Below are positions 1 to 64,000 of a DNA stretch of 64,000 bases, piece after piece. The stretch is taken from positions 62,001-126,000 of the forward strand of contig ML996704.1 in NCBI GenBank assembly GCA_010356995.1, written 5' to 3'. Both the position numbers and the translations under genes were made by a program. Each line of letters starts with the position of its first letter. Positions within the stretch are counted from its first letter, which is position 1. The stretch comes from Trichodelitschia bisporula. Its lineage: Eukaryota. The notes beneath the pieces are model-generated. The model was not told where the DNA came from and ran no database searches. It worked only from the letters and a program-made list of their open reading frames with translations.

Positions 1-765
1 TCGAGCGCGCGGATGGCGAGGTCTTCTTCTAGCGGTACGCCGTCGCGTTGGTCTGGGAAGGGGTCGGTGGGCGCGGGGATGGCGCGGAAGTAGCTGTGCG
101 ATTTGCCCATTAGGTAGTCGAAGAAGGCGTCGATGTGGAGGGCGCGCATCCAGCGCTGCGGTGGGGGGTTAGTCTGGTTATGGTAAGGGGGGGGGGGGGG
201 GGGGGGGGGGGGTGGGTGGGGGGGGGGGGGGGGGGGGGGGGGGCGGGGTGCATACTTTTAGGCGCACAGAGTACTGCTGCACCTTCTGCGAACTCTGCCC
301 CTTGTCTGCGGACGGGCGCTCCACGCCCAGCGCCAGCGCTAGCTCGGTCCAGGTCTTCACTTCCTTGGCCTCGTGCTTTTGGATCAGGCCGAAGAGTGCG
401 TAGGTGCTGAAGCTCTTGCCGTCGGATTTGGGGGGGGAGCGGAATACTTTGCGCAGCTCGGCTGTATCGACGCTCAGTGGGAAGGAGGGGTTGCAGTAGA
501 GGATGAAGGAGATGTAGGCGGAGTCTAGGGTGTCGTCGCGGACGTCGGGCGGGGGGAGGGCGCGGTCGCGCGGGATGTAGGGCGGTCGGGTCGTGGGGTG
601 GGGGGAGAGGGGGTTGAAGCGCGGGGAGGGGTTGGAGGGGGTTGAGGGGGTGGCCAGGGGGGGGCGGTCGTAGAGGTGTTGTGCGTGCTGATGTTGTTGC
701 GGTTGTTGCTGCTGGTGGTGGTGTTGTTGATGCTGGTGGTGGTGTTGTTGATGCTGCTGCTGCTG

Positions 766-816
<51 letters not shown>

Positions 817-987
817 GATATCCAGATGCGACGGCGCAGGCAGCGTCCGCGTCACCTCCATTGCATGCTCGACCGGCGACACCGTCTGCCTATACGTCGT
901 CGCGAAGGGCGGCGGCGCGGTATGCGCCGTGTTATAGGGTGCGTGCGAGGACATGTGCAGCGGATCGTCGGGGGGATTGAAGTCCAT
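1..987 (-). CDS. ARS-binding protein 2 (Abp2)-family protein, 5' part; gene runs off the window start
   Basis: Motifs AYISFILYCNPSFP, FRSPPKSDGKSFSTY, TWTELALALGVE and QKVQQYSVRLK|RWMRALHIDAFFDYL are joined across a minus-strand intron 255..156 (GTATGC...CTAAC...CAG). The first ATG is at 987, although the frame is open further upstream. N-terminal poly-Q/H tract. Confidence 0.8.
752..811 (-). repeat. (CAG)n microsatellite encoding poly-Gln in the Abp2-like gene
   Basis: Run of ctg triplets on the + strand with a single interruption. Confidence 0.95.
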
Positions 988-1558
988 GGCTAGACGGGCG
1001 GAGACGGTGCGCGCGGTGCCATGGGGGTACGGGGAGGCAGAGGGCGATGTCACGACGCTGATAGTGATTGTCCTGGTTATAGCGACGCTGATGGACGTTC
1101 AGACGGGGTCGTGGGCGTAGAGATGCTGTCAAGCGCTTGTGTGTCCGAAGGGATGTTGTTGATGAGGTGTGAAACGAGATTGGGGATGGGAGACGATGGT
1201 GCCGCGCGAAAGTGTGACTTGCGGAGATGAGCGTGCTGCACCTCTAATTGGCCAGTCCGGGCACGTATTTTTAGACGAGCGTGGCCAATCACGCCCACCC
1301 GCTGTTCCTCTTTCAGCCTGTTCACGCACGGTGATGGCGCGGGTGCTGAATCTGGGGCGGATGGCGGCGACGCGCGCAAGTTGCTGCTCGGGTTTTGCGT
1401 CAAGAGGCGTATGGAGGTGGGCAGTGAGTTTCATCGTAGACGCCGAGCGAGACCCAATCAGCGGTGGCGCGCGCGCATGAATCCAATGAGATCGTGTTGG
1501 CCCCAGGCACGGCCCGGCGGCGAGGCGTGAAGGCATTTGTGCAGTGGTCAGGCAGCAT

Positions 1559-1672
1559 GGCGTCAAGGCAGCAAAATCCAACACGTTCAGGCATCACGGC
1601 GTCAAGGCAGCAAAATCCAACACGTTCAGGCATCACGGCGTCAAGGCAGCAAAATCCAACACGTTCAGGCAT
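1559..1672. repeat. 39-bp tandem repeat x3 in a divergent promoter
   Basis: GGCGTCAAGGCAGCAAAATCCAACACGTTCAGGCATCAC starts at 1559, 1598 and 1637. The third copy lacks the last 3 nt. Confidence 0.97.
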
Positions 1673-1962
1673 TCGCGCGTGTAATCGATAAGCGCCCCCC
1701 CTTCCCTTCCGTCACTCGCCCATGAGCTACCGAGGCAAAACGGCTCGTCTCCTCCGTGACGTCCTCGAACCGAGTTGTCCGACAAAACCGACGTTCCGAA
1801 CGCTGACGAAGGACGAGGCACATCGAGATCTAGTTGCGCGAGCTCGGATTCTCCCTTTCTGCTCTCCATCTCCTCCTGCTCAGGTTTTAAAAGCTCTTTG
1901 TCTTGCCAATACAGCGCATCCGCGATCAGACCATCCACACGATCCCCATCCCCACATCCAAC

Positions 1963-2092
1963 ATGTCCACCACCAACACCCCCCAAGCCACCCAACCCCC
2001 CACGGCGCAGGTGCAGCAGCCGGCAAGCGACAATGTCGCGCACGCCGTCGCCGGTGCCGGCGGTGGTCTCCTCTCCATGGCCCTCACGTACC

Positions 2093-2147
<55 letters not shown>

Positions 2148-3050
2148 ATAGCTACCCCCTCATAACCCTCTCCACGCGCGCGCAAGTCGAATCCAAAAAA
2201 GCCCGCACCAGCACCCTCGACGCCGCGCGCGCCATCATCGCCCGCGAAGGCATCAGCGGTCTCTACGCCGGGCTCGACTCCGCGCTCTTCGGCATCAGCG
2301 TCACCAACTTTGTGTACTACTACTGGTACGAGTGGTCGCGGGGCGCGCTGGAGCGGCGCGCGGCCGTCACGCCGGGACGCGCGAGTCGTAGGCTAACGAC
2401 GTTGGAGAGCATGCTGGCGGGGGCGATTGCGGGGAGCGCGACGGTGTTGATTACGAATCCTATTTGGGTTGTGAATACGCGGATGACGGCGCGGAAAGGG
2501 GAGGAGCTCCCAGGTGGGGCGGGGGAGAAACAGAAGAAGCCGAGTACGGTGGCTACGTTTGCGGGGATTGTGCGGAATGAGGGGTTGAGCCGGTTGTTTG
2601 CTGGGGTGGTGCCGGCGCTGATTTTGGTGATTAACCCGATCTTGCAGTATACGATTTTCGAGCAGTTGAAGAATGCGCTGGAGAAGAGGAGGCGCGTTAC
2701 TCCGGGGGATAGTTTTGTGCTGGGGGCGGTGGGGAAGTTGCTGGCGACGAGTATTACGTATCCGTATATTACGGTTAAGAGTCGGATGCATGTGGCCACC
2801 AAGGAAGGACAGGAGACTATGGGGTCCACGCTGCGGCGCATCCTTCGTGAGGAGGGATGGGGTGGGCTGTACGGCGGTGAGTTTGGCTCTGGGAGTGGTG
2901 AGGGCTGTTGCTGATGATGATGATTCAGGTATTGGGCCTAAGGTCACGCAGAGCGTCATTACGGCGGCGTTTCTGTTTGCGTTCAAGGATGCGCTGTATG
3001 AGTCTAGTGTGCGGCTGCGGCGGACGCTAGCGGCGCGCAAGGCAGTTTAG
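1963..3050 (+). CDS. Peroxisomal solute carrier (PMP47/PMP34-like, mitochondrial carrier family)
   Basis: AHAVAGAGGGLLSMALT|YPLITLSTRAQV, TNPIWVVNTRM and TYPYITVKSRM carrier signatures. Introns 2088-2151 (poly-C) and 2877-2928. Confidence 0.9.
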
Positions 3051-3632
3051 GATGGTGGATGGGGGAGGGGGGGGAAGTAAAATGTGGTTGGTTTCGATAT
3101 CCGGGTGATGGGCCTTTGCATTTGGGTACCTTTTGATAGACGTTTTGCTGGAGCCGGCGCTTTAGCAATGTCGTTGTCGGTTTGTTTTGGGCGATCTTTT
3201 AAGGTTACTACTCCTGCTGATCCGTCGCTTCGTTTTTGATGGACTGTTCCCGGGTTTGAGTTTCCGTGTTGAAGTACATAGGCGCGAGTCTGCAATTCTG
3301 AAGCTCACTTGTCCCAATGCTCGCCTGAATGTCGGACTTCCACAGGAATGGTACAACTTCCAGTTCAGGTCAGAAAAGTGATGTCGAGCGTAGAACGTTC
3401 CCCTCCTAACTGTACCCTTCCCCACATCCCCACATTTCCGCTCATGCCATCTCGTACAGCGTCATCTGGGTCCACATCCAAAGCATCGCTGGATATATAT
3501 ATATAGTCGAAGTTGTAGAATAGCATAGTACCAAAGCAACAAGAACACTTACTACTTCAACCAAAGGCATTGACTAGTTCTACTCTAACCCACCACAACC
3601 CCTCAAGTCGACGGCCAGCCCCGCCACCCACA

Positions 3633-3970
3633 ATGAACTCCATCACCACCAACCCCTCCCAGCAATACAGGAACTCCTTCGTCGCAAGGGAATCGCTCGG
3701 TAACCGCCCTCTTTCCCCTCCTCCCTTCCTACCTTCTAACCTCAAGCAGAGGGCCGCGTCCACGACCCCACTGCCGGAAAGTCCACGAACTCCGGCATCC
3801 CATACTCCAAGATCCACGAGGTCACCTCTGGCAAAGGCGAAGAGCAGCGCATTGCAGAGGATCTAGCGGATCGCGGGGTGGATGATGAAGGTGTCAGAGT
3901 CAGCCATATCGAGGATGTATGCTACGGGCCGATCGTAAGGGGGCCGGTTACGAGGAGCAGTGGGCAGTGA
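3633..3970 (+). CDS. Small hypothetical protein, ~95 aa, one intron
   Basis: TA-repeat/TATA-like tract at ~3493-3504 and ATG in context CACAATG. Intron 3700-3749 (GTAACC...CTAAC...CAG) joins to an open frame GRVHDPTAGKSTNSGIPYSKIHEVTSGKGEEQRIAEDL ending at TGA 3968-3970. Confidence 0.55.
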
Positions 3971-4352
3971 TTGATGTAGCTTGACGCTGAGGTGTGAAGT
4001 TTAGCAAAGAAAGAATCCGATGTCACTAGAAGCATGAACGCCCTGGACATGCGAAGTCGTGCACACTGCCCAACGGCCATGTAAAAATGTGACAGCGCTA
4101 TCTTTTCGAGGTCCCTGCTTCTTACTGAGCACAAACTTTGCCTATAAGCAGCTATAACTTTCCCACATGTCAGCTACGACTTTTCTGGCTGGCCCCTGCC
4201 CAGCCCCACGCACGCCCTCAGCCTTCCACCGCGCGGCAGAACCTTCTCCCGTCCCGCCACGCGCGGCTGTCCTCCACCTCAACACCTCCCCGCGCCTAAA
4301 CAATCCCCCAACACCACCACCTCTCCCACCACTTTCACTCCCACTGGCAGCC

Positions 4353-6893
4353 ATGGCCGACGACAACGAGAACGAAACCGACACCCTCCCCGGCCTCCTC
4401 ACCGCCGCCTCCCTCTCCACCCCCAACCCCCCCCTCGACACAGTCGAAGCAGCGCGCGCGGACCTGCTCGGTGACAAACCCGGTCTCCCCAAAGAGCGCA
4501 TCCCGCTCCCCACCCGCCCCGGCCTAGGCCGCAACGCCTCCGTCCCCACCTCCTCCGTCTCCACCACCCCTCCCCCGCTCCCGCCGGGCACCATCCTCGG
4601 CGAGCCGCGCCTGACATCCCCCGTCAGCCCCAGCAGCCGCATGGCCGGCAGCGCGTCGCCGCTCGACACGACGGGTTTGCGCGGGAACCCGCTGAGGCAG
4701 GACACGCCGATACATGAGGAGCGGCAGGATACGCCGATTATGGGGGCGGGGAGGGGGGATACGCCGATTGTGGGCAGGCTGGATACGCCGATTCTCGAGA
4801 GCGGGGGGTATGGGGGGGGGCAGGAGGGGGATAGTCCGGCGGTTGGGGGGGATGTGCAGGATAGTTTGAGCTTGATGCAGTTGAGGCGGTTGGTGGCGGA
4901 GATGCCGAGAGTGCAGGCAGCGCCGTATGCGTTTGTGTATCGCGATGCGGCGATGTTGGCCGAGGAGGTGGAGGAGTGGTTTGCGTACAGTGTGGAGGAG
5001 AGGGCGCGGATTCTGAAGACGCATTCGAGTTTTACGGTTGAGTGGGGGCAGTACAAGAATCGGGTTTTTGTGAATTATGATGAGGGGACGTATGATTGGG
5101 TTAATGCGGCGCCGGAGCAGAGGGAGGAGTTTATGAGGAGGTTGGTGGGGGGGTTGCGGGAGGTGGATTTGGAAAAGAGGCTGAGGCAGTTGGAGGCGCT
5201 GCTGTATCTGGTCCTGGGGTGCTGGTATGAAGTTGCGGGTGTGCCGAAGCCGGAGAAAGAGGGCGAGGAGGAGGAAGAGGAGGAGGAAGAGGAGGAGGGG
5301 GAGATGTCGCCAGAGGCGGAGCGCGTCAAGGCGGTCAAGGCGGCGTATGCGCTATCCGCGTTGCAGATTGAGTGGATCAAGAGCAACGTCCTGCTGCTGT
5401 TCGAGTGCGGCGGCGTACAGGCCGTCTTCGATACAGCGTGCGCGGCGTGTCTGCGCGAGTGCTCGGTCGATCCGACGCGCTTCGACAACAGCGCCGTGCA
5501 GAAGGAGGCGGAGCAGCGCGAGGCATGGTGTGCGCTCACGGCGTTGTACTTTTGCATTGAGGTTGCGCGCAGTTGGGAGGACGAGGGGAAGCGGCTTGAG
5601 CTGCGGGCGGAGCTTCGTACGTACACTGCTTTCTCCTTCATCAGGCTCACACTAATCATGAACAGTGTCCCTCGAACCAAACCTCCTCATCGCTCTCTCC
5701 GAAATCGTCTCCAAGATCCGCTGGGACGACACGATCCAGCTCCCACTCCTCAAAGTCCTCCTCACGCTCTGGAAATCCATCCTCGTAATCATCGGCGGGC
5801 TGCCCGACGCCGAAGACGCGAAGAAGTCCTTCCTCGACCCGGAAGCTACGTACAAGAAGCCGCCGCGCGGGCCTATGATCACTGCCTCACCGCTCGATTA
5901 CCATACCTTTCGGCAGGAAATCAGCTCCAAGTACCCGGCCTACAATCCCCCGCCGGCGTACTTCCCGCTCGAGCCGGATGAGAAGTCGATCCTGCCACCG
6001 CTGCGTATTTCGACAAAGCCGCCTTCCATGCCTACTGCGCAACCCGCGCACGGTACGTCTATTCTCCACCAGCCGGTGCACATCGCCACGCCGATGCCCT
6101 CCCCCCCCCCCTCCCCGGCCGCAGGCAAAGGCACCAAAAAGCAAAACTACCAAACGAACAACATGTTCCCCTTCCTCTACCCACCCCTCGACGCAAGCAG
6201 CAACCAACTCGGCGGCAAAGGGGCCACAGATCTACAAGACGCGTTGGTCAGCCGCAAATGGGAGGGTCCCGAGATTCCAACGAGCATTTTGGAGGCAGCA
6301 GAGTTGTTTGCGGAGAGGATGCGGGCGACGAGGGGCTTGAAGCAGCTTTGGGAGGAGAGGGATGAGTTTATGAAATTTGAGCGGGGGTGGACGGATTTGG
6401 AGGGGGAGGGGACGGGGGATGGGGAGGGGGAGGAAGGGGAGAGGGGGGATGATGGGAGCTTTGAGAAGGTAGAGAAGAGGGTTGAGAAGTTACCGAAGCA
6501 TACGTATGATGGGAGTGTGAGCGAGAGGCTGCAGAGGGTGGAGGACTTCTACGTATGTTTCCTGCGGTCAAGGAAAGTCTAAGCTAACCCGCACAGCGCG
6601 ACGGCCTCCCCCACCTCCAGTCCATCGTCATGGTCCTGCTCAAAACCATCCTCGCCAACGTAACAGCGCTCATCACGCAAGCAAACGGCCAAAACGGCTC
6701 AGGCGGCTTCCACTTCGAAGGCGCCGCAAAGCCAGAGAACAACGGCGGGTCGGGCGCAAATCTCGACACCGCCCACATCTCAACCGAGGAGCTAGACGGC
6801 ATGCGCAGCCAAGAGATCACAGCAAAAGCAGTCTCGGGCATGCTAATCGTGCTGCTGAAATGGTTCAAAGTCTCGCGTGCGTCCCCTCCACCC

Positions 6894-6935
<42 letters not shown>

Positions 6936-7798
6936 TTCCCTCCTCCAGTAACTCCAGCTAACCCGACCAGACATCCTCAAATTCGAATACCTAACCCAGC
7001 TCCTCGTCGACGCAAACTACATCCCCATGGTGCTCAAACTCCTCCAAACACAGGAAACCGAGAAAATAGTCAATTACCGCTGCGAGCGCGACGCGCTTAA
7101 CTTCTTCCACTACTGTCGCGCGAACTCGCGCGCCGGGCTCGCGGAAGTAACCGGTGGGGGGACGGAACTCGATCTCGATGATGATGACGACGAAGCTGCG
7201 CCGCCGCCCGTGATTAAGCTACGGCGTGACGAGCCGCGCGCGCCGAGTCCCCCGCGCGCACCGCCGGTGGTGCCCGAGGTCGACGAGCTGGGGATGCCGA
7301 CAACGGAACTACCCCTCCAACCCATCACAAGCTTCAGCTGGCGCAACTTCTTCTCCGCCATAAACTTCCTCCGCGTGCTGCAGAAAGTATGCAAGCACAA
7401 AGCGCACCGCAACCTCATGCTCATAACCTACAAATCCGCCACCTACCTCAAAAAAGGGCTCAAAGTCCCCCAACCGGAGCTCCGTCTCTACACGCTCAAG
7501 TTATTCAAGAACCAGGTCCCGTACTGCGGGCGCAAGTGGCGGCAGAATAACATGCGGGTTATTACGGCGGTGTATTTGCATTGTAGGCCCGAGCTGCGGG
7601 ATGATTGGCTGTGTAATGGGGATGTGGATGCGGATGTGGAGCAGAGTGTGCCGCTGGAGCAGAGTTTGCGCGCGCTGACGCATTGGTATAATTTGAGGAG
7701 GTATCCGAGGCAGATGGGGGCGAGGCCCGGGGTACTGGGGGAGGAGGCGGCCTTTTTTGCGAGGGAGGTGGAGAGGTTTGGGTGGGATGATGCTGTTG
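4353..7798 (+). CDS. FAR11: STRIPAK subunit Far11/STRIP (N1221 family; HAM-2/PRO22 type); 3' end falls in or beyond the N gap
   Basis: Motifs EEVEEWFAY, ITASPLDYHTFRQEISSKYPAYNPP, KQNYQTNNMFPFLYPP and TLKLFKNQVPYCGRKWRQNNMRVITAVYLHCRPELRDDWL. Introns 5617-5665, 6553-6596 and 6877-6970. Confidence 0.93.
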
Positions 7799-9069
7799 NN
7801 NNNNNNNNNNNNNNNNNNNNNNNNNNNNNNNNNNNNNNNNNNNNNNNNNNNNNNNNNNNNNNNNNNNNNNNNNNNNNNNNNNNNNNNNNNNNNNNNNNTA
7901 TGGTATCGCTACGGCGGACTGGTGGGTCTGGTGTGTCTGGTGTGTCTGATATGTATCCGCGATATCCATAGATGGTAATACGAAATGGACTGCACTTGCC
8001 GACCTGCGAGGCCGTGGTGTGGACCATAGGCAGCTGATGCCGTTGAACTGCGACATGCAGACGGCCCGGCCCTGGACGGGAGCCTGCTGACCCAGCGGTC
8101 GTGCGTGCCGATATCAGGGTTGGGAGTGCTTGGTGGTGGGTCGGGGCAAGGCGGACCAGACCTGAGGGGTATGCGGTTCATGGCATTCTGCTTACTTGCT
8201 TACCGTACTTACTTTCGGGATAATGCGGAAGTGCTGGTGATGGTGATGCGGGAGTTGGTGGTGGTGAGGTGCGGGCCAATAGGCGCGGCTGTGCGATCGA
8301 TCGCTCTTCTGCGCTGCGCTGCGCTGCATATTGCCGGCGCTCATGCATGCGGTATTGAACCGGGGTGATTCTTCACTGAAATAGCATGCATATGTTTGGA
8401 GACAAGCCGGTTCGTCGACTCGTCGAGGCCATCACTCTGCGCCTCTCGCATTTCACGCTGCCGGCAGCACGAAACGACTATTATACTCAGATGGCGGCCT
8501 CGACTGTCCGTCCATACTCATCCGATTCCCATTCTATCCACGGCCTACGGTGGTCCTCGGATTCCCATCCTATCTGATATTCTTCATTGTGTGGTGCGGG
8601 AGGCTGAGGCTGAAGCGCCCCCTCCCCCTATCCCCCCCAATCCAACCCCACCACCACCCCGCCCCCCTACCCCGCCCCCGGCCCACTCGTCACACGCCCC
8701 GCCCACTCACCTACCCTTTCACAATCCCTCCCGCCCTCCCTCCCGCCGCACTGCAATGCGCGAGGGCGCGTGCCTGCGGTTGGTTCCAGGATAAGGTGGT
8801 TCTCCCGGTGCGGCGGGAGCGTAGGCATATCAAGGCAATGGATTATCAAGGCATAAGGTGGCTTGAGAGGATGGGTTATCAAGGAAGTTGAAGGTGGCTT
8901 GAGAGGACGGGGGCTGAAAGAGATGGGGGGTGGTGAGACGGGGCTAGTTTGACAGCCATGGGCTGAGGGAGGAGTTAGGGGGGTACGATAAGCTTTGGAG
9001 ATATATATCCACCCCACCATCTTCATCTTCAACGCGGTTTGCGCCCTGACATCCGCTCTGTGTGACAAC

Positions 9070-10415
9070 ATGGTCGACATCGCCTCGCCGCCCATTACGG
9101 GCATACAAGCGCCAGACAGCGACGTGACCGTCTGGTTGCTGCGTATCGCTCCACCATCTTCAACCTCACCAATATCCACATCACCGGCGCTCTACCTCAC
9201 CGCTATACCCTACCCGCTGCACGCCCTCCCGCCCTTCACAGTCCTACACCCTACTCCCTCCTCGGCCCTTAAGAAGCGCGTCATAATTAATGACACCCAA
9301 ACACTTACCGACGCCATCACACTCTCCTACCTTCAGCGGCACCGCGATCACGACCACAATGCGTACTTCTTCCATACCAGCCTCAGCATTCCCTCCCTCC
9401 CGCCTGCAGACTCATACCACCTCCTCCCGCGCATCTACGCCTCTGTCCGTCCCCCCTCCTCCTAATTCTAAACCCACAAAGCAAACCTAACTAACCCTGA
9501 ACCTAGGCGGTATCAATCTCCATCCTCCTCCCCCCCTCAACCCGCCTCCCTTCACCCAGCACCCTCACCGCCCAAGCCCTAACTCCTCTCGCCCATCACG
9601 CCCTATGGTCCGACGTCTCCACACTCCTCGCCCTTACCTCCCCCGCACCCAAGTCACTATGCACACCCACCCGCTCACTCCCCTGGACCGCCGTCGAAGA
9701 AGCAGTCGCAAGAATCCGGGCCGTCCTCGCCGGCGACAGAGTGGCGCATAACTTGCCCCTCGCTCGACTAGCGGAGTCTCCGGCAGCAGCGGGAATCGGC
9801 GCTATTGAAGCATGGAGGGCGTCTAAAGGCGGCGTGAGGGACGCGCTGCGGTGCTTTTCGGCGTACCTTAGGACGGGAGAGGAGGTGGGACGCGTGCTCG
9901 GCTTAGCTGGGGCGAGGGGGGAAGGGTACGCGGATGTTCTGGCCGGGGTGGTGCGGAGGGGAGAGGTGGATGGTGTTGAGGGCTTGAGGGCTTTCGCGGT
10001 GGAACTGGAGGGTTGGATGGGTGTGGGTGGGCGGGAGAGGGAAGAGGGGCTGGCAGAGGCGGAGCGCCTGCTTGAGTGGGTAGGCTGGCCGGAGGGTGTG
10101 GCACAAGGCATGGCATGTGGGATGGGACTTAAGGGAATGCTCACCAGTCCAGCCGAGATCGGAGGTTTGGCAGCGTGTGTGCAGGATATGGCAGGGACGA
10201 TGGAGGGGAGGTGGCGAGGCGTTTGTGCTGCGCCGGTTTTGAGGGAGGTTCAGGCGGAGGATGAGGTCGAGGCTGAGGTTGCGCGGCTTAGGGCGCTACT
10301 TCGTGATTTGGACGAGTTAGAGGGGTGGTGTCGCCAGGTGGGCGAGGTGAGGGCTGAGGTTGCGGGGGTTGCGGGGGCGATTCGGACGGATGTTGGATTG
10401 AGCGACGGGGACTGA
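9070..10415 (+). CDS. Hypothetical protein, one intron
   Basis: ATG 9070. An intron at ~9445-9506 (GTCCGT...CTAAC...TAG) joins ORF 8995-9465 to the long frame ending at 10415. No family recognised. Confidence 0.6.
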
Positions 10416-11114
10416 GGGTGTTCGATGTCGGTGACGGGAACCCGCTGAGGGGAGGGTGCTGGTTTGCAGATTTCACATGGGGCTGACTTGTTGATGACTG
10501 AGGGGTATGGAATGGCATAAGAGGCCTCGGTTGTGTCGACAGTGATCCAATGGTGATGCTGTCAAGGCATCAAGTCCGGGGGACGCGAGTCGGGACGTTG
10601 ACATGCCGTGGACAAGGTCCCGGGTCCGAAGCATGTAGGAATTACCAATCCCCGGCCGCTCCCCGGCATCGATGAAGTAGTGGGTCGAGTAATGACGCGA
10701 TCAAGGCCGCAAGTACGGAAACAAGCGACGTTAAACGTTGTAAGGCTGTGGACGAGGTCCCGAGTCCGGCCAGAGGATTCACCAATTATCAGCTGCTCGC
10801 TACGTTCGATGAAGTAATACTGTTTTTCCGAACCAACGTCTACCGTGAGCAGCGAGGGAATACTGACTCGCCAGCCGCCGTGAGCCTGAGGGCATCAAAC
10901 GTAGCCTCGTCGCTGCACGTGAAGGCTAAGGTTAAGCTTTGAGAAGCTTCCGAGGCTTGTGGGTTCGGTGATCGGTGTTGGTATTGCTGATGGCCCATGA
11001 CGACTTTGCGTTTTGCTGCTGAAAGTTAGCAACGGTGTCGTGCTTTCCTGCGAGGCTGGCGTGAGGCTGTCCTGTCCACCATGAGCTAAGCCAAAGTGTA
11101 GCAGGTAAACAACC

Positions 11115-11151
<37 letters not shown>

Positions 11152-11762
11152 CCCACAATCCTCGAACTACAGGCAATCAGCCCCAGAACAAAAATAACGC
11201 GTGTAGAAATCCCATCCACTCACTCATCATCAACATTCCCAACCCCATCTCCAACCCACCAGTCCCGCTTCCTCCCTCACCCACGCCACCCACGAAGCGG
11301 AAGGTGCGCTACTCGGCACCATGTGAAGCTCGCGACCTGCCAGTTACACTTCGATCACCATCAGGTCCCTTCTCACCACGCGGGGAAACAAGGGCTGTGA
11401 CAAGGATCCCCGTGGGAGGGCAATTTCCCTCGCGCGGACCCGCGGGGATGTAATCCAGGTACGCGCGCGGCCTGCGTGAGGCGACATGCCTGTCGTGACT
11501 GTGGAGGAGTCGTGATGCTTGTTGAAGGCTTCAAGCGAGGTCGGTGAGAGGGATGTGTGGGGCTGTTGGGCGGTGGGATTGGTCTGAGGTGCGCCTGCCG
11601 GATTGATGCTGTCAGCCGCGCGGTGACGATTGGAGTTAGGGGTGAGCGAGGAGCATGTGAAGGGGGATATAAAGAGCAGAGGGAGTTCACGATGACTGCC
11701 CACCATCAGCTCAGCGACTCTCACTTGAACACGCAGACGAAGACCATTTTCAACTCGGCAAG

Positions 11763-12359
11763 ATGCACTTTTCTCTTCTCTTCCTCGCCTCTACCGCCCT
11801 CGCCTCCCCCCTTCTCAATGTCCACCTCGAGCGACGCGACCTGGCCACCATCCAGTCAGCCTTCACCGCCGTCGGCAATGCGCTGACGACATTCGACAAC
11901 AGCGTCACTCCCCTCTCGACGTCCGCAGATGTGACCAACAACCTCGACACCCTCGTCTCCCAGGCAGGCAGCATCGTCGACGCGCTCAACTCAGGCACCA
12001 CCTCAGTGAGCGGAACCTCAGCCGTGGGGCTGACAGACGCTCTCTCGCTAGTCAGCGCAGCGAACAACCTCGTCTCCATCACAAACACAACAGTCAACGA
12101 TCTTATCACGAAGCACGACATCATCGACCAGGCTGGAGCCACAGCTACGGTGGAGCAGCAGCTGGCGAACGAGAAGGCGGCGGCACAGAGCTTTATCGCT
12201 GCTGTGGTGGGCAAGGTGCCGAGTGCGGTGCAGAGTATTGCGGCGCAGCAGGCGCAGGCGGTTATTGATGCACTTAATCGTGGCATTACGGCTTTTGGCG
12301 GGAGTGCGAAGCGCGCAGTTGGGTTTGGGGAGGGGATGGGGGAGGGGGTTGGCATTTAG
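11763..12359 (+). CDS. Secreted HsbA / cell-wall mannoprotein-like protein
   Basis: Signal peptide MHFSLLFLASTALA, Kex2-like ERR and an Ala-rich amphipathic helical body (LTDALSLVSA...INDLITKH-like, FIAAVVGKVP). TATA (GATATAAA) at ~11666. Confidence 0.8.
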   Translation: MHFSLLFLASTALASPLLNVHLERRDLATIQSAFTAVGNALTTFDNSVTPLSTSADVTNNLDTLVSQAGSIVDALNSGTTSVSGTSAVGLTDALSLVSAANNLVSITNTTVNDLITKHDIIDQAGATATVEQQLANEKAAAQSFIAAVVGKVPSAVQSIAAQQAQAVIDALNRGITAFGGSAKRAVGFGEGMGEGVGI

Positions 12360-12859
12360 TTCTAGTTCTAGCTCCCGTTTGTGGTAGAGCGATGAAGCGG
12401 ACGATGTAAAGTTTGGATAATGGGTGACTAGCTTCGAGGCAACAATTGACCGAATATGGTCTTGATGTGTATTGATCCTGACTATGACCGTAGTTGAACC
12501 TTGGTTGTGATGGTTAGTGGCATCCGAATGCAAGATGGATATCTGCAGGCGGGAGGGAGCATGCGTACGGGCCGGATGGATGCATGCGACGTCAATGGTC
12601 GAATCTACGAGTTTCTTGCCGCATCCTCGATGTTTCGAAGATCTTTGTACATTCAACGGCATGGAATAGTAAGAACGGGCGTTTGTTGTCTCAGCGACTC
12701 TTGTCTCTTGGGGATATGTGTTTGGGACGATGACGCCGACGATGAGACGTGCGATTGGCTTGGTATGGATCGCTTGGTGTTGAGAGGACGGAAAAGGCCA
12801 AGCCACGGTCCAAGCATACGCAAGCCACTGCCCAGCCAGTGCGCAACGCAACACCAGCG

Positions 12860-12862
<3 letters not shown>

Positions 12863-12903
<41 letters not shown>

Positions 12904-12906
12904 TCG
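12863..12906. repeat. (CT)n microsatellite
   Basis: Nearly pure ct dinucleotide run upstream of the 13.5-kb gene. Confidence 0.95.
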
Positions 12907-13563
12907 TCTTGTCTCTCACCCACCACTCTCTCTCTCCGCTCCGCTCCTCCTCCTCACTTCTCTCCCGACTAGATCTCTAGTCTCATCTCCTCCTTCTCTC
13001 CCCACACCCTCAAAACAATTGCGAGCAGTGAGAGTCGTCATCCTCTCATCTCGTTCCACCGTTCACTCGCTCACTCTCTACCATCCCATCCCATCCCATC
13101 CCCATCTCACCTATCCCACTTCCCTCCCCCCACATGCGCCCGGCCGCCGTCCGGCTGCCTCGACGCCAACCGGCCTCCGAACGACGCCATGGGATAGAAT
13201 AGACGAGAGAACCGCACCCATTGTTCAACGTCAGTCAATGCAACCCCGCTCCTGCCTGCCATTCTATCGTAAACTTACCGGTTACTGGTGTACGCAGTTG
13301 GGTCCCTCGTCACCTCCACCAACTGCTGGGTCCTGCCAAGCCAGTTGCTGCTGCCCAAAACGACGCGGTATCCTTGTCTTGCTCGCAGCCGCTTTTGTTC
13401 TCCGCTACACACACACTACCTACTCTCTGCGTCGACAAACACAAACCATCACTTCACATACCACTATCACTCAGCCGCTACCTTCGCATACCGGATTCTC
13501 CCCTCGAAAACACACCCGACGAACTTCATTCTGCGCGCTTCTCACAACCACGCACCAGAGCAT

Positions 13564-16015
13564 ATGTCTAGCCGACCGGACAAGGAAATATTCAAGCAAC
13601 CCCATGGCAAAATGAACCAGCGCGACCGCGACGACCTAAAGAAATTGGATAATGCTGTTGAACGCATGCTCAAAGTGATTCCAAAAGAGCCGTATATACT
13701 GAGCACCCCTGTCATACCGGGCTTCGAGTACCATCCCCCGCGCCACGAAATCGAGAACTGGCACCTCGGAACGCCGTTTCGCAACGACGAATTCCAGCTT
13801 CAGTACTGTACCTTCCTCCTTCCCGAGAAGGAGGAAACCGTCTGCGTCGCGCGTTCCCAAGTCGACGAGGAGCGCGACCGCCGCCAGCGCAACGGCACGC
13901 CGTCGCCCCTCAAAGCTATCCCCCCTCATCTGAACGTCAAGAGAAAGATATCCTTGGACGTCTACAACCGCCGCGGACATCTCCGCACCGGCTCCGACAC
14001 CAAGCTCGAGCCGACGGCCGAGACGAAGCCTAGTGCTGCTCCTCCTCCACCCCGCGCACCTACCCCGCCAAAACGGTAAGTTCACTGCCAATTTGAGGTA
14101 CTTAACTAACAGACAGTCCTTTCTCCTTCCCCGACGAACCTCCTGCGAAGAAAGCCCGCACCGACACGGCAGCACCGGTCCACGGTCTTCCCCGCATGCT
14201 CTCCCCGCCGCCCCTTCCACTCCCGAACGGCCTGCCCTCCCGCATGCTCTCCCCGCCGCCCCTTCCACTCCCGAACGGCCTGCCCCCAATGCTGTCCCCT
14301 CCTACCCTCCGTGGCCTGCCGCCCTTCGGCCTTCCGCCCATGCTCTCACCCACACTCCCACCCAACATAGAAGAAGCTCTGAAGCGGAAGCGCTCAGGAT
14401 CCGAGTCGAGCGACGACGTGCCGATTAGAGCATCGAAGATCCCGAAGCTCGACCTCGATGAGAAGCCAAAGATGAAAGCCGAACCGGTCAAGGAACCGGA
14501 AAAGAAAAAGAGGCGCTGCAGTCCAGAGGAGAAGCCCGGGTGGGCGGAGAGGCTGGACTGGGAAGACGTTTCCAGTCCAGCGGAGCCGAAGCGCCTGCTT
14601 GTTCGGCTGAAGATTCCGCGCCACCAGCGGCAGCAGGTCGAGCGTCTGCTCCGCCTCAAACCAAAGTCCAAGCCCGCAGACAAGAAAATTGTCAAAGAGG
14701 AGAAGTGGGAGGAGCCACAAGCCGTCAAGGCAAAGGCCCGGAAGGAAGCCCCCGAGAAACTCCGCCTTGACGACAAGCCACCGCGCGAGCTCGAGAAGCC
14801 GCGCACCACACCACCCAAACCGATTAAAGCAGAGCGCAAGCCCGACCCCCCCGCCCGCAAATCCGCAGACAGCAAGCTCGCCACCCCGCGCCCCAGCGAG
14901 GAATCGACAGGCTCATCTAAGCGCCCCCGCTCTGCGAACGACGCGTCCGAAACAACAATCAAGAAGGAGCGCCGCCCGCCGAGCCGTGAAGCTGAGCCTG
15001 TGACGCCGGGCGAGGAGCCCCTGGCGGTGGGGAAGACGGTGAAGAGTGAATCCCAGAAGAGCGCGTCGTACATCACGCCGCGTAAGGATTTGAAGGGCGT
15101 GGCTATGGCGCGGACGGGCTCGGCTGATAGCTCTGTCTCGACGCCGAAGCGCGCGTATGCAACGCCCGGTGGGCCTCCTGCATCGGCGAAGGACAGCACG
15201 AAGTCAGCGGGGACGGGCGTGGGTGCCCGCACTGCGAAACTGGATTCCTGGAGTAGGAAATGGAATGACCTAGGCCGGACACTGAAGCGCGACCACCAAG
15301 CCCTCGTCAACGAGGGGAAGGGCAAGAGCGCCGTCGCCGCGGCGGTGGGACTGGAATGCGTGCTGTGGGTACCCCCCCCCTGCTTTTTCAAAGTGAAGAT
15401 GCTAATGACGACAGCGCGTACATGCTCGCCTTCACCTCCCGCGACGCCCTCATGCGCCTCCGCCGCCAGCCCTCGGATATAGAAACCAGCTGGCTCACGC
15501 TCCTCCCCCTGTACCGCCAGATCGGGAGTTGTATCACCGTCCGCCCGCTCCAAGGGCTACATGCTTATCTTGGTGTGGCGATTTGTGCGCGGATTGCCGG
15601 GGGTGTGTCCGACCGTGTGCGCGCGAGTTCCTCCTCTGCAGACGCGGAGTCCCCGGCTTCGAAACTCGACGGCCAAAGTCAGACTCAGAGCCAGGCGAGC
15701 GCGGCTGCGGCGCCTACGGGGGCGAATGCGAAGCTGTTGGCGGATACGTGGGCTCAGCTTCTGGGGTATGCAAGGGAGGCGGAGGGGAAGTTGGGGTTGG
15801 AAGAGGTTATGGAGTGTTTTCCTGAGACGTGGAGGGCGAGGAGTAGGAACGTTGGGGGGGAGAGGTTGGGGGAAGGGGAGAGTGTTGCGGGGCCTTGGGC
15901 GTTTCCCGTTGGGGTGGGGAGTGAGCCGGTGCAGGTTGTGCGGTTTGGAGTGAGGTTGCTGGGGGAGTGGAGGAAAGTGGAGGGGGTGCCTGGGCAAGGG
16001 AAGGTTGTGCTTTGA
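13564..16015 (+). CDS. Hypothetical Pro/Lys-rich protein, probably nuclear (C-terminus possibly Ebp1_C-like)
   Basis: Three exons joined by introns 14076-14116 and 15365-15414. Internal MLSPPPLPLPNGLP repeats and a helical C-terminal region (LGRTLKR...LECVLAYMLAF...SWLTLLP). The domain assignment is tentative. Confidence 0.75.
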
Positions 16016-16520
16016 GCTTGGAGAGTGAGATTGGATGCTGTGTGGAGTGCTAGATCTGGATATACCCCCCCTTTGCTTTTACGGGATTTGTTGGAGCGTG
16101 GGTTATGGCTACTGGTCATGGGCGTGTTTTATGAGGCCTGTCGTTTTGAATCACAGGCTTGGTTGGGCATGGTGTTTGGGTTTGGGGGTCGTATGGGTCA
16201 AGGACGGGTTGATCATTACCTGGATTTTTAGGGGGATTGGGTGGGTTGATGGGCTGGATAGGCCGTGCTGTAGGCGATGAATTGATGATGAAGACATTCT
16301 CTCAAGTGTCTGAAATGACATATGTGGTGGTGCATGTGATTACGCTTTTGCCACTAACATCCCACAACGATGATATCAGAGCTCGTACGTCTATTATGGG
16401 CGGTGTTGCATGTGGTTACGCTTCAATCGCCAATTCTAGCTTCCCACAACGCCGATCACAGTTAATCCATCCCGCTAGCTGGGAAAAAATGAACATCCAG
16501 CAAGCTTTTCCACGATTTCC

Positions 16521-16809
16521 TCATGATCCCCTCACGACCTTCCCCAATAAACGACTGCGCTCCTTCGCCAAGCTCCAAACATCAGCCCAATCCCGTCCAT
16601 TCTTCTTCCTCTCATCACTTCCGATGCGCGATATCGCAGCGGCGAGCCCGACGAAGATGGCGAAGGGGGGATCTAAGCGTCTGGTTTAACTGGTTAGCGG
16701 GGAAGGGGGCGAATGGAAGGATTTTGTGGGCGAATGGAGGAGTGGAGAATCGGGGGATAATGACATTGGGGGGATGGGAGGCGTACTTGGATATCAGGTA
16801 TCTGTACAT
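16521..16809 (-). CDS. NCE101: Non-classical export protein 1 (Nce101)-like, 60 aa
   Basis: Exon 1 16809-16787 and exon 2 16680-16521 (intron GTACGC...CTAAC...CAG) give MYRYLISKRLDPPFAIFVGLAAAISRIGSDERKKNGRDWADVWSLAKERSRLLGKVVRGS. This fits the YL(I/L)xKxxDPxxAIxVG pattern. The spliced product is not in the ORF track. Confidence 0.8.
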
Positions 16810-18019
16810 CCTTTCTTGCTCCTTTCTCGTCAAGGTGCAGAGGCGGCGGGGCTCAGTTTGGTCGGCATGGAAGGGAAGTGGACGTTTCGCAAGCAAGCGC
16901 CGCGCCAGGTACCCGCGGGCCGGGCTTGGCGGCCCCGGCTTCACCCCGGTGCGGCTCAGGTGGGCGACCCCGCGATATCAATGATGCAGGTGAAAATCAA
17001 GTGAGGAGTGCATGTCCACGACATTGCCTCTCAGATACTCCGTATGCCCACATCGAGCGTCAGAGTCGACTCGCCCGAATTCGTGCTGGCGCTTATTTCC
17101 GTCCATCCTGAGGAGCGAGCCAGGATGCAGTACATGTGTCCTAGGCATCGGCCGGAGTAGGCGGGGGACTAGGCGGGGGAGAAAGGGAAGGAGTTAGGAG
17201 GAGAAGGGGAGGGAGTTGAGAGGGGAAGGGGAGGGGGTTAGGATGAGGAGGAAGAGGTGGGGGAGGCGGGGAGTGGGGGGAGTGGGAGACGGTGGAGGGG
17301 ATGGATAGGGAGTGGGAGACGGTGGAGGGGGAGAAGGAGTAGGTGGGGGAGAAGGAGGCGGGTTTGGAACTGGATGGTTGTTGTTGGCGCCCATTGTCAT
17401 TTTTTGTGAGGATGGGATGTTGTGGTGAGCAGGGTCGGTTGTTGAGAGGAGAGTTCGTTTGTAGTGAGGATAGTACGTTGTAGCGAGGAGAGTCAGTTGT
17501 AGCGAGCACATTTCGTTGTAGCAAAGAAGAGAGTACAGGCCCGCCGCTGTTTATATTCACCCCAAGGATATGAACGCGTACAGCGGACCATTAAATGGAC
17601 ATCAGCCCATTCAAGCTCATCCACCAAGCCGAAGTCAGACTAGAAGAAGCTTTGGGTGACTCTGGCGCTATTAGCGATCCTCGATCTATGGATGCAGACG
17701 CGCGTCAGGGTACGTATCCAGGAACCGGAGTTTGGTTCGATGTGAGCTAAACCGCGTGTTAGATATGCCAATCAGACCAAATACCTCAAAAGAGCAGTTC
17801 GTCCATCAAGGTCCGTTCCAGCGTTTCGTGGCCTGCAGCACAAATCCGTCTCTCCTCCATCACTCCAACATGCCTCACCTGCAATCACCACGTCACACCG
17901 CGAGCAGGCAAAAAATCTGTTTCAACCATGACATACGTAAGCATACAGCGAAGCCAGCAGGAAAAAAACGAGCAGAAGCCACGAAAACACCCAGCCCTCA
18001 AACACCCGCTCGCCTCTCA

Positions 18020-18583
<564 letters not shown>

Positions 18584-20418
18584 GGTGATGGTTTTCTGTG
18601 TGTTGGAGTTGGGGTGTGTGGTGGTGGTTGGTGGTGGTGGTGGAGGTGAGAGGTGGTGGAGGTGGAGGTGACGACGCTCAGGTCGTGCCAGGCAGCAAGT
18701 CACCGGTGGGGCTGGGGCAGCCGCGACCGGGGTGGGGAGGGGGGGGGTGAAAGCTGGGCGGTGAGTGCCGGCGTGCCTCAGGCGGAGGGTGACTGATGAG
18801 GGGCGTGTGGCGGTGGCGGGTGACTGGCTGTGAGGAGGGACGAGAGCTGTGACTCTGCTGGTGACAACCTTTCACTGAAAGAATATGCTTGTATGTAGGA
18901 GTGAGGAGAGTCCGGAGTGAGATGGGTATTGGGGGAGTGACAGCTCTTTTACGCAAACGATGGGTTACGGGCGCAGCTGCCCGTCGGGGAGCCGGTCTTT
19001 ATAGCGTCCTTTGTTGGTCACGGAGCTTTCTACGCCTTCTGGGTCCTCCAGCTGGTACCTGCGGCGGTGTCATATGAGGCTCAGCGCCTGGGATACCGCT
19101 TTTTGTTTCGTTGGGATGACTGGTTTGATGGGGCACGTGATGGGTTTGTCGTAATGGTGAAGCTTACTTTGGTACCCGTGGGGAGCCGTAAGAAGCTCTA
19201 GAACTATCGTGTGGAAGCTTCATCGTGGGAAGCTTCACCACGGTACGTCTCCCACCTCTTCTCTTTCGTTGACCTTCTCAGATATTGCAGGAACTGCATT
19301 CACCGCACTTCGTTTGCAGTACTCTACAAGGCAGATCCGCGCGCGCTTCAGCCACCAATCTTCAGCCCCCTTCGGCTTGCCGGCGCAAGTCATCATCAAC
19401 ACCGACACCGACATCGCCATTTACCGTAAATGCCGACATCAAGTAAAACAGACCACCCACCATATTCCGTCCCTATCTATCGCTCCCATCGCGCCAGCAA
19501 CATTACCGGCCCCATTACTCCCCGCATATCGCCATGCACCCCAACGCCACATTCAGCCTTGCCCCACTCCCATCCGCCCATCCGCAGGCTATCGTGTACC
19601 TTAAATCCACGCACCCTAATAGTCCCGCCAAATACACCGGCTACTACACGGTGGCAGGGTCAAGGAAGCCACTACGGGAGGTTCGGCACAAATGTTAGAG
19701 ATGGCGTAGGGGCATAATGTCGTCCAAATCTACAAGTATCGTACCATCGTGCATTTCGACATTTTAATTCAGCTCCGTAGTCCCGTCCAGTCCCGCTAAA
19801 TTCACCACTTAGCTCGTCAGCCTTTGTATTATCGAGGTTCACTTATGGGCTCGATCCGAGTCACAAAAGATCTAATTCCGGCTTTTTTTTTGCCTGTGAG
19901 GGTTAGGGGACTTTTAGGGATGCATGATCTGCTGCGTGGTGATGTAAAAGGATTCAAATCGGCGGCTGAATGCATCTGATATCCCCACGCTGCTCCTCTT
20001 TTAATCACGAAATAGGCACAGCAGGCTCAACGCCCTTCCGTTCAACAAGCACATCCAACGCTTAAAAATCTCTAGCTAACCCTCTTAACAACCTCTCGCT
20101 GCCTCTCTCTCAGCATCTCATGCACGATACCGAGGCTGATGCCAAGACCCCTCCCAATCCAGCCTAGCCCTCCCCGCAACCCCACATGTTCCAAGGAAAC
20201 CGTTTCGCGATCATCACTTCCTCCCCGCCCCGCTAGCCTAGGCTATGCGGCCCAGCCTCGTGGGTCAGGAGGGGGAGGTTTAAACGCGCCGCATCTCGCA
20301 TCTCTATTTCAGGTACGATTCGCCCTAACTCCATCTCGCTCGCCATCCGTCCCAATTGCCCTCCTCCAGTCCCTCCCACAACTCCATCAACCAAAATTAC
20401 GTCCGCCGGTCCACAGTC

Positions 20419-21800
20419 ATGAACTTCGCCCTCCCTCCCGACCTAGAGGCGTATCTCGCCAGGCTGGATGCTTTCATAGACAAAGAAATCACTCCTCTCC
20501 AACATCAAAATGACAACAACCGCTTCTTCGACCACCGCCGCGAACACGCCCGCACAAACTGGGACGCCGGCGGCCTTCCCAGGAAGGAATGGGAATCCCT
20601 CCTCAGCTCCGCCGTAACCCTCGCCGACAACGCCGGCTTCTACCGCCTCAGCCTCCCCCCCTCCTACGGTGGTCAAAACACCGGCTCCGGCGGTTCAGGG
20701 GGCAATCTCTGGATGGCCGTAATCCGCGAACACCTCGCGGCCAAAGGCCTGGGGCTCTTCAACGACCTGCAAACCGAGCACTCCGTCGTCGGGAACTTCC
20801 CCGACATAATCATGCTCCGCGACTTTGGCACCGAGGCGCAAAAGCACGAACTCATCCAAGGCCGGCTGGACCGGCGCGTCAGGATTACATTCGGCCTAAC
20901 GGAGCCGCTGCACGGCAGCGATGCGACGCACATGGCGACGCGCGCGGTACCCGAGACGAGAGATGGAGTAGAGGGATGGTGCATAGATGGGGCGAAGAAG
21001 TGGCAGACGGGGATGCATCATGCTACGCATTGTTTTATCTTTGCAAGGACGGAGGGGAGGGATGGGGATGCGAGGGGGATTACGTGTTTCATTGTCCCGC
21101 CGGATACGCCGGGTTTTAAGATTGAGAGCTATGAATGGTATGTCCCCTCCACCCCTTCCCTTACCTATCCCACCATCACCTACCGCCTTGTCTACCGCCT
21201 CGGCTAACCCCCCCGCCTAGGACCCTCAACATGCCAACCGACCACGCCACCATCTCCCTAACCTCCGTCTTCGTCCCCAGCACCTCCATCCTCGGCCCCC
21301 TCCACCACGGCCTCTCCATAGCCCAAGCCTTCGTGCACGAAAACCGCATCCGCCAAGCCGCATCCTCCCTCGGCGCCGCAATATACTGCATAAACTCCTC
21401 CCTAACCTACGCCAACACCCGGCGCCCCTTCGGCACCCCCTTATCCCACAACCAAGGCATCCAATTCCCGCTCGTGGAACTCGCAACCCGTGCCTCCATG
21501 CTGCGCCAACTAATCCGCAAAACCGCCTCGGAGATGGATTCCATGCCCCATGTTGAAGTAGAGAAGAAACTGGCGATGGAGGTGAGCATGTGTAATTACT
21601 TCGCGAACCGTTTGTGCTGTGAGGCGGCGGATCGCGCGATACAAGTGCATGGCGGGAATGGGTATAGTCGTGAGTATCCATTTGAGCATATCTGGCGGCA
21701 TCATCGAAGGTACCGGATTACGGAGGGGAGTGAGGAGATTCAGATGCGGAAGGTCGCAGCTCACCTCTTTGGTTTTGGCGGACGCAAGGCGAAGCTCTAA
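20419..21800 (+). CDS. Acyl-CoA dehydrogenase family protein with C-terminal PTS1 (-AKL)
   Basis: FGLTEPLHGSDA, IDGAKKW, AIQVHGGNG and RITEGSEEIQ motifs. Intron 21138-21220. Ends KAKL*. Confidence 0.92.
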
Positions 21801-21865
21801 ACACATCGTAACTACCGTAGCAGCGGATATCAATTGCTCAAACATAACTCTATGCTCAACCCGCC

Positions 21866-24387
21866 CTAACCCACCTTCGGCACAACCCACCACTCATGAT
21901 ACCTCCTCCCCATCCCCGGAATCTCCACCTTAACCTCCCCCCCATGCCCCAACCTCGCACACGCCACAGACACCGCAAGACAACTCGCCGTCAAAGCCTG
22001 GACATCCCCCTTCCACGCCTCAGGGCTTTTCTCACACCCGCGCGCCTGGGGTCCCGCTTCTTTCATCCGCGTAATCGCCGCCCGGGCCGAACTAAGCGCC
22101 AACCCAATCCGCGTCAGCATATTATCCTTCCCCTGTTCCCACTCAGCGGTAGGCGACGCGAAGGGCCCGTAGGGATGCGTTGCTTCTTCGAAGTCAGCGA
22201 AGGAGGGCAGGGCGGGGCCGGATGCGATGCTGAGGAGGGGTTTCATGCGTAGCGTGAAGCGGAGGTGGGGCGTTGTGTAGGGGTCCGGAGTGGCGGTTTG
22301 CGTGATTGCGCCGTGGTAGGAGAGCACCGTATAAAGCTATGTAATGGTTAGCTGGCAACGGTAGAGGAAAGGGGGCACATACCTCGCTCAGCGCACTCGC
22401 CAGATATACAGTGGCATGCCCCTCCGCGCCCAGGCTCTCCAGCAACGCAACCGCCCTCGTACGCTCCCCGCGCTTCTGTGCCCTCGCAAACCCCGGATCG
22501 CGCGTTTCGCCCCTCGCCTGCACCTTGAGCAGCGCCGCGTTGAGCGCGACGGTGCGCTCCCGCGCCAGCTTGGCTAGGAACCAGTACATGCCGGCCATTT
22601 CATCGGGGAGGTAGATGTCGAGTTCGAAGCCGAGTTGGACGATCCATTGCATGGTTTTAAGTTTCAGGAGGTAGGTCCAGGATGTTAGGGGAGAGGGGGG
22701 GGTGAGGGGGGTGAGTTCGGCGAGGGCGGCGTCGAGGCGGGGGGCCTTTTCGTTAGCATATTTCTCTCCTTCTCTCGAGGGAAGAGAACGAGGCCCTACC
22801 TCATTGCGCTGCAAATCATCCAGAGCATTCGCCACATGCCGCAGGTTCCGCCTCAACCGACACCGATTCGAGCACAGCGCGCGGAAATAGTCGATATACC
22901 CCCCATTCATCCTTACCACATGCCCCGTGAAGTCGTTGATAACCCGCGCCGTCTCGTACCGCCTGTCCCCAGGCCGCCCCGCGGCGACCGGCGCCTCGAC
23001 GGTCCAGTTCACCGGATCGAGGACAGGGTCGTCTGGCAGCAGCGTCTCGGATAGGTCCTTGCGGAGGAGCATTTCGAACTCCGCGTCTTCGCAGCGGAAG
23101 AGCGGGGCTGAGAGACACGCGCGGGCGTAGGGGAGGGGCTCGGGGTTGCGCGCGTTGAAGGCGCACAGAAAGGCCTGTTCGTCATCAGTATTGGCTTGGT
23201 TCTCAAGGGGGACTCATACCTCAAGACGTGCAACGTTCTCCAAACCCACCTGGAGGATCCGGCTCGCTTCCTGGCAGTCCCTGATCAGCTGCTTCATCCT
23301 TGCTGCCGCATCCGCAAACCCAAGCTCGGCCATCGGCTTCGGCGGCACAGTACTCGCGAGCTTGCGCTGGATCTTCGGGCTAAAGCTCTCAGGAACCGGC
23401 GTTCCGAGGTCGTGCGTGTCGGCGACGGCGGAGAGCGAGTCGGATACCTCAGACCACTCGAGCGCCGCATCGGCGCCCTCATCGCCATCCATAGCGATCA
23501 GCAAGCGGGCGCGGAACTCGAGGCGCTCGATGAGGGCTTCCCAGACGTTAGTCGCCTGGTCGGCGGACCGGTGCTTCAAGCTCTGCTCGGCGAGCCATCC
23601 TATAGCGTGGTCGAGGTAGCTTACAATCGTCTCGCGCGGGATGTCAGAGAGCAGCCAGCGGTTAAACGTGCCGGTGGAGAAGTCCTCTTCCTCGTAGATG
23701 TTGACGCGGCCGACCATGTCGTTCGTATCGTGGATCTTGCGGATCGTGGCGTCGCAGCTTTTGACCAGCGCGAGGCAGTATGCGCGCAGGACGAGGTGCA
23801 CGATGGTGTTGGTTTTGGGCTCCGGGATGCGCAGGTCGTGGAATACGATCTTGTGTATGTGGACGGGCTGCAGGGGCAGTAGCCGGTAGATGTAATGGCT
23901 CGATAGAACCGTCTGCGATAGCGGGTACCCGCCGTGCCAGGCCATCTCGGCGCACAAAAGTTGGTCCATGATGCCGATGACCTCTTCGGGCCGTAGCTCG
24001 CGGCACACGTCGTAGTCGTCGATGAGCGCTTCGCCGGGCGCGAGACATCCAGTGTCCATTTTCGGATCCATGATCTGGCGGTTAGCCTAGGAGATTTTGG
24101 CGTAGAAGAGGCCTACCTCGAGCGCGGCGACGGATTCGAAGAGGGTGAAGAAGTCATCTTTGACCAGCACGCCGATGGGAAGTTCTGCGTTTGTTAGTGG
24201 GGGTTTGGAGATGGTGATAATCGTGACTCAGGTGAGCGGAGACCCCGAAAGTTCAGCGCACTCCGTGCACAACCCCGCAAAATAAAATGAACAAAAGCAT
24301 ACCTCCAGCCGCCGTTCGGAAATCTGCCGTGATATCATGGTACTGCCTGGATGGAGGGGCCCAGGCAGCCCCCGCGGTTGTTTCCAT
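21866..24387 (-). CDS. MAK10: NatC N-acetyltransferase auxiliary subunit Mak10/NAA35
   Basis: YHDITADF...LVKDDFFTLFESVAALE|IMDPKMDTG, WHGGYPLSQT, IYEEEDF, KIQRKLASTVPPKP and QLGFELDIY motifs. About five short introns. Confidence 0.93.
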
Positions 24388-25018
24388 GATGGGCTCAACC
24401 TCAGCCGGCCAGGATTTGACGATATCCAGATACAGCAGGTCGACGATAACTGCTACGGAACTGTGATACTCGAAACTAAGAGGCTTCCGGGTTAAGAAGC
24501 AGATATGTTGTTATTAACTCCGTTGCCTTGCTTCAGTTGACGTCCTGTTGCGTGTGCTGTACCCTGGCTGTTAGCATGCAAACCCCCACTTGGGCCTCTT
24601 TGATGGTACCTTCCCTGCCAACCTGCAAATGCTGCACGCTGAAGAAGTGCAAGGCTGATGTGTTACGATAGGCACTCTCCCTTGACGTCCGAGGTCTACG
24701 GTGCCAAGAATCTGAACTCTGGATGAGGTTTTTATAAAACTGAGTGGAGAGGACAGTACTTGATGAGCAAATCCAGGGGTCTTTGTCAGGGTAACGAGCA
24801 TATCTACATCCCGGGAGTCACTGAAACGTAGTAAAAAAATGCCTTGTGACCATCACGACTGTCATTGAATCCACACCACGACATTCAGACAAAAAAGGTA
24901 GCCAGAAGATGGACGTTTTACGGCTTAAGAACGTGAGATCATAGTACAGGTCTATCAACACGCCATCCTTTCACACCCTTCTCAATGTCGAGATCCGGAC
25001 CGTCCCTCAACCACTCTA

Positions 25019-25593
25019 CTACTGCGAAGAGGAGGTGTGCTCAGCCATAGCAACCTCATTGGCCTTGGCCAGGTTCTTGTTCTCGCCCTGCTTGCCGTTC
25101 TGCACCCGTTAGCCGTGACCATGAAGTCCCCGCTGTCTATCAACGACGCCTCGCCTGGTCTGCAAAGAGCCGTCGCCGTCTCTCGCATCCCAGGCACCAG
25201 CACCATCTTCCACAATTCCAGAGCCAGTAGCAGCATATGTCACTACCCTCAATCCAGAAGCCCAGAATATAGACGTACCTCCCACTTGGCGAACCTGAGG
25301 TCCATCTCTCCCCGGCGCTCGGCCTGAACGCGAAGATCCTCCTTGAGCGAGCGGCGCACGACGCGCGAGGCGACGGCGAGGTAGCGGTTGTAGCTGAGGT
25401 GTGTCAGTAGAGTCCACCAGTCCAGCGAGGAGTGATGCAGGATGGCCGGCGCACGAAGGGAGACGCTGGCCGAGGTACCGCAACCAGCAGCCAGGCGGCG
25501 CCTGGCTGCGCAATTGAGCGGTAAAATGCTGCAGAAGAGTTCAACAGAGGGAGTCACTTACGTGAGACCGGAGGCTTTCCACGCGAATGCCAT
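25019..25593 (-). CDS. ATP15: Mitochondrial F1-ATP synthase epsilon subunit
   Basis: Exons 25593-25562, 25393-25279 and 25099-25019 give MAFAWKASGLTYNRYLAVASRVVRRSLKEDLRVQAERRGEMDLRFAKWENGKQGE... Confidence 0.96.
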
Positions 25594-25685
25594 TGTGATG
25601 TTTGACGGGTTGTCGTTGGGTGAAGATGTCCTTTGCTCTCTGGAGCTTTCTTCGGCTCTGCGCGCCAAGCCCGGTGTTCCCCATT

Positions 25686-25698
25686 TGACGTCACGTGA
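25686..25698. promoter_or_regulatory. Overlapping CRE (TGACGTCA) and E-box (TCACGTGA) palindromes ~95 bp upstream of ATP15
   Basis: The sequence TGACGTCACGTGA is seen directly. Function is inferred. Confidence 0.45.
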
Positions 25699-25840
25699 TT
25701 TCGCACAGCAAAAGATATGGGCATCACATCGGGTATTGCGATCACGGTCAATCAGTAAGCAAAAGTGAGATGGTACATTGCGCTCTACTGTGTATCACGA
25801 AATGTCTAACTTATTTTACACGCCACTAGATATCACTTAT

Positions 25841-27414
25841 CTACACCTTCAGGCCCAGCTCCTCCGCGAACGGCAGAAGATGCAGGTCGCCAACGGCCGA
25901 GACTGACGCCTTGTGCTCGAGAATGCTCTTCGCAGCCTGCTCGTGTTAGCTAGCTTCACCCTCCTGGTAGTATTACATACCTGCTTGAGCTTCTCCGAAG
26001 TCACGCCGCCAATCGCGCTGGAAGTCTCCTCAATCTGGTACGGCTTGCCGCCCTGCACGAGGCCAGAGCCCGTCAGCTGGACGCCAGCCGACTGGGACTC
26101 GCCGTACTCCAGCTCAGCAAACTTGGCATACGCGACAGCCTTCTTGAAGTCCTCGTTGCTGAACTCGCCCGCGGCAATGGCGTTAAGCGTCTTGACAGCG
26201 TCGAAAGCCACGCCAGCGACGTCCTTGGCGCCACCAGTGATGGTAACGGTCAGCAGACCGGCGTCCGAGTAGATGTGGCTCTTGGTCTTGATGCTCGCGC
26301 TGGGGTAGTTGAGACCCGCCTTGCTGAGCAGCGAGAAGCCCGAGGACCACTTGATGCTTGACTGGCCACCGAGCAACGCAGCAAGCACAGCAACCTCAGG
26401 CTTGTAGAAGCCACCCGTCGCGGAGCTCGATCCAGAGAACCCAAGGACGATCGCGTTGCCGCCAGCGTGAGCAATGCGCTCCTCGCCGCCGTAGTACTTG
26501 CTTTGCGAGCTGCTCAGCTGCGGTGCGCCCTGCACAGGCGACACCTGGTAGTCCCCGAAGAACTCGCCGACCCACTTGCCGACCTCAGCGTTGTCGGCGC
26601 CGTTGGCAACGACGGCAATGTTCGACTTGGCGTAGGCAGTTGAGGCGTAGGCGCTGATCGTGGCGTGGTCCAGGTACTTTGACGTCGGGCCAGAGGCAGC
26701 GGGATGGATGGAAGAGCCGAGTCCGCGGTGGAAGGCGACGCCGTGAGCCGAGTCCAGTGCAAGGGCCTCGGGGTTGGCAAGGAAGTTCTTCTGCGCGAAC
26801 TTGATATGCCCGAAAACCTCCTCCTCAAAGATGTAAGCTATTTACGTCAGCACGCCACAAAACCACAATGCTTAATCCCGCAGAGACGTACGGAGGTACT
26901 GTGTCTTGCCAGCGACCTCGGACAGGAGCTCCATAAAGTACGGCAGGTCCTTGCGAAGGAACTTGGCATTGAGGGACAGCGTTTCCCGGGAGTGAGTAGC
27001 GTAGACCTCCGAGCCGAGCAGCTCGGTCTCGCGCACAATGCGCAGAGCAGACCGCCGCTCAGTGTTCTACCTGACATTAGACGCCGTTGCGCGGCCATAG
27101 TTGTCCTCAACGCACCCGGAATGCAAACTTCTCCAGACCCTCGGCGAGACCCGGCAGGAACTCGTAACGGGTGCCGGCCTTCGCAACCAGTGCCAAAGTC
27201 GTCATCTGGCCGGGCACATCTCTGCTGGCATACTTGATGCCGGCAGAATCGCCAGTCTGGTAGTTGAAGCCCGAGGCGGCAGCTGGAGCTGGGTTAGCTG
27301 GGTGGTGCCGCTGAAGGTGGAGGGAGGGCTGTTACCAGCGTAACCGCGGCGCTGGCCGCACTGCAAGCAGCGTAGGGCCTTCGAGGCTGTCCGTACTGAT
27401 GGGCGCGCAATCAT
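25841..27414 (-). CDS. QCR2: Cytochrome bc1 complex core protein 2
   Basis: Mitochondrial presequence MIARPSVRTASKALR, then VAKAGTRYE...LEKFAF, RSALRIVRETELLG, LGGQSSIKWS, YSDAGL and C-terminal GDLHLLPFAEELGLKV*. Several introns. Confidence 0.93.
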
Positions 27415-27773
27415 TGTGGGCGAGGAGCGCCAATTGATGTTGTGGGGTGTGAGGGAGGGTGGTCGAAGGTCGCGATGTTTCGGCGGTGTTGCTTGCTGGT
27501 CGACCTTCGGGTCGGATGAACGAATTGGAAGCGACCGAAAGAAAAACGCTTGGCCGCTTGGCACCGCGGGCAGAAGTCCAGAGGACTGTGGGCTGCAACC
27601 CTGACTGGCTCCGTGCTTCCCTGTCTCCTCCCTCTTGTCCCCGCCTTGAACTATTTTGACTGTCCAGAACTTTTTTCTTTAACCACGTCAATTTCGCGCT
27701 CAGATGCACATGTATTTATATCGGTAGCACCTGTCGCCCTGCTGGAGATCCGAGGTGCTCTCGGCTCGTAAAC

Positions 27774-29807
27774 ATGAAAAAGGTACGCGATACAGCCCGA
27801 GCCTTGTGTCTATGGTGACCTCGAGACTGACCGCCGCTTATAGCGTCTATCCGAGCTATTAACTTTTGCCGTCGGCGACTTCTACGGCGAGTTTCACTCG
27901 GTATGTTTGACGCAACCTTTATGTAAAGCAAGCATCTAACCTCCCCAAGCGAGTCTTCGGTGCGCTCGTCGAAAACGGCCGACTACCCTTCCGGACGCTC
28001 GTTGCAAAGTCCGGCCTTCTCCCAACACAAGTCCGTGGCGCTCTGATCACCCTCATCCAGCAGAGCTTCGTCTCCTTCCAAACAACGGACGAGGGTGCTA
28101 CAAACTACGATGCGAACTGGGAGAAGACGTATAACTTCGTAATCCGCTCGGGAAAACTGTTGCAGCTGGTCAAAGTGCGCTATGGTGACGCTGCAGGGGT
28201 CGTGTGTGAGGATCTCTTCGAGGCTGGACATGCGCGGGTTGGCGAGCTCATAAAGGAGCGTGTTTCGGTGAAGGAGAAGCCGGCTAGTACAAAAGGCGGA
28301 GCAGTCAACGGCGATGGAGTCAATGGCGTGAACGGGATCAATGGAGTACACGTCAACGGCGTCACTGAGCCCGAAGGCCATGGGCCATCTCCCGAGCAGC
28401 GACGTCGGGCCCTCAACAAGCTTGTCCGTGCTGGATTGATCGTACCGCTGAATGAGCGGGACATGAAGTCTGTGGAGGACCTGAAGCGCTCGGCGGAACG
28501 GAATCTGATTGGCACCAAATACGACCATTTGCCGAAGACGAAAAAGGAAAAGACCAACTTTGCTTTGGACACACAGCAACTCCTTGACGGCTGGCGACAC
28601 GAGTCCCTGAGGTATTTCGGCGACGGGGAATATTCCTCTATAAAACGCGGCAATCCTTTCGACGAAGACTCAGACGACGAGTACCCTGCCAAACGCCGGA
28701 AGGTCCACGGACGTACGAATGGAGTCAATGCAGCTACCGGTCCTCACCCGGAGGTACGTGTGTATTTAGCATCATAGACGGCGCTAACATCACTAGACTG
28801 ATCTTGTTGTCCGCCTTAATTTTGAAAAGTTCGACGTCTTGTTGCGCAACCAGCAGTTGGTCAAGATGGCAGCGCGCTACGTTGGCGAAACGACCTCGAA
28901 GGTTTATGACGCTTTATTACGGGCTTTGGAAACGAAGACGAGCCGCTGCTACGAACCTTCCCTGGACCACGAGGCTGAAGACAAGGAGCAGCCGTTCGTC
29001 AAGACTCACGATATTGTCCCCTACCTCGACCCTAATCTCGATTTAAACGTTGGACTGTACGGGGAGGATGTTGCGAGTGAGATGAACGGCCACAACGACG
29101 ATGATGAGGAGCCTGTGTCGAGAAAACGGAAGCAACCGAGCAGTGACGCACAATACAAGGTCGAGCAGCATTTACGCCTCCTCGCCTACGATCCGCGGCA
29201 ATTTGTGCAGAGCGAAGGTCGTGACTGGCGCGTGCCGTACCGAGCCCTCACGAAGCGTCTGCTCCAGAGCCAGATCGAAAACCACCTTACAGCACGCTAT
29301 GGAACCGTCGCCCCGCGGCTGATTCGCGTACTCTTCGCCAATGGGAGGCTAGAAGATAAGAATATTTCCAAGTTGGCCTTGGTTCCCCTAAAGGAGTTAC
29401 GGGAGATGCTTTATGTACTTCAGAAGGCTGGCTTCGTCGAATCTCAAGAAGTGCCGCGTGACGCGAGTCGGACGGTGAACCGCCTGGTTTACCTGTATTT
29501 CTACGACCAGATCAAGGCACGGCGCGTGCTCCTCGACGATGTGTACCAGGCTATGGCGCGCATGCTGCAGCGGGCTGAGACAGAGAAGGCGAAGATCCAG
29601 GTCGTCATTGACAAGTCCGAGCGCACGGATGTCGTTGGCAATGAAGCCAAGTACCTGAGCAAGGCTGAGAAGGTGGCTCTGGAGAGGTGGAATCAGACGG
29701 AAGAGAAGCTGCTGCGGCAAGTCAATCGTATGGATGATCTCGTTGCCGTAGTGCGAGATTTCTACCCTATGGGACCGGACGACAGCAACGAGGAGTTGTA
29801 CGGCTGA
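27774..29807 (+). CDS. RPC82: RNA polymerase III subunit RPC3/C82
   Basis: 9-nt first exon (MKK) and introns 27783-27843, 27901-27949 and 28754-28796. Motifs GRLPF...LITLIQQ, RLIRVLFANGRLEDK, FVESQEVPRD and KSERTDVVGNE. Confidence 0.88.
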
Positions 29808-30233
29808 CGAACAGATGTGAAGTTGGAACCATTTTAGAATCATGCATAGCGACTGGCGTTTGGGCTCGTGGTGGGCATCACTGGGCATTTACCGGGGCGG
29901 GTGATTAAGAATCCCCATGGCGTGGATAGGAAAAGGATCAACGTGGGAGCCTAAGGTCGGCAATATTTGATGCAAATATCATCTTGCTTCCTTTTGACTC
30001 CGGGTTCTTGAGATGGCTGTATTGACAAGCAGCGATTCGATACTAACAGCATGTTGTTGCCTAGATGACGCTGCAGCTAACTGAAATGAGGAGCAGGAAC
30101 AGCATCACCGACGAGCCGAGCCCCGCTTGATACATCCCCTGCATGCAGGTACATATAAAAGGTACCATCAGCCTAACATGCCGACCACCAAACGATCCAT
30201 CTTTGCTCTCCATTCTTCCATCAATAAATCAAA

Positions 30234-31195
30234 ATGGCCTACCCACCCCACTGGGGCGTATCCTTCACCCCAACAACACACTCCAAACCCGCCGGCCCCA
30301 CCCTCCCCACCTCCAACCCCCTCCCCACAAACTTCGCCGTCGCCATCACCGGCGCAGGAAAGGGCCTCGGGTACCACATCGCACTCGCCTACGCCGCCGC
30401 CGGCGCTGCCAGAATCTCCATTTCATCCCGCACGCAGGCCGATCTCGACAAGCTGGCCACGGAAATCGCGAACCTCAACCCGGAGATTAAGGTACATGCG
30501 CGCACGTGCGACACGACGAAAGATGAAGATGTGAAAGCGCTGGCTGAAGATGTGATGAGCACGTTCGGGCGCATAGACGCCGTGATCGCAAACGCAGGCA
30601 TCATATCCGCGTACATAACCGACAGCGACGGGCACCGGCGTCTGCCCGTCGGTATCGCGGCGGACGAGGATTTCGACCGGGTTATTGCGATTAACGTCCT
30701 TGGCGTCGCGCGGACGGCGAAGTACTTCGTCCCCCACCTACTGGGCACTCTGGATGGAGGGAAGGCGTTTGTGTTTATCAGCAGTTTGGCGGGGATGGCG
30801 AGTACGAGCTCCGTCGTGCCGGTTGCGTATACGGTGAGTAAGGTGGCGGGGAATAAGTTGGTGGAGGTGCTGGCGGAGGATCATCGCGGAGAGGGGTTGG
30901 TTGCGTATGCGGTGCATCCTGGGGCGGTTGTGACGGAGCAGACGAAGGGGCATGAGGGGAATGGGTGGGCGGAGAGTGAGTTTAAGCTTGGAGTTTGGGA
31001 TGGGTGGCGCTAATGAGCGCAGTTCTGGTGGATGATCCGGGGCTTTGTGGGGGGTGGCTGACGTGGTTGACTAGGGAGAGGAGGGAGTGGCTTTCTGGAC
31101 GGTATGTGAGTGTTAATTGGGATGTGGAGGAGTTGGAGGGGAAAAGGCAGGAGATTGTGAGTGGGGATAAGTTGAAGTTTAGGATGATGGTTTAG
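30234..31195 (+). CDS. Short-chain dehydrogenase/reductase
   Basis: ITGAGKGLG, IANAG, YxxxK (YTVSK), VHPGAV and WLSGRYVSVNWD motifs. Intron 30976-31022. TATA at ~30153. Confidence 0.93.
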
Positions 31196-31641
31196 GTGGG
31201 TGGGTTCAGCCTTGTCGATGGCGGACTTGCTTTGAACGGAAATCTGCACATAGACTCAGTTCAATATTGCAGTTAGATACTTCAACTGGTATCCATCGCG
31301 TATACAGAATTTACATTGAGTCGTGACAGATTTTCCGTTGGCTGTATCAAAGATGGGCTAGGTTTTCAGCCTTTGTCGACCACAAGCCATGGGCCTGACT
31401 TCATTTGATAACAAGGTGGATTCACCTTCAGAAAGCAGTGGCGTCAAGGCTAACTTTCGGAACAGACAGCATCGGACTTGGGGAGCAAAAAGGAACTTCT
31501 CATAGTTTTGAAGTATCCAGACGACTGCCCTTCCCACATTCCAACCTCCACTTCCTCCACCAGATCAACCCCCGCCTAAAATCCCGTCGTATTCGGATAC
31601 CTAAACTCGTCAGTCACTGCTCCCCACCCCAAGATGAACAC

Positions 31642-32223
31642 TTACGGGTTCTTGAACGTAAAGTCAACCTTCTGACCCTCGACCTTCTTGAGATAGAAGT
31701 ACGCCGGCACCGCCGCCTTCCCCAGCAAATCACTCCGTCCAAGGAGCACGAGCTCCCCCCCCTCCTTCTTCACCACCTTGAGGTAGTCCAACAACGGCAA
31801 CCGATTATACATAATCGTCGCCGTAACCACCCCATCAATCTCCACATTCCGCGCCTGCGCAATATCCGCTCTCGGATACGGAAACACAGTAGAACTCTGA
31901 TTCCCCGGCGCCCGCGACAACAATGGATTAACACTCGTCTCACTGATAATCTGCTTCCCGAACCAGTTTATCGCGCTGGGGGCCCCGCCGTCGAACAGGC
32001 CGCCCTGGTATGTACCGATGGCTTCTGAGACGCGGATCGGGGGTAGAGCGCTCCACAGCGGTGCGAGCGTAGCTGGCGCCACCGCCTTGCCTGAGCTGAT
32101 GTGCGCTTGCACGGCGGCTTGCGCGGCTGCGACCGTCGGGGGGGTGGTGTCGGCCATGCGGGCGCGGAGTGGCATAGAGGCTGAGGCGAGGAGGGGGAGG
32201 GTAAGGAGCGTGGCGAGGTACAT
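31642..32223 (-). CDS. Secreted GXWXG/DUF4334-like protein
   Basis: Signal peptide, IGTYQGGLF (GXWXG-like), WFGK...VNPL and ARNVEIDGVVTATIMYNRLPLLDYLKVV...LLG pattern. Intronless. Confidence 0.7.
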   Translation of the reverse strand: MYLATLLTLPLLASASMPLRARMADTTPPTVAAAQAAVQAHISSGKAVAPATLAPLWSALPPIRVSEAIGTYQGGLFDGGAPSAINWFGKQIISETSVNPLLSRAPGNQSSTVFPYPRADIAQARNVEIDGVVTATIMYNRLPLLDYLKVVKKEGGELVLLGRSDLLGKAAVPAYFYLKKVEGQKVDFTFKNP

Positions 32224-32678
32224 CGCTGATGTTAAGTAACGAGTGTGCTGGTTTAGTTGCTACATGTCTGCCGTGGAGGGTCTATTTGTACGCTCCGCCG
32301 GAGGGCAATATGCAGGTGCGCATTTCGCGCATTTCGCTCAGCGGATGCAGGTACGGGTATCGTTCGCAAGGTAACACGGATTGGGAAATGGCCGGGGGGG
32401 GGGATATATTGCTGAAGCGTAGTTAGGGTTCCGGGTCACTTGGGCCGAGGGGGCCGCGCTTGATGGAGGGGGGGATGCGATGTGATTTAGCATGACGCTG
32501 GAAGATATAGCGTCAGAACGTAGTTGTCCGCGCAATTGTGTGCTTACCTTTGCTCGAGTCCGGCTGGAACCCGTCATTTCAGTTATTGCACATAAAGTCA
32601 TCAGCACAAGTTCGGCAGCAGATGCGGAAAGCATTCATTCAATGCACCCCAACGCCCCCAAACCGCCTACAATGCACC

Positions 32679-35600
32679 TCACACCCCCCTCACCTTCCGA
32701 TAACTCGGCGGCCTCAACGTCCTCCCAATAACCTTCCCCGCATACGGCGGCACCAACGCAACCGCCAATATAACAACACATCTCCACAAAAACCCCACCG
32801 TAATAATATACTCCAGCTCCATGTACCCGCCCAAAAACGGCAGGGACCCAAAAAACACCAGCGCCGTCCCGATAATCGAAAACACCATCACCGGGTGCCA
32901 GGTTGTGATTTCAGCGGCTACCATGAAGAGCTCGTTGAGCACGAGGCAGACGTAACTCACGGCAACCATGCGCTTGAATGCCTCTTCGCTGATGCCGACT
33001 AGGATTTGCGAAAGGCCTTGGATGATGGCGCCTTGGTACACGGACACGGCGACCCAGATGAAGAAGGTGCGGTAGGAGAGGGAGCGCCCGCCTGTGAGTT
33101 CTTTGTACAGCTCTGGGTACAAGTTTGCGAGGGACTCGTCCACATCTCTGTCGAGCACGAGGCTGAACACCGGCGCCAGGGTGTAGATAGTCGCGTACCC
33201 GACGAGCAACCAATCGCGGTACAGCGCGTTCGGGGCGAAGCGAGAAGCGATGCTGTACATCGTCTGGCACACGCTAATGATAAGTCCGCGGTGTATCACG
33301 AACTGCGCCAGCTTTGCGCTGCGCTTGTAGCTATTCCGCCCATGCCAGACGAGCAGCTTCGTCAGGTGGTGGAACTGGGTTATGCTGAAGTCGGCCGCGA
33401 GACTGGCTTGTCGCCCTTCTTTTCCTACGATCCCGACGCCGACGTCTGCAGCTTGGATCATGGAGACGTCATTGCCGCCGTCTCCTATGCAGCAGATGCG
33501 TTTTTTGGTGTGACTGCGGATTAAACTGGCGAGTTGCGCTTTTTGGGTGGGGGTGCAGCGGCAGGCGATTACAGTGGGGAGGAGGACGGCGACGGAGATG
33601 AAGGTTTCACGGTGGTGGGTTAGCATGAGGGAGAGGGATTCGCCGTCTATGAGGAGGCAGGCGTCTGGTTTTGAGGTTAGGAAGGAGAGGGAGTCGTGTG
33701 CGGCGTCTTTGCGCTTGACTACTACTGTTAGCGGGATGGCAATGGGAGGGTAGAATGGGAATGGGAGGCGCACGTACGCTTTGCAATCGTGTGGATGTAC
33801 TGCCCCCTCGCCACAAGTTTCGAGCTTATAGCCACGCAGCGCGCCGTCTCAACTTTATCCCCCGTCAACATCCAGATCTTGATCCCGGCGTTGCGGAGCA
33901 GCTCCAGGGACGGTTTTACATCGCGCTGTAGTTTGTCCTCTACACCCGTCACACCAAGCAACTCAAGGTCTCGCTCGAGGAATTGGGCTACGATGTCGGC
34001 CATCGCTATATCGCGGCCCTGGAGGGAGAGAGCTGCTTGTGAGTATTGACGCGTGAATTCGGTGAAGTGTTCGGTGGAAAGCTTCTTGCGGCCAACGACG
34101 AGTGTACGGAGTCCTTCGCGCGCCATGTTGGCTGTTTCTTCGTCGAGCCAGTCGTTAGCCGCGACGATGGTCGACATCACGGTGTCGGCACCCTTTTGAT
34201 AGAACCAGATCTCGTCGGAGGTGTCGTTCTGGCCGTGAAGGAACTGGACTATGATACCCATGCGCTTGCCCTCTGAAGTGAATGGAAATACGTTCAAGAT
34301 CCGTACGCGCACGGTGTCGCGACCGCTCTTGACGGACCGCAAGACCATATCCGTGCGGTCGCGGTGGAGGAGTTGCAGGCCTACGCTCTCCGTCCAGCGG
34401 ACGATGGCGATCTCGTCTGGCGAGGAGGCTTGGTATGTGGTGACGCTTTGTCCGCCTTCCTCTTCCACCGTCGGTGTGACGTTATGGCACAGCGCCAGAG
34501 CGAGCACCAGATCGCGCACGCGAGATCCTATCTCCCTGCGCGTCCGAGTCGCCGAGCTCGACGCAGCCATAAATACCGAACTCGGCGTGACCAGGTCTCC
34601 CGCCTCGCCAAACGCCTGGCTCACGTACGAGGTGACCTCGTCCATAGCATCGTTAGCGTACGAAACCGTCCCGACATGGATCTTCTTCAGCTCCATCTCA
34701 TTCTGCGTCAACGTGCCCGTCTTATCACTGAGCAGGTATTCCACGCGCCCCAGATCCTCAGGAATAGTACTCGTGCGCACAACCGTGCCTGGTATGCCCT
34801 CGTCGTGCTCAATAAACCACGCGTACACAGACTTGCCCATGTCGAGGTTGACGCGCAGACTGATGGGCACGACGGTGGAGAAGAGGATCAGGAAGCGCAT
34901 GACGGAGATGTACCACTCGCGCTGCTTCTCTTCGCCGTCGAGACGCCCGATTAAGACGAGGATGCAGGAGAGGGAGAGGGTTAGGAAGCAGAGGATTTTG
35001 GTGAGGGAGTTGATTTCGTATTCGAGGAGGCCAACTTTGGAGCGCGACGCGGATGTGGATAGGGCCTGGCGCGTTTGCGAGCCGGTGTAGATGACTACGG
35101 CGTAGACGGTGGAGCTAGACGCTAGCACGGTGTTTGCCCACGCTGTGTTGTCGATGGAAAGGGGCACGGATTTGGGCCGTTGGTTCTCTTCTTCCGTGTA
35201 GGGTGCATCCGGGTCCTCGACAAGGTCCAGCGTTCCGATGAACTCGTTGACCTTTTTGTCCGGCTTCCCCGCGGTGACCCTGAGCTTGGTGAACTGCTGG
35301 AGGTCCAGGGATTGTGAGAGTGGAGAGGCGAGGCGGAGCTTCCAGTCCGTTTCGCCATCCAGCTGATCTGTCCGAATGAAGGCCTCGCCGGTGGGGCCCG
35401 CTGCTGCGTGTGTGTTGGAAGCCGCAGCGGACGGAGTATCGGCGTCGGCTTCTATCAGTGAGTGAACTTCCTCTACGGCCTTTAAGGCCTCTGCTTCTGC
35501 TGTTTGTGACTCGGTTGCAATCGTCTGCAAGATGACCAAGTCCGCTGGTACGCGTTGGTTCTTGCTTAGCTTGAGGACGTCGCCAACTTTGAGATCCTTC

Positions 35601-36484
35601 GACGGCTTGACAATCTCGCTGATGCCTTCCGAGTTGATGGTGCCGTTGGAGGCTTTCTTTCCTTTTGAGCCTGTCTTCACCTCCGAGCTGTCACCGAACC
35701 GCAGCACCGTGAATGGCTCCGCATTCGCTTCTGCATCCCGTCTCCGCCGCGCAATATCGTCTAACGCCTCCTTCCCTAACGCAACCGAAATGACAAACGC
35801 CAGAGGAACAATGTATGTCGACAGGTAACCAATTCGTAACGCTGGAATGATTTGCGATAATGCTACAAGCAAAAAATACATGTTCAAGAAGAAGGAAAAC
35901 TCATTGTACAGAGTGCGAGGTAGGAAGCTCCAGGGGGTGTACTTCGCGTTCGAGACAGCATTAGGGGGGAAGCGCGTGGCCTGCCGCTGTCCGATCGCGA
36001 CGGTTCGGTTCGATGCAGGATCGTGCTCGTCCTCCGGTTCGGCATCATCAGCTTGCCCGTTGGCGGTGGGAGGGTGGGGAGAGTCTGCCATGAGACTCGG
36101 GAGTCGGAGATTGGTCCCCAGTCGCGAGAGGGTGCTCTCGGGTTGCCGCTTCCTCCTCCGGCCGTAAACAGGCAGAAGCGCATCACTGTCGTGAACGCTG
36201 TCAAAACTCTCAGCAGATTCATGGTGCCCTTCATCATGAAGCAACCTCTGCTCATCCTCCTGCTCGCCGACTTGTTGACTGCGCAACCGCCCGGCCCTCA
36301 GGTTGCGCAGCGGTATCCGTCCGCCGAAGTCTGATGTACGGTGGCCATCTCGGGCGCGCTGCGGGTTGGAGGAGTGGTCCACCGACGGGTCGAGTTCGTC
36401 GAGATCGAGGTCGAGGTCCGAGTCGCTGTCACCGGTGACAGAGTCCGGCGCATTTGGCTGGTGGTATTGATGTGGGAGAGACAT
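32679..36484 (-). CDS. NEO1: P4-ATPase aminophospholipid flippase, Neo1/ATP9 class
   Basis: FIRTDQLDGETDWKL, DKTGTLT, WMLTGDKVETA and IGDGGNDVSMIQ motifs. One intron ~33777-33719. Confidence 0.96.
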
Positions 36485-37242
36485 GCTCGGGCATCGAGGT
36501 GAGCACGAGGGAGTCTAGGAGCTGTCGACAAGCTCACCCAGGGGCCTACGCGATGAACGTTGCGAGCGTCAAAGGGACACGGAGGTTTGATGAAAGCACA
36601 GTGCCGTCGACTTGCAAGTGGAGGCAGGCACAGTCGCCAGATAAGAATCAGGGGCGCTGGTGTCTCGTCGGTGATCGGCGCAACAATGTGAAGCCGTTAA
36701 GAAGAGACGAAGCCACATCCCCGTGGTGAACAAGTGAGCAAGGGTCTCTATCCCATACGCGGGCGCAGGCGGGCGAATACGCCGGAGTGATTGGCTGGAG
36801 CGGGTAATATACACGGCCTGTGCTCATATCTTCTTACGCGTGCCGTGATCTACGCGCGCGAAGGCTACAGTAATGACGCGATGGACGCGAGCACAGGCCC
36901 CTAGCGGTTTGGCCAAGCCGTCCAGTGGCACTGACCCGTTGACCAGGAGCATGGACAAGGAGTCGGACGAACTTCTTCAACACACGTTGCGTAAAGGAGA
37001 CCAAACTTTCGCATCCTCTCTTACACCTCTTCTTCGCTTTTCACCTAATGCTCTGTTGACTGTTTGTCGCGCGCAACGTTTTCTTCCGCTCTTGTACAAG
37101 TAAGTCTCCCATTTCCCTCCCATCGGCGCCTGTCGCAATACTCCGGAGGTGCTCGAGTTCTGCCTTCAAGGCCGGTATCCGGTGCTGACAACTTCCCGCT
37201 AGTACCTTGATGCCTTTCAGTTATTGAGCGTTAATCAGCATC

Positions 37243-40200
37243 ATGGCTCCTGGCGCTGAGCCCGAGTATTCCTACGCGTCCGAGGGCGCATCGTGGAATC
37301 CCGCGCTCCGCCCAAATTCCTCTTCGCAAGTCCCAGAGCAGCCGAACGGAAAGATTGCGCCTTCAGACTCCAGCGCGACCGGCGACCGTAATGAGAGCGA
37401 CCTGCCTGTCTCGCAACCTGGCAATGCGCCATTTCAAGTCAAGTTGGACTTTCCTGAACCCGAGTCCAATGGCGACAGTGACTTCTTCGATCACTTTGGT
37501 TCCGGCGCGCAAATGCAGGTTGGCCCTGTTGTAGACACCGAGTCTCCGCTCCACGCACAAGAGTCCCTCACAGTTGGCCATTGGGGCGCGGAATCAGAAA
37601 CGTCGTCGTTCTACAGCCATCAAGGCAAGGCTCCATCCGCCGCGGCCGTTCACGAATACGATACCTCGGACACGGAAGTCAGCCCTAAGAAGTCGCATGA
37701 CGTGAATCTTGATCAGGAGAACACTGCAAACAATGAGCAAGACGAGAATGCTGGCAACGCCAATGGTAATTATGATTACCAGAGCGAAAGCACCGCATTG
37801 GATAAGGCTATTCAGGACCGGGCCGACGCGCCGTTGGTTAGCGACGATACACCGAAGGCGACTCCTCTCGATGAATGGGGTCCGGTAGCTGGTGACTTCG
37901 ACCTTGGTCCACTGGCATCGTCTGCTGAGCCTCGCATGACGGACAGTTCAGCGGCTGATGTACCGGCGGCTGAAGTCTCAGCAGTCGACGACTCAGCGAT
38001 TGAAAACTCAGTGAATCACCTCTCGGCGCTCAATGGTGCCCCACATGCAAGTGCTGCAACGGGCACCAACGACCCCGCAACCAACACCACTGAACATTCC
38101 GACCACCGAGATTCAACAACGACCAATTCCCAAAAAATGGCTGAAGAACCTAATCAGACCCAGCCTGACATTGATTGGGGTGATCTTGACACTGATTTCG
38201 AAATTCCTGCTCCTGCTTCTGCGGAGCCAGCTGCTGGATCTTCTACAGACGCGAATGGACGAGCACAGGACAACCTGGCTGCACAATGGGCGGCGGTACT
38301 GGATGACGATCTTCTACTTGACAATGACTTCCTCTCTGATCCAGAGAACGCTGAAGGAGAGCATCCGGCTCCCTTCCCCTTCGACGACCACGACGGTTTT
38401 CTGGAGGACAAGCCTGCGGATGCCCAAGCTCCGGAAGTGAAGCCGGTCAACCGGTACGCGCCAGTTGTCCCGCAGCAGCAGCAGTCTGCAGCTCCAGCCG
38501 TGAGCAACCCATACATTCCTGCGGGCCCGCCGAACCAGAATGCGCCAGGCGCGAGACCCGGACCTACACCCTACCGATCCACCTACTCGGCACAAAGTCC
38601 CTCCCCGTATCAGTCGAGTTACCAGGCGCCGGCTGCTCGCCCACCCCTCCCGGCAGCTGAGAGCTTTGTCGCCAAGTCCAAAGGTGGTTATCACTCGCCC
38701 TACGATCTCCCGGATGACATCGCGGTGCCTCGGAAGCGCCACGTTGCACACCATGTCCCTCCTGTCGTTGGACCTCCCGTTGCGCCTCCTCGTTCGAGTA
38801 GCATGAGTGTTCCCTCGGGTAGCATGGTTCGCGGTCCTCCGCCGCCTCCCCCGACGCGCGGTTACACACCTCCGTCTTCGAGCCATTCGGTCCAGGCGCC
38901 GCCGAGCGCGTTTTCCACGCAGCCACCTGCGGAACAGCCGAAGCCATCGGGGCTGCGCCGCGACAGCAATGACTTCTTTGCTGAGCTACCCATGGTGACG
39001 AAGCCAAAGCATGCTACTTCCAGCCGGTTCGTGCCTCAAACGCTTCCGACTCCTCCGCCGGCCCTGGCGCCTCCTGCGGCCGTTCGCACCGTCTCCGCAA
39101 CTGGTCCTCCACCGGTAGCCTCTGCGCCGCAGCTGATCACTCAGTTGCGCGCGCCAGAGCCGCTTAATCCGTACTCTGAGGATCGCCTGTCGCCCAATCG
39201 CTCGGCTACCATGCCGCTGCCGTCGCCGACCAATCGGTACTCACCAGCTCCGACCGGCGTGCCTCCTGCGAAGAACCGCTACTCGCCCGTTCCTCCGTCA
39301 GGTCCGGCGGGAAGTTCAGCTCCTGGGGCACCGCACCAGTATCCGACTGCTCCTCCGGCTCCGGCCCGTGCTGCGACGTACAATCAGTATCCGTCAGCTC
39401 CTCCGGCGCAGGTTGCAGCGCCGCCTAGCCAGTACGCACCTGCTCCTATGGGACATGATGCGAAGCCGCTTCCTTCGGTTCCGGGCCCGTATGCTCATGC
39501 TCCGCCTCCTGCTTCCCCGGCTGAGCCGCCTATGGCATCTCAAAACCGGTTTGCGCCTCCCCCGCCTCCTCGCGGTCCGAGCCCGGCTGGCCATACGCGG
39601 TACGCCTCGGAGCCTCAGAAGGCGCCTTGGTTGCCGCGTACGTCGAGTCCGTTGGCGTACTCCGCCACACCTCCGCAGCCACACCACCATGGTTCGAGCT
39701 CCTTGGGCGCTGTGGAGACACTCCCGCAGCAGGATCACACGCAGAACCGGCCGCCGATGGACAAGGCTACGACCTTCCCGGTTCTTCCCGTTCATGGAGG
39801 CCATCCGGTCCTTGAACCTGTTGCTGAAAATGAGACGTACGATGCTATGGCGCCTCCGCGCCCCCAGGCCCCCCAGCATGACATGCCGCGCTCGACTGCC
39901 ACCCCTCCGCCTGGTCGGGGCAGCACGTCGTCGCAGTCATCGCAGCTTAGCTCGCCTCGGCGTCGTGGACACTACGCTCCATCTGCTCAGGCTACGGCTC
40001 CGACGGCCGATCCAACGTTTGCGCCTCCCCGCCGTTCGCAAACTTCGTCTCCTGGGAAGGTGTACAAGCCTCTGGGATTCACCGCGACAGATCGCCCGGC
40101 TTCGGCCCATGGGCCTGTCCAGCCTTTGCATAGCATGGCGGCCCCCAACCTGATGCAGGCCGTTGCTCCTCAGCCGGCGTACCACGAGATGCCGCTGGTT

Positions 40201-43182
40201 CCTCCGCAGGATGAGCGTATGCACGATCCGCTGGAGCGCTGGAAGGGCGCGCCGATCTTCGCTTGGGGCATCGGTGGTGTTGTCGTTACTTCGTTCCCGA
40301 AGTACATTCCTCGATATTCCGCTGGCCAGCTCGACCCTTTCATGAAGCCGAGCCAGGAGGAGATCAAGACGACTACTATAACGGACATCATGCCTCTTTC
40401 CGATATGGTCACGAAGTTCCCGGGTCCTCTCAAGAAGGGCAAGAAGAAAGAAGTCCTTGCCTGGCTCAAGAGCAACATTGAAGAGCAAGAAAAGAATATC
40501 AAGGACATGGCTTTTGGGGCGGGACTTACTGTTCCTGCCAACACGCTGCTTGATGAGAAGCTGCTGCTCTGGAAGGCCATGGCCCTCCTGACTGAGCACG
40601 ATGGCGTGCTCGAAGGCAACCCTACTGTGGAGCAAGCTGTTCGCGACCTCATTGCGGTGCAAACTTCCGAAGTGATTGCATCTCCGGTCGCCACTACTCA
40701 GCCTCCCGCTCTGCCCGAGGCTTTCGATCCTAATGCCTTTGGTGTCCTGCGGAATCATCTCACGAAGGGAGACCGCGAGCAAGCTGTTTGGCACGCGGTG
40801 GATCAGCGCCTCTGGGCTCACGCGCTGCTGATTGCCTCGACCCTCCAGAACACGGATATCTGGAAGCAAGTGGTTCAGGAGTTCGTCCGCAAGGAGATTC
40901 GCAAGGCTGGCGACAACACCGAGCCGCTGGCTGCGCTGTACCAGGTCTTTGCCGGAAACTGGGAGGAGAGCATCGACGAGCTCGTGTCGGTTTCGGCTAG
41001 AGCCGGCTTCCAGATGGTTGCCGTTGATGGCAGCGGTGCCCAGAAGGACGCCCTTGCCGGCCTGGACAAGTGGCGGGAGACGTTGTCGCTCATCCTCAAC
41101 AATCGCAGCCCTGGTGACGCTCAGGCTCTCGTGTCCCTCGGCAAGCTTCTGGCTGGATACGGCCGCATGGACGCTGCCTATCTGTGCTTCATCTTCGCGA
41201 GGTCGGCTGTTAGCGTCAGTGGGGCTGATGATCCGAATGCCCACTTCACGCTCATCGGGAGCGATCGTGCTTCCCAGGGCTTAGATTTTGGGAAGGATCT
41301 CGAGTCCATCTTGCTTACCGAGGTGTACGAGTACGCCATGACGCTCGGGACGCCTCCTGCGCCCCCGATGCCGCATCTTCAGGCGTACAAGCTGTATCAC
41401 GCTGAAGTGCTTGCCGAGAATGGACGCCGCACCGAAGCGATGCAGTACTGCGATGCCATCGGCACAGCGATCACCTCGAAGTCGAATCGCTCGCCGTACT
41501 ACACCCAGTCTCTGATGCAGTGGCTCGACGAAACCATGAAGCGTGTCTCGCAAGCTCCAAATGAGGCCTCGTCCTCCTGGAAGCCGAGCATGGAGAAGGT
41601 CTCGAGCTCGCTCTGGGGCAAATTCAACAACTTCGTCGCCGGCGAAGAACCCACCCCCAGCGTCCGCAAGCCAAGCGACACGCCCCCCGTCAGCCAATCG
41701 CCCGTGAACGCGGACCTCTACGGCGCATACCTAAGCGGCGCCCCCCCATCCTCCTCAGCCCCTCCCCCGACCAACTCGCGCTACGCCCCGCAAGTCCCCT
41801 TCGCCCCGCGCGGTTCCCTAGAAGGTTCCCGTCCGAGCTACTTCCCCCAAGCGCAGTCCGCGTACCCCGCGCAATCCTACCAGTCTCGTGCGTCCCTCGA
41901 GTCAGCGCACAGCACCTACGAGCCGCGCCAGTCTACCGACAGCGGCCCCTCCTCGAACTCGCCCCGCCGCACCGCGAGCTACAATCCTCTCCCCGGCGCT
42001 GCGCCTTACGCTCCTTCCCAGCAGCGCGCGGTTTCGGGGCCGGGCTTGTTCCCCCCTGGTGATGGCGAGGGTGTAACGGCGGGGGCGTCGTATGTGGCTA
42101 CTCCGTATATGTCAGCGCAGATTACGCCGCAGGCGTCGAGTTATCAGACGCCGCAGCCGGGGTTTGGGGGGTATGCGCTGCCGGAGCAAGGTGCGCAGTA
42201 TGGCGGGTATCAGCCGCAGGCGAGTGAGGCTCGCGATGAGGCGGGCCAGGCGAATGGTGAGGACTTTAAGCGTCCGAGTCTGGGCGACATGCAGAGTTCG
42301 TCGTATGAGCCTCCGTCGTACACCCCGTACGAGCCGGACGACAAGCCGTGGGACGCGGACGAGGACGATTCACCCAAGGAGTCAAAGCCCAAGAAAAAGA
42401 TGATGGAAGACGACGACGATGACGCGGAGTTCATTCGCCGCGCCGCGCAGCTCAAGAAGGACCCGCCCAAGGCGCCGGCCAGCTCTAGCGGCAGCCACGA
42501 GGTGGACGACATAGTCAAGCGCGCCGCCGAAGCAGATGGTAAGTTCCCTACCCCTCCCCCCCTTATCACCGCCCACTAACAACCCTCGCAGCGAATAAGC
42601 CCCCCCAAGAAAAGAAAGGCTGGTTCGGCTGGCTCAAAGGCTCCAACACCTCCGGGCCCATCAAGGCTAAACTCGGCGAAGAGTCGTCTTTCGTCTACGA
42701 CCCGGAGCTCAAGAAATGGGTTAATAAGAAGGCGGGGGCTACTACGGAAACGGCGAGTAAGCCACCGCCGCCGCCGCCTAGTCGGCCTATGTCTGCGGTG
42801 CACACGCCGACGCTGAGCCAGGCTGGTGATGGTGGGGGTGGGGGTGGGGGGTTTGCCCTGAGTAGTGCGCCGAGTATGGGTCCGCCTCCCGCTCGTGCTA
42901 CTCCTCCGCCTCCTTCGTCAGCGGTGGAGGGTGGGATGCCCGCGCCTCCTGCGGCGGTGGCGGCGCTCGCGGGTGCTGGCGCGGGGCTCCGGTCGGCGAG
43001 TCTGCCGCTTCTGCAGCGGCCGCCGAATAGTGCGCTTGGTCCGCCTAGTCGGCCGGGGACGGCTACTAGCCAGGCGAGCGCCAGTGCTAGTGATCTTGAT
43101 GATTTGATTGGGACGGGGACGGGGACGGTGAGGAGGGGACAGAAGAAGAAGAGGGGGGGGAGGTATGTGGATGTTATGGCGG
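37243..43182 (+). CDS. SEC16: COPII coat assembly protein Sec16; stop codon probably in the N gap
   Basis: Long Pro/Ser-rich N-terminus. Central domain with [22 protein letters not shown] and [14 protein letters not shown]-terminal [23 protein letters not shown] and RYVDVM. Intron 42539-42591 and a probable 5'UTR intron ~37100-37202. Confidence 0.95.
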
Positions 43183-44013
43183 NNNNNNNNNNNNNNNNNN
43201 NNNNNNNNNNNNNNNNNNNNNNNNNNNNNNNNNNNNNNNNNNNNNNNNNNNNNNNNNNGGGGGTGTGGGGGAGGAATGTGGGGCGCATGGCTAGCGTTAG
43301 GGTTGTAGGATATGGGTTTGCGGTGGAGTTCCGGGTGTGTTGCTGTGTATTTGTGTGTTGTGCACCTGTAGAATAGGGCGCCTGGCCGGGCGTGTGGTTT
43401 GTGTGGATTGTTGAGGTTGAGGTAGACGGAGCGTTTCGGCGACGCATGTCGTTTATTGTAGAGGGCTGTGAATTCCGGCGGTGGCGCGCTGGGTCGTTAG
43501 ATGTTTATCTTATACTGTGATGTCAGGTCCGTGGATGCGGTTATCGTGCGTGATTTCCAGTTTATAGGTTCGGTTGTCGCGGACTCTGATGCCGGATGGT
43601 AGATCAAGTCGTGCCGTGCCGTGCCGTTAAAGTCCAGTTGTCGTATCTGGTTCTCGTATGTCCGTGATTTGTTCGCTCCCTGGATCGGGTCGTGAAGGTG
43701 GATGATAACCGGTTCCTGGGAATGTCTGTAACGCACGGACTTGCACGGGCTTGCACCGGCTTCGATGTGCATTTTTGATCGAAAGGAGTGTTCCACTGCA
43801 GAATCTAAACTTGGTCGTTAGTATTATGTTAGAAGGGGAAGGCTGCTTACTCTTTCGTACGGCTGGCTGTGCGGGCTTCGGGGATGGAGAGGTTTACGGG
43901 GTGGGTATGGCGAGGGGGATTTGCATGAGGTTGCGTTGGGGGGGAAGATGTTGAGGAGGATGTCGAGGAAAGAGAGAGGTCGAGGGAGATTTCGAGAGAG
44001 GGATGTCCATGGA

Positions 44014-44152
44014 CGGAGCAGGGTGGACTTTGAGTTTATCATTGTTCAGAATGAGCTATTGTCACTTCATGAATTGACTACCGGAGCAGGCAGGACTCGA
44101 GTTTATCAACCATTGTTCAGAACGAACTGTTGTCACTTCACGAACCGACAAT
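44014..44152. repeat. Degenerate ~68-bp tandem duplication, with a third partial copy at ~44328-44369
   Basis: CGGAGCAGG...GAGTTTATC...ATTGTTCAGAA.GA.CT.TTGTCACTTCA.GAA..GAC starts at 44014 and 44082. Confidence 0.85.
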
Positions 44153-44586
44153 AGCCCGTGCATTCCAATCTTGCTATTATCCCGCTGTGTCTACAACTCC
44201 GTCCCGCAAGACACCAATAGGGAGTGATGCTCAAAAGGGGTACGAGTTGACGGCAGTCGGGAGCAGTCGAGGATGAGCAACTGCCCCTTTATAAATGAGC
44301 AAATAACACATACACTTGAACGTCGCTATTGTTCAGGCAATTATGACTTCATAAATCGACAACAATAGCACGTTCGCACATATTTTGATATTGTCCCTGT
44401 CGCACCTTCTACTTAATACCGCAGGAGGACAACAGGCGAGATACTCAAGGGAGCACCAGCTAGCAGCAGTCAAACCGAAATCCGTTCCCCAGACCCAAAC
44501 ATCACCGAACACCTGTTCTCACGGCCTCAAAGCCGCACAAACTCCCTATTCAATCATCCCCCATTTTCAACACTACAAACCACGCC

Positions 44587-45855
44587 CTAAACAACCCCCG
44601 CCCCCCTAACAGCAAGCATATCCGCCGCCACATTCCCCGGATCATTCGAATGCCCCTTAACCCACTCAAACACCGTCGTCGTCCCCGCCGCCTTCCTCTG
44701 CTCAATCTTCGCCACCACCTCCTCCACCAAATCCCTATTCTCAACCGGCTTCCTGCTCGAGCTGACCCACCCATTCCTCTTCCAATTCTCATACCACGTC
44801 GTCACGCAATTGATCGCGTAGTTCGAGTCCGAGAAAATAACCACCGGCCGGTGCAGCGGGCAGATGTCGAGCGCGCGCTTGAGGGCTGTGAGTTCGGCGC
44901 GCTGGTTGGTTTGGCGCGGGCCTTTGAGCGGTTCGGAGACATTCCTGCATCCCATTAGCCCCCCTCCCTCGAACCCAGTCCCAGCCACACGTACCGCGGA
45001 TCATTAACCCCGAAGAAAACCCCGACCCCCGCAATCGCATTCTTCTTCCCATTACTCCTACACGCCCCATCCGTCCACACATGCAACGGCTCCCCCAGCT
45101 GCGCCTGCGTAACACGCACCTTAACCGCATTCATCTCATCATCCGTCTTAAACCGCAACTCCCCAGTAGCCTCATCCAGCACCAGCCGGCGATCAAACCC
45201 ATCCTCCGCATCAAACGGCAGCGGCTGGTGGCCAAGGGGCAAATCCAGACCAAACGGATCGTCGATATGCGAACGCGCGCGCTTCGGCGCTGGCTCGGAC
45301 GGCACACACGTCACGCTGCTCGGCGCGTCGAGTTCAGACACCGACCCGTCTGCGCCGTCATCCGGCACGCCGCCGCGGATGTACGCCTCGGCCTCCGCGC
45401 GTGTTCCGAAGGACTTGTGTTTCGGCTTTGTCCAGCCGGTGATTTGGGCTAGCGCCGTGGCCCAGTCGTCGTACACGCCGGGCACGCGGCCGCTGCGCAC
45501 GGCGTAGAATTTCTGGGGCGAGGTGCTGGATTTGCTGGATTTGGTGGTGGCGGTGGGGGAGGCGAGGTAGGCTTCTGCTTCGGTGAGGGAGGTGAAGGAT
45601 TTGACTGGGGAGAGGTTAGCTTGGTTGGGACTGGGATTGAAGTTGGGGTGGGGTTCGAGGTGGGAACGTACAGACGGCTTTTTTGAAGCCCTTGACCTGG
45701 GCGAGACAGTCTGGCCAGGTGTGGTAGATGCCTGGGGCGTGGCCGGCGCGGACGGCGTAGAATTTGAGCTCGGAGCCACGCTTGCGCTTTAAGCTGCCTG
45801 TCGTGGAGGTGGAGCGGGCGTCGTCGGTGCGGTAGTTAGTGCGGGAGGATGCCAT
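44587..45855 (-). CDS. RNH1: Ribonuclease H1 with two N-terminal hybrid-binding (Cauli_VI-type) domains
   Basis: KFYAVRAGHAPGIY and KFYAVRSGRVPGVY. Catalytic VWTDGAC, QTNQRAEL, SDSNY and WVKGH...GNVAADMLA motifs. Two introns. Confidence 0.95.
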
Positions 45856-47225
45856 GATGGAGGGACGGGGAGGTCGGAATGGTAAGTGCGAGGTTGGTGG
45901 AGTGATGAACCGGTGAGGAATACTTTGTTCGTGGGGTAGATGGTGACAAAGAGCGCGATGCAGGTACCTCTGCAGAAGACGCGTGGTGCAGGGCGATGGA
46001 GGGGACACGATGAGTGATTGTTGCTATCTTGGGATTAGCCTGTGCTTGGATCGTGCCTGATTAGGCAAGAGAGATGGTGGAGCGTACCTTGCGGGTTGGG
46101 AGCGAGATGAGATGATGTTGGGATGGGGAGGAGGAAGGTGGGAGTGGTGGGGGTTTATAACTGAGGAGAAGGAGCTGGGGAGGGGTGGAGAGGAGAAGGG
46201 GGGCAGGANNNNNNNNNNNNNNNNNNNNNNNNNNNNNNNNNNNNNNNNNNNNNNNNNNNNNNNNNNNNNNNNNNNNNNNNNNNNNNNNNNNNNNNNNNNN
46301 NNNNNNNNNNNNNNNNNNNNNNNNNNNNNNNNNNNNNNNNNNNNNNNNNNNNNNNNNNNNNNNNNNNNNNNNNNNNNNNNNNNNNNNNNNNNNNNNNNNN
46401 NNNGGGGGGTGGAGAGGGGGGTGTGGAGTGTGAAATGGGGGGGTTGTGGTCGTTGTGGGTGGGTGGGAACAGACAGTGTGGATGGAAAATGCAGGTTGGC
46501 TCGACCGGGGAGCGTGTACAGTACGGAGGTACATGCGACGACAGACCCGGGAACAGTCCAACGGGAGGGGATTCCACACGGGATGAGCGATGACAGGACT
46601 TGATTGAAGATGCAATGTTTGTTTACACACCATGCATGTTGGTTGCTGCACGAAGTCGGATCCCATCGCGAACTTCCATTGCCCCTCAGTCTGGACAAAA
46701 CGCGTGTTTGGCGTGGTCGTGGGTCTGGAGCCCGGCCCTAAAATGTCTTGGCTGCTCTTGCTGTCCGCAAATTCGCTCGGAACGGGCGGCCATGACTTTT
46801 CCTTGCAGCCCTTTGGACGAGAGGGGCGAGGCAACAAGGCTTCAGCAGTCTAGACAACAAGGTATCAAGGCATGCAGGCAACCAGGCATGATATTCTGCC
46901 CCCAGGCAGTAAACAGTTACATAATTCTGGAGCCTGAGGCACAAATCCGGTACCGGTACCCTCCGAGCACGGGATCGTGAGGAGGTCTGGCCCCCGATTG
47001 CTGCCCCGTTGACGACATCGGCTGTTATTGGCACGAAAGCCGACTGCATCCCATCCTCTACACTTTGCCCTTTCACCAGGTAGCCTCTTCTGTACGCCCA
47101 CCGAGTGCAGCACCGCCAGCACTATCGCAAGAGGCGCCAACACGCCCCAGACGACCACTACTTGCTTATTCCGGGCCTCCAGCGGCCTCAGACGGCCAGC
47201 ATACACACAAATACACGCATACAAG

Positions 47226-47695
47226 ATGTTCGAGGTACGCACGCACGCTCGTACACCCTCACTATAAGGCTCAGCTGATGGGCCGCGAAGGGACGACACG
47301 CCCAGGACAGATACAGGCTGCGGCTGCACCGCGCCCGCTCCGTCGTGCTCACACCGGCGGAACTGGTCGAGATCCGGGCTGCGCAGCGCACCTTTGGCGG
47401 GGCGTATATCCGCACCGCACTGGGCCAATTCTCCTTCGCGCTGGTGGTGCTCAAGATCTTCACGTCCGAGTTCTACAGCATCGGTGCGCTATTCGCTGTC
47501 TACGGCGTCGGCGTGCTCTGCGTCAGCCTCTTCCGCCGCCAGCAGGGCAACAAGCAGTTTTTCACAGAGTTCGATAACAACGGCTTGGAGCATAAGAAGT
47601 TCAGGACCAGCGGTAACGTCGTATCGGTGCTTACGGCGCTGAGCGTTGGCGCCTACATCTCGCTGCTCGTTTTGACCTTCCGACTCAAGGCGTGA
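47226..47695 (+). CDS. Small DUF202-type membrane protein
   Basis: 9-nt exon MFE, intron 47235-47290, then GRHAQDRYRLRLHRARSVVLTPAELVEIRAAQRTFGGAYIRTAL with three hydrophobic segments and FRTSG. Confidence 0.78.
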
Positions 47696-49160
47696 ATACG
47701 GCCAAGGGAGCGGACATTGGCAGACGATCGTCAGGGCGAAAGAATGATGGGTGACGATGGGCGCCGATGGGAACCGGTGAGGGGCCTTGGCCTGGAACAC
47801 AAATTGTCCTGGTCGGGCTTGGGCAAGACCGCCGAGACGGGCCATGACGAGCGGACAACGACTCCGGACGGCGGGCGGCCGAATGTCAGCCTTGTACGCG
47901 GCTTGGTATCTTCGGTTCTCCGAAGTCCGGTCACATTCGTCATGGCATAGTTGTCTGCGGTATCTATGCACAAAGGATCGAGGGGGGGGGGGGCACATGA
48001 CGCGAGTTTTTTCTTGGACTCTCGCCTTTTCTGAGAGGCGACGGCCGCGACTCATTAGCAAGCAACGGAGCTTACGCATGTGCAAGACGAGCAGGCTGCG
48101 ACGCAGGGGAAATGGGGCACTGAACATAGCCAAGTGCGAGCGGGGCGGCTGGCGGCGTGCTCTATCCGTTGGTCAAAGTCCAGGGTGAAAGGTGGGGGTT
48201 GTAAGGGTGGGGGGTGGGCAGTCGACTGCTGCAGAGCGAGGGGTCGCGGGGCGCAGAGTCACGGCAGCGGATGGAGGCGCAAAGATAGCGGGCTCGGTGT
48301 GATTTGTAGCGGCATGTTCAGTCTTTTTATGCGATGCGCCGGTGCAGTTTTTCGAGTGCAGCAGCTGAGCTACAGGAAAAAAATTGCACAGCATAAGGCT
48401 AGCACAGTCATCCCGCATCGCCGTAGGCCACGGGCCGTGATGGCTACCGTAGTTCTAGTAGTAGAAGAGCTAGAAATATAAGGTGGAGCCGGTGGAACAT
48501 CGCGGCAGCTTGTGACGACGGGTCCCTGAGAGTTCAATCGGCAATTCAATCAGTCGAAAAAGGGTTTGTGCGGGAAGGAAAGGAGAAGCCAGGTCGTCGC
48601 TTCCCTTTTTCTTTCACATCGCCGGCGAGCCTTTCGTGTTGTTGCATCGAAGTCGTTCACCAGAACCATTCAATCACTTTCGCACATCGCTGCATCGCTC
48701 GCCCCCGAAAGTCCGCTCCTAAGATCGAAGCACAACCGCGCAAGCGCCAAGCATCACTTTTCCAAGCTTAATCGGGCTGATCGAGCGCCTGCCTTCTGCC
48801 AGGTCCTACGCTGAGTTGTGCTGGGTCCTGGAATTGAGGGTACAGTACAAGTACCGGTCCCTCAGCTCCCACTCCCATCTGCATCCTCTACCACACACTT
48901 CCTTTTAACTCCGGTGCATCCGGGAAAGCAAACCGCAGAGATACGGCAGCTCGAAGTCTCGGCACAATCAATCTCCCTTCTCAACGGACTTCAAAAAGAA
49001 AAACTCAACAGATCAAAATTCTCGTGACGCGCCGCCACCGCGACCCCACCACCCCGCTGCGCGCCTTTCCTGTTTGAGTAACGTGGAGTGCGGCTGCGGC
49101 GTCAGTCGCGTCTTCCCTGGTCTCTACCAAGCTTCGCACCCCTGTGCATCAAGCTTGACC

Positions 49161-51414
49161 ATGCCTCACTTATTTGAGGACACAACTCCCACCACCTCAC
49201 GTCCTCCGCTGACATCTACCACCTCGACCCCAAACAACATTGCCACTCTCAAGAAACAAGCTCAGCACTCAGCCATAGCGAAGGCTGTCCTGATGCAGAA
49301 AAAGCCGCATTCGATTGATACGGTTCCCAAGGTTGAGACGCGTTTGCGCCACCAAGTGCGCGATGACGACGACGACGAAGATCCTCCTCCCGGTGGGAGC
49401 GTCGACGGTGCGGTCCAGCCGCCGGAGTTGAAGCCCAACACCCGTTCCGACTTGCGGCACCTGCCAAAGAGTCTTCCTCCTCGTCCGACTACCAAGGAGG
49501 GTGCTGCTATCGGCGCTGCGCTAAGTGACACTCCTGCGTCATCGAATCCAGGTAGTCCATCGATGTGAGTTCTTGTGCATGCCTGTCTTCAGATTCAGAC
49601 CTCTGATATCCAGCAGTCCTGCGATGAAGCCGCAGTCATACGCTTCGACTCCTCGTGTCCGCCCGACAACCCTTGACATTCCTGGTCTGACTCGTTCTCG
49701 TGTTTCGCCAGACGGCCGCATCTCTCAGCGTGACATTGGCTCTAAGCTGGTGATTGTGATGGTTGGCCTTCCTGCTCGTGGCAAGAGCTACATCACCAAG
49801 AAACTCGCCAGGTACATGAATTGGCTGCAGCACGACACGAAAATCTTCAACGTCGGCGAGAAGCGCCGGCTTGTCGCGCACGCTATGGACGGCGATCACA
49901 CACATCCTGTGCAGCTTGAGGGCGCTCAGCTGGCGGCTCAGATTCTCATGAGCGATGAGGCGGGTGGTCCCTCCACCCCGATCATCCCATCATTCAGTCT
50001 TAACGACGCTGCCTTGCCTGTCCCCGGCGAATCTCCGGCGACCTCGCCGAACGAAGTGACCGGCGGAAAGACAGAGGGCCATACTCCCGTTACGGAGCAG
50101 ACTGCAGAGTTCTTTGACCCTAACAACGCCGAAGCCGCGCGTATTCGGGAGCAGTGTGCGATCGATACCCTGGATGAGCTTCTGCAGTACATCCTCGTTG
50201 AGGGCGGATCCGTCGGTATCCTGGATGCCACAAACAGCACCCTGTCCCGCCGTAAGCTGGTGATGGAGCGCATTCGCGAGAAGGCGGGTGATCACCTGAA
50301 CGTTCTTTTCATCGAGAGCATCTGCGAGGATGAGACCTTGCTCGAGTCCAACATGCGGCTCAAGCTTTCTGGTCCCGACTACAAGGACAAGGACCCGGTT
50401 GCCTCTCTTACCGACTTCCGGAAGCGGGTCGCCATATACCAAAAGAACTACGTTCCGCTTGGCGACTATGAAGAGAAGAACAACATGCCCTATGTCAAGG
50501 TTATCGACGTTGGCCGCAAGGTCAACTGTCACCAAATCAAGGGGTTCCTCAGCTCCACTGCGGTGTCCTATCTGCTGAACTTCAATCTGGCCCCGCGTCA
50601 GATTTGGATCACGCGCCACGGTGAATCACTTGACAACGTAGCTGGCAAGATTGGTGGAGATTCGGCCCTCAGCGAGAAGGGTGTCGGGTACGCGGTACAC
50701 CTCGCGAAGTTTGTCGAGGCCCAACGCAAGGAATGGGACATTCGCCAGCGCGACCGTGCCGCTCATACTCACTTTCCCCCGCACCCTGGTGACCACACTC
50801 CGCCGAACCCTGTCTTCAGCGCAGGCCCCGAGGGCGAGATCCCTGACATGAACTTCTGTGTTTGGACCTCGATGCTCAAGCGCGGCGTTGACACCGCTCA
50901 GTTCTTCGACGAGGAGGAATTTGATATCAAGCAGATGCGCATGCTAGACGAGCTGAATGCTGGAATCATGGAGGGCATGACCTATGAGGAAATCAAGACC
51001 AAGTACGAGGCCGACTACAAGCTCCGTCGCCAGGACAAACTCGCGTACCGCTATCCGGGTCCCGGCGGTGAAGGTTATCTCGACGTCATCAACCGTCTTC
51101 GCCCGGTCATCGTCGAGCTTGAGCGCATGACCGACCACTGTCTGCTCATCACCCATCGCTCCGTGGCTCGCGTTCTGCTTGCCTACTTCATGGGTTTGCG
51201 TCGCGATGAAGTCGCCGATCTGGACTGTCCGCTTGGAATGTTGTACTCACTTGAACCGGTATGTATTCTTCATTTGACTGTCTAACTGCGCTAACAAATG
51301 CCGCAGAAGCCATACGGCGTCGAGTTTAAGGCCCACCGCTACAATGAGAAGACGGGCTGGTTCTACCATCTCCCCGACTTCCAGCTGCGTCCTTCGGCCG
51401 AAGGTCACCTTTAA
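49161..51414 (+). CDS. PFK26: 6-phosphofructo-2-kinase / fructose-2,6-bisphosphatase family protein
   Basis: VMVGLPARGKSY, ILDATNST, RHGES and LDELNAG motifs. Introns 49565-49613 (or 49616) and 51259-51306. Confidence 0.93.
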
Positions 51415-52320
51415 TGGTCGGTGCCATTCGGTGAATCTTCATGCGGGCGTTTTCGATTGCATGATCGGTGTTTGCGGGTTTTTACGGCTGGGATGGACAC
51501 GGGCACGGACTAGGGATGGACTTACGGGTCTTCGGTGATGTGGCGTCTACGGTTTGATGGTTACCTGGCGTGATGAGATAGATGGCGCTGGGAGGATACC
51601 CGGTGGGACTGGGATACCTGGTAGGATTGGGATTGGTGAAATGGATTTTTAGCATGGCGGATATGGGATATGCTTCACTTCTACTGCTGGTGATACTTTA
51701 CTTGTGCTCTCATGCTTCGCAAGAACCTTGTCCGGAGTTTTAGGCCGTGAACACCTTTCATGGCCGTGACCACCCCACATGACAGGTCCGCCGAGGAAAA
51801 CCACGACGCGCAACCACGATTACTCGTGCCCAAAGTACCTTCGGCTTGCGCCACGCAAGACTGGAACCCGCAGGCGCTAGTTTTGCCTCTTCGCTCCCAT
51901 GTTGCGCGTTTTGCCTCTTTCCCTCCAATCTACCGCCATCGTGCCCATCTTGCCAACCTCGTGGGGTTTGTGGGTGGCCAGGTTGACCCCACTCACCACC
52001 AGCCTGGTCCGGAAGAAGTCGGTCCACAGCTCAGAATTTAGATTTCGCCCTCCGGTAGAAATTCCATGTATAGAAAGGCCATACGGTACAACAACATCTA
52101 ACTTTGAAAAGCGTATCTTCCTGCTCCGTCCTGTCGGGTAGGTGAGAATGCGGCTGTGGCGTTTCATCGGAGGTCGGGCCGAAATTTGCGGGTGGTCCGG
52201 GCGAGCCGGCAAGCCCGCGGACCGCCAGGCTTGTCCGGACAACCTCAATCGATGCGAAGCATGATACGCGCAGCGCCTTACCGAGCCTGTTTCCTTTGCA
52301 AAACAGCACCATGTGATGCA

Positions 52321-53028
52321 TTCAGGTTTAAAAAAAAGCGCCAAGGGCGTTGTGATGCTGTCAGCCTGAAGGTGGGGCGTCGTCTCTAGCCCTGTACGAA
52401 TTGGGAAGGGTTGGCGGGCTTTGGGGGGGGTGCTGCGGCATCGTGAAGAACGCCATGCACACCGCTGAAAATGTACGCCAAGACTTCCCATTGCATCTCA
52501 CTGGGCTGGAAATACCATACAATTAATTCTGATTTCAAAAAGGCGCGTTGCGATGTTGTGCCCGCATCAGGCTGAAGATGGGGTGTCGTGCACGGCCCTG
52601 TCCGACTTGGGAAGGTTTTGCATGGTGTGGCGGCGGTGCAGCGGCATCGCGAGAAACGCAACCATGCAGCTCAAGATGCCGGCTTTACCTTTCCATGGCA
52701 AGTGTATCGGGTCATGATACTTTACGACAGCTTTCGGCTTTCAAAAATGCTGTTATCACGTTGTGGGTGCGTAAGGCTGAACATGGGATGTCGTGCATGG
52801 CCCTGTCCGAATCAGGAAGGGTTGGCGTGCTTTGGCGGTGGTGCAGCGACGTCGTTGAAAACGCCGCGCACACAAGTTGGGTACTATATTAGGCTCCTAG
52901 AACCCTGTTCCTAATTAGGAAAAGTAACGAATCATTTGAAGCTTCGAAAATCCTCGTTGAGACGTTGTGGTCGCATCAGGCTGAACATGGGATGTCGTCT
53001 CCGGCCTCGTCCGAGTTGGGAAGGAAGG
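52321..53028. repeat. Degenerate non-coding tandem array, 4 copies, ~205-bp period
   Basis: Anchor CTGAA(G/C)RTGGGRYGTCGT at 52366, 52572, 52777 and 52981 (spacings 206, 205, 204). Each unit has a ~135-bp similar core and a ~70-bp dissimilar spacer. The fourth copy is truncated. Confidence 0.92.
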
Positions 53029-54477
53029 CTGAATCACGTGAGCAGGGTTCGAACAACATGTCTTCGGAGGACAGGTCAGAGCACTAGCGCGTCTCATGCG
53101 ACTCGGGCGCAAAACTGTTGCGCCTTCATATCCTGCGCTACTTGTAGGGGCGTCAGGATGCTTGATTGCCTTGCATGTCCTATTTCGCATGGGATTTACA
53201 ATTTTTTTGAAATGTCGGCATTCAGAGCCGGTTGATTGACTGCGAGTTTAAAGCATTCCTTTGAGATTTATGTCTGTTTAATGCCAAAAAGTGACTTTAA
53301 GAAAGCGAGAATTTGAAAATGGAAAGGTTAGGCAGAAGGATGTGAGGATGGAGCACGAAAGCTCAGTCTGTGGGTGATGTTTTACGCCATTCACCAAACC
53401 GCCTACGAGGAAGACAGACCAAACTGCCGACGGAAAAAGCCCGTCGTGGAAACATGTCAATACTTTCAATATATACCGCATTGAAATGCTGATGGGGGAG
53501 CATCCTTATGGGAGCAGTCGCCATCTTCAACATCCACCTGCGACACTCGGGATGCATGGTTATACCGAGCCTTCGAAAATGCTTCTTGGGCAGCCCTTCT
53601 CAGAAAAGCCGTGCTTGCCGCTATATTTTTGCCACACTCATGGCCAAAGCTGTATAACCGGAACTTTCCACTGGACGTCGACGCGCCGCCGCTCGCGGCC
53701 CGTGCACCTACGATAACGGCACGAGCCAAGGCTGAATCTCTGCAACGCCATGGTGCCTATGCGTACCAGCATAACACGACGCGGTCTGTGCTCTGTGGGG
53801 TATAAATACTGATGGCGGTGGCATACGACAACCTCGCCACATCATTGCGCGACCAACAGTGGCGTCGGCAAGCAGAAGCCGACTGTGAATCACAATTTGT
53901 AATAAGTGGCAAAAGGGAACAGGCTGGAAGATTCCAGGGGACAATCACTTGGATATATAAACACAGTCTCTCTCGTTGCTAGAAAATCAATCAAGTCAAT
54001 CCTTTCTCACACAAGTCTTTTGGTACCTTCCAACTGTTGGAAGGGGCCAGAAGGATCAGATTGATGTTAGACGGATTCCCATTTGTTACAGCCTTCTGAT
54101 ATTGTAAGTTCCTGTATCACTTCGCGCTCGGTATCTTTGTTGCCGGTATCCGTTAGCGCTCGGGATTGCGTACTTCCGTTGTCTTGTTTCATCGTATCTT
54201 TGGCTCGACGCCACTCCTGTTCCATATTTCCTAAATAGTACGAGTTGCCCACCTGGTACACTCGACAGTTCAGTCTACGTCAATCAACAGAAACCTTTGT
54301 TTCATCTGTTCTCAGCTTCTCCAGTCCAACAATTGATAATCACGGAGTTCGAGTGTGTTCTAGTTCTTTCTGTTTGCGCAAGCATATTCGCCATTCTTTA
54401 TGTATATATATGTCAATAGATAGTTAGGTTGCAGGAAATTGACCAACTCATCGCAATACTCTAAGACCCTAAAGTTA

Positions 54478-54740
54478 CAACAGTTTCTAAGCCTGATATC
54501 CCGGCGGCCTCCTACGACCGCAACAACGCTCGCGAGGCCGAAGCTCAGGGCAGCACTGGTGGCTCCGATGAGTAGACCAACACCTTCACCAACTTCTCAG
54601 TGGCTCTGTACCCTCCATATGTAAGTCAAGAACCACTTGCAATGGACATGAGGCCAAGATCTCCAGTGACAGCAAGATTTGGCCAAGGGCTGTGGCCAGC
54701 AATAGATATGGCTGGGTAACCTTTGAGGAGCTGCAAGGGT
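54478..54740 (+). pseudogene. 3' remnant (copy 0) of the tandem small-protein family
   Basis: Translates PDIPAASYDR..AREAEAQ...DE* versus copy A PEIPAGFYER..AYEAKAR...KE*. It is followed by the same 3'UTR intron-like sequence (GTAAGTCAA...GGACATGAG...CAG) and 3' flank as copy A. Confidence 0.75.
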
Positions 54741-55123
54741 TAGGTGCTCGGATTGCATACTCACGTCATTTGCTCAGTGTTTTCGGGCTTAGATTGTTCA
54801 AGGCTCCGTCCCAGTTGTAGTTCTAGCTCGAATTCCAAAAACTTCAAAAATATGTTCGTGCTTTGATGTGACATTGATGCCATTAGAGACTGTAATATTC
54901 TTCTGGCGCTCTATGCAAAGAAAGCTGAATAATATCCTTGGTCATCTCGTCCGCCCTGAATTTAGCACACTGAAACAATTGGCGGCTCTAAAGAAGGTCA
55001 CAGTACCAGCGTCTTGCTCAAAACGGAGTCGTAATCAGGAAGAAAATATATACCGTAGCACAGTTGAAATGAAAACGACCCAGTCACACAGCAATGAGAA
55101 ATCAATTCGGCTTTTCGGTGCCG

Positions 55124-55167
55124 CAGGCCACAAGCAAGTTAGCGAACCTCGCTAAGAGCCGAGCAAC
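55124..55167. repeat. Near-identical ~44-bp element with hairpin (second copy 57144-57188)
   Basis: CAGGCCACAAGCAAGTT(A)AGCGAACCTCGCTAAGAGCCGAGCAA occurs twice, 2020 bp apart. It contains the stem-loop TTAGCGA-ACC-TCGCTAA. Confidence 0.92.
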
Positions 55168-55964
55168 ACCCCTGTCCGGTTTCGTCTGGCATCGCGGCAT
55201 AGGGGGAGCTGCCCGAACAGCCAACTTTTATAGCCTTGATAGAAGGTATGGTGGTCTCAGGACATGCTATAATGGGATCTAAATCCTAGAAATCCTGTAG
55301 CCCTGCTAGCGGCCAAAGCGATAACGCCGGCCGAGTCGCCTTCAGGCCATTATATCCTGGCTGTTTCAGAAACACCAGACTTCGGAGCGGCAAATCATCA
55401 GGCCGCCAAAAGTCTTATTATCTCATATCCCAATACTGTCAACTGAAAACCTGGGATGGCAGCCCCTCAATGGTCCAGAAGGTTATAGAAGAAGGCGGTA
55501 TGGCAGGCCCGTGCCAAGGTATCAACGGGCAAAGCAAGCACCGCGTACCTGCCATTTACGGCCTATCAACTGGCAGCGCAGGACTTGGAGCTTGAGCCAT
55601 CTATGACCTTAGCTCCATAATGCTGCCATAAAGGTCCAGGCCGCGAGCTTTCAAACCATTTCTTCTACAACCACTGCTCACAGCATACTGAGAGCTGCAT
55701 CCTACCACTCATCCTAGTAAGTACCTTTCCTTTGCAATCTCTCTCCCTCGTCAACGCAACAGTTGGAGCTCAAGTCATCTGTATCCTTGGCTTTTAAATT
55801 CCTTAAAGCTCCTGGCCACATATTTTTCAACCATTTCCTTTACAACAGCAGCTTACAGATTGTAGACCCTCACCACATACCACAACTTCTAACATATCGT
55901 CCAACCCAATTTCATCTTATCCTCAATACCCCAAAGCACTCTTCAGTCCATCTCTACTACCACA

Positions 55965-56643
55965 ATGAGTTCCACCTGGACTGATCTGGCCAAGGCCTTT
56001 GGGGCGACCGAGGAGGTCCGGAATCCTCCCGCCACCACGACCGACAAGGCTAAGAAGCCGCAGGCCACGGCCAACCCGAGTAAGTTGAGCCCTCATTGCA
56101 TTGGCGTGTCTTAAGCAAGCTGACCATACCTACAGGCCAGCCTGTCCGTAAGGATACTGGGGCTCGTCGCTCGACTGCCACTCCCAAGGGGAAGCACCGC
56201 CGTGCCTCCTCCAACCTCTTCGAGACTGCCCGCCCTGATCATCTCGACCGTCGTCGGACAATGCTCCAGAAGGCCAAAGCGATGGGCTCGAGCAAGGCCC
56301 AGGAGTTCGATGATGAGCAGTACTTTGATGCAGCGGATGAGTGTAAGATAACCTTGCTAAATTGGAAAATTTAGCTAACTATGGGTACAGACGAGTTCAT
56401 GCTCAATCCCAAGGGTATGAACAAGTCGCGCAGTAGGTTTATCCCAGGCTTGAATATGATCATGAACTAACATCTGCTCTAGTGAATAAGCGCAACTCCC
56501 AGGTCATGGCACACCAGCGTCGTCAGTCGGAGCAGGTTCAGCAGCCCGAGATCCCCGCTGGCTTCTACGAGCGTCAGTTCGACAACCGTGACTTCGCGTA
56601 CGAGGCCAAAGCCCGGGCGGCCGCCGTTCGTGACAAAGAATAG
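55965..56643 (+). CDS. Copy A: unknown small basic protein, 174 aa, 4 exons
   Basis: Exons 55965-56079, 56136-56342, 56391-56432 (42 nt) and 56483-56643 splice in frame through canonical phase-1 introns with branch sites. Putative 3'UTR intron 56687-56731 and 5'UTR donor at 55717. Confidence 0.8.
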
Positions 56644-58229
56644 GCATTCCTATGAAACTTCCCAGAGGGCCAGTTCCCATCCATAGGTAAGTCAATGGCC
56701 ATTTCAACGGACATGAGCTAATTTCCTTCAGCGCCAATTTACTTAGCCAGGGGCAGTGGCTAACAACGGATATGAATGGGGAATCTTTGGGAGTTTGTAG
56801 GGTTTGCTTTCTCATGACTACTGTACTTTGCGACTAGAATGGAATGCAAAAAATGTGCAATATGCCTGCTTCAATGTGACCTCGCTGCTATGGCAAGCTG
56901 TAACACTTGATTAGCACTTTTTATAAAGGATGTTAAATGACATACTCTGAAGCCTTGCCCGCACTGAGTCCGGCAGATGCAGACAGGTCGCGATTCTTAA
57001 GATGGCAGTGTATAGGCACATTTCTCAAAGGAAACCATAAGTAGAGTAAAAATTCTATTTAAACGCAGCTCAGTCAAGATGGAAGCACTCCAGTGGCACA
57101 AAAGAGAGGGTCACGAGGGGGTTCAGTCGGCTGGCTAGTGCCTCAGGCCACAAGCAAGTTAAGCGAACCTCGCTAAGAGCCGAGCAATACCCCAGCACGC
57201 CCGGTCCGATTTCATCCAGCATCACTGTATGGGGGGCAGCTGCCTGAACTGACAGTCTTTAGCCAGCTAGCAGCCCTGAAATTACAGGAGCTGAGGTTTG
57301 CCCGGGTGTGGCGCGCGTCTGATTAGCTCCGAGCTTTACTTCCTTGTTGAACGCGTGATCAACCGTCCGAATGCCCTGAGCTTGAGGAGATTTGAGTTTT
57401 GTTTTGACATCGACTGTGAGATGTACCCATCCAGATTGAAGACTGAACGCTTGCAAAAATGTAGTACAAACACCAGGTAACTCTATGTCTGTGTGATGCC
57501 GAAGTGACTTGACATCCATAAATAAGCACTGGATTTGACAGAGCAAAGCCTCATGCTCTACTACGAATTGTCCACGTGGGCCACAATCAAGGGATGTAGG
57601 GCTGCTTGTTACGTTTGGAGCACTGCCATATCGAATATTTGCGATGCTACAGCATTGTACGCAGCCAAACTCAACAAGATTCAAATACCATATTTGCTGT
57701 GTGTCAGTGTCCGCCAAGTGTGGCTGCATCCGTGGATATAAACTGTGATATTTGTAAACTCCTCGATGGAGGCATACCTATATTATGAGAAGCAGACCAC
57801 CCCTATTGATGCCGTTAAATGGCGACGCACTGGTTGAGAGCGACAGCGGATGCTTTACATTCGGTATTCCAGTTGGGAACGAAACATGGGATAAAAGACA
57901 TACAGTATACCAAATGTTCTCGGAATAACGCACTGCGATGCAAAAGACATAAAAAGCTCGAGCACCCAGCCTTAACTGCTTGGCACCCGCATGCTGATCA
58001 AAATGCTTAGCGTCAACTCTCTTCGAAACCTTTCCTCTACAGCCTCCACACTGTTCACATTCGACGAACATCGTCAGTCCTGCGCTCACTTTGTAAGTTT
58101 TTGTTCCCTCCCTCGTTCTCCCTCACATCGTTTTCTTCCATCCTTCCACGGTCACCTAATACCCAGCAATAAGTACTGATATTGTTGCAGACATTGCTGA
58201 ATTTGAACCAAAACACCTGTCCCCAAAGC

Positions 58230-58800
58230 ATCATCAAGGCTCCCAGCTGGAAGGAAAAGGTTCTCGAGATGAACAAGCATGGCCCAAAGCTTGGGAAGGA
58301 CACATCGGCCCCTGATGGCAACACCGATACTTCGGCTGGTGTCGGTAAGCTTTCACACTCCGAGAAGCTCTTATTCATGCTAATCACGCCGTTATAGCTA
58401 GCACCCGCACGGCTATATGCCCGGTCGCAAGTCATCCTACGCTTGCAAGGTCATCATGACTGGTCCACAGGGGGGTCAAACGAACGACAAAGCTGCTGAG
58501 GCTACCACCAACGGGACTGTTGGTACGGATAACGTTGACGGCAGTAAGACTTAACTCATCCCATTTGTATTTGGATACTGACATCGACAGACGAAAACGT
58601 CACCCCGAAGGCTGCCAAGCTCCGCCGCTGTAAGTGTTTAACCGGAATGTTGATAAGCCTGCGCTTACTCTCATATAATCTCAGAGGCGGGGGTCGCGGG
58701 CTCGGGTCGGAAGCGTCGTTGGACCCTTCTGGATGCGAAGGCGATGGCTTTCACCTCGCAAGATACGGGTGTCTGGGAGGATATACCGGGGGAGAAGTAA
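58230..58800 (+). pseudogene. Copy B: degenerate paralogue of copy C
   Basis: Introns 58345-58397, 58544-58590 and 58630-~58678 resemble the copy C introns. ATC stands where C has ATG, a frameshift gives TGA at 58457, and the last acceptor is TAA instead of TAG. The last exon reads KRRWTLLDAKA...WED versus KRRSTLLGKKA...WED in C. Confidence 0.8.
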
Positions 58801-59749
58801 GGTCTCCTTTCGGTTGCAACTCATGGCTGGGAGTCGGGCAAAGGAGAGGTGGGTAGAGCCATTTTCCTACAGTAGATAGCTAGGCGTCAGCCGCAAATGT
58901 CACATATTTAAGCAGTCAAGCAAGTTTTGAATGAACACGTGGAAGAGAACTTGAAGAGATAACTTACTCCAGGTTTCTGTGTTCAAAGTAAAACGTATAA
59001 AAGTATCGACATTATATATCTTGCGGCCATCTCAGCTCTAGCGAGATGTGCCCCTTGAACGCTTTCAGTTCACTGACTGAAAGCGGGCGATGCTATATCA
59101 GACAGAAGGTGGTAACGAACGTCCCCTGAAGTGCTCAGCACACAAGCACTATATACTCAAGATGAGAACGTACTTGAGACGAGAGCGGCCTCAGGGCGGA
59201 TTAAAGAAGGCCCCCGTTACAAGCTCAGTGGCAGGAATGAGCTCTTGGGTCCTCCAGAGCACAGGCCGGCAAACATAGAGAAGACCGAGCACTTTGATGC
59301 TTGGCGGCTGCCGGTCTGGCTATAAAAGCCAGCAGCAAGCTCTCTCCAAGTCTCCTCCATTACAGCCACACCCAACACTCTCTTGCTGTCCCATTACTGC
59401 TTTCTGAACAACCGTTCCCGAACAGTAATTGCTTTGCGTCTACCATGTAAGTCTCCGTCCCTCTCTCTCATAGACACTCGCCTTTCACTACTGTATTTCA
59501 TCCTCCTTATATCACCTCCACCTACTGCACCAAAATCGCGTCAGCATAACATTTCCACTTTACAACTCACGTGTACCTTTGTTTTCCTTCATCCGGAAGT
59601 CCATCTCAGACGTGCCTTTGTTTACCACATCACTTGCTTGGAAACTTCAGTACACAAGACGAAGCGAGGTTCAGGAGGCAAGTATATGTACTGGCATTGA
59701 TGCAGTCACTTCCAAGTTCCAAGAACTCCATCAACGTTCACAAGCCATC

Positions 59750-60337
59750 ATGCCTTTGGCCGACATCTTTCGCGAGGCGGCCGAGGACGCTTACAAGCTT
59801 GACAAGGAGGCTTTGGCCGCTAAGGAAAAGGCGGCCGCTTCGGAGCGGGCCAGTAAGTTTTCACTCCCCGAGCGCGTGTTCTTCATGCTAATTGCGCTTT
59901 ACAGTTCAGGAGGAACAGGTCAAGGCGTCCGGCCGCAAGCCGATCATGCAGCGGAAGGTCACTCGGCCCCGTGCCGTCACGATCCTCCGCAAGCAGACTC
60001 ACGTTGCTCTGCCCACCATGAAGCCCACTGCGAACGCTTCCGTCGAGGCTGAGGGCAAAGAGAGTAAATTCAATTCATCCCACTTGCAGTCGATGCTGAC
60101 ATGGACAGACAAAGAGGCCAAGGGTGGAATGGAGACTATGTTCCGTCGCTGTAAGTAGTTATCGACACTGCCGATGAGCCTGCGCTTACCTTTATAGTCT
60201 CCAAGATGCGAATGTCTTCTTCGGCTCAGAAGAACAAGCGCCGTTCCACGCTTCTGGGCAAGAAGGCGAAGTCCTCTAGCACCGACGGCACTGGTGCGGA
60301 GGACTCCGCTTGGGAGGATCTCCAGGAGGAAGACTAG
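59750..60337 (+). CDS. Copy C: unknown small basic protein, 147 aa, 4 exons
   Basis: TATAAAA at 59321 and a 5'UTR intron 59447-59705. Exons 59750-59852, 59905-60063, 60109-60150 (42 nt) and 60198-60337 splice in frame via phase-1 introns. Confidence 0.82.
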
Positions 60338-60644
60338 GGAGGGAATTGCTGGGCAGACGACAGTGAGCAGATGGTTGGCTCCCAGGATGCCTTTCCTCCG
60401 GACTTGACATGATTTCCTCTGTAGTTCTTCTAGCATAGCGACACGTTGACAGAAATTGCACACCTTGCACAAAAGATTGTTCGTGAGCTGTGGCACATCG
60501 TCAAGCAATGAATGTGACATACCCAAAAGACATGGAAGGCCAAGGTGGGGGCTTAATTTCGGAACTGCTTGAGTACTTGCGTCCTGTCATTTGAATCCAA
60601 AGAGCTTAAAGATATCCATACCTCTTGTCGACACCGACCACACC

Positions 60645-61285
60645 ATGACCCCCGCTGCCGCCCCATCAGTTAAGACCCCAACGAAGCTCCGCCGCCCTCC
60701 ACCGCGGGTGGAAAAGGCCGCCTTTCCCAGCTTCATCAAGCCGAACGAGAACCGCGCAAAGATGATGTTCAACAACGCGAACGCAAAAGACATGAGCCTC
60801 GCAGAGGCGAACGCCATCACCTTCGATGAGATCAATGCTGGTAAGCCCTGAGTGATTCGAGGGATGAGACGTTGGAGATCCCGAGGCCGGAGGGCCTAGT
60901 ACGGATCGTACGGCGATGGGCGGGTCGAGGTCATGGTTACCGTGGGTATGGTTGTTTATTGTTATTGTTATTGCGGAGTGGTGAGTGGTGAGTGGTGGTC
61001 ACGGAGGTCCGCATCAAGATCACAACGCTAGTGGCTGACACAGAGATACGTTCATGATGAAGTCTAGGCGGATGAAGAGCACCCACGGTAAGCGGATATC
61101 ACCGATTCATAGACATGAGCTGACCTTGTGCCAGAGAAAAAGCGCGACGGCAGCTCAAGGGGCACAATTACCGCACGCCTGAGCAGGCGGCGAAGCCGGG
61201 TACCCCATTGAGAACGCGCGGAATCGTGCCGACATACCTAAGTCGGGGATCGATAGCCGCTGTGTTCTGTATTGACTGCAAATGA
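60645..61285 (+). pseudogene. Copy D: frameshifted paralogue of copy A
   Basis: Exon 60645-60840, then a 42-nt microexon 61046-61087 (TFMMKSRRMKSTH versus A EFMLNPKGMNKSR; weak GAG acceptor). The last exon starts at 61135, and its A-like frame (QLKGHNYRTPEQAAKPGTP versus QVMAHQRRQSEQVQQPEIP) needs a 1-nt shift. Confidence 0.7.
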
Positions 61286-64000
61286 ACATCCAGAACGAAA
61301 GGTGGCAGCTGATCGGACTATGAGCAAGGTGTAAGGCGAATCTCCACTTCGGGCATCTTGGATTCATTCAGCATGATCAGCAAATGACGGAAGACGCTGA
61401 GGTTGAACTCTGCTTCAAGTGAGTGCGTTGAATTTTTTAAGATGCAACACTGGTCGGAACGATGCATTCCTTAGTGCACAGTTATTTGATGCCTTGGCCT
61501 GCGTTACGATGCTTTGGCGACCAAACTTAGATCGCCCAAGCACCACAACGCAAGCGCAGGCATCAAGAAACTACGCATTAAGGAATATATCCAACCCGTC
61601 CACGAGAAGCTTGCAGATACGCGGATCCCTCTATCCCGAGGAAGTCATCAGAATCCAGCGGAAAGAAATCGAGGCAACCGACGAGGCAACCGACGAGGCA
61701 AAAGCGGAGCTGTTCGCCCCGCAGCACCTCCCTCCATCAACTTCCGCGAACCTCAACGACATTAATCCAGAAGATATCCTACCTCGAATACCGGAGGTCT
61801 TCTTTGGGGTCGTCATTGACGAGGTTGTATCCGAGATGAAGTCGGGAAGCGGCACGAGCCGTTCGCTAGAGCGGAACGTACCCCTGTCTGCCGCGGCGAT
61901 TGGCAAACAGATGATACAGTTGCCTTCCAGGCTTCAGCTTTTGAACCGATGTCGTAAAAATCAGCTTGACGGCGGTTCGGTCTAACGTTACGCCTGTCAA
62001 TTCAGATTCATCCGCGGTGGAGGCTGTTCCCAGGGAGTTCCTCCATGGCAGGGAATGGAGGTTCCTCGTGAAAGCTGGCGCTTATCAGCAAACTGTGGCG
62101 CGCTCGGCATGAGAACGGGACGCGCAACTCATTGGCTTTGGCATTGCAATGATGGATGGGCTCTTCGATGCGACAGGAACGGATACAGCTAATTGGGAGA
62201 AGCAGCGGTATCCATGGAGAGTTTCGTGAGAAGACATCCAGTTCCCACAAGCGGCGCCTCGAGGCGGACCATACTTGCAAGGACGATTTGTCGAGGTTCA
62301 TGGTACGCTCACCGTCCCGGTCATGGACCCATAAATTTCTGAGCCATACGTTGAGCAACCCAGGAATATATCCGAAGATGAGAGGTAGTCTGGAGCCGCA
62401 TGCTCCAGCAGATGGCCATGATGTTCCAAGGGTTCGGACCAGGGCCGTCCAATCTGCGAAGCATGTCGGCGAGGTGAGCTAGACATGGAGGCAGACGTCT
62501 GGGCTTGTTGTCTCCATCGGCCATCACAGGCTAGACACATGTACCGTGGGTGAAGACATAGGGAGCCCGCCAGAGCGTCGTCGGATTCAGTGAGAGCATG
62601 TTGGGCGCGGCATGTCCATGGACATCCTCGGAATCAACACTCCGAAGAGCGATATCGACACTATTGTCTACTCTTAGCATACGAAATGGTGCATACGGAC
62701 GGGAAGGAAGTCCAGACGGATCAGTGATACCTAGCTCCACATCACCAATCAGCTCCCGCACACTAGCGACTTCGACGCCCCAAGCTTCCCATTGCATGGT
62801 CGCTTCGAGGTTCGTCGGCAGGCATGTGATGCATGGGCTCCACCACCTCTCCCGTCGCGCTGCAGAAGGCTGACATTGCTTTTGCAGCACAGTGGTAAGG
62901 CTTATCGCATCCCAGGATGTTGGCGACATGGTGCGGGAGCTCGTCATCCGGCACCACATCATCGCGAGCTACCCCTCTCGCGTTCGTCGTCGATCGCCCC
63001 GCACCGGGCGGGCGGACGGCTGAGCTGCTGCCATGTGGGAGGGACCGGTTCGGCTGTTGCGTCCTGCCTCGCGTTGGTGGACGGGCGATAGGGCCAAAGT
63101 TGGTCGGCGATGATCGAATGAGGCGCTGCGGGGAAGCTCAATGGTTGGCGCTTGCTATGCTTGCTGTCCCGGTTTTTATAAACAAGGCATCAGCCTTGTA
63201 GCAATGCTGGCAGGCTGACAGTCGTGGTGGGGGAGCAGACGGGGTATTTGAGGGGGTCGCCGGCCCACGGGCTCCAACGGTCACCAGAAGTGATCGTGCA
63301 GTTGTGCGGAGAAACTCCGAAAACCCTTGTCGATCGTAAGATCGTCTTTGCACCTCTTCACTCTGCATGATTGCATGCATGTCATCGTCTGAGAAATCTC
63401 CCCGCGAACGAACGACGTCAAAATAGGGCGTGGAAAAAAGAAACGGTCGTTCCCCACTGCCGCCTTCACGCCATCTATATCTGGGGGCGCCCCGGTATCA
63501 TCCGTTCACCGACCAGACCCTTGCCCATTCAACTAGCCTAGCTCCGCCGCATTGCTACCATTTCTTAACCCTCACAACCCCACACTCTCGATCGTGCCCG
63601 GGACCTGCAGCAAGATTCTCGAGGCCCAAGACACCAGCTGTTGAGCTGCACAGTGTGCGGCATAGCAAAATATTTGCCGCCGACCGTGGCTCCCCTCACT
63701 TCTTCCCTCGGTTTCGGGTACTCTCTGGCTTCACCTCGCCGAAACCACCGGCCTCCAGATCACCGTACCCTTGTCGGGTAGAAACGGAAGAGAACGAACG
63801 ATCGCCTGGCGCGACCACCTCCTCGACTACATCTATCTCACGCTCGCCCATGGATTTATGAGAGCCTAGATCGACAGCGACTCAGGCTCCTGGCATTTCA
63901 GACGGTACCTGGCTGCCGTCTGGCCGCGTCTTGTCTCACCCACAGCTTTTTCCACCCTCGACAAATCTACCACCTGATCTCTTCAACCGCCCACCATGAC

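Follow-up and report, generated by a model that had tools for sequence, protein, structure and literature searches.

Directly past a 6-phosphofructo-2-kinase gene, the window (the whole 64,000-nt stretch of DNA analyzed here) carries a run of small genes hidden on the plus strand. The question they raise is whether they form a single family of genetic-conflict genes, as a preliminary description proposed, or an orphan cluster in turnover. On balance, we think that this is probably a tandem cluster, restricted to its lineage, of small plus-strand genes with several introns each, encoding disordered proteins of nuclear type, subject to birth-and-death turnover and partly under antisense transcription. 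As it stands, it is an orphan gene cluster, and nothing yet shows its members to be selfish "conflict" genes.

The surroundings do not fit the accessory block that had been suggested. Core genes, among them those for Sec16, a flippase, and RPC82, fill the window; the 25 flanking and intergenic open reading frames (ORFs) contain no transposon, HET, or NLR domain, and no RIP signature was found in the cluster. HET/NLR allorecognition genes were rejected as candidates, since no Pfam family (HET/NACHT-type domains included) was detected in 10 + 25 ORF and exon translations from 51.3 to 63.9 kb.

Models rebuilt from the window by hand splicing recovered the tandem copies, two intact (A, 174 aa, and C, 147 aa) and three broken (0, B, and D), in keeping with the proposed tandem duplication and decay. 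The phase-1 coding introns and the short penultimate exon described for A, B, C, and D were also recovered, the microexon measuring 42 nt in A, C, and D and 39 nt in B. A codon log-odds scan of the interval 51.3 to 63.9 kb (140 positions in six frames) yielded 14 ninety-nucleotide windows above 8 bits, nine of which fall, in the correct frame, within exons predicted for A, B, C, and D. By codon usage, A and C are coding on the plus strand only, and the coding introns of both are 45 to 56 nt long with GT..AG ends.

Gene A reaches +63 bits in frame and does not exceed +1.8 in any of the other five. Its coding introns (56, 48, and 50 nt) are all in phase 1, with branch sites of the CTAAC/CTGAC type. 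RNA evidence came from assembled public contigs (two runs of one sample, in which rare variants are dropped), which show no letter differences over A, C, and D. Ten RNA joints fall on 54400-61400, and the three with GT..AG ends all belong to A, where they had been predicted: 56342>56391 and 56432>56483 match the model of coding introns 2 and 3 exactly, and 56684>56730, with the cut moved by +2, marks the 3'UTR intron. Intron 1 and the predicted 5'UTR intron have no joint in these contigs, whose depth on A is about 5. Both copies of the TATA-like box and leader lie upstream of the only ATG of A; RNA contigs cannot show transcription starts. The junctions first proposed are thus confirmed for coding introns 2 and 3 of A, microexon included, whereas no sense-strand junction of B, C, or D is seen in the contigs of the two runs. 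Gene C scores +59 bits in frame and no higher than -3.7 in the other frames, with a GC3 of 0.75, phase-1 introns throughout, and canonical donors, branch sites, and acceptors. Its sense splice signals are conserved in B, and the acceptor region of its predicted 5'UTR intron, for which the contigs hold no joint, aligns with that of B. Judged from these features, C is an intact, coding-like gene; since none of its sense junctions appears in the RNA contigs, its expression is unproven.

The remaining copies have decayed in different ways. In B, the frame is broken at the junction of exons 1 and 2, a TAG arises at the junction of the microexon and the last exon, and the sole contig over the predicted 5'UTR intron (58033-58328) is unspliced. 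The ORF of D ends after 104 aa because its last exon has slipped out of the A-like frame, which continues to 61285. Copy 0 retains a frame scoring +8.1 bits, and tblastn found no further A-like exons upstream of it. Its 3'UTR aligns with that of A (54591-54741 against 56656-56804, 71% over 153 nt by blastn; 120 of 177 positions identical, z = 10.4).

Table 1. Features of the small-gene cluster and of the RNA opposite it (positions in the window)
Feature	Position	Strand	Basis or remark
Copy 0, A-type last-exon remnant	54465-54575 (stop 54573-54575)	+	Similarity to the A C terminus
Copy 0, 3'UTR remnant	54576-54745	+	Homologous to the A 3'UTR; intron-like stretch 54621-54666
Conserved non-coding element e1	55118-55218		Pairs with e2
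Gene A, TATA-like box and leader, tandem duplicate	55574-55683 and 55752-55858	+	blastn, 68% over 110 nt
Gene A, predicted 5'UTR intron	55717-55858	+	Donor and acceptor sequence; encloses second leader copy
Gene A, coding region	55965-56079, 56136-56342, 56391-56432 (42-nt microexon), 56483-56643	+	174 aa; model, codon bias, RNA joints
Gene A, 3'UTR intron	56687-56731 (45 nt)	+	RNA joint, GT..AG; 44 nt past the stop
Conserved non-coding element e2	57138-57249		Pairs with e1
Copy B, B/C-type pseudogene	58269-58344, 58398-58543, 58591-58629 (39 nt), 58685-58800	+	Similarity to C
Long spliced RNA, part seen	58378-61400	-	Contigs of 5123 and 5806 nt, extending 2.5-3.2 kb beyond 61400
Antisense RNA, introns 1-4 listed	58867-58967, 59126-59173, 59525-59576 (one run only), 60136-60189	-	RNA joints
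Antisense RNA, introns 5-7 listed	60464-60522, 60576-60621, 61064-61124	-	RNA joints
Gene C, predicted 5'UTR intron	59447-59705 (259 nt)	+	Sequence; downstream of TATA-like box at 59320
Gene C, coding region	59750-59852, 59905-60063, 60109-60150 (42-nt microexon), 60198-60337	+	147 aa; sequence model
Copy D, decayed A-type	60645-60840, 61046-61087 (42 nt), 61135-61211; region to 61285	+	Similarity to A

The products of A and C are basic, as first described (pI 9.85 and 9.66, respectively, with 19 to 20% K+R). They lack cysteine and a signal peptide and are strongly hydrophilic: GRAVY is -1.27 for A, -0.94 for C, and -0.92 for D, the most hydrophobic stretch of 19 residues averages -0.31, 0.05, and 0.37, respectively, on the Kyte-Doolittle scale, and neither A nor C contains a hydrophobic 19-mer or membrane span. 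This combination of small size, basicity, and hydrophilicity without cysteine, signal peptide, or span suggests proteins that are intracellular, disordered, and probably nuclear or nucleic-acid-associated, the nuclear location being inferred only. That the proteins belong to no known family was upheld: there was no match in Pfam (five exon translations, E <= 0.1) or the PDB (three exons, E <= 1), and a protein search of 1.84 billion representatives returned no true relative. Two protein-database matches were rejected as relatives: both are tandem-repeat proteins, matched in 19 and 14 stretches. Exon queries of protein collections returned no match, not even a self-match, with the organism's own protein set apparently included. 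The absence of homologues carries little weight, as no close relative of the host (a dothideomycete, Trichodelitschia going by the protein name in one source) has been sequenced.

A spliced minus-strand RNA over C and D, absent from the preliminary description, is the new element of this locus. The other seven joints, all between 58865 and 61125 and all reading CT..AC, are GT-AG introns of the minus strand once the cuts are shifted and are carried by one long contig per run. The RNA lies across the right half of the cluster, overlapping B at its 3' end, C and D, as well as another plus-strand ORF at 61.6-61.9 kb. Its spliced part (2602 nt) contains nine ATG-initiated ORFs of at least 40 aa, the longest (127 aa) scoring -16.1 bits and none exceeding +1.3 bits, and no minus-strand codon log-odds window above 8 bits occurs in 58378-61400. 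It is an antisense transcript without coding capacity in the overlap seen. The introns at 60136-60189 and 61064-61124 mirror the boundary between the sense microexon and intron 3, and each takes as its donor the sense branch site in reverse complement. Depth averages about 320 over the whole contig, a figure uninformative on the level over C and D. The RNA probably stems from a convergent gene at about 62.5-64.6 kb, by extension of its 3' end or by read-through, or else is an independent antisense RNA; pieces with a weak coding signal on the minus strand at 62549-63881 may represent the body of such a gene. Like natural antisense and convergent read-through RNAs, it is an opposite-strand spliced RNA that spans coding genes and is non-coding there; unlike the usual ones, it is unusually long and intron-rich (seven introns in 3 kb), with mirror-placed introns.

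The non-coding parts of the cluster have outlasted its exons. Between B and C, introns are 75% identical (108/144; 70 to 80% individually) and exons 58% (217/377; Fisher p 2.6e-4), and between 0 and A the 3'UTR is 68% identical versus 55% for the coding tail. Diversifying selection, and not just relaxation, could underlie such a pattern. Synonymous sites between the paralogues are saturated (pS 0.67), which makes a dN/dS test between them impossible. Exons diverge faster than introns and UTRs in snake-venom phospholipases and conotoxins as well. The cluster departs from these in that its introns are only about 50 nt long, so that part of the excess follows from splice signals alone, and in that copy B is a pseudogene and saturation prevents a selection test.

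Whether the five copies are one family depends on what is compared. Pairwise protein similarity, taken as a local score against 500 shuffles, supports the subtypes 0/A/D and B/C distinguished previously: A against frame-restored D (X at the break) gives z 8.1 (0/500 shuffles), A against the C terminus of 0 gives z 4.0 (2/500), and B against C gives z 5.9 (0/500). A and C reach a local score of 37, no better than the shuffled mean of 37.4 (z -0.1, reached in 259/500). The very fast protein divergence claimed earlier is supported. The other cross-type pairs are A-B (z 2.6, 14/500), C-D (z -0.6), and B-D (z -0.9). Profile comparison of the two types gave an hhalign probability of 0.2%, the best of 56 exon-by-exon comparisons was reached in 25 of 1000 shuffles, and tblastn links stayed within types. 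{0,A,D} and {B,C} are therefore two sequence families joined by shared gene architecture only; the "family of five" holds for phase-1 introns and the 39- to 42-nt microexon and fails for sequence similarity across types, so that common descent is argued from architecture alone. These results would also fit two unrelated orphan families lying side by side, their common plan being coincidence or convergence. We consider this unlikely. In A and C alike, all three coding introns are in phase 1, the last exon but one is precisely 42 nt long, exon lengths are similar (115/207/42/161 versus 103/159/42/140 nt), and a TATA-like box comes with a predicted leader intron; the two types are also interleaved on one strand. 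About 30% of fungal introns are in phase 1 and microexons make up a few per cent of exons; on these general figures, rather than the local background, the shared plan is improbable by chance. It is also rather doubtful that only A works, with B, C, and D a graveyard in which C has so far escaped decay and the minus-strand RNA is the live product. The RNA seen over C and D is indeed solely antisense in both runs, and B and D, on either side of C, are broken; yet C holds a 147-codon frame over four exons with canonical signals and strong codon bias where its neighbors have lost theirs, and the sense splice signals are conserved between B and C.

The conflict reading, in which A and/or C would be a spore-killer-like toxin, antidote, or incompatibility factor and the turnover and divergence the trace of an arms race, appears very improbable to us. 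In its favor are small, domain-free orphan proteins, partial duplicates and pseudogenes next to intact copies, and a coding sequence less well kept than introns and UTRs, as proposed arms-race diversification would produce. Known fungal killers can be such genes: Skc1 of Fusarium verticillioides has 70 aa and neither a domain nor distant relatives (PMC4978907), and rfk-1 of Neurospora Sk-2 goes back to a partial gene duplication (bioRxiv 10.1101/404004). The cluster proteins are likewise short, domain-free, and without distant relatives in Pfam, the PDB, and the 1.84 billion representatives, and partial duplication is part of their origin too. What defines Skc1 and rfk-1, however, is that they kill, occur solely in killer strains, and are strongly expressed during the sexual phase, whereas the cluster is known from sequence and RNA contigs. 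To our knowledge, A and C have no sequence similarity to either. The wtf proteins of fission yeast, to which the genes had been likened, are multi-pass membrane proteins made in two forms from alternative starts. The cluster resembles wtf in being multi-copy and fast-diverging with pseudogenes, but the defining spans are missing from A and C and a single ATG follows both promoter copies of A, leaving no two-product layout visible. A wtf-type poison-antidote driver was rejected because A, C, and D are not multi-pass transmembrane proteins. Against the conflict reading also stand the absence of HET, NLR, and nuclease/kinase domains, the core-gene surroundings without transposons, the saturation that rules out dN/dS, and the restriction to a single genome, with neither polymorphism nor crosses. 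Moreover, fast divergence is equally expected of duplicated disordered proteins. The least probable version, and a frankly speculative one, is a young selfish locus of a new kind, in which nuclear disordered proteins would be in an arms race, the mirror-spliced antisense RNA would silence C vegetatively with release in the sexual phase, and A and C would act as killer and protector or as incompatibility factors. Were the conflict reading true, the locus would represent a new type of fungal driver.

In the orphan-cluster reading that we favor, {0,A,D} and {B,C} would most likely derive from one old gene through repeated local duplication. The shared plan comprises a TATA-like box, a first exon that is short and non-coding, a predicted 5'UTR intron after it, three phase-1 coding introns, and the penultimate microexon. 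A is expressed, with splicing that follows the model, C is intact and coding-like, and B, D, and 0 are decaying. We attribute the extreme divergence chiefly to relaxed constraint, as is typical when disordered proteins are duplicated; such constraint as there is seems to be focused on splice signals, the UTRs, and some short motifs. The genes may be condition- or stage-specific, and antisense transcription together with the UTR introns may hold C (and D) low in the condition sampled. Orphan birth-and-death clusters similarly consist of same-strand local duplicates, intact beside decayed, without relatives outside the lineage; this one differs in keeping a complex plan of four to five exons with its microexon even though little of the protein sequence is left, and in having exons less well kept than non-coding parts.

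The locus is a compact demonstration that protein sequence can be lost while architecture, introns, and UTRs persist. It also shows that small genes with 42-nt microexons, although real and spliced, can be absent from the protein collections searched. It further offers a testable case of a long, multi-intron antisense RNA over coding genes. The best-conserved piece of the cluster lies outside the genes: e1, which has no Rfam match and folds no better than shuffles, is 79% identical to e2 over 112 nt (blastn).

The cluster, which lies on the plus strand, consists of two intact genes, A and C, and three decayed copies, 0, B and D. All five models were rebuilt from the window, and they bear out the preliminary description in its coordinates, lengths, intron phases, sizes of the microexons and subtypes. 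The introns of gene A (56, 48 and 50 nt) carry the donors GTAAGT, GTAAGA and GTAGGT, branch sites of the CTAAC/CTGAC type and YAG acceptors; in both A and C, all coding introns are in phase 1 and the exon before the last measures exactly 42 nt. Copy B has lost its frame at the exon 1/2 junction, with a TAG arising at the microexon/last-exon junction, while in copy D the last exon is one base out of register with the A-like frame, so that the ORF ends after 104 aa. Upstream of the single ATG of gene A lies a tandem duplication of its TATA-like box and leader (55574-55683 and 55752-55858, 68% identity); the second copy falls within the predicted 5'UTR intron and might serve as an alternative promoter.

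Features of the cluster and its surroundings (window positions)
Feature	Position	Strand	Description
Copy 0	54465-54575	+	A-type last-exon tail plus its 3'UTR, nothing more
Gene A, exons	55965-56079, 56136-56342, 56391-56432, 56483-56643	+	174 aa
Copy B	58269-58800	+	A/C plan, 39-nt microexon
Gene C, exons	59750-59852, 59905-60063, 60109-60150, 60198-60337	+	147 aa
Copy D	60645-61285	+	First coding exon 196 nt, 42-nt microexon in phase
Further ORF	61626-61919	+	23.6 bits, clear coding signal, no Pfam family, under antisense RNA
Weaker coding pieces	62549-63881	-	About 10 bits each
6-phosphofructo-2-kinase	49.5-51.3 kb		Core gene of the window

With a codon log-odds table trained on nine Pfam-confirmed ORFs from the same window, the in-frame scores reach +63.0 bits for A and +59.0 bits for C, against at most +1.8 and -3.7 bits, respectively, in the other five frames, and GC3 is 0.74 and 0.75 within a stretch of about 50% GC. 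A six-frame scan of 140 ninety-nucleotide segments between 51.3 and 63.9 kb returned 14 scores above 8 bits. Nine coincide, frame included, with exons predicted for A, B, C and D, and none falls on the minus strand of 58378-61400, where a long spliced antisense RNA overlaps the cluster. Once spliced, this RNA holds nine ATG-initiated ORFs of at least 40 aa, the longest of which (127 aa) scores -16.1 bits. Together, the codon scores and the ORF scan indicate that the plus strand codes and that, over the cluster, the antisense RNA does not.

The transcript evidence comes from the contigs of two public runs (one sample, one study, developmental stage not given), both of which contain 40-47% of the words sampled from 54400-61400. 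Neither is recorded as RNA, but their contigs are spliced, so they are RNA. Contig strand was read from splice-site dinucleotides alone. Among the 10 joints in this interval, three are GT..AG, all in gene A, and seven are CT..AC. The joints 56342>56391 and 56432>56483 fall exactly where introns 2 and 3 of A were predicted, on either side of its microexon. The splicing proposed in the preliminary description is thus confirmed for these two introns, the other predicted junctions being without a contig joint. This concerns intron 1 of A and every predicted 5'UTR intron, for which two runs of one sample do not imply silence, and the sense joints of B, C and D, whose absence is not implied either, since rare variants are dropped from contigs. 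The sole contig over the leader of B (58033-58328) is unspliced, and the lack of contig cover at 54868-55803 and 56974-57909 does not imply silence. The remaining GT..AG joint, 56684>56730, corresponds after shifting to a 45-nt 3'UTR intron of A at 56687-56731, 44 nt past the stop codon. Spliced 3'UTR introns can target fungal mRNAs for nonsense-mediated decay. Copy 0 retains a homologous intron-like stretch at 54621-54666.

All seven CT..AC joints come from a single long contig in each run (5123 and 5806 nt), which spans 58378-61400 and then extends 2.5-3.2 kb further. After shifts, they correspond to minus-strand GT-AG introns of 46-101 nt, one of which (59525-59576) is spliced in just one run. 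The introns at 60136-60189 in C and 61064-61124 in D each take in the 3' part of the sense microexon together with most of intron 3 of the sense copy; their donors are sense branch sites read in reverse complement (CTTAC giving GTAAG, CTGAC giving GTCAG). The weaker minus-strand coding pieces could form the body of the gene from which this RNA arises. In the simplest reading, a convergent minus-strand gene near 62.5-64.6 kb would produce a transcript that continues through the adjacent plus-strand ORF and then D and C into the end of B; an antisense RNA of independent origin is just as possible. Such transcription over the right half of the cluster may keep C and D low. The contig depths (about 320 for the antisense contig and 5 for A) are whole-contig means, by which parts cannot be ranked. 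A literature search on SKC1 with antisense offered nothing usable.

The best-conserved DNA of the cluster is non-coding. Its best-kept piece, a 112-nt element that follows 0 and A at a distance of about 0.5 kb (55118-55218 and 57138-57249), is 79% identical between its copies; it has no Rfam match, and a role as RNA structure was rejected, because it folds no better than shuffles (z -0.85, +1.14, -0.72 and +0.88 for two copies on both strands). The 3'UTRs of 0 and A are 71% identical over 153 nt, and the intron 2-microexon-intron 3 blocks of B and C are 70% identical over 129 nt. Between B and C, identity is 108/144 (75%) in introns versus 217/377 (58%) in exons (Fisher p 2.6e-4), an excess to which splice signals contribute, the introns being only about 50 nt long; B, moreover, is a pseudogene. 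Each homologous B-C intron pair (0.70-0.80) exceeds all six non-homologous pairs (0.42-0.63). Between 0 and A, 120/177 positions are identical in the 3'UTR (z 10.4) versus 63/114 in the coding tail (z 1.8). Third codon positions of the paralogues are saturated (35% identity; pS 0.67-0.73), which makes dN/dS between them unusable and precludes a selection test. RIP was rejected as the cause of divergence (cluster TpA/ApT 0.79, (CpA+TpG)/(ApC+GpT) 1.31, B-C ts/tv 182/215). A literature search on introns more conserved than exons returned nothing usable.

Both intact proteins are basic (pI 9.85 for A and 9.66 for C; K+R 19-20%, in short basic runs), strongly hydrophilic (GRAVY -1.27 and -0.94) and free of Cys. 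Since no 19-residue stretch has a hydropathy above 0.05, they have neither signal peptide nor membrane span. Their profile is that of intracellular disordered proteins, and their charge suggests a nuclear or nucleic-acid-associated location. A secreted effector is ruled out by the non-hydrophobic N terminus and the lack of Cys. Some short motifs outlast the divergence: RRST and RRAS in A (residues about 49-63) and, within the last exons of C (60198-60337) and B (58685-58800), RRST in C and RRWT in B, as well as a C-terminal W-E-D-L in C and W-E-D-I in B in an acidic setting. We take these to resemble basophilic-kinase sites and Atg8-interacting motifs, a likeness easily due to chance in such compositions.

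Homologues were sought with the spliced proteins exon by exon only. Exon 2 of A gave 131 candidates among longer proteins and exon 2 of C gave four, none of which scored; HMMER with A exon 2 against 1.84 billion representatives returned two matches, both spurious tandem-repeat proteins. In metagenomes, the A/D alignment yielded 300 pattern matches, none confirmed, and an exact 25-mer of the conserved element yielded none. There were no matches for three exons in the PDB, for exons and flanks in Pfam or for the window in Rfam and tRNA scans. The 6-phosphofructo-2-kinase ORF shares 99% identity with an NCBI protein whose name refers to Trichodelitschia, so the searched collection apparently includes the host's own protein set; the next matches, at only 72-70%, indicate an isolated lineage. 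That the exon queries missed even a self-match suggests that A and C are unannotated, and such blanks are weak evidence. Judging by the available portions, publications that mention the species do not cover this locus.

Relatedness within the cluster was assessed by local protein alignment against 500 composition-preserving shuffles, D being read with an X at its break. A is related to D (z 8.1, 0/500 shuffles) and to 0 (z 4.0, 2/500), and B is related to C (z 5.9, 0/500). A versus C falls at the shuffled mean (z -0.1, 259/500), C-D and B-D are likewise unrelated, and A-B is marginal (14/500). When the profiles of {A,D} and {C,B} were compared, the probability was 0.2%, and in a matrix of 56 exon-by-exon comparisons nothing fell below 25/1000 shuffles; a link between A exon 2 and the last exons of B and C through a common RR-T-L..AKA stretch was nominal only (46 and 37/1000, among 56 tests). 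A tblastn search of the window with all models found no additional copy. The "family of five" of the preliminary description thus divides by sequence into two families, which follow each other on a single strand as a, a, b, b, a and have a rare architecture in common. About 30% of fungal introns are in phase 1, and microexons make up a few per cent of exons. Set against these general figures, the shared architecture makes common descent of both families likely. That two unrelated families merely lie side by side, as the A-C comparison would allow, we consider unlikely.

From one genome and one RNA sample, we favor, with somewhat more confidence than doubt, a cluster restricted to this lineage that encodes small, disordered and probably nuclear proteins, with A expressed, C intact and antisense transcription running over the right half. 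Repeated local duplication would have made the cluster, and birth-and-death turnover would be ongoing. That only A is alive, as might be read from its having the only sense joints, is quite unlikely beside the coding score of C. The conflict genes proposed earlier are a very improbable explanation. Known fungal killers do include small orphan genes, a trait that A and C share with Skc1 and rfk-1; in the excerpts available of each source, Skc1 has 70 aa and no domain (PMC4978907), and rfk-1 originated by partial duplication (bioRxiv 10.1101/404004). However, nothing at the cluster specifically supports conflict, and the analogy with wtf fails on the missing membrane spans. The "accessory block" is not supported either: the window includes core genes for Sec16, a phospholipid flippase, RPC82, an N1221/DUF3402 protein and a mitochondrial carrier, and 25 flanking or intergenic ORFs contain no transposon, HET or NLR domain.

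The cluster sits in about 12 kb (51500-64000) without any Pfam-recognizable gene, transposon relic or RIP signature. GC is lower across 54-62 kb (47-53%) than elsewhere (about 58%), and the window has three N runs (7799-7898, 43183-43258 and 46209-46403). At the left edge of the cluster, RNA contigs with a depth of about 500 match just 54405-54493, with three mismatches, and then continue into sequence absent from the window, so that a highly expressed paralogous piece must exist elsewhere in the genome. The contig match breaks at 54482, the point where copy 0 begins to resemble gene A.

Follow-up and report, generated by a model that had tools for sequence, protein, structure and literature searches.

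The intact gene at the locus, C (59750..60337, plus strand), was modelled from the sequence as a four-exon open reading frame of 147 aa, with exons at 59750-59852, 59905-60063, 60109-60150 and 60198-60337 separated by three phase-1 introns of 52 nt (59853-59904), 45 nt (60064-60108) and 47 nt (60151-60197). The GC content at codon positions 1/2/3 is 0.59/0.46/0.76, against 0.63/0.38/0.71 for the PFK-2 gene that served as a control in the window (the whole 64-kb stretch of DNA analysed), and GC3 peaks in the predicted frame in 4/4 exons. By this periodicity C is a genuine plus-strand coding gene. Contigs came from X1, a DNA run, and from X3 and X4, which gave cDNA-like contigs and are RNA runs by a guess. 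No plus-strand splice joints of any of the six B and C introns were found among the X3/X4 contigs, which show the presence of a joint and not its absence.

Copy B (58269..58799, plus strand) is a degenerate paralogue of C with exon pieces at 58269-58344, 58398-58543, 58591-58629 and 58685-58799. Its introns of 53 nt (58345-58397), 47 nt (58544-58590) and 55 nt (58630-58684) are homologous to C introns 1, 2 and 3, respectively. Homology of B and C at the protein level was confirmed by an alignment score of 60 against 1.5 ± 10.5 for codon shuffles, with 0/500 reaching the observed value. The naive gene model of B meets a stop after 45 aa, and a TAG at 58399-58401 lies in the frame matching that of C. 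The acceptor homologous to TATAG of C is TATAA (58674-58678), and use of the next AG (58683-58684) makes a T|AG stop across the junction. Copy B is thus broken, without an intact frame, and its GC3 signal (0.60-0.83 per exon piece) is weaker than that of C. A low-depth contig (58033-58328) is unspliced through the putative 5'UTR intron of B, contigs here too showing presence and not absence.

Gene A (55965..56643, plus strand) encodes a 174-aa open reading frame with three phase-1 introns and a 42-nt third exon, an architecture like that of C. GT..AG joints for introns 56343-56390 and 56433-56482 and for a 3'UTR intron at 56685-56729 were present in X3. A tblastn search of the window with A returned nothing at B or C, and identities between the introns of A and those of B and C (0.30-0.60) amount to noise. 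Remnant Z (54514..55022, plus strand), recognised by blastn HSPs between Z and A, is the 3' end of an A-like copy comprising the CDS tail, the 3'UTR with its intron and downstream DNA; a high-copy repeat stands in place of the 5' part. Tandem Repeats Finder reported nothing within 52000-55000.

The proteins of A and C contain 0 cysteines and carry net charges of +9 and +7, respectively. Neither N-terminus has a hydrophobic stretch, the Kyte-Doolittle value in 10-residue windows peaking over the first 35 aa at 0.28 for A and 0.35 for C, and no signal peptide was found in either protein as judged from this hydropathy rather than from a dedicated predictor. Pfam returned 0 families at E ≤ 1 for seven exon translations of A, B and C, each queried as a single exon. 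C exon 4 (45 aa) and A exon 2 (68 aa) had no relatives among the longer proteins of a 5.8-billion protein library, and a phmmer search of 1.84 billion representatives with C exon 4 gave 0 matches at E ≤ 0.001. The searches with C failed to return even a self-match, whereas the PFK-2 of the window is present in the library at 100% identity, as a Trichodelitschia protein that marks the host as a Dothideomycete; the public protein set apparently lacks gene C. The nearest relative of that PFK-2 is only 81% identical. A pattern scan of metagenome contigs with the conserved intron-3 block gave 0 matches and one with the intron-1 block gave a single match (L001), which is missing the GTAAG donor, has unrelated surroundings and was read as chance.

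Conservation of introns, exons and flanks

The preliminary description of this DNA had claimed that the introns of B and C are more alike than the exons, and the alignments bear this out. Identity per column in global alignments is 0.76, 0.77 and 0.60 for introns 1, 2 and 3 (0.72 over 46 columns in a local alignment of intron 3), compared with 0.45, 0.45, 0.50 and 0.53 for exons 1 to 4. An ungapped 69-nt repeat of 71% identity (D1) lies at intron 3 of both copies. Shuffle controls (n = 300 each) gave z-scores of 8.6, 8.2 and 4.9 for the three introns, the observed score being reached by 0/300 in each case; the exons gave 1.4 (26/300), 1.5 (26/300), 3.9 (0/300) and 6.1 (0/300). Local comparison of segments produced z-scores of 10.2, 10.5 and 8.2 for introns 1, 2 and 3 and 6.5 for exon 4. 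Outside the CDS the values were 0.5 for the promoter, 0.8 and 1.1 for the 5'UTR exons, 2.8 for the 5'UTR intron and 2.0 and -0.5 for the 3' flank. The promoter, UTR exons, 3' flank and exons 1-2 are at noise level, and the flanks are saturated.

To control for shared splice signals, every B and C intron was set against 28 further intron-like sequences from the window, which makes 56 comparisons for each pair. Identity averaged 0.43-0.45 and peaked at 0.59-0.60, and the observed score was reached in 0/56 for all three pairs. Searches of the 64-kb window matched each B intron solely to its positional C partner (E values of 8e-6, 0.001 and 2e-4 for introns 1, 2 and 3), and the three introns are mutually unlike, with cross-pair identities of 0.43-0.57 and no common motif. 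After removal of the 5' splice site (6 nt), the branch 5-mer and the 3' splice site (3 nt), 74/108 of the remaining intron columns are identical (0.69). Within the introns the mismatches show no significant clustering (permutation p of 0.94, 0.38 and 0.19), and the local alignments of the introns contain 2 gap columns. The conserved stretches begin and end at plus-strand exon-intron borders three times, indicating that the constraint is tied to those introns.

Nucleotide-level local alignments, which retain only the best-aligning parts of the exons, gave 82/113 matching columns in the intron interior (0.73) versus 118/193 in exons (0.61), a difference with Fisher p = 0.047 for all exon columns and p = 0.008 for third codon positions. 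Exon identity therefore stayed below intron identity with the splice signals set aside (0.61 versus 0.69-0.73), whereas the preliminary description had named exon identity equal to or higher than that of the introns as what would refute its claim. Identity by codon position in these alignments was 45/67 (0.67), 40/63 (0.63) and 33/63 (0.52) for positions 1, 2 and 3. The Jukes-Cantor distance is 0.34 for the intron interior versus 0.76 for position 3; third codon positions have diverged more than twice as fast as the introns, in a contrast between one pair of paralogues without an outgroup. Identity per ungapped column of the global alignments was 0.70-0.80 for introns and 0.70-0.75 for exons. 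No polymorphism was seen between X3 and X4 (0 differences over 58390-61500).

The tendency recurs in a second pair, Z and A, whose 3'UTR introns (that of A verified by RNA) are more alike than the neighbouring segments. Identity per column of the global alignment was 0.72 for this intron, 0.49 for the last-exon CDS, 0.54-0.56 for the downstream DNA and 0.49-0.64 for the segments neighbouring the intron. Identity per ungapped column is alike across the classes (0.70-0.83), and the difference is mainly one of indels.

No RNA structure was found in the B and C introns on either strand (MFE z-scores of -0.5 to 1.2), Rfam gave 0 matches at E ≤ 1 within 52000-64000 and a tRNA search at the introns found none. 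An intron-hosted small RNA (a snoRNA or another Rfam family) was ruled out on the grounds that there was no Rfam match, tRNA or conserved fold. In the absence of RNA structure and of an Rfam family, nothing besides splicing is visibly encoded in the introns.

A spliced antisense transcript

A multi-intron, ORF-poor transcript, newly recognised here, runs on the minus strand (58378..61500) over part of B, over C and over the next small open reading frame, with contigs extending to the right of 61500. Its introns, with CT..AC joints, are located at 58867-58967, 59126-59173, 59525-59576 (X4 only), 60136-60189, 60464-60522, 60576-60621 and 61064-61124. The joints occur in contigs of X3/X4 and are missing from X1, whose contig covers 54426-61500 unbroken. 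The antisense contigs have word depths of about 330 and 316, and A has one of about 5, values that cannot rank expression. The longest ATG-initiated frame of the spliced transcript within 58378-61500 is 127 aa with a GC3 of 0.57 and hence without a coding signature, and minus-strand coding was accordingly rejected as the cause of conservation. The transcript had no match in Pfam or Rfam. Nine open reading frames within 60-64 kb matched no Pfam family, the one sub-threshold match, at 15.4 bits, falling short of the cut-off of 25.

The antisense intron at 60136-60189, with its joint 60135->60190 in both X3 and X4, mirrors and overlaps C intron 3. The donor of this antisense intron, GTAAGCGCAGGCTCATC, is a conserved plus-strand block read in reverse complement, so that the block GATGAGCCTGCGCTTAC, when reverse-complemented, gives a 5' splice site in use on the antisense strand; this is the best-conserved block, with B and C identical at 16/17 nt. 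The branch-like ACTTAC of the same antisense intron is the reverse complement of the plus-strand 5' splice site. The cause of the overlap is visible in the signals themselves, since the reverse complement of GTAAGY is the branch-like RCTTAC and that of the branch GCTGAC/GCTTAC is a donor starting with GT. The antisense intron at 61064-61124 mirrors a plus-strand intron-like sequence (61088-61134), bringing the mirrored introns to 2/7. In the antisense contigs, four sense introns (1 and 2 of C, 2 and 3 of B) are exonic and remain unspliced.

Selection on the protein

The protein-guided alignment of B and C comprises 83 aligned codons with 37% amino-acid identity and retains a C-terminal motif, K/R-R-R-x-T-L-L-x-x-K-A ... 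W-E-D. Values of pN and pS were 0.41 and 0.63, with dN/dS of about 0.44 over the 83 codons, those of exons 1-2 being unreliably aligned. Identity at position 3 was 0.41 against 0.33 ± 0.05 for codon shuffles (33/500 reached the observed value), which places third positions near saturation. RIP was dismissed as the cause of the divergence: the exons are still GC-rich (GC3 of 0.67-0.76), and the mismatches mix transitions and transversions as judged from the alignments, untabulated.

Discussion

The explanation we favour, with slightly less than even confidence, is that slow introns under splicing constraint, and not accelerated exons, account for the inversion between B and C. B and C would descend from an old tandem duplication, in a Dothideomycete fungus, of a lineage-restricted gene for a small, basic protein of about 150 aa that is of low complexity and lacks cysteine; C remains intact and coding on the plus strand, and B is decaying. 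The unconstrained parts (promoter, UTRs, 3' flank, third positions and most of exons 1-2 with their many indels) would have come to or near saturation, and the protein would be under weak purifying selection with the one C-terminal motif kept. The introns of 45-55 nt would be selected as splicing units, comprising the 5' splice site with its flank, the branch region and the 3' splice site, and the fixed spacing in such minimal introns would tolerate almost no indels. We infer that selection for plus-strand splicing is the source of the constraint.

Several observations count against this explanation. An identity of ~69% beyond the core signals is more than generic splicing constraint would readily give, and the unclustered mismatches also argue against it, since clustering is expected if discrete signals alone are selected. 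Copy B is broken, which makes selection for its correct splicing questionable unless the decay is recent. Gene A has the same architecture without intron similarity to B and C, and the Z/A classes differ mainly in indels. The comparison of introns with aligned exon columns reaches only p = 0.047 for one pair and no outgroup.

The preliminary description had attributed the inverted pattern to accelerated diversifying evolution of the exons of a toxin- or effector-like family, and had named functional constraint on the introns as the alternative; the pattern holds, the attribution is not supported, and the data favour the alternative. Diversifying (positive) selection on exons beside neutral introns would indeed leave the introns more alike and exons 1-2 at noise level, in an orphan gene of a small tandem cluster and with the pattern known from snake venom genes. 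We regard it as very improbable: third positions have diverged further than the first two codon positions, dN/dS is about 0.44, signal peptide and cysteines are wanting, and B is frame-broken. The exons are not accelerated relative to a conserved background, since divergence has gone as far in the promoter, 5'UTR exons and 3' flank, unlike in the venom cases, and only the introns stand out. The uncertain alignment of exons 1-2 leaves space for local episodes only. There is also a slim chance that ~50-nt segments of a single pair yield the contrast through sampling noise and alignment effects, given that indel-rich disordered coding sequence aligns badly and length-locked introns align well, that the test against aligned exon columns gives only p = 0.047, that ungapped identity is globally similar (0.70-0.80 and 0.70-0.75) and that Z and A differ mainly in gaps. 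Against this stand the z-scores of 8-10 for 3/3 introns, when 6/7 flanking non-intron noncoding or exon segments have z ≤ 2.8, and the p of 0.008 against position 3; moreover, even unrelated sequences reach inflated ungapped identity when aligned globally.

A specific function of the introns beyond generic splicing, either regulated splicing or retention or use of the same DNA on both strands, is unlikely in our estimate. The even identity across the intron interior fits constraint on the whole segment, the B introns are kept despite the broken frame, 2/7 antisense introns are mirrored, and the one overlapping C intron 3 has its 5' splice site opposite the best-conserved block. An above-chance overlap of antisense with sense introns is reported for Plasmodium falciparum (PMC3089446). 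Four of the sense introns, namely C introns 1-2 and B introns 2-3, are however unspliced within antisense exons, the plus-strand exons are equally antisense-exonic and unconserved, the three introns share neither a conserved structure nor a motif, and nothing links the protein to RNA binding. In its strongest form, which is decidedly improbable, the three introns would be dual-strand splicing elements serving as plus-strand introns and as donor and branch signals of a long antisense ncRNA, frozen by selection on both as drift changed the remaining locus. GTAAGY / RCTTAC and GCTGAC / GTCAGC are near-palindromic, and on such a reading an interplay of sense and antisense splicing would control an orphan gene pair. 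Interlocus gene conversion at rates varying along the tandem copies, with the introns homogenised for longer and the exons escaping by selection or chance, is improbable as well. The copies lie 1.5 kb apart, the evenly spread intron mismatches are as expected from a younger coalescence, and mosaic divergence of tandem paralogues through variable conversion rates has been modelled for Arabidopsis halleri (bioRxiv 10.1101/2025.10.29.685298). Conversion would require three separate tracts of ~50 nt ending at exon-intron borders. Exon 3 (39-42 nt), which separates introns 2 and 3, shows little conservation (0.50), and the introns are only 70-77% identical, so that no conversion can be recent.

Comparison with known systems

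Higher conservation of introns than of exons is often taken as a flag for an arms race, and the locus illustrates how an ordinary cause can raise it: a weakly constrained, indel-tolerant orphan protein beside minimal introns unable to drift freely. In venom toxin genes (snake PLA2, three-finger toxins and conotoxins) the exons of the mature protein change faster than introns and UTRs. B and C resemble them as paralogues of a tandem cluster with introns aligning better than exons, and differ in that third positions are the fastest class with dN/dS of about 0.44, the UTRs and flanks are unconserved, the proteins have no signal peptide or cysteine scaffold and one copy is broken. Identities by codon position together with those of the flanks are a simple check that separates the arms-race reading from intron constraint.

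Short spliceosomal introns are subject to purifying selection on splice signals, on spacing and on the avoidance of spurious signals. The introns of B and C, at 45-55 nt with canonical GTAAG, CTRAY and YAG and almost no indels, agree with this and are the slowest-evolving class at the locus; they differ in that the whole interior is conserved (0.69 outside the core), beyond the splice signals alone. Should intron constraint of this strength, with third positions changing more than twice as fast, extend across the genomes of fungi with ~50-nt introns, short introns would be a poor neutral reference in them.

Introner-like elements are near-identical intron copies in unrelated genes, longer than regular introns and with a stable predicted structure. 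Those of Dothideomycetes share with the present introns the fungal class and the occurrence of mutually resembling intron sequences. The B introns, in contrast, match their positional C partner alone in 64 kb, the three are mutually unlike, all are short (45-55 nt) without a stable fold (MFE z of -0.5 to 1.2), and no near-identical intron copies occur in other genes of the 64-kb window.

In RNA-seq of Plasmodium falciparum, antisense introns overlap sense introns, for a reason that the available part of the report leaves open (PMC3089446). The spliced antisense transcript described here likewise overlaps sense introns, for 2/7 of its own, and differs in coming from a single fungal locus and in having a visible cause. 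The mirrored antisense intron offers a sequence-level reason for the overlap of antisense and sense introns that is left unexplained in that part of the Plasmodium study.

Conservation of introns and exons in the paralogues B and C

The tandem paralogues B and C, both on the + strand, were aligned by segment, and identity per column and z relative to 300 shuffles were determined for each exon and intron. CDS introns 1 to 3 were 0.76, 0.77 and 0.60 identical (z 8.6, 8.2 and 4.9), whereas exons 1 to 4 were 0.45, 0.45, 0.50 and 0.53 identical (z 1.4, 1.5, 3.9 and 6.1). Common splice signals were ruled out as the cause of the likeness by comparison with a further 28 intron-like sequences from the window, which gave mean identities of 0.43–0.45 and a maximum of ≤0.60; for each pair the observed score was matched in 0 of 56 control comparisons. 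The C partner was the sole significant match of every B intron within 64 kb, and 74 of 108 columns were identical after removal of the 5' splice site, branch 5-mer and 3' splice site. The inversion noted in the preliminary description, with introns better conserved than exons, is therefore real and statistically supported.

Rates were compared separately in two ways. In nucleotide-level local alignments, which favour exons because just the best exon parts align, identity was 0.73 in the intron interior (82/113) and 0.67, 0.63 and 0.52 at codon positions 1, 2 and 3 (45/67, 40/63 and 33/63); the intron interior differed from position 3 (p = 0.008) and from all exon columns (p = 0.047). The protein-guided alignment gave pN 0.41, pS 0.63 and dN/dS ∼0.44, with position 3 identity (0.41) barely higher than the codon-shuffle null of 0.33, reached by 33 of 500 shuffles. 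Segment-wise local alignment of B and C was at noise level for the promoter (z 0.5), the 5'UTR exons (0.8 and 1.1) and the 3' flank (2.0 and -0.5), with z 2.8 for the 5'UTR intron, 10.2, 10.5 and 8.2 for the CDS introns and 6.5 for exon 4. The noise-level flanks and UTRs, near-null position 3 and dN/dS together indicate a saturated neutral background with weak purifying selection on the protein. The introns are thus a slow class and no neutral yardstick. Accelerated diversifying evolution of the exons, the headline interpretation of the preliminary description, is not supported: the most diverged class is position 3, and a saturated background, weak purifying selection and slow introns lead us to reject diversifying selection as the cause. 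Its alternative of constraint on the introns is supported, these being the slowest class relative to exons, promoter, UTRs and flank.

Gene models and proteins

C (59750-60337, +) is an intact ORF of four exons encoding 147 aa; its three introns, all in phase 1, measure 52, 45 and 47 nt. GC at codon positions 1/2/3 was 0.59/0.46/0.76, compared with 0.63/0.38/0.71 for the PFK-2/FBPase-2 gene used as coding control, showing that C carries this genome's coding signature. The predicted frame had the highest position-3 GC in 4 of 4 exons, which needs the frame shifts supplied by introns 1 and 3. Reading by eye suggests that intron 2 (60064-60108, +; 45 nt, 47 nt in B) contains no in-frame stop; if so, retention would insert 15 residues and leave the ORF unbroken.

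B (58269-58799, +) is a broken homologue of C. Homology at the protein level scored 60, compared with 1.5±10.5 for codon shuffles (0 of 500 reaching it). In the frame matching C, exon 2 of B begins with TAG (58399-58401), with a one-base shift relative to exon 1. The intron 3 acceptor is TATAA (TATAG in C), and the next AG yields a T|AG stop. B is likely a decaying copy.

The neighbouring 174-aa ORF A (55965-56643) has the architecture of C, with three phase-1 introns and a third exon of 42 nt; no significant sequence similarity of A to B or C was found. Contigs of the run X3 contained GT..AG joints for two CDS introns of A and for one 3'UTR intron (56685-56729, +) that starts 41 nt past the stop codon and has a conserved counterpart (54620-54664) in Z, a truncated A-like copy. 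The basic A and C proteins (net charge +9 and +7) have 0 cysteines and no hydrophobic N-terminus; single-exon queries of Pfam and two very large protein libraries revealed no relatives. A small + strand ORF adjoining C downstream (60645-60839, MTPAAAPSVKTPTKLRRPPP...; first exon 65 aa, GC3 0.75), with an intron-like sequence at 61088-61134 (+) and no Pfam match, may be a further member of this cluster of small basic proteins.

Genomic setting

Gene structure at the right end of the window is fungal, with short introns (GTAAGT...CTRAY...YAG) and GC of 0.47–0.64. An NCBI protein labelled Trichodelitschia matches the PFK-2/FBPase-2 exon (50002-51258) at 100% identity, and the runner-up match is 81%; Trichodelitschia belongs to the Phaeotrichales, an order of Dothideomycetes. 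Downstream of this gene, intergenic positions 52325-53024 hold four diverged direct repeats (units 82–138 nt, spacing 204–206 nt, identity 64–80%) absent from Tandem Repeats Finder output. The 5' part of Z is replaced by a high-copy repeat (53810-54480) with many variant positions, a summed contig word depth of ∼20,000–49,000 in the DNA run X1 versus ∼447 in single-copy flanks, and occurrences also in the RNA-like runs. An intergenic element is conserved upstream of A (55107-55230) and B (57127-57261), with 75.6% identity over 135 nt and a near-identical ∼46-nt core (CAGGCCACAAGCAAGTT(A)AGCGAACCTCGCTAAGAGCCGAGCAA) containing AGCGA..TCGCT as a short hairpin; DNA around it is just ∼55% alike, and no Rfam or tRNA match to the element was found.

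Minus-strand transcript

The runs X3 and X4 were guessed to be RNA, and their sample differs from that of the DNA runs. From 58.8 to 61.1 kb, their contigs (5.1–5.8 kb long) contained seven CT..AC joints, the introns of a minus-strand transcript extending over 58378-61500 and continuing right of 61500; the X1 DNA contig was unbroken across these joints. The transcript ends near 58378-58390, within intron 1 of B, and spans part of B, the whole of C and the small + strand ORF downstream of C. Intron 59525-59576 was spliced in X4 and retained in X3. The transcript looks non-coding over the 2.7 kb of spliced sequence examined, with no ATG-ORF >127 aa and no GC3 signal.

Two of the seven antisense introns mirror a + strand intron or intron-like sequence. 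Antisense intron 60136-60189 overlaps intron 3 of C (60151-60197); the conserved block GATGAGCCTGCGCTTAC, reverse-complemented, gives the antisense donor used, GTAAGCGCAGGCTCATC, and in the same way the + strand donor GTAAGT gives the antisense branch-like ACTTAC. Antisense intron 61064-61124 likewise mirrors the intron-like sequence of the downstream ORF. Introns 1 and 2 of C are exonic in the antisense contigs.

Probable constraint on the introns

In the nucleotide-level local alignments, conservation starts and stops, for all three introns, at the exon-intron borders of the + strand, which ties the constraint to those introns. The B and C CDS introns are minimal (45–55 nt) and nearly indel-free; neither strand gave a stable or conserved fold, and no Rfam match was obtained. 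The simplest reading is that purifying selection would act on these short introns as splicing units. The 3'UTR intron of A and Z, RNA-verified in A, points the same way, with an identity of 0.72 versus 0.49–0.64 in adjoining segments, the classes in this pair differing chiefly in gaps. However, against a purely generic splicing constraint, intron mismatches are unclustered (p 0.94, 0.38 and 0.19), 69% identity beyond the core signals is high, the B introns are preserved despite the broken state of B, and the A introns share nothing with those of B or C. Homogenization of the introns by interlocus gene conversion seems unlikely, since it would need confinement to three 50-nt tracts bordered by splice sites. 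Because a single pair was compared, with no outgroup, the mechanism of intron constraint is one that we infer; the cause is likely ordinary, with constrained minimal introns beside a weakly constrained orphan protein of which one copy is decaying.

There is a modest chance that the introns have a locus-specific function tied to sense/antisense splicing, and use of both strands may add to the intron constraint. The near-palindromic relation of the fungal donor and branch consensus offers a mechanism for overlap of sense and antisense introns. In Plasmodium falciparum such overlap is reported to exceed chance, with no mechanism given (PMC3089446); the likeness to the present locus is the overlap with sense introns, found here for two of seven.
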